Below, piece after piece: positions 1-64,000 of a stretch of 64,000 bases of DNA. The stretch is from contig OZ360220.1 in NCBI GenBank assembly GCA_977017645.1, forward strand, positions 128,960,001 to 129,024,000. The letters run 5' to 3'. The DNA is from Torpedo marmorata (taxonomy: Eukaryota). Made by a program: the position numbers and the translations under genes. The notes under the pieces were generated by a model. The model was not told the origin of the DNA. It was given only the letters and a program-made list of their open reading frames with translations, and ran no database searches. Numbering within the stretch: position 1 is the stretch's first letter; each line of letters starts with the position of its first letter.

Positions 1-1567
1 GTTAAGAAATCAAGACCAGAAGTCACAGCCTAAGGATAGGGGTTATGGCATTTAGAACCATGGTGAAAATTTTCTTCATTTAGAGCATGGCAAACCTGTG
101 ATATTTCCTGTCACACAAGGCATTGGAAGCGAAGTCATTAAAAATATATTTTTAAAGATATAAATCATTTGATTTCTTTAGCATTAAGAAATGAAAAGGT
201 GGGAACAGGATTCTAAAGTGCAAGATCAGCCACAATCATATTGAATGGTGGATCAAGCACGAGGGCTGAATTTCTACTTATTATCCCATTTCCTTTGTTT
301 CTGTGTATGGACTATGCACGTGCATATTCTACATTATTTTAATTTCAAACAAAAAAAATCTTGTGGAAAAAATAGCTACGCCAGCCACGTAATTATCCCT
401 GGTCAGGTCTGTTCCTCCAGCAACGAACCTGATGTCATAGCACTACTGAATGTCGTACCACTACCAAATGTCGTACCATGACCATAGCCTACACATTCAG
501 GAACTTTGATGTTGCTCAGGATAATAATGACACTGGCCACACGAAGATGATGACTGGTCCACATTCTTCTGGAAGGGTAATGTGGAACATTGTCTTCAGG
601 AAGTGGATGTCACCATCAAAAATGAACCAGTCTGACAACAAATAATTGCCTCCTGAGCATCCACTTTATTCTAAAGTAGAACCAACAAGCTGCAATTATC
701 AGCATATTGGCCTCAGCCCTGGAGACAACAGGAGGCCAAAAATGAATTCTAATCTGACCCTGAACATTCCCTGGAGAGAGTTCCATCTGCAGACAAACTC
801 CTTCCAACTTCAGTGCTAGAGTTGGAGAAAAAAAACTTCTAGAAAGGTGTAGGGAAAGTTAATTCAAACAAAATTCTCCTCCTGGCAAAGGGCTAGCCAC
901 AATCAACACCCTGTTTGGTTACACAAACAAGCACAAGATCTTAAGGAAAATTCAAACATTGTCAGTGCTGGATTACCTGCGAAGAGTCAGAAGGATGTCT
1001 GTATCACTCACATCATGACAGGTGCCAACTGCTGTACCGACCATCTCCTAATCCATTGTTATCTTTTTTAACCAAGCCAAAATATGGTGACAACAACAAA
1101 ACTCTGTTGCAGGAAAATCAATATTGAATGACCCAAAAACTCTGCAAAGAATGTTTGACTCAGTCAATCTCTCATAGACAGCTTTACAATTCCCAACCAG
1201 TAGGTGTTGCAGAATGCCCACACTGCCTAAATTAATATTTGTGATCAGACCCTTGGCTTCCTACCAGAAAACACTGACAGTTGAATGACCAGGAAATTCA
1301 GATCAGATACTATTTATTGTCATGTAATAAAACAGATAATATTACACAAAATTGCCTTTTTTCTGCCATAAGGCAGACAAGCAGGCCATGGCAGTCAGAG
1401 AAATAGAAGCAAAGTTGTGATCTTAATTAATCATAAATGCAAGGCATTCTTAGACTGGAAATGTCAAGTGTCAAAGTGGGGAGGGTAGATTGATCTACAG
1501 GAAATTTAAAGCTGAAGTTCAACTAAAAGAACAGATTGCGGGTTCTTTTAGTAACCAGCAACCAGCC

Positions 1568-3182
1568 AAAGACATTTTTTTACCTTTATTTGCCCCTGTG
1601 CTCCAGTTTTAAATCTGTAATCAAACAATTCACATGTGATTCAAGTGCACATTCCAGATTTTATTCAAGGTTATTTGTATACATTTTGGTTTGACCATAT
1701 AGAAATCACAGCACTTTTTATACATAGTTCCCCCATTTCAGGGCACCATAATGTTTGGGACATTTGGATTCACAGGCGTTTGTGATTACTCAGGTATGTT
1801 TAATTGCTTCATTGGTGCAGGTATAAGAGAGCTAAGCTTGCTTCTAAGCTTTTGATCACTTTTGGAGTCTGTAGTTGCCATTTTTCAACATGAGGACCAG
1901 AGTTGTGCCAATGAAAGTCAAAGAAGCCATTATGAGGCTGAAAAGCAAGAATAAAACCGTAAGAAGCATCACCCAAACCTTAGGATTACCAAAATCAACT
2001 GTTTGGAACATCATTAAGAAGAAAGAGCGTACTGGTGAGCTCAGTAATTGCAAAGGGACTGGTAGGCCAAGGAAGACCTCTACTGCTGATTACAGAAGAA
2101 TTCTCATCATAATGAAGAAAAATCCCCAAACACCTGTCCAACAGATCAGAAACACTCTTCAGGAAGCAGGTGTGGATGTGTCGATGACTACTGTTCGCAG
2201 AAGACTTCATGAACAGAAATACAGAGGCTACACTGCAAGATGCAAACCACTAGTTAGCCACAGAAACAGGATGGCCAGATTACAGTTTCCAAGAAGTATT
2301 TAAAAAGAGCCTGCAGGATTCTGGGAAAAGGTTTGTGGACAGATGAGACCAAGATTAACCTGTATCAGAGTGATGGCAAGAGCAAAGTGTGGAGGCGTAA
2401 AGGAACTGCCCAAGATCCAAAGCATATCACCTCATATGTGAAACATGGTGGTGGGGGTGTTATGGCCTGGGCATGTATGGCTGCCACAGGTACTGGCGCA
2501 CTTATCTTCATTGATAATGTAACTGCTGATGGCAGGAGAAAAATAAATTCTGAGGTATATAGAAACATCTTATCTGCTCAGGTTCGAGAAAATGCCTACA
2601 AACTCAATGGATGGCGCTTCATCCTACAGCAAGACAATGATCCTAAACATACTGCTAAAGCAACAAAGGAGTTTTTCAAAGCTAAAAACTGGAAAATTCT
2701 TGAATGGCCAAGTCAGTCACCCGATCTAAATCCAATTGAGCATGTCTTCCATTTGCTGAAGAGAAAACGTCAGGGGACAAGCCCCCGAAACAAGCAGGAG
2801 CTGAAGATGGCTGCAGTGGAGGCCTGGCAGAACAACTTCAGAGAAGATACTCAGCATCTGGTGATGTCTATGAATCACAGCCTTCAAGCAGCCATTGCAT
2901 GCAAGGGATATGCAACAAAGTACTAAACATGACTACTCTAATGTACATACCTTTGCTATGTCCCAAATATTATGGTGCCCTGAAATGAGAGGACTATGCA
3001 TAAAAAGTGCTGTAATTTCTACATGGTCAAACCAAAATTTACACAAATACGCTTTAATAAAATCTGGAATGTGCACTTTAATCACATGTGAATTTTTTTT
3101 ATTACAAATTTAAAACAGTGCTGCACAGGGGCAAATAAAGGAAAAAAATGTATCTTTCTCCCAAACATTATGGAGGGCACTG
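1568..3182 (+). mobile_element. Tc1/mariner DNA transposon (IR/DR type), degraded
   Basis: ~200-bp inverted repeats (~1568-1762 vs ~2959-3182). Right end ...CATTATGGAGGGCACTG followed by TA; outer ~24 bp of the left TIR missing. Confidence 0.9.
1890..2926 (+). pseudogene. Tc1 DD34E transposase, frameshifted near 2290-2335
   Basis: HTH region and GRPRKT motif in ORF 1875-2303; WTDETK, QQDNDPKH and SPDLNPIE in ORF 2333-2926; 34 residues between second D and E. Confidence 0.9.
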
Positions 3183-3749
3183 TATATGGATAGTTAGTGG
3201 CCACTGGAATGAGCAACCTGAAGATCTTCTCTATTACCACTGCCCTTGATCTAAGTGCTCAATTCCACAACACACCACCTGCCACAATTTTGGCACACAA
3301 GAGACTGAAAAAGCAAGCTAATGGTTAAAAAAAAATAACAAGACCTCCAGATCTGATAAAATCCCTGCTCAAGAAACAAGGCTGAGAAATACTACTCGTA
3401 CACATTCATAACTGTAGCACTCTCTTCTGGGAAGGAGGGCATACACTGCGTACCTTGGATGCTGTAATCATTTCCATCTTCAAAATAAAAAGGAGACAAA
3501 TCGATTATGGTAATTAATAACAGGGTCTCCATGCTAATGCCACATATAAAGTCAATGGTGGAATCATCTTCAACTGCCTCTTTCCAGAAGCCAAAGTGCT
3601 TGGACACATCTTCACCATGTGACAATTCCAAAAGGAAAAGAGCAGTACCAACAACTATTATGTATAAATTTGGTCTTATTATCCTAAAATGGATTATTAT
3701 TGCCACAGAGAGAGTGTAATAAATTGGCTTGTGGGATGGTAGGTTTAAT

Positions 3750-4170
3750 ATACGAGGTGAGATTGAGTAGCTAGGCCTGTGTTCTCTAGAGGTTGGAAGA
3801 GTGAAAAGTTATCTCATTAATACTTACAAAATTCTTTCAGGTTTTAACAAGGTGAATGTAGGAACTTTGTTTCCCCATCTACAACCAGGGGTCAGTGTCC
3901 CAAAGTAAAGGTCAAGGCCATTTAAGACCAAAATAAATAGGATTTGCTTCATTGAGGGGGTGGTAAATCTGTGGAATTCTTTACCCCAGAGGACTGTGGA
4001 GACTCAGTTGGTGAGGTTATTCAGGGCAGAGATCAACAGATTTCTGGATGTTGGGGAGTCAAGGAATTTGCAGATGGAGCAGGAGGGTGGGACAAAGGCA
4101 GCGTCAACAATAGTGGCAATGATAGTGAAGAGGACTCAAGGGGCCATGCGGATCCTAATTCCAATGTGCA
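3750..4170 (+). mobile_element. CR1 LINE 3' remnant
   Basis: Degenerate VVNLWNSLPQ...FRAEINRFL motif, as in the other CR1 copies. Confidence 0.6.
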
Positions 4171-5641
4171 TCTAAAACAGGGCCCTTTTTGGATTAAAAC
4201 ACTGCATAATGTTTTAGCATTCTACAAAATATAAAAATTAGAAGGAAAAATACATTTAAATTTGAGACATTTCAACAAATTATTTTCTTGACTGTACATC
4301 TGTCATCATTTTAAAATTACAGAATCCAACCTGCTACAGTTGTTAAACTTGCCTTGCACTTAATGCAGGGAAAACTAAGAAAATGTACTGTACATCTTAT
4401 AATGGCTTAAAGTACAAATTGGGAGTGACATCCTTATAATAAAAATTCAATTTTAATAAGGATTATAAACAAGAAATATAAACCAAATGCAATGAACATG
4501 GCTTTTTAAAGTCACAACAATACACTTTAATGAAAAAAGGAACTCGACAAAACAAAATCCTTTTCTTTGGAGTGTGACCATCATCAAATAAAAAGATCCA
4601 CTACAATGTTTATAATTTTTCTCTCAAATATTCTACAAGAAACCAATTTGTTTGACCATGCTTTTATACATCTCCTTACTGTACAATTGCTCACAGGAGA
4701 TTAGAGTTGGTCTCGCCTTAAATGTAAAACTCTGATAACAACATAGTACCACAATAGTTTCAAATAGTGTACATTCTCAAAATAATGTCAATTATCTTTC
4801 CACATCGAAGTTATCAACATTATCTGTTTCCTTTCATGTGGATTGATAATTTTTAAGAAATTGCTAATGTATTATGCAGCCTCCTGCTTTTTTCAAATGT
4901 GCATCACCTAATTTTGTGAAACTTCAGCAACCACTCCCTACCCCCACCACCATTAACTTTGACAGGAATGGCTGAAAATTACTGTTAATAATCCAAATCC
5001 ACACAACCCAACACAAACTAAATATCAATTCTCAGCTTGATGATATATTGTTTCAAAGGTAGTCAAATAAGAGGCAGTAGTCAATTTTCTAAGAGAAACC
5101 CAACTTGAGGGGCACAGTGTTCAAGGAATGTCTCATAATCACTGGATGACAGCTTGAGTAACTTGATGAGGGTTCTTTAGCAATTCTACCCAAATCTGCG
5201 ATCTTCACCACCTAGTACAAGGATACTTTTATCAACACTTTCTAGTCAAGCATGCTGTCTTTGATATTTCAGCCAAACCTTCACCATGTGAATAGCACCT
5301 GTACAAATAGTAGGCCCATTACCATTCTCCAAACAGTGAACACTTGCTGTGCTTGCAAATAATGTTCACACCCCATGGATTAAAGAAAAAGAGTTTACCC
5401 ATCTGATCTCTGGAAGCCAAAACAAGGCCGAAAATAAAACTTTAGCCCAGAAAGAAGAATCGTAGAATATTCCAATAAAAGTACTCTCCAATTTAATGGT
5501 GCATCCTTTTTAGGTTTGAATGTAATAATAATTTTAATTACCGTAATATAAATAATTTAATTTCATGAATAATGCATAATACATTCAAATGAGGAGATAA
5601 TCTAAATGAAACTCTTTGCAAATTAAAGGTAAACTTTATTT

Positions 5642-7364
5642 GGGCTATTTTGTTTGTGTGAGGGAAGAGCCGCGGTTTGTCAAAGGAAGGACAGGCGGTC
5701 CCGGGCGGAGAGTAGCAGCAATGAATCATGGTTCGTGTCCTTTAGACTGTAAGGTATATGTTGGAAATCTTGGAAATAATGGGAACAAGACTGAACTGGA
5801 GAGAACATTTGGATATTATGGCCCACTTTGCAGTGTCTGGGTTGCCCGAAACCCACCAGGCTTTGCTTTTATTGAATTTGAAGATCCTCGTGATGCATCG
5901 GATGCTGTCAGAGAGCTCAATGGAAGGAATCTTTGTGGCTGCCGTGTTCGTGTAGAGCTTTCTAATGGTGAGAGACGCATTCGTAATCGTGGCCCGCCTC
6001 CAGCATGGGCCAGGCGTTCTCGTGAGGGTTATCGCCGCAGAAGCCCCCCAGTCCGGCGCAGATCACCATCTCGCCGAAGGAGCTTCAGCAGAAGTCGGAG
6101 CAGGTCCCTCTCAAGGGATCGTAGAAGAGAGAGGTCCCTGTCTAGGGAGAGGAAACATAAGCAATCTCGCTCATTCTCCAGGTCTCGCAGCCGGTCCAGG
6201 TCAAATGGTAGAAAGTGAATCTGAAGCATAGTGGCCTTTGAAGATCCATGTACAGACTGCTGGAGTTATGGATGTGATTCGCATTTGTTTAATAGACTCG
6301 AGACGTAGTTGAAGCATTTTTTACCCTATTTTAGCTGTTCATTGTTTTTCTTTTCATGTACTCTATAATGTAACCAGTGATCAGATTTTCAGATGCAGAA
6401 ATTCAGGCTCGTGAATTGTAGGCAGAGTTGAAATTTTTATAAAGGTGGGATTGTATTTTGGGCAGATTTCTGACTTCAAGGGTTAACTTTTGTCTCTTGC
6501 TGGAATTGCTCAGCTTGTCCATCTCCAATTGATGAAAATTTCTTCCCCTCTCCTCTGTCACCCTCCCACAAGCAGGTCTGACCTGCAGTGGCTTTTCATT
6601 TGGTTATTATCAGATAACCATTCCAAGCCTTGAGGGCTTTTTAACATTATAGCTTACCTGTGCCATGCTATCTGTGGGTTAACTGCTGTGATTTTTGTAT
6701 TAGTTTTCATGTTTCCTAAGATACATGCAAGAGGTATGTAAACTGTAGTGTTACTGTTTGTAAATCCTGCATTTGTTAGTTTGTAGTAGTTCTTTTGTGT
6801 AGTGATTTGGGACATTGCTTGGAGGTGAATAGGTGTAGTATGGGTGCACTGGAAAACATTTGCAATATTCCAGTATGTATTTGGCGAAGTGTTCCTTGAA
6901 ATTCAACAGAAAATAAGTACATTACAAATAGTCCTGCAGGCTTCTAAAATAATTTGTGATGTAGGTCTTTGAAAGGATAAATTTAAATCTAGAAAATAAC
7001 ATTTCCTGCTATTGATGTATTCACTTTTCCTGCATGAATTTCATAGATACTGGCTACTGTATGAGGGGAGAAGAGTGTAGTATTTTGTGATACTGGGCAG
7101 TTCTTCACCTGATTATTTGTGAGATGAGCTGGTGTCCAAAGATTGAAAAAAACTGCAGTTTCCCATGTTGAAAATGCTGGTGCTTAATGCTTGTCAATGA
7201 CTGCATTGTAAATATACACGGCCCCGATGTGTACTTTGCCCATTGGAGATATTAAGAATTGGAGCAATACAGTTCTCCTTTGTGATCCTGATCCTGCCAT
7301 TAAACTGCACCATTTGTATGCTGTTTTGTGACCTTTGAAAATAAACTTTGGTTACACAAAAAAA
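5642..7364 (+). other. SRSF3: Processed retrocopy of SRSF3 mRNA (5'UTR, CDS, ~1.1-kb 3'UTR, residual poly-A)
   Basis: No introns; AATAAA 7340-7345; A-run 7358-7364; TSD GGTAAACTTTATTT at 5628-5641 and 7366-7379; left flank TT|AAAG resembles an L1 endonuclease site. Confidence 0.92.
5721..6218 (+). CDS. SRSF3: SRSF3 (SRp20)-like retrogene ORF, 165 aa, intact RRM + RS domain; expression unknown
   Basis: [28 protein letters not shown]...[17 protein letters not shown]...[12 protein letters not shown] is colinear with vertebrate SRSF3; ATG in context GCAATGA; no stops or frameshifts. Confidence 0.85.
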
Positions 7365-7372
7365 GGGTAAAC

Positions 7373-7378
7373 TTTATT
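7373..7378 (-). terminator. Probable ENDOG proximal poly(A) signal AATAAA; duplicate at 5635-5640
   Basis: AATAAA on the minus strand ~100 nt after the ENDOG stop, inside the retrocopy TSD. Confidence 0.6.
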
Positions 7379-7474
7379 TATTCAAATCATAAAATGAAGG
7401 GATACAATTCATTCAGGAAAAATCTTTATCCTTTGATAATTTCTTACCTCAGTCACTTCCCAATGTGCCATTTA

Positions 7475-7754
7475 TTAACTACTGGCATTTATGGCTTTCA
7501 GATTATTAGTCCTTTTCAGAATGTTGCTGACAAACAGAAGGCCAGATGCTCGCTCGATGCTTTCAATTGGAACCAGGAAACTTTCTAGGAGAATATTCTC
7601 CAAAACTGGCAGATTTGGCATCACATATGACCGTAGTTCAATTTCTCCACTGTGCTTCTCCAGTATCACTACTTTAAAGATGTGTGTTGGAACTGCAACA
7701 TTATTCTTCCCGATGACCTGATACTTCACGTACATTTTTCCATCCGATTCCCTC
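7475..7754 (-). CDS. ENDOG: Endonuclease G, exon 3 (last coding exon)
   Basis: ttgatcag|G acceptor; RESDGKMYVKYQVIGKNNVAVPTHIFKVVILE...PIESIERASGLLF...; TAA stop. Confidence 0.95.
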
Positions 7755-7819
7755 CTGATCAAAACATAAGCAAACAACTCCATTTTTAAATAACATGGAT
7801 TTACATGACTGGTTCATTG

Positions 7820-8110
7820 CCTCAGGAAGTCCCAAAGCACTTCAAAAGTACAGTACATTCTCTGTTGTAATGCAAAAATCGCTGCAACTAATCTACACCT
7901 AAGGTTTCACATGCAACCAGTTATTTTAATTTAATTTTGTTATATTTGGGATAAATATTGGCCAGTGCAAATTCCCTTGATCTTGTGACATGGGAGCATT
8001 TACTCCCCTTTAATATGACAGACTGTGCCTTGATTGAGTGTCTCAGCCAACAGAGAACACTACAGCAGAGCAGTATTATCTCAATCGACAAGGAAACTCA
8101 ACTTAGTCAC
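7820..8110 (-). mobile_element. Deu-domain SINE (SacSINE1-like) remnant
   Basis: Resembles the copies at ~32030-32370 and ~36110-36440 (tcccaaagcactt...aaatattggcca); degraded. Confidence 0.45.
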
Positions 8111-8747
8111 AGAGTTGTAGCACAGCCATTCTCAACCTTTTTTTCGGCTATGGCCTCCCTAAGACTCTGCTCAAAGTTTATGGGCTCCCTTCCCTGTGAA
8201 GCAGTCAAGTTTTCATTTCTTCCGTACTTCTCTCCTGCTGACTACATAAAAAAAACATTTAAAATATTTGTTACGCGAGGTGAAAAGAAAACAAGGCTTT
8301 TACTTAAATGTGCTTCAGCCCAGAGTGTTTAAGGAGTTAATGAACTTGGGGGAGCTGTTCTTCATGACATTATACAAATCTCTTTCACTATACCTGATGA
8401 GCATTTTTTTTTTAAGTGGGCAGAGTGTAAAGTTGCTCATTTCCCATTTTCTGCTACATCTTGAAGTTGGTGTTTGACACCCAGGAGGTGACCAGCTCCC
8501 AGACTCCATGAAGATTGCAAGGCCTCACCTCCCCATATCCCACACTCATTCCTGAACTTCTCCCAGAGCACAAGCTGTAGAATTCAAGAGGAGAGTAGTA
8601 CAGAGTTTGGTGGCATAGTACTTCTATTCTTGTCACACCTATCCCCTTTCTCCCTCTCTTCCTCAAGGTGTTCATTCATTTCTTTACATCACTTAACCAT
8701 AGATAGCAGCCTCTTCTTAATTTACCCATGTTAATCTCAATAATCTA

Positions 8748-8812
8748 CATCTACAAGGCTACTTGGTGAACAAAAATACCCATCTACAAGGCTACTTGGT
8801 GAACAAAAATAC
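8748..8812. repeat. Perfect tandem duplication of 32 nt (period 33)
   Basis: CATCTACAAGGCTACTTGGTGAACAAAAATAC at 8748-8779 and 8781-8812. Confidence 0.9.
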
Positions 8813-9100
8813 TGCAGCAGTGTCTATCCTCATAATAATCCCCACCAAGTTAGCAGAAAGGTTTACTGGAAAGTAATAAGAAGCAGGGAACCTTCCCCAG
8901 GCTGTGGAGTAATATGTTGCTGTGTCTGTAATCAACTAATACCAACTGGCTACTTGCTATGGGGTCTCCCTCCAAGGTTTTACTTTTGCCTCCAAGATGT
9001 CAAAAGTTACTTTTTTGTTTTTAAATGGCTTAGAGTATACTGGGTTTAATAAAGGATCACCTGCTGTCCTAAGCAACCAATGGAGGGGCGGAAGTCATAC

Positions 9101-9210
9101 CTAGGCAGATAAAGGGGTCCAGTGCAAACATACACATTTTTGTTGTACTTGGTCAGGCTCCGACAGTACCTCTCCAGGTTGTTCCAGGCATTCTTATTCA
9201 AATCAGGATT
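9101..9210 (-). CDS. ENDOG: Endonuclease G, exon 2 (110 nt)
   Basis: ctttag|AATCCT...CCTAG|gtatg; NPDLNKNAWNNLERYCRSLTKYNKNVYVCTGPLYLPR; phases fit exons 1 and 3. Confidence 0.95.
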
Positions 9211-10227
9211 CTAAAGCGAAGAAATGAAGTGGATACAAGTAAAACTAGCATATAAAAATATGAGAGACAGTAAAATGTGTTTTTATGTGGGTTTCATTAT
9301 TCAATCTGACAACATGGTCACAAGCAGTTAGTTTTATTTCTCCACATCAAGTTAATATACATCAGTATTAAAACAATAGTCACCAAAATGAAAATAAATA
9401 CTATTGCTGGTCAGAGTGCACATATGCTACCTCTGTACGATGAACGTATCCATGTTGAATCCAGCTGGGATTCATTTCTTTCCCTCATGAAGAAAGATTA
9501 TGCTCCAGACTACATTGATGTTCACTTCAAAGGCTGCTATGATAAATACCGTAGCTGTGATTTTACCATAAATTTACCGGTAGCTATTTCAGAATGAATA
9601 AAACCATGCTTTCCCACAAAGCCATCAGATTTCTGTGACCACATTGTATCCATAATTACTTATATTTTATTACAACGCTGTGTTTTATACTACAGGGTAT
9701 ATTATTCCTCTGTAACAATTGGAGAACTTGATAAACATAGCACATTTAGGAGAAACTGGTGATACTGAACCCTGTCAATCAGGATTTTTAAAATCTATGC
9801 TCTGTTGCAGATAGAGACCAATCGATATGATCATTTTACAACTCCACTAGCATTGCATCATATGACCAATATGATGGATGTTAGCTGGATGTTGTTCTTT
9901 TGTATTAACAATGACCTGATTCAAGTGTAAACGCAAGAGCAATTAAAATTATTTGAATTGCTACCAAGATGTCAATTTGCCCACTGCAGTCTTTCACAAT
10001 GCCGAAAGAAAGCTAAACAGAGGGGTGATCTGATAATAAAATAAACAAGATAGAAGGCAGAGAAGGAGCAGGAAAAAATACATTGCCAAGTAAAAATAAG
10101 GGAAATCCCAAGCTATTTTATAACTGTATAGAGAGAAGGATAGGTTAAAGACAACCGGAATATAGAGAAAATAATCATTTGCATAAAGGGGATGTAGACA
10201 TTGGCATATGGATATTGTGGAGGAAAG

Positions 10228-10735
10228 GATAGGTGCCATAAGACTCGTACCACCAGGTTCAGGAACAGTTGCTGCCCTTCCACCATCAGAGCCCTAAACA
10301 ACAGACTCAGTCAGAGACTCATTTAACGACTCTTACTTTGCACATTAGTTATTACTGAATACAGTAAAATCCCTGGTATCCGGCACCTACAGAGATTGGT
10401 AGATGCCGGATAAGTGAATTTCACAGTTGCTTAGGACTGCGTGCTGCTTGAATGGAGAACTAATGGAGAGGTGCACCAATTTTAAACTTCTGTATTTTTT
10501 ACCCATTTATTTTCCATGATTTTTTTTGCCAGTTGCTTGAATTCCAGATAACAGGGATTTTATTGTATTTATTTTTTATTCTGTATTGCACAGTTTGTTT
10601 TCGTTTCTCTCTTTTATATATGTATATTTTTCTTGAGTACAGTAAGTAGAAATTCTGTCTGGCCCACAGGAAAAAGAATCTCAGGGTTGTATGTGATGTC
10701 ATGTATGTACTCTGGCAATAAATCTGAACTTTGAG
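10228..10735 (+). mobile_element. Rex1/Babar LINE 3' end fragment
   Basis: Matches 16436-16762 (cgcaccaccaggtt...ggaaaaagaatctcagggttgtatgtga...aataaatctga); interrupted by a MITE. Confidence 0.8.
10362..10565. mobile_element. Tigger/pogo-like MITE nested in the Rex1 fragment
   Basis: TIRs CAGTAAAATCCCTG / CAGGGATTTTATTG, TA on both sides. Confidence 0.75.
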
Positions 10736-10815
10736 AAAGTAGGTGAAATATTGTATTATGGTTAAAAGAAAGAGACAGAGACCAAATAGATAAAATGCAT
10801 ATTAAAGGAAGCAAC

Positions 10816-11502
10816 ATAAGAAATTAGGAACAGGAGTAGGCCAACCGGCCCATTGAGCCTGCTCCGCCATTCAATAAGATCATGGCTGATCTGATCAATG
10901 ACCTAACTCCACCTACCTGCCCTTTCCCCATATCCCCTAATTCCTTTTTTATGTAAAAATCTATCCAACTGAACCTTAAATATGTTCAATGAAGCAGCCT
11001 CAACCGCTTCCCTGGGTAGAGAATTCCACAAATTCAGCACTCTCTGGGAAAAACTGTTTTTACTCATCTCTGTCCTAAATCTACTCCCCCGAATCTTGAG
11101 GCTGTGTCCCCTAGTTTTGGTCTCACCTGCCAGTGAAAAAAATCTTCCTACCTCTATCCTATCCATCCCCTTCATAATTCTATATGTTTCTATAAGATCT
11201 CCTCTCATTCTTCTGAACTCAAGCGAGTATAATCCCAGACGATTTAATCTTTCATCATGTCAACCCCTTCATCTCAGGGATCAACTTAGTAAACCTCCTC
11301 TAGACTGCCTCCAAGGCCAGTATATCCTTCCTCAAATATGGAGACCAGAACTGCACACAGTACTCCAGGTGCGGTCTCACCAGTACCTTGTACAGTTGCA
11401 ACATTACCTCCCTGCTCCTGAATTCAATTCCTCTAGCGATGAAGGCCAACATTCCATTTGCCTTCTTAATAACCTGCTGCACCTGCAACCCAACTTTTTG
11501 CG
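10816..11502 (-). mobile_element. CR1 LINE 3' fragment
   Basis: KKANGMLAFIARG...LVRPHLEYCVQFWSP and RGDLIETYRIMKG...LWNSLP; CR1-type 3' tail. Confidence 0.9.
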
Positions 11503-11629
11503 ATGAAGGATTTGAACATAGTTTTCCTATCCTCTTTGGTTTCAAGACTGGGAGACTCCTAATATATTACCAATGTTTAAAAAGCAAGAAAGAGACAGAC
11601 TAATAACTACAGTATGAGATTGCACAGGC

Positions 11630-12190
11630 CTGTTTTATAGAACAAAAGAGGCTAAAGAGTGACCTTAAGAGGTTTATAAAATTATGAGAGGTATCAATAG
11701 GGTAGATATTCACAGTATCTTTCCTCAGAATAGGGGAGTCTAGAACTAGAGGCCACAGGCTTAAGGTGAAAGGGGAAAGATTTAAAAGGCATTCGAGGGG
11801 CAAATTTATCCAGAGGGTGGTGGGTAGATGGAACAAGCTGCTAGAGGACATGGTAGAGGCAGGTATACAATGTTTAAAAAGAATTTGAACAGATGCATGA
11901 TGGATAGGAAAGGTTTAGAGCAGTGGTTCTCAACCTCTTTCTTTCCACTCACATACCACCTTAAGTAATCCCTTACTAACCACAGAGCACCTATGGCATA
12001 GGATGCTACAGGTGCTCTGTGGTTAGTAAAGGATTACTTAAGGTGGTATGTGAGTGGAAAGAAAAAGGTTGAGGACCACTGGTTTAGAGGAATATGGGCC
12101 AAATGCAGGCAAATGGAATTAACTTAGATAGGCGGTTTAGTTGGCATTGACAAATAGGGCTGAAGGGCCCATTTCCACACGGTATAACTC
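11630..12190 (+). mobile_element. CR1 LINE 3' fragment (host of the hAT MITE)
   Basis: gagtctagaactagaggccacagg...tggaacaagctgc...gggccaaatgcaggcaaatgg, typical CR1 end. Confidence 0.7.
11921..12081. mobile_element. Palindromic hAT (Charlie-like) MITE, 161 bp
   Basis: TIR CAGTGGTTCTCAACC; 8-bp TSD GTTTAGAG (11913-11920, 12082-12089); the two arms are near-perfect inverted repeats. Confidence 0.9.
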
Positions 12191-13342
12191 TGGGAATTGA
12201 TGAATTTAAACAGGGAGATTTTGGAATGCATATCTCTTCAGGTAACACGACAATTAGAGAAGGTGGTAAAAAACAGCATATGGGATAACTGATTTCAAAT
12301 TGACTAAGGATTACAACAATGACTGAGTTAAAGATAAGGTCCACTGTACAATTTACTCACCACACTATCAGTAGATTGGGTACAGAGGATATTTATAACA
12401 ACATTACCAGGGCTGTAGAATTTTTAGTGAGCTTATATAAACTAGGATTCCATTTTCTTTGGAACATAGAAGACTAAAAAAAGATTTAATTGTGCACAAA
12501 ATTATGAGTAGTTTAGATAGGGTAAACAGGAATAACCCATTTCCCCTAATTGAGTGGAGAATGCCGAGGGAACAAACATTTAAGAAATAAAAACAGAAAA
12601 TGTTGAAAATACTCAACAGATCAGGCAGCATCCGCTAACAGGGCAACCAATTTAACATTTCAAGTTGGTTAATTTGCACAGGTGATGGGGAAGGCAGTAG
12701 AAACAGTGATAAAGGCCCGTGAATAACAAAAGGTATGTCAATGGGTGGCAAAGTAGATTTCATATAAAATCTGAAACCTAGAAGAGAGTAAATAAAAACA
12801 TGTTGGCAATGTGAGATACAAGGCTAATTATCTGAAATTGTTAAATTCATTGTTGAATCCTGAAGCCAGTAATGTACCTCGTCGGAAGATGAGGGACTGT
12901 TCCTCAAAATTATGTTGAGCTTTGTGGGAACAGCAGCAAGACTGGTCAGATTGGGAGAAGGATGACAAATTCAAGTGACAAGCAAAGGGACATTTAAGGT
13001 CATCCTTGCAGATTTAATCGCAATGTCTGACAATCTGTGTTTAGTTTCCTCAATGAAGAAGAGACTATGTAGTGCACCCCAATTACAATATATCAATTGA
13101 AAATATTAGAAGTAAACCTCTATTCTATCTGGAAGGAGTCATGGGTTTCCTGGGTGATGGGAAAGAATGTGGTAAAAGAGTAGGTATTGCATCTCCTACG
13201 ATTGCCCGGGAATTTATTGCAAGAAGGGAAGTGGGTTTGGTGAAAATGGAAAAAGGACCAGAGTGTCACAGGGGAATAGTTCCTCTACAATGGTGATGGA
13301 AGAGATGGGGGTGGGTGGGGTGTGGGAAGGGAAGAGGATTCA

Positions 13343-13394
13343 GGGGGCAGCATCCAATTGGAGGCATCTGGGGGCAGCATCCAATTGGAGGCAT
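13343..13394. repeat. Tandem duplication, period 27
   Basis: GGGGGCAGCATCCAATTGGAGGCAT occurs twice. Confidence 0.85.
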
Positions 13395-13611
13395 ATGGAT
13401 GATGTGGGGGCTGATGGGCTTGACGATAAGGGCAAGTAGATTCCTATCCTTGTTCAGGATGGGAAGAAATGGCAGCAGTGCAGGAGGTCAAACAAGTGCA
13501 TTTGGGAGCCCTGGCAACTATAGGAGGGGTGGGGAAACCACAGTTAAGGAAAATTGAGGCACATCAGAAGCACTGGCATTGAGGGTGGCAATGAGATCGG
13601 AGAAAGGAATG

Positions 13612-16600
13612 GAGAAAATGGTGCCGACGGCAAGCGGCGACTTTCTGCGGGCTGCAGAAAAAATCCACGAAAACACGCTGTGCAAGATCTATACTCACCC
13701 CAGCAGCTGCTCTCACTACAATAGGCTGCAGGAGTTTTTTTTCTCAATGAACAACTGCTACATATTGTTACATCTCCAAATCTCCAGAGCAGAGCAGAAC
13801 CGAATGGCTGCAAAGCAGGGGCCTTAAAGGGACAGGCCACCACCAAGGTCGAGGTCGGAAACGTGGAGTGAGGGCCGGGATTCAAACAAGGCTGAAGCGC
13901 AGGGGTCTGAGACCTCCCCTACCGTCCATATTATTGGCAAATGTCCAGTCACTGGAGAATAAAATCGACGCCCTGAGGGCAAGGCTACTCTACCAGAGAC
14001 AAGTAAGACAAATCTCAGTTGTTTGCTGCACCGAGACCTGGCTAACAGAGAACACACCAGACACCGCTATCCAACCAGACGGTTTCACCATCCATAGACT
14101 GGACCGGAACTCGGATTCTGTAAAAGGGAGAGGAGGCGGTGTGTGCTTTTTCGTTAATACAGGGTGGTGCACAGACATTGAAGTTATGTCGACCTCCTGC
14201 TCTACTGCCTTAGAGTAAATCTCCATTAAATGCAGACCCTTCTATCTTACCACGTGAGTTCTTATCTGTGATTCTCACTGGAGCTTACATCCCTCCCGAT
14301 GCCGATTACAAGCAGGCACTCGTGGAGCTGCATGATGTGGTCAGTAAACAAGAGATGGCCCAGCCCGACGCACTACAAATCTTAGTCGGCGACTTTAACC
14401 AGGCCTGTGTCAAGAAAACCCTGCCGAACTACCACCAGCATGTAACCTGCTGTACCAGAGGTCCCAGCACACTTGATCACTGCTACACTAAGATAAGGAA
14501 GGCCTACTGTTCTTTCCCGAGACTGCACTTTGGCAAGTCTGATCACCTGGCTGTGCTCCTTCTGCCTTCATATAGACAGAGCCTAAAGAGAGAGGCTCCG
14601 GGTCAGGACAGCTAGGAAGTGGTCGCAGGAGGCTGAAGAACGGTTACAGAACTTCCTCGAGTCAGCGGATTGGGCGGTGTTCAAGAACTCTGCCGAGAAT
14701 CTGAACGAGTACACCGAGGCTGTCACACACTTTATCAAAACAGCTGTGGATGAGTGTGTCCCCACCAAATCATTCAGGGTGTTCCCCAACCAGAAGCCCT
14801 GGATGAACAGAGAAATCCGGAACCTGCTGAGAGCCAGATCGCAGGCATTTAAGTCTGGAGATCCAGATTAGTACTGCAGGAGCAGGTATGACCTCCGGAA
14901 GGCTATCTCCCGGGCGAAGTGGAGATTCCGGATGAAAATGGAAACAATAAGGGACACCCAACAGCTGTGGCAGGGTCTGAATGCCATAACCTGTTACAAA
15001 ACCAAATCCGGCAAAGTAGGTGACGGCAAAGCTTCTCTCCCAGAGGAACTCAATGCCTTCTACGCCCAATTTGACGTCAGTAACGGCAAAGAACCACCCC
15101 TCCGCACCCCCACGTCCCCTGATGATCCCATCCTGTCCGTATCTGAGGATGAAGTGCGTGCTGCCTTCAGGAGAGTGAATCTGAGGAAAGCATCCGGCCC
15201 GGATGGAGTACCTGGCCGAGTATTAAAGATCTGTGCTGATCAACTTACCAAGGTATTTACGGATATCTTCAATATCTCACTCCAGCAGGGCGTGGTACCC
15301 ACCTATTTCAAACAGGCGTCAATCATACCGGTGCCCAAGAAGAGTGCAGTAACCTGCCTTAACGACTATTGACCAGTAGTACTTACATCAAAAGTGATGA
15401 AGTGTTTTGAAAGACTGGTGATGAAGCATATCAGCTCCTGTCTGACCGGTGACATGGATCTACTCCAGTTTGCCTATCGCGGCAAGAGGTCTACGGCACA
15501 TGCCATCTCACTGGCCCGACACTAAGCCCTGGAGCACCTGGACAGCAAAGATGCACACATAGGATGTTCTTTATCGACTACAGTTCGGCAATTAACACCA
15601 TCATCCCCTCAAAACTGATCAGCAAACTCCAAGGCCTGGGAGTTAACACCCCACTGCATAATTGGATTTCCTCACCTCCAGACCACAATCAGTGAAGATT
15701 GGTAAGAACTTCTCCTCCACAATCTCCATCAGTATCGGAACACCACAGGGCTGTGTTCTTAGCCCCCTGCTCTACTCACTTTACACCTACGACTATGTAG
15801 CTCGGTATGACAACACCACCATCTACAAATTTGCTGACAATACCACGGTAGTAGGTTGTATAAAGGAATGAGATGAGTCAGCATACAGGATGGAGATTGA
15901 AAACCTGACTGAATGGTGCACCAAAAACAACCTTGCACTCAATGTCACCAAAACTAAGGAGCTGATTGTTGACTTCAGGAAAGGAAAGCCAGAGGTATAC
16001 AATCCAGTGACAATTGGGGGATCAGGGGTGGAGAGGGTGAGCAAATTTAGGTTCTTGGGAGTCACTATCTCAGAGGGTCTTTCCTGGACCCAACACACCA
16101 ATGGCATCGTGAAGAAAGCATGTCAGCGCCTCTACTTCCTCAGGAGCTTGCAGAGGTTTGGTATGACACCAGAAACCCTGGCAAATTTCTACAGATGTGT
16201 GGTGGAAAGTATGCTGACCGGCTGCATCACGGTCTGGTATGGGAACACCAATGCCCCTGAGCGTAAAGCCCTCCAAAAGGTAGTGGACACAACCCAAGAC
16301 TTTACTGACAAAACCCTCCCCACTATTGAGTACATCTACAGGGAACGCTGCCGTCGGAGGGCAGCAGCAATCATCAAAGACCCACACCACCCAGCGCACG
16401 CTCTGTTCTCGCTGTTGCCATCAGGAGAAGAGGTATAGGTGCTACAAGACTCGCACCACCAGGTTTAGGAACAGCTGCTACCCCTCTATCATCAGAATCC
16501 TCAATGACAAAGTCAAATCAGAGACTCATTTAAGGACTTACTCGTGCACTTTATTGATTTTTCTTTGCTCTCTGTATTGCACAGTCAGTTCCATTTTCAG

Positions 16601-16762
16601 TTTCATTCGTTACCTGTTAGCAGTTCTTTTGATTGTTTACGCTGTGTACAGTTTACTTTTGCACTACCAATTAGTGGTAATTCTGCTGCGCCCGCAGGAA
16701 AAAGAATCTCAGGGTTGTATGTGACATCATGTATGTACTCTGACAATAAATCTGAAATCTGA
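13612..16762 (+). mobile_element. Near full-length Rex1/Babar non-LTR retrotransposon, degenerate
   Basis: APE motifs (LPSILLANVQSLENK, GDFN, TLDHCY, SDH) and RT motifs ([23 protein letters not shown]) over broken ORFs; 3' AATAAATCTGAAATCTGA tail. Confidence 0.9.
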
Positions 16763-17110
16763 CTTACAATTCATGAAGGTAGCTGTGGGAGTTCATAAAC
16801 TCACAATAAATACTGCCAGTTAACTTTTCCCTGAAATGGAGATAGAGAAGCAAAGAATCAGAGATAAACCAGGTGGTGCAGAATGATTAAACTTGACTTT
16901 AAGAAACTTTGTGGAAGGATTAGAGAGAGAAATTCTTTTTTCCCAACCCAAAGAGCAGTGGGGCTATGAAAGGTAAAGAGCAAACCCTAATCACATTTAA
17001 AAAACCTGCCTGAGCACTGGAAGAACAATAGGCCATATGACTTCAGCTTATGATCTGGGAAATAGGAATAATATAATCCTTTCTGAGCCAGCATGGATAC
17101 AGTGGAGTGA

Positions 17111-18592
17111 TTGGCACCAGGCCCTGACGGCGTACCTGGCAGGGTACTGAAAATCTGTGCCAACCAACTAGCAGGAGTGTTCCTGGACATTTGCAACCTC
17201 TCGTTGCGGCAGTCAGAGGTTCCCAGCTGCTTCAAAAGGGCATCAATCATCCCGGTACCCAAGAAGAGTAGTGTGAGCTGCCTCAACGACTACCCCCCAG
17301 TAGCACTAACTTCTACTGTGATGAAATGCTTTGAGAGGCTGGTCATGGCCAGAATTAACACCTAAGCAAAGATCTGGACCCACTGTAATTCGTCTATCGT
17401 CACAATTGCTCCACAGCAGATGCAATATCGCTGGCTCTCCACTCAGCTCTGGATCACCTCGAAAACAGCAATTCATACATACAGCTGCTCTTCATCGACT
17501 ACAGCTCGACCTTCAATACCATTATTCCCTCAGTGCTGGTCAAGAAGCTACAAACTCTAGGCCTCTGTACCCCCCTCTGCAACTGGATCCTTGACTTTCT
17601 CAACAGAAGACCACAGTCAGTACGAATTGGAAACAACGTCTCCTCCTCACTTACTATCAACACAGGCACACCCCAAGGATGCGTGCTTAGCCCATTGCTC
17701 TACTCGTTATACACCCATGACTGTGTGGCCAGGCACAATTCCAATGCCATCTACAAGTTTGCCGATGACACAACAGTTGTCGGCAGAATCACAAACGGCA
17801 ATGAGGAAGCATACAGGAGGGTGATAGATCAGCTCATTGAATGGTGTAACGACAACAACCTTGCGCTCAACGTCAGCAAAACCAAGGAGATGATTGTGGA
17901 CTTCAGGAGGAAGTCAGGGGGACATGACCCAGTCCTCATCGAGGGCTCAGTCGTGGAGAGGGTCAAGAACTTCAAATTCCTGGGTGTCAACATCTCCGAG
18001 GATCTGTCCTGGAGCCTCCACGTTGATGCAATCACAAAGAAGGCTCGGCAGCGGCTATACTTTGTGAGGTGTCTGCGGAGATTCGGTATGTCACCGAAGA
18101 CTCTCGTAAACTTCTACAGGTGTACCGTGGAGAGCATTCTGGCTGGTTGCATCACTGCCTGGTATGGAGGCGCCAACTCTCAGGACAAGAGTAAACTCCA
18201 GAGGGTTGTTAACTCAGCCTGTGACATCACAGGCACCAGACTTCACTCCATCGAGGACATCTACACGAGGTGGTCTCTTAAAAAAGCAGCCTCTATCCTC
18301 AAAGACCCCCACCACCTAGGCCATGCTCTCTTCACTCTGCTACCATCGGGAAAAAGGTACAAGAGCCTAAAGACGAGCACTCAACGGCACAAGGACAGCT
18401 GCTTCCCCGCTGCCATCAGATTCCTGAATAGTCAATGAACCAAAGACACTGCCTTATTTTTTCGTGCACTGTTATTTATATATATTTTTTATAGTAATGT
18501 CTTAAGATGGTTATAATATGATTGTTTGCACTATGATGCTGCCGCAAAACACCGAATTTCATGACTTGTTCATGACAATAAATTCTGATTCT
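17111..18592 (+). mobile_element. 5'-truncated Rex1/Babar LINE, second subfamily
   Basis: [11 protein letters not shown]; 301-aa RT C-terminal ORF 17533-18438 with PQGCVLSP and FADD; tail AATAAATTCTGATTCT. Confidence 0.9.
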
Positions 18593-18629
18593 ATGCTATA
18601 AATTTCTATAATAATGTATGTGTCGAAGA

Positions 18630-18965
18630 CCATGGTATGGTGAGGCAGCAGGTAGAGCTGCTGGCTCGCAGCTCCAGCAATCCAAGTTCGATTGCGGCCT
18701 CTGGCACTGTGTGAATGTGGGAATTGCAGGCTCACCAGTGACCCTGTGGGTATCCTCTGGGTTCTCCGATTTCCTCTCACATCCTACTGATGTATGGGTT
18801 GGTAGGTTAATTGGCCACTATAAATTTCCCCTAGCATATAGTTGAGTTGTAGAATCTTAGGAATTGCTGGGAATGTGGGAAGAATAAAGAAAATGGGATT
18901 AGTATAAATGGTCAGCATGGTCTTGATGGGCCAAGAGTCCTGTTTCCATGCTGTATCACTCTCTG
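18630..18965 (+). mobile_element. tRNA-derived SINE (V-SINE/HE1-like)
   Basis: tRNA-like head (gttcgatt B-box), V-domain-like gtgggtatcctctgggttctccgatttcctctcacatcc, CR1-like tail. Confidence 0.65.
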
Positions 18966-19309
18966 GCTCTATGATATGGTGCAGTCCAAGGTTTTGATAA
19001 ATCACACAGTTCATAAGATGAATATATACCATTTCAATTCTATCTGTATGACTTCCTTTTACAATGCATACTGAAATTATACAACAGAGTGCAAAGATCA
19101 AAGTGGAAGGGAAAATCTACATGGCTTTGGAAAAGAGATAATGAAAATCAATTAACTCTTTCACAAAACCAGCAGAACAACTTCCTTTTGCGCTCTAAAA
19201 TCCTATGAGGAAAGGCCATTCCTTGTGAGCCATGCACAGGGCTGGTTATCAAATACCATAACAAAGATGTAGCGTTGACTATATATACTCATATATAAAT
19301 CTTTTATAT

Positions 19310-21045
19310 CTGCAACAGAAACAGAGAATGCTAGAAGCACTTAGCTGGTCAGGCAGCATCAGTTGGGAGAAAATATAGTTGGCATTTTGGGTCAAGGATT
19401 CTTCATCAGAACTGGAATATTGAGAAAATGATTGTTTCAAGTTGCTGAGAGGAGAGGTAGAGAATAAAGGGAATGTCTGTAGTAGGGTAACTGTGATAAG
19501 TTGTGTCTGTGATAACATCTGTGTCAAGTTACCAAGATGATAGTTACTTTAAAAATCTGTTGCTGGAACAAAATGATAGAGAGAAATTGAAATGTAAGAA
19601 AATTAATCAAAGGTAAAGCCACATCTGCAAAAAATAGTTATAAGTTATAAACACAATATTAAGACCCGAGAGTGGTAACATGAAAGGTGACACTTCTGGC
19701 TGTGTTTATGGTTGGCGGCTCAGAAAGGATTATATTACAGTATATTCAAGCTTACATTGAACATTGTTGGAGCAATACAGAAGGCCAAAGGAAGAGGTCA
19801 GAATGAGATTGGGATTAAAGTAACAGGTGATCAGAGGTCAATTACCCTGGTGAACAGAATGCATTATGTTCACCCAATCTACATTTGGTTTTTCCACCAA
19901 TGTAGAGATCACACCATGAGCACCAAATGCAAAACGCAACTTGGGAAGACGTGTACTGTATATACGAGTGTAATAGTCAAATTTTGTGGAACAATTTTTA
20001 GGGTAAAATTTAAGGGGTCGACTATTAAACGCATATTACTTTTGACTACGCCAAGTACCTGCGTGGTGCAAGGTGTCAGGAGCTCGGATGGACGGGCGGG
20101 CGGCTGGGACCGGATGGTAAGTCTGCATTCGGGGTGTCAGGATCTCGGATGGGGGGCGGCCGAGGCGTCGGGAGCTCCGTGGGCGGGCAGCCTGGGCCTA
20201 GGCGAGAGTCCGCGGTCGGGCATCGGGAGGTCCGGAGGGCGGGCGACTGGGGCCAAAAATATGGGGTCGACTTTTACACGCGATATATGGAAAATACCAG
20301 ATTTTTGGGCCAAAAATAGGGGGTCAACTTTTACACGGTATCAACTATTACACGCGTATATACAGTAAGTGAGCTGCTTTCTCACCTACAAGGGCAGTTG
20401 CATGAGAATATGATGCAAGGGAGCGATGAGTGGAGATGGAGGAGTGGACCAGGGAGGGCATAGTCCCCTCTGAACAGTATCCTCCCAGCCAGAAAAAGGC
20501 TACGGTTTCCTTGCCCACAACCAGTGAAGCAATAATTCATTTGCACCTCTTATTTCTTGTAGAAACCAAAGGCAATTGGGGACTACTTTGGAGGACAGTC
20601 TGTGAGTGATCCCAAGCTTCCAATCACCCCTCACTTTAATTCTCCATCACACTCCCACCATGGCCTCTGTTTTTGGTCCCCTACGCTTTTCAACAATCCC
20701 TAACAGAATCTCAATTATTGACATGGCATGATACAACCCTCAAGACTTAACATTGAGTTTTATAACTTCAACTAAACCTATTTTTGTCACAAATGCAGCA
20801 GTACCTTCATCTCAATTTACCTCTGGAAATCTTTGTTTCAACTGCTGGTTTTTAAATTGTTACCTTAGCAACTTTGGTCTGCGCCTATCACAGAAGTTTC
20901 CCGTTTTCTCTCCACCTCTGTCTCTGCAACTTGAAACAAGTTTGTCTTCTCACGTTTCCAGTTCTGATGAAGGGTCCCCACAACATTGATTGCCTCTCCC
21001 CGTTGACGCTTCTTGACTTGAGCTTTTCCAGCATTCTGTCTGTGC
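19310..21045. mobile_element. Fold-back Penelope-like relic with inverted arms
   Basis: ~19315-19480 is an imperfect inverted copy of ~20890-21045; degraded GIY-YIG-like segments in opposite orientations (~19725-19950, ~20530-20770). Confidence 0.55.
19956..20365. mobile_element. TcMar (Tc2/pogo-like) non-autonomous element with a GC-rich core
   Basis: TIRs CTGTATATACGAGTGTAATAGT / ACTATTACACGCGTATATACAG; TA flanks; internal repeats GGGGTCGACT/GGGGTCAACT. Confidence 0.8.
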
Positions 21046-21091
21046 GCCCGATTTCGAGCTTCTGAGAGTTTTGTGCTTCTCTGCTATTTAC

Positions 21092-21616
21092 CTGCGGCAC
21101 GATGTTGCTGAGGAAGAAAGTATCATCCATGCACTTCTGGCTGTGTTTATGGTTGGCGGCTGCTGCCAGGTGACCCCGGTCGAAACCGCTCCCTTTGTAG
21201 TCGCCGTTCTGCGCTCGGTGGTATTCGTGTACAGACTCGTCCTCCCTGAATTCACTTCGACTGCGGTCGGAGCAGCACTGGCCGAGCCTGGCCTTGTCCA
21301 AGTGCTCCAGCACCCACAGGGCGTTCCTGGTGCGTGGGTCATAGGCCAACACGTATGATTCGCGGGTCTTGATGTGGGACAGAGACGGGAAACCGAATTT
21401 CAGGATCTCGTTCGTCGTGCCGAGGGTGAGCTGAGCCGGCCTGATCGGCACCAAGGACCCATTGCCAATGGCATCCGCCGTCACGGACGGGATCGGAATC
21501 ACAGGGAAACGCGGAGCGTCTTGGTGCCGGTGGGATCCGTACCCGATCCCCAGCCCGGCTCCCGCAGCCAAGGAGACTCCAGCCAAAAGCCACCGCGAGG
21601 TCAGGAGACGGCGCAT
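21092..21616 (-). CDS. ENDOG: Endonuclease G, exon 1 (175 codons; mitochondrial presequence and catalytic DRGH)
   Basis: MRRLLTSRWLLAG... Arg-rich leader; RESYVLAYDPRTRNALWVLEHL; GSGFDRGHLAAAANH; FFLSNIVPQ|gtaaat donor. Confidence 0.96.
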
Positions 21617-21684
21617 TCTGGAACGTTCTTACTGACGCAGAAACAAGCTGCTTTTGCTGTCAATGGAACGTCGTCTCTTGGACA

Positions 21685-21745
21685 CGACCTCGCGCGTGCG
21701 CAGCAGCCAATCATATTCCTGGCGCGAGGACGTGACGCCTGTTCA
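21685..21745 (-). promoter_or_regulatory. ENDOG CpG-island promoter with NRF1, CCAAT and CRE-like sites
   Basis: TGCGCACGCGCG (21691-21702, minus) matches the NRF1 consensus YGCGCAYGCGCR; AGCCAATCA 21705-21713; GACGTGACG ~21729-21737; CpG-rich surroundings. Confidence 0.65.
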
Positions 21746-22114
21746 TCCCGCCTCGAAGGGTTGACTCCCCATGGATGCTGTCTGAACCGCTGAGTCCCTC
21801 CAGTGTTCGCTCAATAATCCAAACTGTGCAGTTTTTGTGTTATCCTACTTTTCGCCTATCAAATCAAATTATTATTTTAAAAAAACTGGGAAGATGGTTT
21901 GTGACATGCTCATTTCGGATTATTACCCGAATCATTCATTACAACCTATCGAAGTTTAGAAGTGATTGATTTCTCGGCATCTGGGCGTTGCTGACAAGGC
22001 CAATAATTATTCTCGTGAACCCCTTGAGACGAGTTATCATAGTTTTCCTTTCCGCAGGTGCTGTGTGTTTTCGTCACCCTCATCTTCCCAGTGCTAAATT
22101 TACCCTACATTCTT

Positions 22115-23504
22115 CTTTTAAAATATTTTATTTAAATTTTTAAATCACAAAATACATAAGATAAAATATAAAATTATCAAAATACATGTGATACATTTTC
22201 ACCCCCCCTCCTTCCCTCCCCTCCCTAACCCTCCCACCCCTTCTAATCTACTAAAATAAAAATATTTTAAAAAAGTAAAAATAGAAAAAAGAAAAGGATA
22301 GAGTAAGGGGAATGCCATCTATAAACTAATTCTATTGTGGAGGTCAAGCATGCCAGTAGATCCGATATCCAGAGATCATCAAATCCTTAAACCCACAGCT
22401 CTCATATATGGGCTCCAAATTTTTAAGAAAAAATTATATTTATTACGTAAATTATAGGTAATTTTTTCAAGTGGTATACACGAACGAAGTTCTGCATGCC
22501 ATCTTTCTAATCCTAAATCTAAATCAGATTTCCAAGTAATAGCAATGCATTTTTTTAAAACAGCTAAAGCAATTCGTAAAAATTCTACTTGATACATATT
22601 TAATTTCTTCTTAATGCTAAACTTTCTAATATCTCCAAACAAAAATATCATAGGATCCATTGGAAATGTAATCTTAAATACTTTATCTAAAAATTTTTTA
22701 ACTTTCAACCAAAAATCATAAACTTTTGGACAAAACCATGTAGAATGTACAAAGGAACCTTCCTCTTTATTACATCTAAAACATAAACCTGATAATGTCA
22801 GATTAAATTTCTTTAATTTTTTTAGGTGTTAAATATAATTGATGAAAAAAATTATATTGTACTAGTCTATATCTAACATTAATAATCTTCGTCATACTTA
22901 ATTTACATAATTCTTTCCAGTGATTTTCATCTATTACATTCAAATCTAGTTCCCATTTTAATCTTGATTTATGCAAACCTACTTTAGGCATTTTCCTCTG
23001 AAACAATTTATACATTTGAGAAATAAATTTATTAACATCTCCATTAGTAACTAATAATTCTAATTCATTTTGTCTTAGTAAAATCAAAGCATAACCTAAT
23101 TTCTCAATCAAAAAAGCTCTAATTTGATAATAAGCAAAAAGTGTATTATCTAATATATTAAATTTATCTTACATTCTTTGAAACGTAATAAATTTCCCAG
23201 CTTCAAAACAATCATTAATCTTCTTAATTCCTTTTTGAAATCAAATTTTAAATAATTGATTATTAATAGTAAATGGAATAAGTCCATTTTGATATAAAGG
23301 CATCTTTGAAGAAATCAATCCTTTTCCTCCTATTTCCTTGTCTGTCTTATTCCATATTTCTAACAGATGTTTAAAAATAGGCGAATTTTTCTTTTTTGTT
23401 AATATTAATTTAGAATCCCATTTATAAATAATTTCTTCTTTGGAATCATCACCTATATTATTTAATTCTATTTTAATCCAAGCAGGAAATTTAGTTGAAT
23501 CAAA
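22115..23504 (-). mobile_element. 5'-truncated L1, same family as 50905-56800
   Basis: ORF2 C-terminal peptides similar to 55208-56506; AATAAA at 22127-22132 (minus); direct repeat AAATTTACCCTACATTCTT at 22096-22114 and 23505-23523. Confidence 0.9.
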
Positions 23505-23581
23505 AAATTTACCCTACATTCTTGACCCTGAGTTGTCTGGAGATGGAGAATGATCACTTGAAGATCTAATCCTGGGAATAA

Positions 23582-23712
23582 TGAAGAACTGGTTCAGAAT
23601 GGTCATCTAGAATTGGCGAAGAACTGGTTCAGGATAGTCATCTGGGGATGGCGAAGAACTAGTTCAGGATAGTCATCTGGGGGATGGCAAAAAACTGGTT
23701 CAGGATGGTCAT
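23582..23712. repeat. Minisatellite, ~35-bp unit x ~4
   Basis: GAAGAACTGGTTCAGGATAGTCATCTGGGGATGGC variants in tandem. Confidence 0.85.
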
Positions 23713-24279
23713 AAATGAAGGTCATGGGAATGATGAAGGATGTCTTGCATTGGTTTGAAGAACGTCCTCGTCCTTCGTTTATAGTTACCTGACTTTGTAA
23801 GATCAACAAACTCTGCAGCAGCTGTCTAGTAATATATTACAATTTTGATTGGCTAATTTTAACAAAAAAAAAACCACAATTACCGGACTAGATTATTCAA
23901 CTAGTCTTGATCGTGACCACTCTTGCAGTTACTTCTCTGATGATGCAGTGTCAAATGCGAGTCCATAGAGATAATATCGGCAGAAATTATAATGGAGAAG
24001 GTTTTAAAGAGTGAAAACTCCGTTAATCCGGTATACCCTGGACGGGTGATGTCTACCCTGGTGATATTGGGCCAGCCAATTTTCCACACCACTGGATTAA
24101 TAATCGAACACATATTTAAGTAACTGTGTTTTAGATGTGGAATGGAAAAATACGTTTTCCCGTGAACTTGGTCAATTTAAAAGGAGCAAAAACAGTATGC
24201 TGGGGTAACTCAGCCAGTCAAGCAGCATCTGATGAGGGGAGGTTTCAGTCGAAATCCTTCATCAAGGACCCATTAAATT

Positions 24280-25130
24280 TAAGGGAATGTGGGATATAGA
24301 ATCAAGTGAGTTTCAAGGGATGTCAGAGGTCCCCGTTCTTGGCCTTCAATATTTTTTTCTAGATTGGCTACCATACAGAATAAGGTGAGAAAGTGAGCCA
24401 TAAAGAGGCAGTCTCCCTCAGGATTAAGTGAGTGGGCAAGGTGGTGGCAGTTGCAATATAAACTATGTATCATGATGTGGTGAATTTTGGTAGGAAAAGA
24501 GGAAAACTATTTTTAGGATCACTGAGAAATTAATAAATGTGATTAACAAAGAGATCTTGATATTTGTGAAATGTAGAAAATAAACATGCAGGTACAATCA
24601 AATAGCAAGAATAAATCAAAAGTATATTCTCATGAAGGTTGAACAAGGCCTCAAATTGGTTACACCACATGTGGAGTATTGTACATAGCCTTTTTACTCC
24701 ACCCGAAAATAAGTGATAGTTACATTGATGACACTACAGAGTAGAAACACTAGTTTGATTACTGGGATAAGGAGTTTGTCCTATGAGGAGAGATCAGGTA
24801 AAAGTGGCCTATACTCACTGAAGGACAGGAGCTGAGTCATAATCTCACTAAAATCAACAAAGAACAAACATTGATAGGACAGATGAAGAGTCATATTTCT
24901 TCCAGATACAATGGGAGACAGTCTCAAGATGATACGAAAATTTTCATAATGAAGAAGATGTAAATTTGAGTAATTTTGTTATCTCAGAAGGCTGTTTTTG
25001 AGTTTATTCAATGCTAAGATAAATGGACTTGCCCATCAGAGGATATGGGGATAAGACAGGAAAGTGGACTTGAAGCCACTTTTAATTTTACTGAATGGTG
25101 AAGCAGGTATGGCATACTCGTGCTTCTATT
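24280..25130 (+). mobile_element. Old CR1 LINE remnant
   Basis: Degenerate RT/3' motifs (gagtgggcaaggtggtggcag, ccacatgtggagtattgt, ttgtcctatgaggagaga). Confidence 0.55.
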
Positions 25131-28100
25131 GTTCTAAAAGAAAAAATGTACAATATAGTGATAGGATACAGATCAGTATCCTCAATAGGGCACATATTAA
25201 TTTGTATTTATACAGCATCCTTAATATAGTTAAACGTCCCAGTGTCAAACAGAATTTGATGCAACCACAGAATGAAATCAGAGCAGGTGATCAAAAGTTT
25301 GGTTAAAAGGTAGGTTTCAAGAAGCATCTTGGGTGGTGGAGAGACAGAGAAGTTTATGAATGGAAAACTGGAGCTTGGTGACGAGGAAAATAAGGGTTGG
25401 CTGCAAAATGGTAGAGTCTTTAGAATTGGGGATGGACAAGTACTTGGAACTAGTGATGCAGATACATAAAGCAACCAAAATAATCTTGATATATTTTTAA
25501 TGTTTTTTTCAAAACAACAATTACGGTAACCATATGCACTTTGATCAAAATATGCGAACAATTGTTTCAATTCTAAAATTTAGATGCAGACATTAAGTGC
25601 AATTTGTAAAAATTGTTTTTAAATACAAGTGCACATCATTTTGGGAAAACATTAACAGTCATTGGAATATCACACATTAAGTAAACCTTCATTGAAACAG
25701 AATCACAATTGAGAGCTTATATGGAAAAATCCCAAATGAAATGTCTCTTCCCTTCAAAACCTTCATAAGGTGATAGACGCTAATGGTTTGTACGCGAGCC
25801 AAGGATTTATTTTAAGAATTGGAGCATTTAGATAATGAACCCTGCTTAAGCTTACAGTAACCATTGGTCAGGCGATAGATAACACATAGCTGGAAGAGGG
25901 AAAATACAAATCAAAGGTCACAATCAACAGAAAAAAAAATCATCCCTTTATATAAGATAGATTTCTATTTGCCCAGTTGATATAAAGTTTGTGCCAAACC
26001 AGTAAATACTTTCCTTTCCTTGTTGCATTTCTGATGCACTGAATTGATTTAGATTTTTTATTTGATCTGTGCAAAATGCAGCAAACTTATAAACTTGCCA
26101 CTCATTAAATGGCTATCTTCAGCTATGAAATAAATGTTTACATTAGTAATGATGCAAAAATAATTTACTCGCTCACGATGAATATCTTCCAGTTCTATAT
26201 ACAGGTATTATACACTAGCAATTGACATTAATTCTTCCTGCACTGTAATTTAGTATGTTTCATTGTTGCCTTTGTCAATTCCTTAATCAATTCCCAAGTA
26301 ATTTAATGAAAACACACAAGCAGATCCATAGAATGACAGAAAGTAATTTGTTCCCGCCCTTATGCTGTTGATGACACTTGCAACTCTGTTTATGTAAATA
26401 CGCTTAAACCATAATGTTTTTATTCTGTACAGGATAGCACGTTTTTTGGGAGAAGACATACAGTACTTGTGAATGAGGCATTACTAGCTTCAGAGAACAA
26501 TTCCATATATAGTAGTTGTTTAACTTGCCTTTCTTTGCCTTCAATCCCAGTTCACCCACAAATGTTCAAAGTTTTTTGATGATTACAAATTTTGGCAGAT
26601 GCATGCAACTGTCTTCATTTAATTCAAAACTCTCTCAGTGGTATTGCAATTAATGGTGGGCAACATTACCTGCTAACTTGCCTTTGTCTTTCCCACCAGT
26701 CTCATTGTGCACACACAATGTTTTGCTTAAAAAATAACACAATTTTATAATGCCTCTTTCTGTTTTGAGACAACAGATTCACATCAATTCTTCACTGGAC
26801 TTAACAATCCCATATCTGGGCCAGGCAGAAATGTAGCACTCCAACTGTGGGATACTTGTTCCAAGGAGTACCGTCATCTTTCTAGGATATGTTCTTATCC
26901 AGCTCCGATAAACCCTGGAAGCAGTGGGAAGCTTATCAATGTTTTCTGTCCACACCTAGAAACTGCATCTGCCAACTCCATAGAATCCACTACTACTATT
27001 ACAGCTCTCAGGACAGCCAATTGCAAGTGGTAAAAACTTTATCATGGTAAATCAGTTTTACAACTCATCGTTTAATTCTTAACAATTCTAATTCTGAACA
27101 TCTTCACTCACCCCACAAGCACCAACTATTGGGCTTTCCCCACAAATGGAATATGCTGCAAAACCCCTGCATTCTAATCCTAATACAACAAAACCGATTG
27201 TATCATAAAAATTATATTCACTGCTAGACAGATATATAACTATTACACTGAGGTGGAACCAGTCAATGAAAGTGTTATTGTTCTCTCTTAGTGTCAATAT
27301 GCCCTGCATGGCTCTGTAGCATCAGCATAATAAAAGATAAGCAATTACAATAACTAGCTTTAAATGAACACTATTCTAACCATATTAAACTTGCTTCAGT
27401 GAACTTTAAAATAACACTGCACAATGGCAGAAACAAGTATTTCTGTTGCCACTTATTTTAATGCTCTTTGTTCAAACAATGACCATCACTTCTTCCCCAA
27501 TAAATATAAAGGGGCAGTGTTGAATGTGACACAAATGTGTGAATGAGTGAGAAACAGACACAGAGACTGTACATGAAAAACAATTTATGTTTTCTCATGC
27601 AAGGAGAGAAACCAACACCTACAGACCAGGAGCTTGCAAACCAAGTGGTCATGAAAAAGGAGATATGTACAATATATGAGAGACAGAAAACCAAGGAGCA
27701 AAAAATAATCCGACAGAGTATACAAGAAAGAAGCAGACTATTTCTTATATCTCATGAAAGGTAAGACAGAGATAAGCAGACACAATGCAATAACAAGTAC
27801 TTGCATGCATACACTTTTCATGAGGAATAATGCAAGGCACGGAGAGATAGACACAATCTGATTAGAAACTAGGATTACAACTGCAGTCGTAGGGTACTGT
27901 TAGTTTTCTCTGCATGGACACTTAATTCAGATACATCTTGCAGTGCTGCTGACTCTTTAACTGAGTTTTGAGCACATTGAACTTTTGCCAGATGTCAACA
28001 GAAATAATAAGTGCCTTCACAGGGTTGTGAAACATTACAAGACTATATTGACCAGAATAAGATTTTTTAAAAAGCCTTTGCCATTCATTGCATTCCAAAC

Positions 28101-31100
28101 AAAATATGTTTCAATCACAAAACTGTGTCCTACACAGTTAGCCAGAGAATATATTCTAAACATCAAATACTTAAATCCTAAACAAGTTGAATTTCTGCAC
28201 GCTGCTCTGAATGATGACTCCACAAAGAGCATGAATGGAGTGTCTATAATCTGAAAAAGCATTTTGACGTGCACTTGCAAGCTTAAAAACAATTGTCATA
28301 TTAGATGTCCTTTGCCCTCAGGAACTACAAATGAAATAGGGAAAAGATGGGAGAATTATAATTTTATTTATGGTTTTACCATGACTACCACCCACTCAAA
28401 CAAAAAATGAAAATTCAGGCACCTGTGATCATGAGAGAGGCAGTAAACAGAAGAGGGACTAAATTCAGGATGGAGACATAGGAGCTTTACATTCACACAT
28501 GAGAAATATTAATGGGAGAAAGATGTCAATAATTTAATATTAAGATTGCGACAGACAGTGTCTTGCCCAATATGAAATGAAAGACGCTCAGATGAATTAT
28601 TATTAGTCTTAAAATTAAATTTTTTGGAATATTTTCTATTTTCAAAGGTTTGTCCCAATGAAAGGTCAACAAACTGTCATACTGAAGATGGTCAAATATT
28701 TAATGGGTTGATGGAGTAAAACTATTTCTTCTGGTGTAGTGCAGAACAAGAGGACAACCATAAAACTGATGCCATGTTATTCAGGCATAATGTCAAGAAA
28801 CAAAAGGTGGATATCCTAAAGCTTGATGGTGACAGGGATCAATTGACCATTTAAAGACTAAGATTCCATGATTTTTGTTTAGTAAGATAACAGAACCAAT
28901 GGCAGAGAGGCAGAGTTAATACACACATCTGACCACGATTCAACAGAATGGCAATGAAGATAGGAGACTCATGACTGGAAGTTTGAAAAGGGTTATTTCA
29001 TTTACAAGTGCCGTGAATATGGTATACGTCGGGATTAACTGGAATAGGAATTTAACAAGATTTAAACAGAATTCATACCCTAAGATTCTCTCTGCAGCCC
29101 TTGAAAACAAATGTTTGAATACAGTACTTCCAAGTGAAATTAGTTTGCAATCTATGATATACTGACATCATGCCTGTGCAATACAGTAGCTTCTATCATG
29201 TTGAGCAAACAAGAAAGGGTTCCTTCTTCTTGAAAAGACAAGCAAGTCCACTCTTCATAGAGAATAAAATGGCAATTAGAGAAGGATACAATGTGAGAAA
29301 AAATAAGGCAGAGCAGAATGGGGCTTCAAACCATTAGAATACTCCATATCTTGATATCGTATTGTAACCCTGAAGATGTAACCATCAAACGAAGTGAACT
29401 ACAGTATGTGGAAGCATCACAGAGCAGTTACAGAAGAAATTGAACCGTTTTATTTTGACAGCTGGCTGCTGAACCCTTAGTTTCTTCCTTTAATTGCTGT
29501 GATTTTAAAGTTACCAGTTTCTTTTGTCAACCCAAAACAGAAAAAGATTGTAAGTTGGTCTTGCTGGCCGCTCCATTCAGATTTTCGTTAACTTTGCATA
29601 ATACTGAAATGGACAGCAAAGTACTGATCAAATGCAAGATCATCTGATGTACTACGTGTGGTAATTGTATTAAAAAATCCTTTATTGTTAGGTGGATGGA
29701 GAGGCCAACCCTTGGACCTCAAAAAATGCATCTAGAACTTTAAGCAAAGTGGTGATTTCAGCTAAAAATTGTGATACTTGCTACTGTTACTTGCTTCAAT
29801 TTTCAAAACACCAAGTACAAAATTACACAGACCTGAGACTGATTGAACTTTAGGACTCTAGGATAAATTTAAATGCATGCAAACATTTTAAATCTAGAAT
29901 AGTGATATTTTCTGAATCTACATATGTCACAAAATAATTCATGCTGCCTTCACACTTCATTATGGAATATAATTGTCCCCCAAGAACTGTCAAGATTGTG
30001 GCTTTGATCAAAGGTAACACCAATGACGGGAATTCAATGATAAAAGCTTAGACCCATCCATTTTTGTGTTAATATTATTTTACATGGATGCTGATATCAA
30101 TGATATATTTGCAATGTCAGGTTAAATCCAAAATCATGTGATTCAAATAGGGATCACATAAGTTTAGAAATCACATTCAGCGATGATGATGGACAAATAC
30201 GAAAACAAATTTAGCTGCGAGTCATCTTGGTAACCCATTTTTAAAAAGGGGTTAATGTCAGGAATAGAAACAAAAATATTCCAGTTCTGATAATTCTGGC
30301 ATCATCTCAGCATTCCAGTCATTTTTGTAAGAAGTGAAGCTTTCTTTTAACTATAAATGTCAAGGCAATTTAGTATTATAACAAATGTGTAGTAAAGGAA
30401 AGCAGTGAAACGTTTAGAGGAGCTAGAATTAGCTACAAACTTGACATTTGCCCATTTGGAGCAGGCATTTAAAGATTAATCTCAACAACTTCAGATGCTT
30501 TTTTTCTACATATACAAACTGTTTTTGGACATTGGCTGAAATCCTTATAATTGTTAAACATTTCTTTAGAATATTTTAAATAAAACTGAATTCTCTGTCA
30601 ACCCCATCTTAAACAAATACAACATAAGCATGGGTTAAAGGTGTAAATTTAAGAGAACTGAATTCACTTTGGACAATGTATCCCAAAATTCTTAACGTTT
30701 AACTCCTTCTACCACTCTTTCCAAGAGTACCAATAAATTTAATCTCTAAAAATATTATACAGTTTCATTTGGGAGATTGGAGGGTAATTCCAATCTTAAC
30801 TACAGGTGTATCTGTGGTAATATGACCCACTGGTCCATATGACATTTAGTAAATCTGAGAGTTTAAGGTAAATTACTAGCTTTGATACAGCAGCTGAAAT
30901 ATTAAGGAACAAAACATTTTGCATTTTGTCCAAATCAGCAATTATTACATCTCACTCTGGAAGGCAATCAGTGTGAAAGTACATATAATCAATCAAACGT
31001 TGCTCAAGACTATGAAAAAAAGAATGTCCACAATATTCTTTTGTTGGACGTAGAGACAATATTTACTACCACAGACTGTAGGGCAGACCTGTAAAATATT

Positions 31101-31855
31101 GCCCCGATACTCAAGGAGGTTTTGGTCAATCACATGCTAGTCCATCGAAACAACAAAAATTTCAATTTATATGACCATATTCCTGCAGATACTGAAAATC
31201 TGTTAAAGATCATCGCACATCTCAACAATAATGACAAGTGAGAAGTTTGCAATTCAAAGCAATATTAACAAGTGTTTTTGGTGTAGTTTAGGCTTTTTCA
31301 ATTGAAGTATCTGATTCAGTGACTGATCTTTTACCCTCTGAGCAATCTGTCACAAACCGTCCAGAGATCTCCATCACATCAATAAAGAGAGCAAACCTCT
31401 GGCGCCAACTAAGAATATCATATAATTGTGCTTTTGCTTCCTTTACTTCTGTGATAAGTGTTTGTTTACCAACTTCTACCATATTTTTTCATTAGAAGGT
31501 CATTGCCTTCATTTGGAGTGCAATTTTAAATACATACGAACATACAAGCACTATACTTAGCACCATCAGTGCATATCGATGAGAGAGAGAGAGAGAATTT
31601 CCGAGGGTTCCCACCCCATGAGTTGGGGAGGCAGTTTACGAGGGACGGAGGGAAAGGTGAGGGTTAGTGGGTGGTGACACAAATGGAACAAGGTGAGAAA
31701 AATCACAGGATTGCACAGTACAGAGTAAAGGACCTCTTTAGCCACACACTGTGTGGAGAAGTTTTCTCAGAAGGCACTACAGACCTTCACACCACATATT
31801 TGCTGCATGTGCGTATCGGGCAGTTTCTGGAATATGAAGCAGATTTGCAATGTTG

Positions 31856-31921
31856 CTATGCAGAATCCTGCAGTTCTTTTGCTTTCTTCAGGATCAGGTC
31901 AACATCAGAAATTGGATAATC
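31856..31921 (-). CDS. TBC1D13: TBC1 domain family member 13, exon 12 (last)
   Basis: ctcaccag|DYPISDVDLILKKAKELQDSA-TAG. Confidence 0.93.
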   Translation of the reverse strand, partial: DYPISDVDLILKKAKELQDSA

Positions 31922-32029
31922 CTGGTGAGGAGTGTGGGGGAAAAAGCAACATTATATACCAACAAATATTTGAACATCTCCACTTTCAGAATATTTCATG
32001 GGGCATATTTATAGCTTTAAGGGTTACAT

Positions 32030-32372
32030 TTATGTATCCCAAAGCACTTGTTCAATAACAAAATTAACAGAGGAAATATGATAATCAATTTACACAACAT
32101 AATCTGTTTTGTTTTAATCAGTGATGGTTAAGACATAAATATTGGCCACACACTGGAGACAGAATGCCACATTAGTGTTCCTGGAACTTTTATATTTGTG
32201 AGGTAAGAGAGGCACCTGTTTAACATCCCATCTGAGTAGTGGCATTTCCCACAGTGTAGTATTCCCTCAATTTGCACTGGGAGTGTCAGTATGGATTACA
32301 TTTTGGAGTAGGACCAGAATAAACACCCCTAACTCGGAGACTAGAATTCATTCAAAAGAGCCACAACTGACA
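32030..32372 (-). mobile_element. Deu-domain SINE (SacSINE1/AmnSINE-like)
   Basis: gtttaacatcccatctga...acagtgtagtattccctca...gcactgggagtgtcag resembles the Deu core. Confidence 0.6.
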
Positions 32373-32559
32373 TCTAAACGCACAGCTCACCAACACTTAG
32401 AAAGCTGAATTGACAATGGCTACCTTGCTTTTCTTGTGCCCTGGAAATGGACTCTCCAAGCATCACATAAACCATTTTGAGTCTAAACTGAATTGGAACT
32501 AAACAGCAACACTCAGTACATGAAATCCAGTTTCATACCCTGCAAAGTGCAAACTGGAA

Positions 32560-33259
32560 GTGCAAAGGGACTTGGGGGTCCTTGTGCGAGATAACCTAAA
32601 GGTTAACCACCAGGTTGGATCGGCAGTAAAGAAAACGAATGCTATGTTGGCATTCATTTCAAGAGGAATAGTGTATTAGAGTAAAGAGGTGTTGATGAGG
32701 CTCTATGGGGCACTGGTGAGACCTCGTTTGGAGCACTGTGTGCAGTTTTGGGCCCCTGAGAAGGGATGGAGAGAGTACAGAGATTTACCAGGATGATTCC
32801 TGGAATGCAAGGGCTAACATATGAGGAACATTTAGCAGCTCTTGGACTGTGTTCATTGGAGTATAGAAGAATGAGAGGGGATCTCATAGAAACATTTTGA
32901 ATACTGAAAGGATTGGACAGAGTAGATGGAAATAAGATGTTTCCCTTGGTGGGTGAATCCAGGACAAGAGGGCACAGTCTTAGAATTAGAAGGTACCCAT
33001 TTAGAACAGAGATGAGGAGGAATTTCTTTAGCCAGAGGGTCGTGGATTTGTGGAATTCGTTGCCACATACAGCTGTGGAGGCCCGATCATTGGGGGATTT
33101 TAAGGAGGAGATTGATAGGTATCTGATTGGTCAGCGTATCAAGGGATATGGGGAAAAGGCCGGAAATTGGAATTAGATGCGAGAACAGTTTAGCTCAGGG
33201 TGGAGTTGCGGAGCAGACTCGATGGGCCGAATAGCCTACTTCTGTTCCTTTATCTTATG
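32560..33259 (+). mobile_element. CR1 LINE 3' fragment, relatively young
   Basis: ORF 32913-33176 (GESRTRGHSLRI...RVVDLWNSLP); CR1 3'UTR gatgggccgaatagcctacttctg. Confidence 0.9.
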
Positions 33260-35109
33260 AAAAATAGAAATAAACTCATGCACAAACTCTGGTCAGATAA
33301 ACACCAAGTTTCCTATGTCCACATAGTGCTCTGGAGAATATAAACAAGTTTCTGTGGTTACATTCTACGAGTTGGGACCTAGCTGATTTGATTTTGTATC
33401 AGCAGCCTGTGATATATCTATATAATTATCTGTGATAATTTCAGAATACTACACAACACAGGGGTCAATTGTACCAGCTTTTTAAAAAGACAGATACAGT
33501 TCGCTTCACTTCCATGTTCATTCCTCAGAGCTATGCAAGTTTTTATTCTTTATACATATTTAATACCCAATGTAAGTTATTACTGAACCTACTCCAGATT
33601 ATAACTTGCAAAACAAAAGAAATTTGCCTCATCTCACTTCCCACGTATTATGTAGCTGCATCCAAATCAGCTGTATTCTCATGTGTGTGGAATACATTCT
33701 TCATCCCACATAAACAATTGGGATATCATAAAATCTCAGCAGTACAGCCATCTTTCATATCTAAGCATTGAAACAATTAAGATGTCATTTTCATTGGATT
33801 TAAAGATGAAATAATTATTATTTTTATGATAGCAAAAAGAGAAAGGGAAGTCTCATCTTATTTTAAAATAAGCACCACTTTTAATCATAAGGTGTCATAC
33901 CCAGAGAGAGTTGAATTGGAAATAGACTCTTCAAATGGATATCATGATTCTCCAAATTTCTAAACATATCACACTGACCAGATGAATCTCAGAATTTTGA
34001 ATGAACAGTACAAGAGTGGAAATTCTAGTCATAATAGCATGCATTATCACCTCTAATATAGCAAAACATCCCATGACTTTTCAAAGATTTTTAATCAAAC
34101 AAAATTTAATGTAGACATCAGGGTGGGAGGCCAATGTTTGATAAGAGCAAGAGTTAAAAAAAAACAAAAAACAGGAAATGCTCCAAATACTTAACAAGAC
34201 ACACAACATCTTTAAAAGACCACTGACAGAAGTGGAAAAGAGAAATTTTAGAGGGGTTGGAGAAAGAATCCTGGGTTTAGCAAAACAATGGCTGTCCACT
34301 GATGGAAGGAGGAAGAAAGTTATGCACAAGAGACCAGAATTGGATGAGTACAGCAACCTGAGTGTTTTTTGGGCTGGAAGAATCGCAGAGGGAGAAGTAG
34401 GAAGTCAGCATTGAATTTGGCAACTCTCCAGCAGGGAATCACACCTTTGGTAATTTCAAGGAAGCATTCTTCAATACTCGTGCAAGACCTCCAGAGAAAG
34501 AGCCCTATCATATCACAGTGTCAAAACCATGCAAATCCTACTTAGCCAACTAACTTCTTGCAAGGCACGTTAGAAGTTCAAGAAACTCTGTGACTTTTAC
34601 AAACCATCAGATTGTTGGCCCAATGCCAAGCTTCTGGTTGAACCTAAAATGTCTGCAGTACAATATTAGCCACAGAACCCGTTGCCAAAGCTCTCAAGAC
34701 TTCCACATTCAGACCATTCTAACACTCTGCTGGACAGGCTCATGTCAACCACAAACTTCAACACATCCAAAACTGTGTCTGGATTGGCATCAAGTTACAC
34801 TCATCTGTCCCATCCTTGCTGATCTACATTGACTCCTGCTATTCCATTGATTCCAATTTAAAATTCTCATATTGTTCAATGGCTGTGTACACATCCCTTC
34901 TCAACCATTGTAACCCATTTCAATATGCAATGTACCTGAAATCCACAGAGCTTAGGTGCAACGTCAAAAGTTAACAACTCCCATCTACCAACTACACACC
35001 AGAGTTTAATTGAACACACTAGTAAACTTCAGGCCGCCGCCTGGGCTGTGGTACTGGGTTGTGGCATCTTCACTGAAATCATGGAAGCATTAAGACACAA
35101 GAAGTGAGA

Positions 35110-35948
35110 AATCTGAAATAAAAACAGAAAATGCTGGAAACATTCAGCAGATCCGGCAGCTGAAAAAGAGAAACAGAGTTAACATTCTTCATTAGAACTA
35201 GGAAAGAGAAAATAAATGTGTTTAAAGTTATAGAGAGTGAATGAGGGATGGATAGGGCAAAGAGAATATATCTGACAAGATGGAGCCAGGATTGCCATGC
35301 AAGGCACTTTGACTGAAAACAAGCAGAGGGCCATGTAAAGGCTGTGAAACACAGATCAGAGGTATAGGAAATGCTCAACAAATCAGGCAGTGTCAGTGGA
35401 AAGAGAAAACTGAGCAAATATTACAGATGGACAATCTACAGCATCATTGATTAGTTATGATACAAACAGGGATACCTAGTTCCCAGAAATTGTTTAATTG
35501 GATATTGAGCCTTGAAGACAGCAACATGTCCAGACTTCAACTTTTGTCTGTGCACATTGCAGCCTTTAAGTCTTAATATCCAATTCAACAATTTCAGCAA
35601 TTGGTCTCTTCTTTCTCCATTGACCTTGCTTGATCTGCTGGTCATTTCATACACCTCTGACCTGCGTTTTACAGCCTTTATGCCTTTTTCATTGTTCGTT
35701 TTCCCTCTCTCTCACTGCTTCATTAATCTATCAACTAGATCACCTCATGAACAATTTAAAACCATGGCAATCCTGGCATCACCCTGTAAGAGATATTCTC
35801 TTTGACCTATTCATCTTTCCTCACCCTTTCTGCTAATTTGTTTTCTCTCTTTCTGGGTCTGATGAAGGGTTTTCAACTTGAAACATTAAACTGTTTCTCT
35901 TCCACCAATGCTGCCTGACCTGCTGAGTGATTGCAGCATTCTCTGCAC
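35110..35948. repeat. Long imperfect inverted repeat of Penelope-like terminal sequence
   Basis: ~35110-35410 pairs with ~35600-35948 (e.g. gccaggattgccatg / catggcaatcctggc). Confidence 0.65.
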
Positions 35949-36109
35949 ATCCAGAATACTAGTTATCAAAATGAGGGTCAAAACATGCTGCTTCACAACT
36001 TGCTGACAGAACTTGGTTTTATCACTTAACACGTTGCTTTTGGGCTCTGACATTCTTTTGGACTAATGTAAACTACAAACCTAATGCCTTCCAGATAAAA
36101 ATGATTTTG

Positions 36110-36445
36110 TAGTTCTGGAGTGGATACTCTGAATCAAGCTTCCACTCCAGAGACGAGATTCACATCACTAGTTATGTACCGGTTAAAGGCTGCGATCCTT
36201 GGGTGGGACATTAAATTAAGATGGCCAACTGTTCTCCTACATGGCATACTATGTTGAAGAGCGAGGGAATTCACTATTGTGTCTTGACTAACGTCACTAA
36301 AACACAATATGTCATCACTGCTCCTTGTGAGAATGTGCTGGATGCAAACTGGTTAAGTGTCCTTTAGTCAGCAATGACTATATTTTACCAAGAGCATTTG
36401 AACACCCAGAGGTCAGAAAGAAAAGTGTGATATAAATGCAGGAGT
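36110..36445 (+). mobile_element. Deu-domain SINE remnant
   Basis: gggacattaaa...catggcatactatgttgaagag...gatataaatgcag, opposite orientation to the 32030-32372 copy. Confidence 0.5.
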
Positions 36446-39400
36446 TTTCTTTAGAGGCTGTCTGATCTGTTGCCTTTCCAGTTTTCTGTTTTTATTTCAG
36501 ATTGCCAGCATCTGCAGTATATTGATTTTACTTCAGTACTTTATTAAAGTTTATTTTTATAATAGTGCCCAAATGAACAGTAGAACATAGATTGTTGTGG
36601 GAAGAAAAAAACTACCGATGCTCTTTTAACTCTGAAAGACAAAGCTTTTTTGCTAATGCCAAACCAAATTATAAATGATTGCAACCACCCCAACTTCTTG
36701 GTCTTTTTTAAAGTTATAGATTTTCTAGTACTCACCAAATACTGGGCCTTTGGGACAGTGAAATCCCCCACCTGATCTTTGGAGATGGGACACAAAGGCA
36801 CTTCCCAGCGTGCTGCTTTTCGAAAGGAACCTACTGTCTGATAAGAGGAAGTCACTTATCAAGTTTGAATTAGGAAGCATCTTGTTCATGAGACAGGCGA
36901 GAACTGAGATGACAAGTCAGACATTTAGAAATGGTAAATACAAGCAGCCATAAACATAGAGTCAAATTTACACAGTTAGACAAACCACTTCAAGGAAACA
37001 GAGAGATGCATCTAGACAGGCAAAAGAACTGATGCACACAAGCAAAGTCAAACAAATATGCATGGGCAGAAAGTGGAATAAGCAGTTTTACACAGACATA
37101 GGTAAAAACAAACCATAGAGCCAAACACTGACATATGCAGATATGCAAGCAAAAGTGGACAGAGATGCAAAAGTAGACAGAGATGTCCATAAAAAGTAAA
37201 AACACACAGAAATGCTGGAAGAACTCAGCCGGTCTCCCAGCGTCCATAGGACATAAAGATATATTACCGACATTTTGGGCCTGAGCCCTTCTTCAAGGTA
37301 TGAATTCAGAGATGTTCATGCCAGAATGTGTAAAGGGAAGGACTTAGGCAGGTGAACACAGTCAAAGGTGGACAGACATACTGAGATGGGCATTCACACA
37401 CATCTGCAGAGATGAGCACAGACACTCTAGTGTGAAGTACATTCATTAGAAATGGTAGGAAATTAAAGGCCCAAGTTTTGCAAAAATCCAATGCAACGTT
37501 ATTAAAGCAGAGAGAAAGGGAATACTTTTTAGCAAGATTACATTAAAGAGGTCTGAGGACACCAGGTCACTAAGTATCTCACTAAACTTGCTTTCAGCCT
37601 GTTAGTGACCCCAAAGTCTACTGCAGACCCAAAGCAGAAGTCACCATCTTAAGGCAGAAAAGAGATTAGAAAATCAAAATAAGGATAAAACACTTGAATG
37701 GGTTTATTTTTTAAATGAAGAAACAGACAATTGAGAAAAATTATCATAAATCAAAATTTGGATTAATACAGATCCCCCTTTTAAGAGTAAGTTTGTTGCA
37801 GGATGATGCAGTTATTCTAATGATTACACAAATATAACACAATATGACCATTTTATACTATGATTACGGTTCTGAAACGAAATAACTTGATAATCAGCAT
37901 TTCAACTTTTCATGAGACTGGAACAACAAACATCCTGCCTAACTGCATTCCCATACCACAGTATGGATCATTTTTGATTATAATGGAAGATTGCATGGCA
38001 GCTGTGGTGAACAGGGCAGACAAATGGTAAAGTAATACTGGGAAGCTGCTCTGGTCACGTGGTCTCCGAAGGTTCAAGGATCTCAGTTAATTTAATAATA
38101 TTACTATATTATTAAATATTAATACCACATACAACACCTGAGCAAAAGCTAAATACGACTTCACTTAAATCCAAAATGATTTTAAGCAAGTCACTTTCTA
38201 TTTACTGTACTGTTTTGCACAAGGTGAAACATAATTCAATACACAAAACTCTGACCAGAATTTTAGCTCAGGGTTGTTAAAAGATTCATTTTCAGTCTTC
38301 AAATTAACTATGAATAGGAAATAACTATTCATAATTAAACTTTCCTGATATAGCCAGCTTTACTATTTTTAAACTGACTTTGCAAGGGTTCTCTCTGAAT
38401 GCTGCTCAGAAATTCATGATACAAGTTCAAACTCTCAAACAAGTGTGGTGAACTGCTTTTCTTTTTCTATCATCATCAATATCATTTTCATCTTTAGCCC
38501 ACAAAACTAAAAAAGTTCAATATCATCCAGGTCAAAGCAGTCCATTTTCAACACCAAGATTAAGAGTATGATCAAAGATAATTGCTGAAAGAGCAACTCA
38601 GTGAAAGAATGAGAGACATAGAAATGGCAAGCTTTAACAATGTGTTATAGATAAGAGAGAAGGACCTTGGCACCTAAAGTCACATCAGCCAATGGTGGAG
38701 CAGCCAAAATCACAGATTCTCAAGACACAACAAACGAACCTGTTCCTTGGGAAGGTGGATGGATGATGGACAAAGCATTGGAAAGCCAGAGGAGCATACA
38801 GAAAGTGGGAGGTTGAGGTCATGTTGGGATGTGAAAACAAAGGTAATAACTTTAAAAGTGGGAACTGAGTTCCTGCTTAAATGAGACCCAATAGTGTAAG
38901 TGAGCACAAGGATGATGAGAGACTAAAACCATGCAAGGCTTGAATGCAGACTTTCAGATGACTCAAGTTTGCAGAGTGTGAGGCATGAAGATGTGCAGAA
39001 GTAAATGGGATTCCCCACTAATAGAGGCAATAAGAGTAGCATTGTTAAAGCTTTCCTTCAGCGTATCCATTGTCTTCTGTGTGTTTCAGGATATAGGCTG
39101 GTTATTGTGGAAATTACATGCAAGAGTCAATTCTACAATGTTGCGAGATCTCACGTCACAGTAACAGCACATGTTCACTGTCACTTTATACACCTTTGCA
39201 ATCATAGGCGTCTCCAGAGCACTACTCAATGTGGGTGTTGGGGTGAGGGGAGTGGCACTCGAAGACCCATCTCCAAAAAAGGTGGTACTGTCCTGCTGAA
39301 AACAAAGGATCCAGCAAAGGGAGATACTAAGCTAGCGTAAGATAGAGCAGGAAACAAATGTTTATCAATGTAACTTAATAGATCCCTTTCACCTTGCAGA

Positions 39401-39939
39401 GCTCACACGAGAGAAACAGGGATCGTTGCAGCAAAACATTAAGTGTTACAAAACATAATGATAATGGCTGTACTGGTAGAGCTCAGTTTCCTCTGTAGAA
39501 TAGCAGAGTAACGTTTTAGCCATGTGGGAGCATTGATGCCCTTAAGTGAGATGATGCAGAATTTTCATCCTCATCTAACCCTGAGAATGGATCCTAGAGT
39601 TCAATTATGGGCATGTATCCAGAAGGATGGGTATGGGTGAATCCATTCCATACTGCAAGTCCATAATGCCTTCCCACAGTAACAGGATTAATCTCACCCT
39701 CTCCAATCAATTCATAATAGAGTTGTTATGGCAGAGATGGAACATTCATGTCAATGCCTATCAGACAATGATACAAGTGTGGAGGTACCTCAACAACACC
39801 ACCCTCGCCCTGCTGGTTTGTTAATCAGTCTAAGCTCTTCAAGTAGTAAAGTAGTTGCAATCTTATTTTGTTTTAACATTAATAACCTAGAGAATCTCAA
39901 ATGCAATTTCATGTGATTACATTTTTAACATTTCCTCAC

Positions 39940-39997
39940 CTGTAGCAGTCTCATGTTTATCGTGAAGTCTCCAGCAAGCAACTGATCCCGAATTAAA
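39940..39997 (-). CDS. TBC1D13: TBC1D13 exon 11
   Basis: LIRDQLLAGDFTINMRLLQ; ag/gt flanks; 58 nt. Confidence 0.93.
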
Positions 39998-40796
39998 CTG
40001 CAAGAAAAACACAACTGTTTTCACTATCTTGCAAAAATTGCTCCAAAAAATCTTGACATAGTTACCCTCTCAGTTACACTTAATCGGACCAAACTATAAT
40101 ATTTGAAATTATTTAAATTATGAAATTATCCTGTTATAGTACAGGAGTTATGAAAACTAATTTGAACACATCAAGATTTCATGAACAGAAATGAGATAAT
40201 AACCACATAAACTGTTCCAGTCATCTTGGATGAAAGATTAATATTGCCCAAGATAACCAGAAAATTAACCCTGCTCTATGTGGGGATCAGTGCAGCCATA
40301 AGATGGGATTCCCTCAGTACTGAATTGAACTACAAGCCTAAAGATGGGCCCAAGTTTGTAGAATGTGACTTAAAAACTGGCTCAAAGATAGGACCCACTG
40401 TCAGTTCATGAATTGAGCTTAAGAAATACTTGAAAGAGGTAAATTCTCAATGAGGTAGGACCAAGAGTAATGATACAAATGAGATAAAAGTTTCAAAGAG
40501 TAACACATGAACCATGGGTGAATGGTACTGACTGTTCTTTGAAATAAAACATTTGTTAAAGTATCTGCTTGCATGAAGTTTTTCAATGGACTGTTCTGAA
40601 TCTCATTTCCCTGATAGTTATTTCTGCCAGAAAAATAAACAGACCAGGCAATTCAAATTAATTTGACTAACAGATGGTCTTGATTAGCTTCACATTCAAA
40701 ATGTTTTACTTTGCTGGTTTGAAAAGAAAATACAGCATCTTTGCAACTGCACAATGACTCTCCTATGTTGGAAAAGTTATGGATTTTGCAACTTAC

Positions 40797-40957
40797 ATCA
40801 ACATGGCACAGCAGACTAGGATGAGGAAATCAAATCTGTCAATATCAGAAAACAGGGAATCCCATATTCGGATAACATCAGGAAGAAGGAACTCCTGGGA
40901 TAGCAGCAGCGTGAGCCAGCGAAAGGCAAAAAATTGTGGCTTGATATTCTGCTCTTG
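40797..40957 (-). CDS. TBC1D13: TBC1D13 exon 10
   Basis: QEQNIKPQFFAFRWLTLLLSQEFLLPDVIRIWDSLF...CCAML; 161 nt. Confidence 0.95.
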
Positions 40958-41439
40958 CTGTAATGTTAAATGTAAACATGACAAGCAATGGCCTAACCAT
41001 TCAAATTACACAGATGTGATTACATAATATTCACAGTACAAATACAGGCGCTATATTTCCAGAGCGTTAATGCTCCCCACAGGCCTCCCCCCTTTCCACT
41101 TCCAATCCCATGAGTAAAACCTTCCAACTGCTTCATATACTTTTCAAGCCCCTGTGCCATTTATCTCATCTGTACCACATGGCAACAAGTAACCACACTT
41201 CGAACAAAGATGTTTCCACTGGATTAATTAATGACAAATCTGTATTCATACTTCAAAGTTTGGATTCTTCCACAAGAGGAATAATTTTCTGTTTTCATCA
41301 CGTCCTACACAACCCAACCTAATTCTTCATAATCCAATTTGTACCAGCTTCAAAATATCATTGCATAATCAAATTGCTTGATTGGTAATTACACATAAAA
41401 GTACTCAAGATTACCAATGTCTATCACCATAGCATCTGT

Positions 41440-41900
41440 TTTAGCCCCCGCTTCACCCCCTCTGCTGTTGAAATCCTAATTCATGCTTTTGATACTGATG
41501 GTTGACAATTCCAATACCTCTTACTTGGAAAAAAATACATTTATCATTGCTGAGCTCACTGATTAAATTTAACTCCATCCCAAACTTATTCATTTGAAAA
41601 TTCTTTCTCTTCTCAAATCTTCCATTGTCCTGCCCTCCCTATCTTTGGGCATTTCTCTAGGCTGACAACCCTCACAAATGTTTTCCATGTTTTCAATTCT
41701 AACCTATTGATGCATTCTGCACTTCCTTTGCCTTACCACTGATGATCATGCCTTCAGCTTTCTCAGCCGTTAACCTGAGTGCTCTCCACATGGATCTCCA
41801 ACTGCTTCACCTCCTTTAAGACACTGGTTAAAACCTACTGTATATCTTTGACCAAACACTTGGCCAACTGAACTAATGTTTTGTCCTTTGATTGGGAATC
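41440..41900 (+). mobile_element. L2-like LINE 3' remnant
   Basis: ctgttgaaatcctaattcatgcttttg...catgccttcagc...cctttaagacactggttaaaaccta; similar remnants occur elsewhere in the introns. Confidence 0.5.
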
Positions 41901-43197
41901 AATTTTGCTGATTGTTTGTCCTGAAAAGCAATGTTTTGATATAACAATGATAAGTTGGAGGGACTCAGCAGGTCAGACAGCATCCATGGGCAGAAATAGT
42001 CAGTCAACGTTTTAGGTCAGAACCCTTTATCGAGAATGTTTTGATATGTTTAAAGTTCTATAAAAATGCAAGCTGTTGTTTTTATTAGCGGATATCCCAT
42101 GCTTTTGTTCATATTAAGTCAGATAATACACTTTTAAGGATATGTGTTGTATCATATGCACACAATACATCGTTCTGCTAAACAGCAACAATGTCCCTGA
42201 GACAACATATTAGCATTTAATTGTTGTTTGGAGTGAAAAGGTCTGTGAATAGAAAGAAATGCTTATATTCATTGTACCTTCCAAGACATTACTCTTCATA
42301 AAAATACTAATTGGCCATATTTTAACATTCTGAGGTGATGAAAGACATTATACAAAGACCCCCTTGGATCACCCACTTCCCTAATCATCTATTTTATTTG
42401 AAACATTTCCTCTTCTTTCTTTGCATAACAAAGATAACACAAAATGTTCAATGTATTTCCTCTTTTGTAAAACTCTCTTGCTCATGCTCTGATACTTAGC
42501 TCTCAATTTGTAGAATATTATGGGAATTTAAATATTCCCTTAAATAATCACATATTTATAATACAATGTACTGAAGGACTGTTGTCAAATAAAAGTTTGA
42601 CATTCATATTACAACCAACTACTAACTAAAAGCGGTAAAACAGGAAGGTTTTATGGAGGGTCTTAAAAGAGGATGGGCAAGGATTTAAGGACGGAATTCC
42701 AGTGCACAAGGCTTAGATGGCTGAAAATAAGCAGTTGAGTTAAATGAATAAGGAATGTACAAAGAGCCAAAAAAAGTGCAGAAACTTCTGGAAGTGTGGG
42801 GTACAGGGTTGGAAGAGTTTATAAAGGAGCAAGGCTATCAAGGAGTTTGATTAAAATTTTAATGTCAAGGACATGCCAGATCTGTAATTATTATCAGTCA
42901 GGGTGACCACAAGCAAATACAAGCTAATGAAGGAACTCAGTAGGTCAAGCAGCATCATTGAGAGAAAAGAATTGTCAACGTTTTGGGTCTGATCTCTTGG
43001 GTTCCAGCCAAAACATTGACCATTCTTTTTCTACCACTGACGCTGCTGAGTTTCTCCAGCAGATTGTTTTTTGCTTCAGATTCCATCATCTGCAGTCTGG
43101 TGTGTTTCCCTAGTGCACACATAAGGTTTGATGGATGAATGGATTTGAAACATTCTCCGTTGTTCAGTCTTATTTGCCTTTATACACCGTTTCATAC

Positions 43198-43361
43198 CAG
43201 TTTGAGATACAGATCCATGTCTTTCTCCTTCAGTGTAGAGTAAACTTTCTCCATTTTATAAGTGATCCCACACTGCGAGTCATCTAGGCTCTTGATAAAA
43301 TTGTCCCTGATTTCTGACATCAGGTTTGTGAAGCAGAAAAATGTATCTGCTTCTGCGTGTT
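43198..43361 (-). CDS. TBC1D13: TBC1D13 exon 9
   Basis: HAEADTFFCFTNLMSEIRDNFIKSLDDSQCGITYKMEKVYSTLKEKDMDLYLKL; 164 nt. Confidence 0.95.
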
Positions 43362-45048
43362 CTGGATAATTTAGAGAAAGAAAGAAAAATATAAAACAAG
43401 CAAGAGTTCCCTTTATCCAAAAAAATTAACTTTAAAAACATTTACACAACAATAATTTTTATTTTAAAATTTCAGAATGCACCAGGGTGGTTTAACAGTC
43501 AGAATTTACCTCTGAGCCTCGTAAGGAAACAGGAAAGTAAATCTATCAAAAATTGAGTCAGACAGATAAGTTTTAAGGAATGTTTTAAAGGAGGAAGTAA
43601 AGATAGAAATGCAGAGAAATTTAGGGTGGTAATGCCAGAGCTTAGGGTTTTGGCAGCTGATATGACTACCAATTTTCAAGCAGTTAAACTTAGAGAATAT
43701 CTTGAGATAACAATGTGTGTAAAACAACTATCTCAAGGAGTCGAAGGGCTGGAAAGATTACAGATACTGGAAAGGTGACGGGGTTTTGGGGCAGGGGGGA
43801 GGTTATTATGGAAGGATTTGAGAATTAGAATAAAAGGCCTAAATTTGAGGTGTTGAATGTAAAATTCAAATCAACAAGGTAATGAAAAAAAACATCATTT
43901 GATGGCACACATTCTAGAAACGGCCCACCTTCGATTGAAAGTCAATCCAGTTATAGGCAATAATACCCAGGCCTCCTAATTTATGCAGAGACGATAATAT
44001 AATAAACCCAGTCAGGGTTCTAGTTCTGATAAATGTCCAGTGATCCCTGATTGGCACATACCCATGTACAGAAAGGTCTGGTTCAGTTGTGAACCATCAC
44101 TTGGACATATGGTCTATAAATACACACTAACAAACTTCTGGATGGAGTTAAAAAAATAATGGCCATAATTATAAAACAGTCACTAATAAATCCTAAGAAA
44201 TATCCAACAGAGTTACATGAATGTGGAATGCAATACTACTTGCAATTGTTGATAAAAAATATTCTATATAACTTTCCAGGAAAAGATGAATAAACACTTA
44301 ATGAACATATTTATGCAAAGGCATACTGAAAGGAAGTTGGAGGCTTATGCAGAGCACCCATTTAATCCTGGGATGAGAGGGTTTTCTTATCAAGAGAAAG
44401 TACCATAGTCTTATCTTCTGTTTAAAAAAAACCAAGATATTTAATTGAAGTGCACAAATTTCTTGTCAGCCTTAACAGAGTGAATGCAAAGAGTTTTGTT
44501 TTTTTTTTTTTAAATAAGAGTGCAAGGATAAGAGGATGATCATTCTGAACTGAAAGAAAGAATTTCCACAGTTGGAAATTGTTGGATTTCTCCACAATTA
44601 TATTCAAAGGCTTGGATATTAATACTAATGGATCAAGAATTATTAAGATAATATAAAAAATGAAGCTGACGTAAGTGTAGTAGACTCAAAGAGCTGTATG
44701 ACATACTGCTATTTGTATTTATATTTCTTATAAATTGTGCCAGATACAAGTTGGTTCAAATTACCTGTTTCTGTACCATAAATTCTATGTATTCAACAAC
44801 GAATATCCAGTTGTAATCCCATCTACCAAAGGCGATGGAAAATGAATTAAATTCACTTAAAGAAGGGGAATGTAGGGAGAGGGCAAGTGGGTCAGAATTA
44901 TATATCATTCAGTAATCTTGTAGGTTCTGTGTATCATTCATTGGCCTCCCATACAATCTTGTAGGCAAGTGGGTCAGAATTATATATCATTCAGTAATCT
45001 TGTAGGTATAGTGGCTTTCCGTGCACAACTGAACTCTCAGAACCTCAC

Positions 45049-45250
45049 CTTTCCACTCAGTGTTAGGATCTGTAGCAAAGGTGTAGTAAATTGGACCCAC
45101 AATCTCATTCATGCCCTGAACATAAGCGATTCCTGGGTTCAGTTTGGCATAAATGAATAGGATTCTCTCGACCACCTCCCAGTGAGCCTCACAGCCATTG
45201 GGAAGCACTTCATATTCGTTGGCCGAGGTTGTTTTGCGAGGGGAGCAAAC
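45049..45250 (-). CDS. TBC1D13: TBC1D13 exon 8 (Gln-finger YVQGMNE)
   Basis: VCSPRKTTSANEYEVLPNGCEAHWEVVERILFIYAKLNPGIAYVQGMNEIVGPIYYTFATDPNTEWK; 202 nt. Confidence 0.95.
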
Positions 45251-45568
45251 CTATTGAAAGAGGGAGAAAAATGAAGGAAGCAACTAGAAATAAAAGCCAA
45301 TTAATGCTTTAACAGAATAGGTAAACTAATTTAAATTAATTGAAACTGTATGCTCTCAGATATCTCTTAATCACAATGGCAAAGCAGAAGAATGAAACTT
45401 TAATTAATGAAACAAATTATCAATCAAGATCATGAATCTTTTTGTTACCCTAGTGAGAGAAAATGCTAACATTAACCGGAGCAAGAATTAGATTATGCAA
45501 TTGTAAATTCTTGCCAGAATGAACCAGTTATTAAAGGTATGAAAATTATCCTACTGTGCGGATCTTAC

Positions 45569-45728
45569 ATTTGTAACACCACTCCGATTATGTGCAACTG
45601 TCTGGGATTTTAAAGTGGTTTGCTCTACACGCCTGCGAAGTGTTTCAAACTCATTTTGGGGATCCATAATCAAAAGGCATGGATAGTCAGTGGGTCGCTG
45701 GAAAAATGCCATGTCTGGATACAGTCGC
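45569..45728 (-). CDS. TBC1D13: TBC1D13 exon 7
   Basis: RLYPDMAFFQRPTDYPCLLIMDPQNEFETLRRRVEQTTLKSQTVAHNRSGVTN; 160 nt. Confidence 0.95.
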
Positions 45729-46528
45729 CTGAAAGAGAGAAATTAAGTGGAATACGTTGGAGAAGTTTAAAAGCACCAATGCTTCACTTTTGTTTAAAAA
45801 GGGAAAAAAAGTTCATTTTCTAATCTCGTCAAACTATTTGCTATATTGGCCTCCCATACATTCCTTAGGCAAAATTAGAAATGCAAATCAACAGCATATC
45901 AAAAAAATCTAGTGGTCTTGACCTTTTACGCAATGTTGGAATCACTGATGAAGATTTCTATAAAGCAGAATCACAAATTGAAATTGCATTACAAAGCTAC
46001 ATAAATTTGGTTTATATTCCCCTGAGTTTAAGATATTTTAGCATGATCAATCCAATTTGTTTTAAAAAAAAGAAAGATTTCAACATTGTTGACAATGGGA
46101 AACAATTTCCCCAGCAAGTTAATCAAGGAACAGAAGGGATCTTAACATTAGAATCATGCCATTCACAACAAAAATCAGCAAGCATCTTTACACAGAATGG
46201 GTAGCAGAAATTAAAAACTCTCTCCTTAAAAGAATGTGGTTGTTATGGATCAGTTGAAGAATAGATTTTTGTTAGATAATAACAGCAAGAGCAAAGGCAC
46301 GTAAATAGAGCTGACAATCACCAGCATTTAATTGAATTACAAAGAAGTCAAAGGGTTAAATTGTCTTCTGTTTCTGTCTTCCTAATGCACTGTACATAAA
46401 GAGAACTTGTTCTGGACAAACTTTATCCCAGTTTTGGTTACAAAACAAATGCACATTAAAAAGTACTTTTGGAGTGTCTTGAGGAAATAGAAGATACTTT
46501 CTCAGTACCAATTTCTTCTTCTCCTTAC

Positions 46529-46611
46529 CGAACATCTTTGTCAATTTGCAGGAGAACCTCATTGTCTTTAAAGTAAGTGTTCCATCGACTATCAGGGTTT
46601 GGATTCAAGGG
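46529..46611 (-). CDS. TBC1D13: TBC1D13 exon 6 (IxxDxxR Arg-finger region)
   Basis: PLNPNPDSRWNTYFKDNEVLLQIDKDVR; 83 nt. Confidence 0.95.
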
Positions 46612-47554
46612 CTGTTAGAAAAGAAATTAAAAAGTGGGAGAAGGAAAAATTCCAATGCAAGAAAATACAGAAAGGAAAATCTAGCCAGAAATAGAACCAA
46701 ATTTTGTAGAAACAAAATCATTTATCAACAAGATCAACTTGTGTTTATACAGCCTTTTATCATAGTAAAATACACTAAGAACGTTCACCTGCGACATTAT
46801 CAAACAAAATTTTACTCTAAACTACATTAGGATATAATAGGACAGATGACCAACAAGTTGATCATATTTAATATTTGATCAAGTTTAAAGGTGCATCTAA
46901 AAAGGGCAGAGAGCTTAGAGCGATTTAGAAGAGGACTTCTAGAATATTAGGCTCAATGGTGGAAAAAATAAAATTGTGTGTGTGCTCATTCCTGAAAGAG
47001 TGCAGACATTCCTGAGTGTAGATGGGGTTAGTTAGAGAAGCATTTGAAAGCAAAGATTAGGTTTATAAATAATGAGGTGATGGTAAATCAGGAGCCAATA
47101 AATATCATTCATTAATTAGGATGGCAGATATGATGGAGGATTGTAGTAAAGGTTTGTTCATCTTATTACTTTGTTTCCTTTCTCATGTTTGATCACTCCT
47201 GTCCTCCAAGTCACAGACCTTAGCCTTTAAAAGGAAAAATATGTAAGAAAAGGTTAAATAATTATAATGTTCTATCAACCAGAGCAGGCACCACGGGCTG
47301 AATTTCTCACCTCACATTTTCTCACAACATAGAAGGCCATTCAGCTCACTGAATCTTCACCAGCTCTCAGAGCATTTCCATCAAGCATCTTCTCCCACTT
47401 ATTTATCTCTCTCTGTCACATACACATGGCTAAGGGTAATTTATAGTAGCCAATTAACCTACCAGCACATCTTGAAAGGAAACTGGAGCACCTGGAAGAA
47501 GTCCACATGGCTACAGGGAGAACATGCACATTCCACACTAGGCATCTAAAGTCA

Positions 47555-47965
47555 AAATGAGGTTATGCTCCAACTTTATAAAACACAGGTCAGACCTCAG
47601 CTGGACTACTGTGTGCAGTTGTAGTCACAGCACCAGGAAAGATTTGAGAGTGCCGAAGGTGTAGAGGAGATTCACCAGGATGTTGCTAGGTCTGTTTTCC
47701 CTGGAAAGAAGGTGGTTAAGAGAGGACATGGCTGAGTTATATAAAATGATGAGAGATATAGATAGGGTAGTCTTCAAGAAACTTTTCCCTTTATCAAAGG
47801 TGAATACAACCAGAGGAGATAGATTTAGGGTATGGGATAAGAGATTCAGAGGGGGTCCTATTACACTCAGAGAGAGTGGTGAATACCTGGAATACACTGC
47901 CAGAGAGTGTGATGGAAGCAGAGCATTGACAGCACTTAAGCAGTGTCTAGATAAGCATTTGAATA
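47555..47965 (+). mobile_element. CR1 3' remnant
   Basis: GLFSLERRWLREDMAELYKMMRDIDRV-like ORF 47680-47982. Confidence 0.7.
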
Positions 47966-47974
47966 GCCCCGATG

Positions 47975-48203
47975 ACTGTTAGTGTAGCAGTTAGCGCAAC
48001 GCTGTCACAGCGCCAGCGATCGGGACTGAGATTCGAATCCTGCACTGTCTATAAAGAGTTGGTACGTTCTCCCCGTGTCTGCATGGGTTTTCCCCGGGGG
48101 CTCCGGTTTCCTCCCACCGTTCAAAATGTACCGGGGGTTGTAGGTTAATTGGGTGGCACAGACTCGCAGGCCGAAATGGCCTGTTACCGTGCTGTATGTA
48201 TGT
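47975..48203 (+). mobile_element. tRNA-derived V-SINE
   Basis: A/B boxes (tagtgtagcagttagc; gattcgaatcc) and V-domain ctccccgtgtctgcatgggtttt...ctccggtttcctcccac. Confidence 0.8.
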
Positions 48204-48284
48204 CTAAGATGATATTGTCGTCAACATCAGAAATGTATTGACTAATGAAAACCTTTTTCATGACAGAAAGCAAATGACACTCAC

Positions 48285-48384
48285 GTGGTCTTCCAATGTG
48301 ACATCCTCTCGGAAGAAGCCCAGATTTGCTTTGGCAATACCAGGCTGAATGATCATCTCCTTCAAGAACTGTGCATAAATTTCC
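48285..48384 (-). CDS. TBC1D13: TBC1D13 exon 5
   Basis: EIYAQFLKEMIIQPGIAKANLGFFREDVTLEDH; 100 nt. Confidence 0.95.
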
Positions 48385-49172
48385 CTGCAAATGAACACAC
48401 TATAATCGGGTCAAAGTAAATGTCAACTGATCCTTATTCCACATGGACCAACTAAACATGTTCCTTATGTCATCAAAATCCTTCCTCCTGCTGCAGGCAG
48501 ATGTATAAAATGCTGCATAATCAACTAAAGCAATTGTTTAAATGCTAAGAAAGACCAAATTTAGTTTCTGCCAAGATGAGTTTGAGTTGCTTTAAGGCAC
48601 TTACTTTAAGGTTATTAGATAACACAGAATGAAGGCAGTTTAATTATGGGTTTAGCTGAAGACCCAAATGTTTCAGCCCAGAAAGATTCAGTTAGCAATT
48701 TAAGACTATTTGTTCAGAATTCTGTAAACTTGCATTGGTACTGACATTTAATACAAGCGTAAGCCTCTTGCTCATGTGAATTCAGGTAGTTCTGGCTGTT
48801 GATGTCAAAGTAGCATTAAGAGTGAAATAGAACTTCCTCGCTTCTCCCAAAATAAAAGATGAAACTTCCCTACCCTGTAGTTCTAAGACCAATATCCCCC
48901 TTTGTTACAGTCATCAAGCTTTCCCTCCACTCTCAGCCTCTACAGGAGTGCCGTGATAATCCCAAGAGGAGAGGTCCCTCATTGGCACTGCCAGGAATGC
49001 CGTTCTTCACCATTATAAAAATATCAAATTCTGGAAATTCACAGCAGGTCAGACTACATCTTCAACCTGAAATGTTAGCTCGGTTTTTCTTCCCACACAT
49101 TAAGCCTTTTCAGTTTTGATTTTAGATTTCTAGTATCTGCATTTTTTAAAAATTTCACATGCAGTTCTTCAC

Positions 49173-49234
49173 CTTTGTTTCTTCAAGGAGGCATTCCACT
49201 GAGCCTGCTCTGTGGGAAGGTAATTGAGGAGGAT
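49173..49234 (-). CDS. TBC1D13: TBC1D13 exon 4
   Basis: ILLNYLPTEQAQWNASLKKQR; 62 nt; strong pyrimidine tract. Confidence 0.93.
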
Positions 49235-49936
49235 CTGAGAAGAGAGAAAAAAAAAAAAAAACTGGATTCAGAAACTGCTAACAAAGTCAAACTAGGAAAG
49301 GGTGAATTTATACATTATCCAGAGCACAAAGATAGATCATGCGAGTCTTTGACTCATTGCACTGCTATTCCACTCGATCCTCTTTCCCCAACCTCATGTT
49401 AAACATCAATATTCCTTTTTATTCCTTTCTTTCCCATGTACATCCAACTTTCCCCTAAATATACATGTTATTTGCTTCATTATCGAGTTATGCAGTTGAA
49501 CTACTGTCTGGTTAATTTCCCCAAATTCCCAATTTGATACCTTGGTTTCTGTGTTATCTTTATAGCTTCTAGTTTGCTCTCTCTCGTTTAGACAGCTCCC
49601 ATCATATACATCATCAACCCATTCATAATTGTAAAGAACTCTGGACCAGCAAGTTGCATTTATGTAACAGGTTTAATATGGCAAAATGACTCAAGGGGTT
49701 TTACAAGCCACAACATAAAACACAAGACATTAAGTCAGCTGATTAAAACCTTGGTTATGGAGGTAGATTTTAGGAATTAATTAACCTCTCACCTCCACAT
49801 TCCTCTGCCTTGCACACCCCTTTAAAATTGTAAACTGAATGTGTCAATTTTTAAAAGAATATTTTGGCAGACGCACTGACCAAGACATACTAACAGAGCC
49901 AACAATAAGTTTCTATGAAGAAGGTTTCCATTAGAC

Positions 49937-50576
49937 CAGCGTTTCCCAAACTGGGTTCCGCGGAAGAAATGGGTACTAATAACTAAAACTTGTAAAAAAC
50001 TGTTTTTATTTCATTTTAATTTAAATTACTTTTTACCTGTGTTTCTAAACAGTTGCCTCGATGCTAACAAAACAAAATGGCATCTTTTTCAACCAATTAG
50101 ACTCGGATTTCTTTTGGGGCAAGGCTGGCCACATTTTTAAAATTTAAACTGCCTCCCCCTCTTCTCGCTCCCTAAGCTGGGAGCGAGGGGCGGCGTAGGC
50201 AGCCCGGGCCGTGGCGGGGAGCGGCGGGGGCGGCCCGGGCCTCGGTGGGGAGCGGCGGGGGCGGCCCGGGCCGCGGTGGGGAGCGAGGGGCGGCAGAGGT
50301 AGCCAGGCCTGTGGCGGGGTTAGCCTGGGCCCGTGGCGGGACATGGTCGGGGCGAGGGGGGGGGGCTTTACTGAAGCTCAGCCTGGGCCCGGGTGGAAGT
50401 TAATCCGCTACTGGTGAGTTTATTTACTTTTTTTATATGCTTGTATATGCTTTATGTCTATTTATTTATATGCTTGTGTATATACCAGGTCTTTTAAACT
50501 GTAAATGACGATAGTTCCGCGATTTCCAAGTGCTCCCCAAAAGGGTTCTGTGAGTTAAAAAGTTTGGGAAGCCCTG
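49937..50576. mobile_element. Non-autonomous hAT element with a GC/CpG-rich core
   Basis: TIRs CAGCGTTTCCCAAACT / AGTTTGGGAAGCCCTG; 8-bp TSD CATTAGAC (49929-49936, 50577-50584). Confidence 0.88.
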
Positions 50577-51037
50577 CATTAGACCAATTCTATTGAAAAA
50601 GTTTTCAAATTTCCCTTCATGACCCTAGCACAAATGGCTTCAGAGGAAAAACTAATTTAATCTAGAATTCCCAAACTCCTTGGATGTTCTACAGTAATGA
50701 AATCTCCCGAACAGTGCTGTGAGCAAACTTGAAAAAGAAAATTGTTTTGCTTATTTCTCTGAACATCTCTGTTTACTGGTCATTAAACACGTGAGAATAG
50801 CAAATGACCAGGTAGAGCAATTTGGTGCAAGAGGCCATGTGACAAAAATTTGAGGAATGTATCTAATGCTGGTAACCCCATTTATCTCAGATGAAAACTT
50901 ACCTGGGGCGTGGCGTGATGGCATAGGTTGGAGACGTGAAAATACACCTCTCCCTGCAGAATTAATTAAAACCCGAATAAAAGAAACTTATTTAGTTATT
51001 AAAAAAAAAAGTTAAGCTGTTTATTAACGATTCAAGA

Positions 51038-52487
51038 ATGTCTACTAGAAAAACGAAAGAGCAAAAGTCAAAGAAAACGGTGTTTAAAGAAAGTTTAATT
51101 CAAGAGGAAGATCGGCCTACCTTAACGATGGAGCCTCGGGATCAAGTTCCTCTCCCTCTGAGGAAGATGCAGACAAGGACGGTGAAGGTAACTGCAGCAC
51201 CACCGCCGTCCTCCCGGGGAGCTGGGGAAGATGGCGCTGGTGCTCGAAGAAAGGTTAAAGAACTACAACTTCCGGCGGAACGTCTGCGCTTGCGCGAAAC
51301 GACGCGCATGCGCGATAAAGATCGCGAACTGTCAGCTACAGCTGACAGTAGAAGAAAAGCTCTGCAACTGTACCGCTATGAAGCTGAACAGGAACTATCG
51401 TCGTCTACAGATTCAGAAGAAAAAAGAAGAGAGGAAGAAAGATATCAAGAATTGGAAGGAGGAATACAAGAGATGGAGGGAGAGGAGCAAGAGGAAATAA
51501 GTGGAGAAGAGGAGGCTCAAATGCTTCAAGGTAAACAAGAATTATCAGTGTCTTTTATTGAAGCTATGGACAAATTAACAAAACAAGATTCATTGCTGAA
51601 TCAACGTATGCAGCATGGATTTACAGAGGTCAAGGAAGAAATAAAAGCTGTTAAACAAGATATGAAAAAGCATTCAAATATTGTGGATAAAGTAATACTG
51701 AGGGTTCAAAAAATTGAAGAGAATGTTAAGGATCATTACGAGGAAATGGTGGACTATAAGGATAGAGTGGATAAAGTGGAAGATTCATTCACAGATTGGG
51801 AGCTACAAAGGAATGAACTTTTACAAAAAATAGACGTATTGGAAAATCAGAGTCGGAGAAATAATGTTAAAATTGTGGGACTGCCCGAAGATTTTGAAGG
51901 GACAAATCCAACAATATTTTTTCAAAACTGGATTCCACAGACTTTGGGAATTGATCATTTTCCAGATGGACTTGAGCTGGATAGAGCTCATAGAGATAGC
52001 AGGAGAAAACCATATCCTGGTCAAAGACCACGTTCAGTTCTAATTAGATGCCTTAGATATCAGGATAAAGAGAAGATATTGAAACTGGCTGTTCAAAATG
52101 CAAGAATTCATCATGGTCCATTGATGATTGATAAAAATAGGGTGTTTTTTTAATGCTGATTTGAGTATGGTAATTATAAAAAAACAGAAAGAATTTAACC
52201 CGGCGAAAGCAGTTTTGTGGGGTAAAGGATATAAATTTTCATTTAGATATCCTGCGACATTGAAAGTTCAGTCTGCAGAGAATCAGTCACTTTTCTTCAC
52301 TGATCCTCAAGAAGCTTTACAGCATGCAAATTTACTTCCAGAATTAAAGAAAGATCAAGATTTTTCGGGGCGATATCAAGTTATCTTACCGGCTCAAGAA
52401 TTGCTCTCACCAAGAGTTTTAGAACAAGAAAATGGGGTCGTAATCGATGAGGATCAAGTTAATAGAGATCTTGAAGATGCTGGATGA
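51038..52487 (+). pseudogene. L1 ORF1p (coiled coil + RRM), one frameshift at the T7 run 52145-52151
   Basis: LENQSRRNNVKIVGLPE, LDRAHR, RPRSVLIR, then FNADLS...FRYPATLKV in the next frame. Confidence 0.85.
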
Positions 52488-52774
52488 AGAAACGATAACA
52501 AATTTGTTGGAAATCTGTATGGGGGGAGGTGGACTTTTTTGTCTTCTCCGTACCTAGTCGCGCGTCATTTTAGTGGCGAGGGCCACTTCCCGAGCAATGG
52601 AGGGTGGTAGTACTGGTGTAAATATACCAGCACTATATATAGTGGGTTCTTTAGTTCTTTATTCTCTTTTTATATCCTTTTCTCTTTTTCTTTCTAAGGA
52701 GATGTCAAATAGATTACAAATGTGGAAGGGGGAGCCGGCGGATCTGATGGAGAGAGAGTTATTAAATATCGGTA

Positions 52775-55700
52775 ATGGCGGACAGTAAATTAATAAATGT
52801 AGTCAGTATTAATATAAATGGGGTCAATAATCCGATTAAAAGGAAGAAAACTTTAGCATACATCAAAAAGTCAAATGTAGATATAACTTTATTACAAGAG
52901 ACACATTTGACTGATTTAGAACATCAGAAGTTGAAAAGAGAATGGGTTGGTCAAGTGGTAGCATCTTCATTTAATTCTAAGGCTAAAGGTGTTGCTATAC
53001 TAATTAATAAGAAGTTACCCTTTAAAATACAATCGGTGGTTACTGATGTGTCAGGAAGATATGTCTTAATAAACTGTCAGATATATTCAGAAATGTGGAC
53101 TCTTCTGAATATATATGTGCCAAATACGCAAGATGAATAATTTATTCAAGATTCCTTTATGCATTTGTCAGAAGTAAACGATAATATTTTAATTGGTGGA
53201 GATTTTAATTGTTGTTTAGACCCAGTAATGGATAAAACATCCAAATCAATCATTAGAACTAAAACTGCTAAAAGAATTCTTACTATGATGAAAGATTTGA
53301 ATTTAATTGATATTTGGAGGAAGTTGAATCCGAGAGAAAAAGACTATTCTTTTTATTCTTCTAGACATGATTCTTATTCTAGAATAGACATGTTCTTACT
53401 GTCATCGCAATTACAAGATAGGGTGACTCAAGCACAATAAAAGGCAAGACTAATTTCTGACCATTCGCCTTTATTAATGTCATGTATAATTCCAGAAAAG
53501 AAAAAATTATATATAGATGGAGATTTAATTCTTCTTTACTAAAAAGAGCGGATTTTTGTAATTATATAAGAAGAGAAATCCAATAATTCTTACAGATTAA
53601 CTCTGATTCCATTTTGATAATAAATTTATTATTTGGGATGCTTTGAAAGCTTATCTAAGGTCAGATAATAAGTTATTCAGCAAAAATTAAGAAGGAATAT
53701 ATTCAGGAATTAGATAATTTGGAGAAGGAGATTGAGTTTTTGGAGAAGGATTTACAAAAAAAGAGATCAGAAGAAAAGAAGAAAAATTTAATTGAGAAAA
53801 ATTTATATTATAATACGTTACAAACATATAAAATGGAAAAGCTCATTGAAAGAACTAAGCAAAGGTATTATGAATTGGGAGAAAGAGTTCATAAAGTTTT
53901 AGCCTGGCAATTAAAGAAAGAACAAACTTCTAGAACTATAACGGCTATAAAAAAGAATTCTAAGAAAATAACTTATAAACCGCGAAAAATAAATGATTCT
54001 TTCAAGGATTTTTATTTGAATTTATATACATCTCAAGTCGATAAAGATGAATCTAAAATTAACAAATTTTTATCCAAAATTAAGATGCCTAGGTTAAATA
54101 CACATAGTAAAGAATCTTTAGATTCACCATTTACGATGAGAGAAGTTAATGAGGTCTTAGTTCTTTAACAAGTGGAAACTCTCCGGGGGAGGATGGTTTC
54201 CCATCAGAATTTTATAAGAAATTTAAGGACTTATTGATACCTCCTTATATGGAAGTGTTAAAACAAATAACGGAAACTCATTCTCTACCGGAAACCTTTT
54301 TAAATGCAATAATAACAGTTATACCTAAAAAAGATAGAGACTGGTTGAAAACAGAATCATATAGACCAATTTCGTTGTTAAATGTGGACTATAAGATAAT
54401 GGCGAAAATTTTAGCAAATAGAGTGGCTAAGTATTTACCAGATTTAGTTCATGTGGATCAAGCAGGTTTTATTAAGAACAGATATTCAAAAGATAATATC
54501 GCTAGATTAATTAGTTTAATAAATGTGGCACAAAAGAGAAAGGAACTGGCATTAGTATTAACATTAGATGCCGAAAAGGCTTTTGATAGATTAGAGTGGA
54601 ATTATTTATTTAAGGTACTGGAAAAATTTGGTTTTGGAAATACATTTATTAATTGGATTAAAACTATATATAAAGAACCTTCTGCTAGAGTGGTCACAAA
54701 TGGACAAATATCTTCAAAATTTTCCTTAACTAGACAAGGTTGTCCTTTATCGCTAGCATTGTTTATTTTAGCAATAGAACCTTTAGCAGAATTAATTAGA
54801 CAAGATATTAAGATTGTAGGTATTAAAGTTGGTAATGAAGAACACAAAATTAGTTTATTTGCAGATGACATATTGATATATATGACAAAACCTATTAATT
54901 CTTTAATGCAATTGTCTGTTTTATTGAGAGAATATGGGGAAATATCTGGTTATAAGATTAATTCGGATAAAAGTGAAATTATGCCTTTAACACAAGGGGA
55001 TTATAGTAAATGTAAAGAAATTACACAATTTAAATGGTCAAAGGAAGGAATTAAATATTTGGGAATAAAGATTGATACAAAATTAACTAATCTGTATAAA
55101 TTAAACTATTTACCATTATTTGTGAATATAAAAAAAATCTGGAAAGTTGGAAGGATTTACCTATAACTCTATAGGTAAATTATATTATAAGGGTAAATTG
55201 TATTAAAATGAATGTTTTTCCGAGAATTCAATATCTTTTTCAATCAATTCCTTATGAAATTCCTCAGAAATTTTTTAAAGATTTAAATTTAATTATTAGG
55301 AAATTTTTGTGGAACGGAAAGTTGGCTAGAGTAGGTATGGAGAAATTAACCTGGAATTATGAAATGGGTGGTCTACAGCTTCCTAATTTTCAATATTACT
55401 ATAAAGCAGCCCAACTAAAATTTATTAACGAATTGTTTGATTTAGGAAAACTCTCTGCTTGGATGAGAATAGAATTAAATAATATAGGAGAGGATTTGAA
55501 AGAAGTTATTTATAAATGGAATTCTAAATTATTATTAACTAGAGGGAAAAATTCTCCTGTTTTTGGACATTTGTTAGAAATATGGAGTAGAGTGGATAAA
55601 GAAATAGGAGCGAAAGGGTCAATTTCTCGAAAAATGCCTCTGTATCAAAATAAACTTATCCCATTTACTGTTGATAATCAATTATTTAAAATTTGGTTCC

Positions 55701-56549
55701 AAAAGGGAATTAAGGAAATAAATGATTGTTTTGAAGCTAGTAAATTTATTACGTTTCAAAGAATGAAAGATAAGTTTAATGTAGCAAACAATACAATCTT
55801 TGCTTACTATCAAATCAGAGCATTTTTAGTTGAAAGGTTGGGCCATAGTTTGATTTTACCTAGACAGACAGAACTGGAAGTATTAGTTACTAATGGAGGT
55901 GTTAATAAATTTATTTCTCAAATGTATAGATTGTTACAGAGGAAAATGCCTAAACCAGGAATTCACAAATCAAGATTAAATTGGGAAACAGATTTGAATG
56001 TAATAATAGATGAAGAACACTGGAAAGAATTATGTAAACAAAGTATGATGAAGATTATTAATGTTAGATATAGATTGGTGCAATATAATTTTTTTCATCA
56101 ATTATATTTAACACCTAAAAAATTAAAGAAATTTAATCCGACACTATCTGGTTTATGTTTTAGATGTAATAGAGAGGAAGGTTCTTTTGTACATTCTACA
56201 TGGTTTTGTCCAAAAGTATATGATTTTTGTTTGAAAGTTTAAAAGTTTTTAGATAAAGTATTAAGAATTACACTCCCAATGGATCCTATGATATTTTTGT
56301 TTGGAGATATTAAAAGAACCAGTGTTAAAATGAAATTAAATATGTATCAAACAGAATTTTTACGTATTGCTTTAGCCGTTTCTAAGAAATGTATTGCCAT
56401 TACATGGAAATCGGATGTAGATTTAGGGTTAGAAAGATGGCATGCAGAATTGCGTTCATGTATACCACTTGAAAAAATTTACGTAATAAATATCATTTCT
56501 TTTTGAAAATATGGAGCCCATATATAAAAACTGTCGGTTTAAGGATTTG
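52775..56549 (+). pseudogene. L1 ORF2p (endonuclease-reverse transcriptase), multiple stops and frameshifts
   Basis: SININGVN, LQETH, GGDFN, SRIDMF, YRPISLLNVDYK, LDAEKAFDR, RQGCPLS, LFADD, CFRC...HSTWFC. Confidence 0.9.
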
Positions 56550-56814
56550 AAGATCTCCGGATATTGGATCTGACTGGCGAACCTGTGTTCCACAACAAAA
56601 TTAGTTTATAGTTGTTTTGTTTAGAGTGACATTCTCCTTACTTTATCTTTTTCTTCCTTCTCTCTTTTTTTCGGGAGGGTTAGGGAAGGGGGGGAGGGAG
56701 GGAGGGAGAAAATGTATCACATGTAATCTGATAATTTTGCATTTTAAACTACGTATGTATTGTGTGATTTAAAATTTTTAAATAAAATATTTTAAAAAAA
56801 AGATGAAAACTTAC

Positions 56815-56855
56815 CTTCCAGCAAAGTGAGCGCAGTCCCCCTTCAAATGGAATTC
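56815..56855 (-). CDS. TBC1D13: TBC1D13 exon 3
   Basis: tcacag|GIPFEGGLRSLCWK|gtaagt; 41 nt. Confidence 0.93.
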
Positions 56856-56949
56856 CTGTGAGAAGCAGGTAAAAAGATCAGACTTGATTAAGGACCATTG
56901 TGAAACATAAAAGAGAAAGAGCACATTACTCCTATAATTATAGTCAGAG

Positions 56950-57285
56950 GAGATACAGTATGGATGGAAACAGGCCCTTTGGCCCACCGAGTCCATGCCA
57001 ACCATCAACCACCCATTTACATAAAACCCATTTTGCAATCATTCTTTTATTTTCCCAACACTTTCATCAACTCCCCAAAGATTTTACAACTCATCCATAC
57101 TCCATGGACAATTTACAACTCCAACAGCTTTGGAATGTAGGAAGAAACTGGAGCAATTGGAGGAAACCCATGTGGTCATAAGTGAGAACATGCAATCTCC
57201 AGACATACAGCAACTCAGGTCAGGATTGAACACTGATCTCTGATGCTGTGAAGCAGGGCTCCTCTGGCTGCACAACTGTGCTGCA
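56950..57285 (-). mobile_element. tRNA-derived SINE
   Basis: Reverse complement of the V-SINE type at 18630-18965 (ggaaacaggcccttt...ggaggaaaccca...ggattgaac). Confidence 0.65.
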
Positions 57286-58394
57286 ATATTGGAAGCATAA
57301 TTATTTTCTTAATAATGAACACAATCACAGAATTCAAAGGGCACTGGAGGCCATTCAGCCCATCAGGTCTGTACCAGTTCTTTGTAGAATCATGCCAGTT
57401 CCATTCTCCTGTTCCTTTTCCATGCAAATTATTCTCTCTCCTGCGCTTATTTAGTTCCTTTAACAACAATGAAGTGCAAAAGTTGCAGACATAAGGTTAA
57501 CTTGCCTATTATACTATAAAGCTCATTGTAGCACTAAAGTGTTTTTCTGCTCCACCAAATAAGCAATAGAGGAAAAACCCCATCATCACAGGAGTTATCC
57601 AAAATAACTGTATCGATAAATAACCAGTGATCCAAGTTGAAACACGAATCAACTGAAACAAGGCACACAGAAATGATATATTAGAAAGGCAATGAGAGAG
57701 AGAGAAAGACATAGAAGGTCTCTGGAGAAATGTCATAATTAGCCCTGACCTGGTAATTTCATGATGATCATGCTGAGAAAGTGATGTCAGAAGCACGGTG
57801 TGCGCGTGTGTGTGGGTGTGCGTGCGTGTGCGGTGTTCATGAGTTGAATGGAAACCTCTCTCCAAGCAGCAGTTCAATAAATACTTGTCTTTCATCCACG
57901 TACACACTAATGTGACTGATTCTCTTGTTCAATAACAAACATCCCAAGTGGCAGGGAATTTGTGATCCTGACCACTCCGAGTAAAAGACACCCTTTTGTC
58001 CCTTCCATATGTTTTGCCCCAGATTTTTTTTTTTTTTTTTACATCTGTGCTTGCTTAATTTTAATCACTGAGTGTAAACAGCTTCCCTCTATTTACTCTA
58101 TCCAAACCAATAATTAATTTGTACACATCTATCAAATCACTTTCAACCTTCAAGGAGAATCAACAGGCTTTTTCATTCTGATCTCTCACAAGAAATCCTT
58201 CATCTGTGGAACTACGTATTTTAGTAACTCTTTTCTGCAACCTATCTAGAACCTTTACATCCTTTTTAAAGTCTAGGATCCAGAACTGGACATAATGCAT
58301 CAGTTGTGGCCTAACTACTGTCTCCCACTTTTTTTCTGTATAAAATCTCAATTTTCCATTCTATGTTCCAGTTTATGAGTTCCAGGATCATAAA

Positions 58395-58740
58395 ACATAC
58401 AGTAAGATCAGAAATAGGCTATTCAGCCCATCAAGTTTGCCCTGCCATTTAATCTTGAGCTGATCCATTTTCCCACTCAGCCCCACTGCCTAGTCTTCTC
58501 CCCATATCCTTTGATGCACTGGCTAATAAAGAACCTATCAATCTCTGCCTCAAATACACCCAATGACTTGGCCTCCACAATTGGCGGTGGCAACAAATTC
58601 CACAGATTTACCATCTTCTGGCTGAAGAAATTCCTCCGCATCTCTGTTCTAAGCAGGCGCCAGTCAATCCTGAAGTTGTACCCTCTTGTCCTAGACTCTC
58701 CCACCATGGGAAACCACCTTTCTACATATACTCTCTCTGC
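58395..58740 (-). mobile_element. CR1 3' fragment
   Basis: FPMVGESRTRGYNF...FFSQKMVNLWN ORF 58477-58785. Confidence 0.85.
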
Positions 58741-60268
58741 CCCATGTTTTACTAAACATTCTCTCAATTTTTGTAGATTATGCATTATGTAAACACATGT
58801 CCCTGTGATCCTGCAAAGATTTTACAACTATTTGGTCTATATTGTTCTCCTTATACCTTTGCCTAAAGTGCATCACTTTTTACTGGCATTATGACTAACC
58901 CAGCAGAGCACTGCTTCATTATAGTGCTCTTGGTTCTCTAGTCTGAACAATCATTGCTACATTCACCCACTCTTTAAAAAGTTTATCCATTAATGCTGCT
59001 GTATTGGGAACCTGGCACAAATCTCTGTCGTCCACTGGCATTCCCACAGCACATGCTCCATGTATCGTCTGATCAGATGGATCCCATAGACCCTCATGTT
59101 ACCTCTTATTCAATGTGATGGAAGCTATGTTTCCCCTTTCTTTGTTTGCCTACCTGGAGTTTTCTCTATTTTGTAAGCTTCCCATCACCGAAAAATCTTT
59201 AAATGGTAAACAAAGGAAAAAAAATTTTTGTATCAAAAAATGAATCTTGAAATCTCCAGTCTGGGGAAAGCTGTATAGCCAAACCAAGAAGAGAGACAGG
59301 AGTTTCAATCATATCCAAAATTTGGTAATGAGACAGACTATGGAATCCAGGCAGTCTGTCAACACATGGACCAGTTGCTGCCAGTACCCAGCATCAGCTT
59401 CAGGCCTCAATGATAGCCTCTCCACTCCAATCCATGAGCAGTTCATTACTACAGGAACAGCAGTGAAAGGCACAGGTTGGCACCAAGTTCCCAGCATGGC
59501 AGCAGTCAGTAACACATCTCTATATATAATGTTTTAATGATACCTTTTATTTCCAATTCCACTTGCATTCCCATTCCAGCCAATGCATGCGAAGCACTAG
59601 ATGAAATATGAGTGTATATTCCCTAGTATTAAATTCCATCTGCACTTGTTTATCTGTCCAGCCAGCTATCTACGACTAATGCTATCCTCCTCACATTAGA
59701 ATAGAAAGAGATATTGGAATGCTGCGCAAAAATGCCAAAGTAGAAAATACTTTGTTTTTCTTTCTTCCATACTTTCAACTCATTATGAATTCTTAAGACA
59801 TTTAAATATGTTCTCCATATTACGAACTGTAGATAAATCAATTTTGGAGCTTAATATCGAGATATTAAATTGAAACCAGATTGTTGCACATTGGGTGATT
59901 ATTAATTCTTGGGAGATTATTAATTCTTGGGACATACAAATCTGAAAAGACATATTCGATCTCATCACAAATGCAGATTTTCTTTATTTTTCACATCAAA
60001 TATTACAGTTTACTAATAATCACAGGGACATCAAGATCAGATTTTGGATCTTGTTGAGTTTTTAAAACACAAAATACTTCTATAAAAGTGTTTAATTAGC
60101 ACCTCATTTCACCAAACAGTCCCAAATTAATGTTGATTTTTTTAAAAATGCATTTCAATTAGTTTACATTAGATCTGTACCTTCTGCAGACACAATACAA
60201 ATTTTCACTGCATTCTTGCCACCCATTCTCTAGAATTTGATATTAAAATGATCTGCCATTCTCCTTAC

Positions 60269-60342
60269 CACTGAAGCAGAGTTCCTGTAATTTGGTGAGG
60301 CTGATCTTTGATTCATTCAAAGCAATTCTGAATTCTTCAATC
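60269..60342 (-). CDS. TBC1D13: TBC1D13 exon 2
   Basis: IEEFRIALNESKISLTKLQELCFSG; 74 nt; ag/gt flanks. Confidence 0.9.
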
Positions 60343-63300
60343 CTATCAATAGAAAATGCCAGTCCTTAAATAAAGGATCTTTTAAACAGAGACCAAAAAT
60401 ACAAAAAAATAATCTGCAACGTGATTCATATTCAAATAAAAGCCCATTAAAATCCGGATAATCAAACGCATTGTTCATTGACGTTCAACAGCTACTAATT
60501 TTAACTTCAAAATAACAATGTAATGCTCAGAAGATTATTTCCAAAATACAAGACACTTCATCCATATTCTTAGACATATTTGCAAACTCAAAGGCAAAAT
60601 GTTTCACAAATTTTATTTTTCACTGTAACTTCCTCAAATCCTGTGCTTCTCTGAGATCTCTAAGCTACTCTTGCTGATTCCCCACTTCCACTGACAGCTA
60701 TGTCTTTATCTTCCGAGGTCCTAAACTCTTTCTCCTGAAACTCCTCCATCTCTCCACATCTTTCTCCACAATGGCTCTTAAAACCTCTATCACCTCTGTC
60801 CAATGTACACTTTTATGAAACAGTAGAATCTCTTGCTACATTAAACATTGTGTTTAAGTGCATTCTATTTTCTTCCTTCATCTCTTTCACCACGGTACAA
60901 TGCCAGATTTCTTAGTAAACTGGGCATTCACCAGGTGTCTGTCAGCAAGCAGAATGGCATGAGAGAGGAGAGATATTCTCCTCTATGTACCATCCTGTCT
61001 TTATGTGCATGTTCACACCAGAATCACCAAAGGACATTCCAGCAGATTGCAGCACTCTTACCGATCGCTTGACTGAGACCAGATAACTCAACACTGTAGA
61101 GAATGATCACAATGCCCTGGATTAACCTCTGGGCACTGCACTGAAGGATATAAAGGTCCTGTGAGACTGCAGTGCAGTTTCACTAGTATGACTGTTGGGA
61201 CTAAAATGATTAAATAATTAAGACAATTAAAGACTAGACATACACCTTGGAGTATGAGAAATTATGGGACTCATGTTAATTAGGAAATTGAACAATGCAG
61301 TTAGAGTAAAACTTTTCTCAGGTGGGAGATTCTAAGACCAGCAACCCTAACTTAAAATTAGAACTAATGCATTTGAGATAACATGAAGCAGTACTTCACG
61401 CAAATCTAGTTCCAATAAGCTGTGAAAGTTGTGGTACCTGTATTGCAAAGGGGCAGAAGCTCAAATGATAAATGTAAAATTAAGATGGAAAGTTTTCTGA
61501 ATTTATTTTACCCAAAGGCAGTAGATAGGGGTTTTATAGCATCCTGACAAATATAAAATGACACCCATGAAAAATATAAAACTGCACTATTAAAGCTTCT
61601 GACTTTATATATGTAACATTGAGCTACAAATTTAATTTTTATTTTTGGTTGAAGATAATTACAAGTAAAGCTCCTATAATCAACTATGGGATTGCTCGGA
61701 AATCCTGAAAGTTCAGTATCTGGGTCAACAGATTTGGTTTCCTATATTCCCTTTATGCTAAACAAGTTTGCTGGAAAGAAGCAAAAGAGAGTAGGTTTCT
61801 ATTGGTCGGTACTACATCGTGGGCTGAAGGGCCTGTACTGTGCTGTAATGTTCTGCGTTCTATGTAGAGTCCCTTCAGAGACTCCAAGCGTCTGTGGATT
61901 TGTTTCCAGCACTCCCCCGGCCTCTGCAGCTGCACGGCCTCCTGCATGATCCACTGGCAAACCCGAGCTCCAGATCCAATCCTTCGATACAACCAGGAAG
62001 CTTTCAGCGCCCAAGGTCCCTTCGGGAGCTCTTCTTGCCCTCAGCACCCTCTCAAATCCAAGTCCCAATACCTGGTTCCCATGAGCCAGTCTCCAGCAGC
62101 CTGTGTGGGTCATTCAGCCGCTGAGCCCCTCGGTCCTCTGCCATAGTCACCTTCCCTGTAGGGTTGTCCCCTTGTCTTCTCCTTCTCAATGGGGATTTTC
62201 TCTCATTCTGGTGCCCTGCACTGGTCTGATGATCCCCCAGGGACCGCAACCCCTTATGGTTAGCTGCCAAACATGGGTGCCGCCATCTTGGGCATGGACC
62301 TCCATGGTTCACAAAATGTTTAAAATAAACACCATTGGCCCCTTTAACAGGCTGTTTAAAGCCTGTACAGGACCACCTCATTAAAACTGGGCAGTTGGAC
62401 CCCGTGGAGGAGCACTGTGTCTCCACTCCCCACTCTTCCGGGTTAGCACTAGCAGCAGTGCTGCCATTTCAAAGATAGCTCTCTGATAGGAGAGGAAGGG
62501 AAGGGGTTGGGGAGCTGCAGGAAGGGAGTCAGGGGGATGTGGGAAAGCAAGAGACCAGAGTAGGGGGAATTAACAGAACTTGGAGAAGTCAAAATTGATG
62601 CCGTCTGGTTGGAGTTACAATTTCTTTTTTACCACCATGAAGATGGGTCTTAGATGATTTGATAGAGGTCTTCATGATTTTGAAAGGGTCCAATAATATA
62701 GGAACAGGGAATGTGTTACTACTTGTGGGGAGTGCAAAACTAGAATCTTTACTAATTAGTCACTAATAAATCTGGAGAAACTCTGTTAACCAAAACAAAT
62801 TAAGCACAAACTGCACAATGCAAGTAGTATTTACACTGAGTGGCAGAGATACATTTATAGGATAGCTAGATAAACACAAATGTGAGGGGAAAAAATAAAT
62901 GCAATGTGGAATCAGCAGGTGGAAGATAGCCTGAACACAAGCATGGTGCAATTCTGCCTTGTCTTTTAAAAAAATTCTGTTCTATTGAAACTCAGTAATT
63001 TACGTGTCCTGGGTTGTACATTTTAGATCAAAACACATTGAAAAATCTGATCAGTTGCAAACCAAAGACAATGTTAAAGAGCATACAAGTCCACAGGTTG
63101 TAAATTTAAGTCAAAGCTAAAAATCAAGATAGACAACATTTGTGACAGAGTCAAGTATTGCACGTCGTTTTCGGGGCCAGATGGCAAATGTTTTAAGTTC
63201 CACGTAATAAGACATCAGTTTTTCCAGAAGCAAAATGTACAAAAATGATACGACCTGAGGAAGGGGTTTCAGACATCAGTCAGACACATTGACGTGGAGA

Positions 63301-63528
63301 TACAAGATTTATTAATTCGGAGGTTAAATCATCAATTGCGCTACTTCTCACTAGAGTACAAAAGGAGCGTGGCCTGTGAACCACTCAGTTCCTCCAGGTG
63401 TCTGGAGTTTGTCTCTTCCCCCTACCTTGGAGGAGTTTGCACATTTCATGCAGCCTTTCCCAGCTGCTCGCAGAGAGCAATCAAACCCTGGTCCTGTTGA
63501 ACAAAAGATCCCACTTCCAGTTCCTCAC

Positions 63529-63551
63529 CTGTTCTTGTACAAAGTCGACAT
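63529..63551 (-). CDS. TBC1D13: TBC1D13 exon 1 coding part (MSTLYKNR)
   Basis: aacATGTCGACTTTGTACAAGAACAG|gtgagg; 23 nt, homologous to MSSLHKSR; all 12 exons sum to 1194 nt (397 aa + stop). Confidence 0.88.
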
Positions 63552-63569
63552 GTTGACTTCCTACTTCCC

Positions 63570-63975
63570 AATCGGCAGCCCGCCACCGGAAACCTGTCCC
63601 GTCAGTATTACGTCCGACAAGAACAACATTAACAACCTTAATTACTCCTTTCGCCCGACGGAGAATCGAATGTCGACGTCTGTACTGATTCATTCAGGTC
63701 TTCATGACAGAGGAACCTCTGCGGCTGGATGTTTTGTCAATTCAAATCTTGGTCTCAAAGAACTAGCAGAATCAGCTAATATTAGATCTGAAGCTATTAT
63801 TACATTAGCGGTGCAGGCTTTAAGTTACGGTTTTACACGTATTTTGTCTCTCGGATCTCTCGGTGAGACGGACCGATTTGACACCGGAAATAGTTGGCGA
63901 CTGACAGGCGGCGGCGCCGGTAACCCGGAAGTAGAGTTTGAGTTTATGGCTTGCGGTGGAGCGAGCTCGATTTGC
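63570..63975. promoter_or_regulatory. CpG-rich TBC1D13 promoter region with ETS (CCGGAA) motifs
   Basis: Raised CpG density; ACCGGAAAC ~63585, ACCGGAAAT ~63883, CCCGGAAGT ~63924. Confidence 0.55.
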
Positions 63976-64000
63976 AACGAAGGTGATTTATAAAAAGATA

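Follow-up and report, generated by a model that had tools for sequence, protein, structure and literature searches.

When a retrotransposon lands on a splice donor and duplicates it, is the second copy put to use, and what would it make? The question is raised by intron 3 of TBC1D13 in Torpedo marmorata. According to an earlier note, the target-site duplication (TSD) of an L1 element had copied the exon-3 donor there, and a single insertion had thereby produced a ready-made in-frame cassette exon of 51 nt. We analysed the whole 64,000-nt stretch of contig OZ360220.1 that contains this locus (the window). The features are collected in Table 1; a slash marks a splice or reading boundary here and below.

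Table 1. Features of the TBC1D13 locus and of the L1 element in its intron 3 (positions in the window)
Feature	Position	Strand	Details
TBC1D13 gene	63551 to 31856	-	12 exons and, as a thirteenth, an alternative one of 102 nt
TBC1D13 exon 3	56815..56855	-	41 nt, GIPFEGGLRSLCWK; native donor AAG/GTAAGT
TBC1D13 exon 4	49173..49234 (start 49234)	-	62 nt; strongest acceptor of TBC1D13
TSD copy 1	56801..56816		original donor (last 2 nt of exon 3 and first 14 nt of intron 3)
TSD copy 2	50889..50904		new donor CAG/GTAAGT, GT at 50902; also juxtaposed AG/GT, the ratchet-point form
L1-clade non-LTR retrotransposon	50905..56800	+, antisense to TBC1D13	full-length, 5,896 bp; both ORFs disrupted; tail short and A-rich
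ORF1	51038..52487	+	split into pieces of 371 and 106 aa (two relatives have 482-486 aa); ATG at 51038
ORF2	52775..56242	+	broken into five or more pieces, with endonuclease, reverse transcriptase and a zinc-binding C-terminal part
CpG-rich stretch	51151..51400		CpG o/e 1.1, GC 55%; within ORF1 coding region; putative promoter
Candidate 51-nt in-frame exon	50903..50953	-	49 nt of antisense L1 5'UTR plus 2 nt of TSD
Alternative cryptic exons ending at the new donor	50903..51157	-	all stop-containing
Acceptor 51157	51157		255-nt exon, 4.7 bits, in-frame stop
Acceptor 51155	51155		253-nt exon, 3.1 bits, in-frame stop
Acceptor 51044	51044		142-nt exon, 3.1 bits, in-frame stop
Acceptor 51041	51041		139-nt exon, 5.4 bits, in-frame stop

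The best-scoring named protein match of the TBC1D13 product was from the electric ray Narcine bancroftii. Exons 3 and 4 meet in phase 0 across an intron of 7.6 kb. The alternative 102-nt exon is in frame (36837-36736, minus strand; TVGSFRKAARWEVPL...) and is present in shark, ray and chimaera isoforms, accounting for isoform lengths of 431 versus 397 aa in cartilaginous fishes. Exon 2 (60316-60269, minus strand) contains an alternative-frame ATG (MNQRSASP...). The same ATG starts annotated isoforms in Pristis and Rhinoraja (P0141 and P0007, respectively) that skip exon 3 and rejoin the frame at exon 4, and the 41-nt exon 3 may be natively skippable in rays. In these two isoforms a different N-terminus is joined to exon 4, but both are exon-3 skips and neither contains an exon from intron 3. 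Downstream of the L1, at 49960-50580, intron 3 also carries a MITE-like element, bounded by terminal inverted repeats, and a GC-rich 31-bp tandem array. Downstream of TBC1D13 lies a gene that, from its translations, we take to be ENDOG-like (21628-20891, 9210-9049 and 7813-7478, minus strand). A related L1, truncated at its 5' end, lies directly upstream of this gene (22382-23513, minus strand).

Read along the gene strand, the 16-mer of the TSD is AG/GTAAGTTTTCATCT; it occurs exactly twice in the window and can be extended in neither direction. Because nine of the 20 relatives of the element that were fetched have TSDs of 10-17 bp in the same position, we take the duplication to be a true TSD and not a chance similarity. 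The second copy adjoins the L1 5' end without extra bases. The donor formed at this joint is the sole 9/9 consensus match among the 1,569 intronic GT sites of TBC1D13, and it is better than all 12 real donors of the gene, which match at 5-8 of 9 positions. The earlier note was thus right about the insertion and about the copied donor. To produce such a duplication, the gene strand would have been nicked 14 nt into the intron and the second cut made 2 nt inside exon 3; a nick followed by a second cut of this kind is the standard pattern of target-primed reverse transcription.

The element was assigned to the L1 clade from the endonuclease and reverse transcriptase of its ORF2, an L1-type ORF1 (a weak match) and an A-rich tail with a 16-bp TSD; variable TSDs of 7-20 bp are a hallmark of the clade, as is an ORF1 that combines a coiled coil with an RRM. 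The ORF2 domains matched PF03372 (N-terminal APE-type endonuclease, E 1.5e-8) and PF00078 (reverse transcriptase, E 8e-40), and zf-RVT stayed below the cut-off (E 0.0014). The best PDB match of ORF1 was human LINE-1 ORF1p, weakly (E 0.0023), and no ORF1 family was returned from Pfam. Base 50905 corresponds to family position 1 in most of 40 scored matches; hence the 5' end is complete. The 5'UTR is ~133 nt long and contains the acceptor of the candidate exon. Family-wide, the 5'UTR is short (~130 nt) and opens with motifs that we take to be GC-box-like and YY1-like; relatives from ~96% down to ~70% identical nevertheless have their first 23 bases in common.

Compared with the majority of 10 near-full-length relatives, the TBC1D13 copy differs at 69 of 5,656 non-CpG sites (1.2%) and at 8 of 192 CpG sites (4.2%); non-CpG divergence in the other 10 copies ranges from 1.0 to 2.4%. 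None of the 21 family copies examined has an intact ORF2. Because of this divergence and the lack of an intact ORF2 in these copies, we regard the insertion as old and inactive. A search of the assembly for a second haplotype or an empty allele found this locus alone.

Is the family drawn to donors? We counted its members in the 6.2-Gb genome by exact matches to the 5' end and obtained 11,405 intact 5' ends. Among them a donor motif directly abuts the element in one copy, that in TBC1D13. When 0-8 intervening bases were allowed, donor-like flanks numbered 16, versus 25 for a permuted control with the same letters. This result, together with the unrelated TSDs of the relatives, led us to reject donor targeting by the family. 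A sequence-specific element of the L1/Tx1 type was also set aside; the TSDs of the relatives share only a purine-rich start. If the genome has 150,000-250,000 donors, half of them AG/GT, 0.6-1.0 insertions of this sort are expected by chance, and a TSD covering a donor is, by this count, at chance level for this genome. The reading frame of the candidate exon is also a matter of chance, because 1-5 extra bases lie between TSD and element in all nine relatives with a traceable TSD and none do in the TBC1D13 copy. The 15 other motif-bearing copies were fetched as well. Ten had a plausible TSD holding the motif, and the far sides of seven of these ten matched repeats in the loci compared (one site being placed 8 nt off). 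A Pfam scan of eight open frames found no host-gene family, though it missed the true exon 3, used as a control, too.

The second part of the claim concerned the 51-nt segment. It is indeed free of stops and phase 0-0, reading GEVYFHVSNLCHHATPQ, and it is bounded by a canonical acceptor, CAG/G, with a 33-nt AG-free zone, and by the new donor. We scored acceptors with a rough model trained on the 13 real acceptors of the window, which is neither MaxEntScan nor SpliceAI. Under this model the acceptor at 50953 reached 2.8 bits, above four of the 13 real ones and within the top 4% of intronic AGs (72 of 1,704 score as high). It is not alone. Within 400 nt upstream of the new donor lie 24 AGs, four of which score above 50953, and all four would give exons with early in-frame stops (Table 1). 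If the new donor recruits an exon, a decay-targeted form would be at least as likely as the 51-nt form. GAA/GGA/AAG triplets, a crude enhancer proxy, occur once in the 51-nt segment and 6-9 times in exons 2-4, and loosely defined pseudo-exon pairs are common in TBC1D13 (39 pairs on 18 donors).

From these data, we consider it probable that the L1 TSD copied the exon-3 donor by chance and that the copy is a mostly silent cryptic donor. Exon 3 would still be joined to exon 4, and what leaks would be mainly exons removed by nonsense-mediated decay (NMD) and not the 51-nt exon. In this scheme, several acceptors would compete for the new donor, as the 13-site model suggests, the stop-containing splice forms would be cleared by NMD, and selection would have tolerated the insertion because normal splicing dominates. 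Several observations stand against so quiet a copy. The best argument for some use is the new donor itself, a unique perfect match that surpasses every real donor of the gene. The rank of 50953 points the same way, as four real acceptors score lower, and the acceptor model was trained on few sites. Cryptic exons derived from L1, with splice sites of ordinary appearance, do enter transcripts in human patients, as reported in the available text of PMC3219598.

A more consequential outcome would be a poison exon used at a meaningful level, in which the new donor, paired with 51044/51041 or with 51157, sends part of the TBC1D13 mRNA to NMD and lowers expression. The three acceptors concerned all score above 50953, a U-rich tract before 51044/51041 is found family-wide, a 72-nt AG-free zone precedes 51044, and stops fall at codons 1, 6 and 12 of the respective exons. 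A parallel is the L1 in RB1, whose 5' junction gave several pseudo-exons with one common donor (PMC8819188, in the part available). However, the insertion has persisted long enough to accumulate its 1.2% change, which makes a large loss of mRNA less plausible, and we regard this outcome as unlikely.

Doubtful, too, is the possibility put forward in the earlier note, that the 51-nt segment serves as a genuine alternative exon, included at a measurable level and adding 17 residues after LRSLCWK. Its perfect donor, its acceptor and its open frame speak for it; the in-frame form would escape decay, and the neighbouring exons are equally short (41 and 62 nt). Against it are the stronger competing acceptors nearby, the lack of a sign of sequence constraint and the place where the residues would enter. 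They would fall between Lys46 and Ile47, inside a predicted helix (residues 37-48, pLDDT 98 when the Narcine protein was modelled with AlphaFold2 from a 69-sequence alignment), in a stretch that aligns ungapped to yeast Gyp1p. Among 145 distant homologues, 116 span the site and 29 are unaligned across it; 115 of the 116 have no indel there, and one carries a 9-residue insertion, a point against the quiet reading. Of 158 proteins (first search plus clusters), 104, of vertebrate type, show the motif, and 103 of these continue WK/[IV]LL. The candidate peptide occurs in none of the 158 TBC1D13 proteins, a set with none known from this species. The 17 residues would split the conserved RxxxW helix, so that the in-frame product would more probably be an impaired Rab-GAP than a variant of some use. 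As for constraint, the first 130 nt of the L1, which include the candidate exon and its acceptor, differ from the family at 2 of 127 sites, the rate of the whole element; this family comparison, of low power, revealed neither constraint nor a splice-strengthening change, and the 50953 acceptor is identical in 30 of 30 family copies. The description of the segment as "ready-made" was therefore not sustained, in view of the four stronger stop-carrying acceptors, the fortuitous frame, the split helix and the missing peptide.

Five runs from two studies, which we presumed to be RNA, were found through the putative 3'UTR (29000-31920), and contigs from four of them were compared with 48260-51030; assembled contigs drop rare forms. 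Exons 4 and 5 were joined at the predicted sites in contigs of three of the four runs. A link between the candidate exon and exon 4 appeared in none of the 10 joints listed, all from contigs and mostly from a relative that maybe does not have the insertion. One contig of 882 letters contained exons 5 and 4 followed by 147 letters that were not placed on the candidate exon and whose length fits exons 3, 2 and 1. Run X1 covers exon 5 and not exon 4, and 50678-50863 was covered by no run. Runs X2-X4 come from the relative, with 49 differing letters in an 856-letter intron-4 contig (~6%). Since this is more than twice the 1.2% of the L1, the relative probably diverged before the L1 inserted and may not carry it. 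In two runs of the related species, a single contig (48357-49201) extends across the whole of intron 4 at a depth of 14-20, which suggests a retained intron, or else pre-mRNA or DNA among the sequenced material.

The new donor could also be used with no acceptor at all, if the CpG-rich stretch of the L1 acts as a promoter firing toward the L1 5' end, so that an antisense first exon ends at the TSD donor and is spliced to exon 4. The protein would then start at Met78, and an isoform with this start is annotated in a shark (P0151). The stretch lies 250-500 nt upstream of the donor and contains motifs that we take to be NRF1-like (51304) and ETS-like (51268), each present in 26 of 30 copies. In human L1, an antisense promoter is known, as are donors through which fusions with downstream exons arise (PMC4859970, as far as its text was available). 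On the other side, CpG sites in the TBC1D13 L1 copy have decayed ~3.4 times faster than non-CpG sites, suggesting germ-line methylation and hence silencing, and an out-of-frame ATG (50924) lies upstream of the donor. We hold such a first exon to be quite improbable.

Less probable still is a recursive splice site. Exon 3 would first be joined to the AG at 50904-50903, removing the L1 with one TSD copy and regenerating the pre-insertion donor exactly, and the remaining 1.67 kb would be removed afterwards. The TSD by construction yields the juxtaposed CAG/GTAAGT, here with a 45-nt AG-free zone, and this is the form of a ratchet point (PMC8605326, available part). If this were the case, a 5.9-kb L1 would be cut from the pre-mRNA and the donor rebuilt letter for letter; the origin of a ratchet point in a TSD could then be traced at this locus, which would also show a route by which a host gene neutralises an L1. 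According to the same source, RS-exons must be recognised first and ratchet points lie mostly in long introns. We therefore give this reading very little weight, as the tract is C-rich (0.5 bit), the intron is only 7.6 kb and the downstream region offers no good RS-exon donor (6/9 at 94 nt, 7/9 at 866 nt).

How does the copied donor compare with known systems? Among the closest is the L1 at the intron-14 acceptor of RB1 in familial retinoblastoma, also an L1 on a splice signal with a TSD that covers it, and with pseudo-exons at its 5' junction formed from several acceptors and one donor (PMC4859970, PMC8819188). There, however, an acceptor was struck by a new, disease-causing insertion and the RNA was examined; in TBC1D13 a donor was copied, the original is intact, and the insertion is old and known from DNA. 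The canine merle SINE at the PMEL intron 10/exon 11 boundary is likewise an antisense retroposon with a cryptic acceptor inside, and its 15-bp TSD contains the splice site (PMC7349775). It differs in being a SINE, in acting on the acceptor side through an exon extension set by poly(T) length, and in having a proven phenotype. The L1 cryptic exons of NF1 and CYBB also show that intronic L1 sequence can be exonised, but they are embedded in the element, and the available text of PMC3219598 describes no TSD-derived donor for them, unlike the donor seen here. Introners co-opt a splice signal from their TSD as well, yet most are short DNA transposons whose insertions lie in exons and are constitutively excised, family-wide, as whole new introns (PMC11282704, available part). 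The TBC1D13 element is a single member of an L1 family of thousands and sits in an intron that already existed, so we did not class it as an introner. Intronic ratchet points and RS-exons have the same juxtaposed acceptor-donor AG/GTAAGT, but those described so far are conserved sites of long introns, followed downstream by an RS-exon donor (PMC8605326), whereas the TBC1D13 site has a weak tract in a short intron.

TSDs covering a splice signal are thus known on the acceptor side, from the RB1 L1 (PMC4859970, PMC8819188) and the merle SINE (PMC7349775), each consulted in part. Among titles and abstract openings in the literature searched, which held few subscription papers, no description of a donor copied by an L1 TSD was found. 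A targeted search of partial coverage found nothing on a retrotransposon TSD tied to recursive splicing or to AGGT intron gain.

Together, these comparisons make the TBC1D13 L1 a tidy example of a known accident, the copying of a splice signal by a retrotransposon TSD; here it happened in a cartilaginous fish and to a donor, the rarer case. If RNA showed that the copied site is used, one dated event would have made either a new exon (an ordinary, a poison or a first exon) or a recursive site. The ancestral state can be read from the TSD and from ~11,000 sister copies, and the locus, if the donor is used, would offer a natural experiment, free of confounding changes, on how much a perfect donor can do alone.
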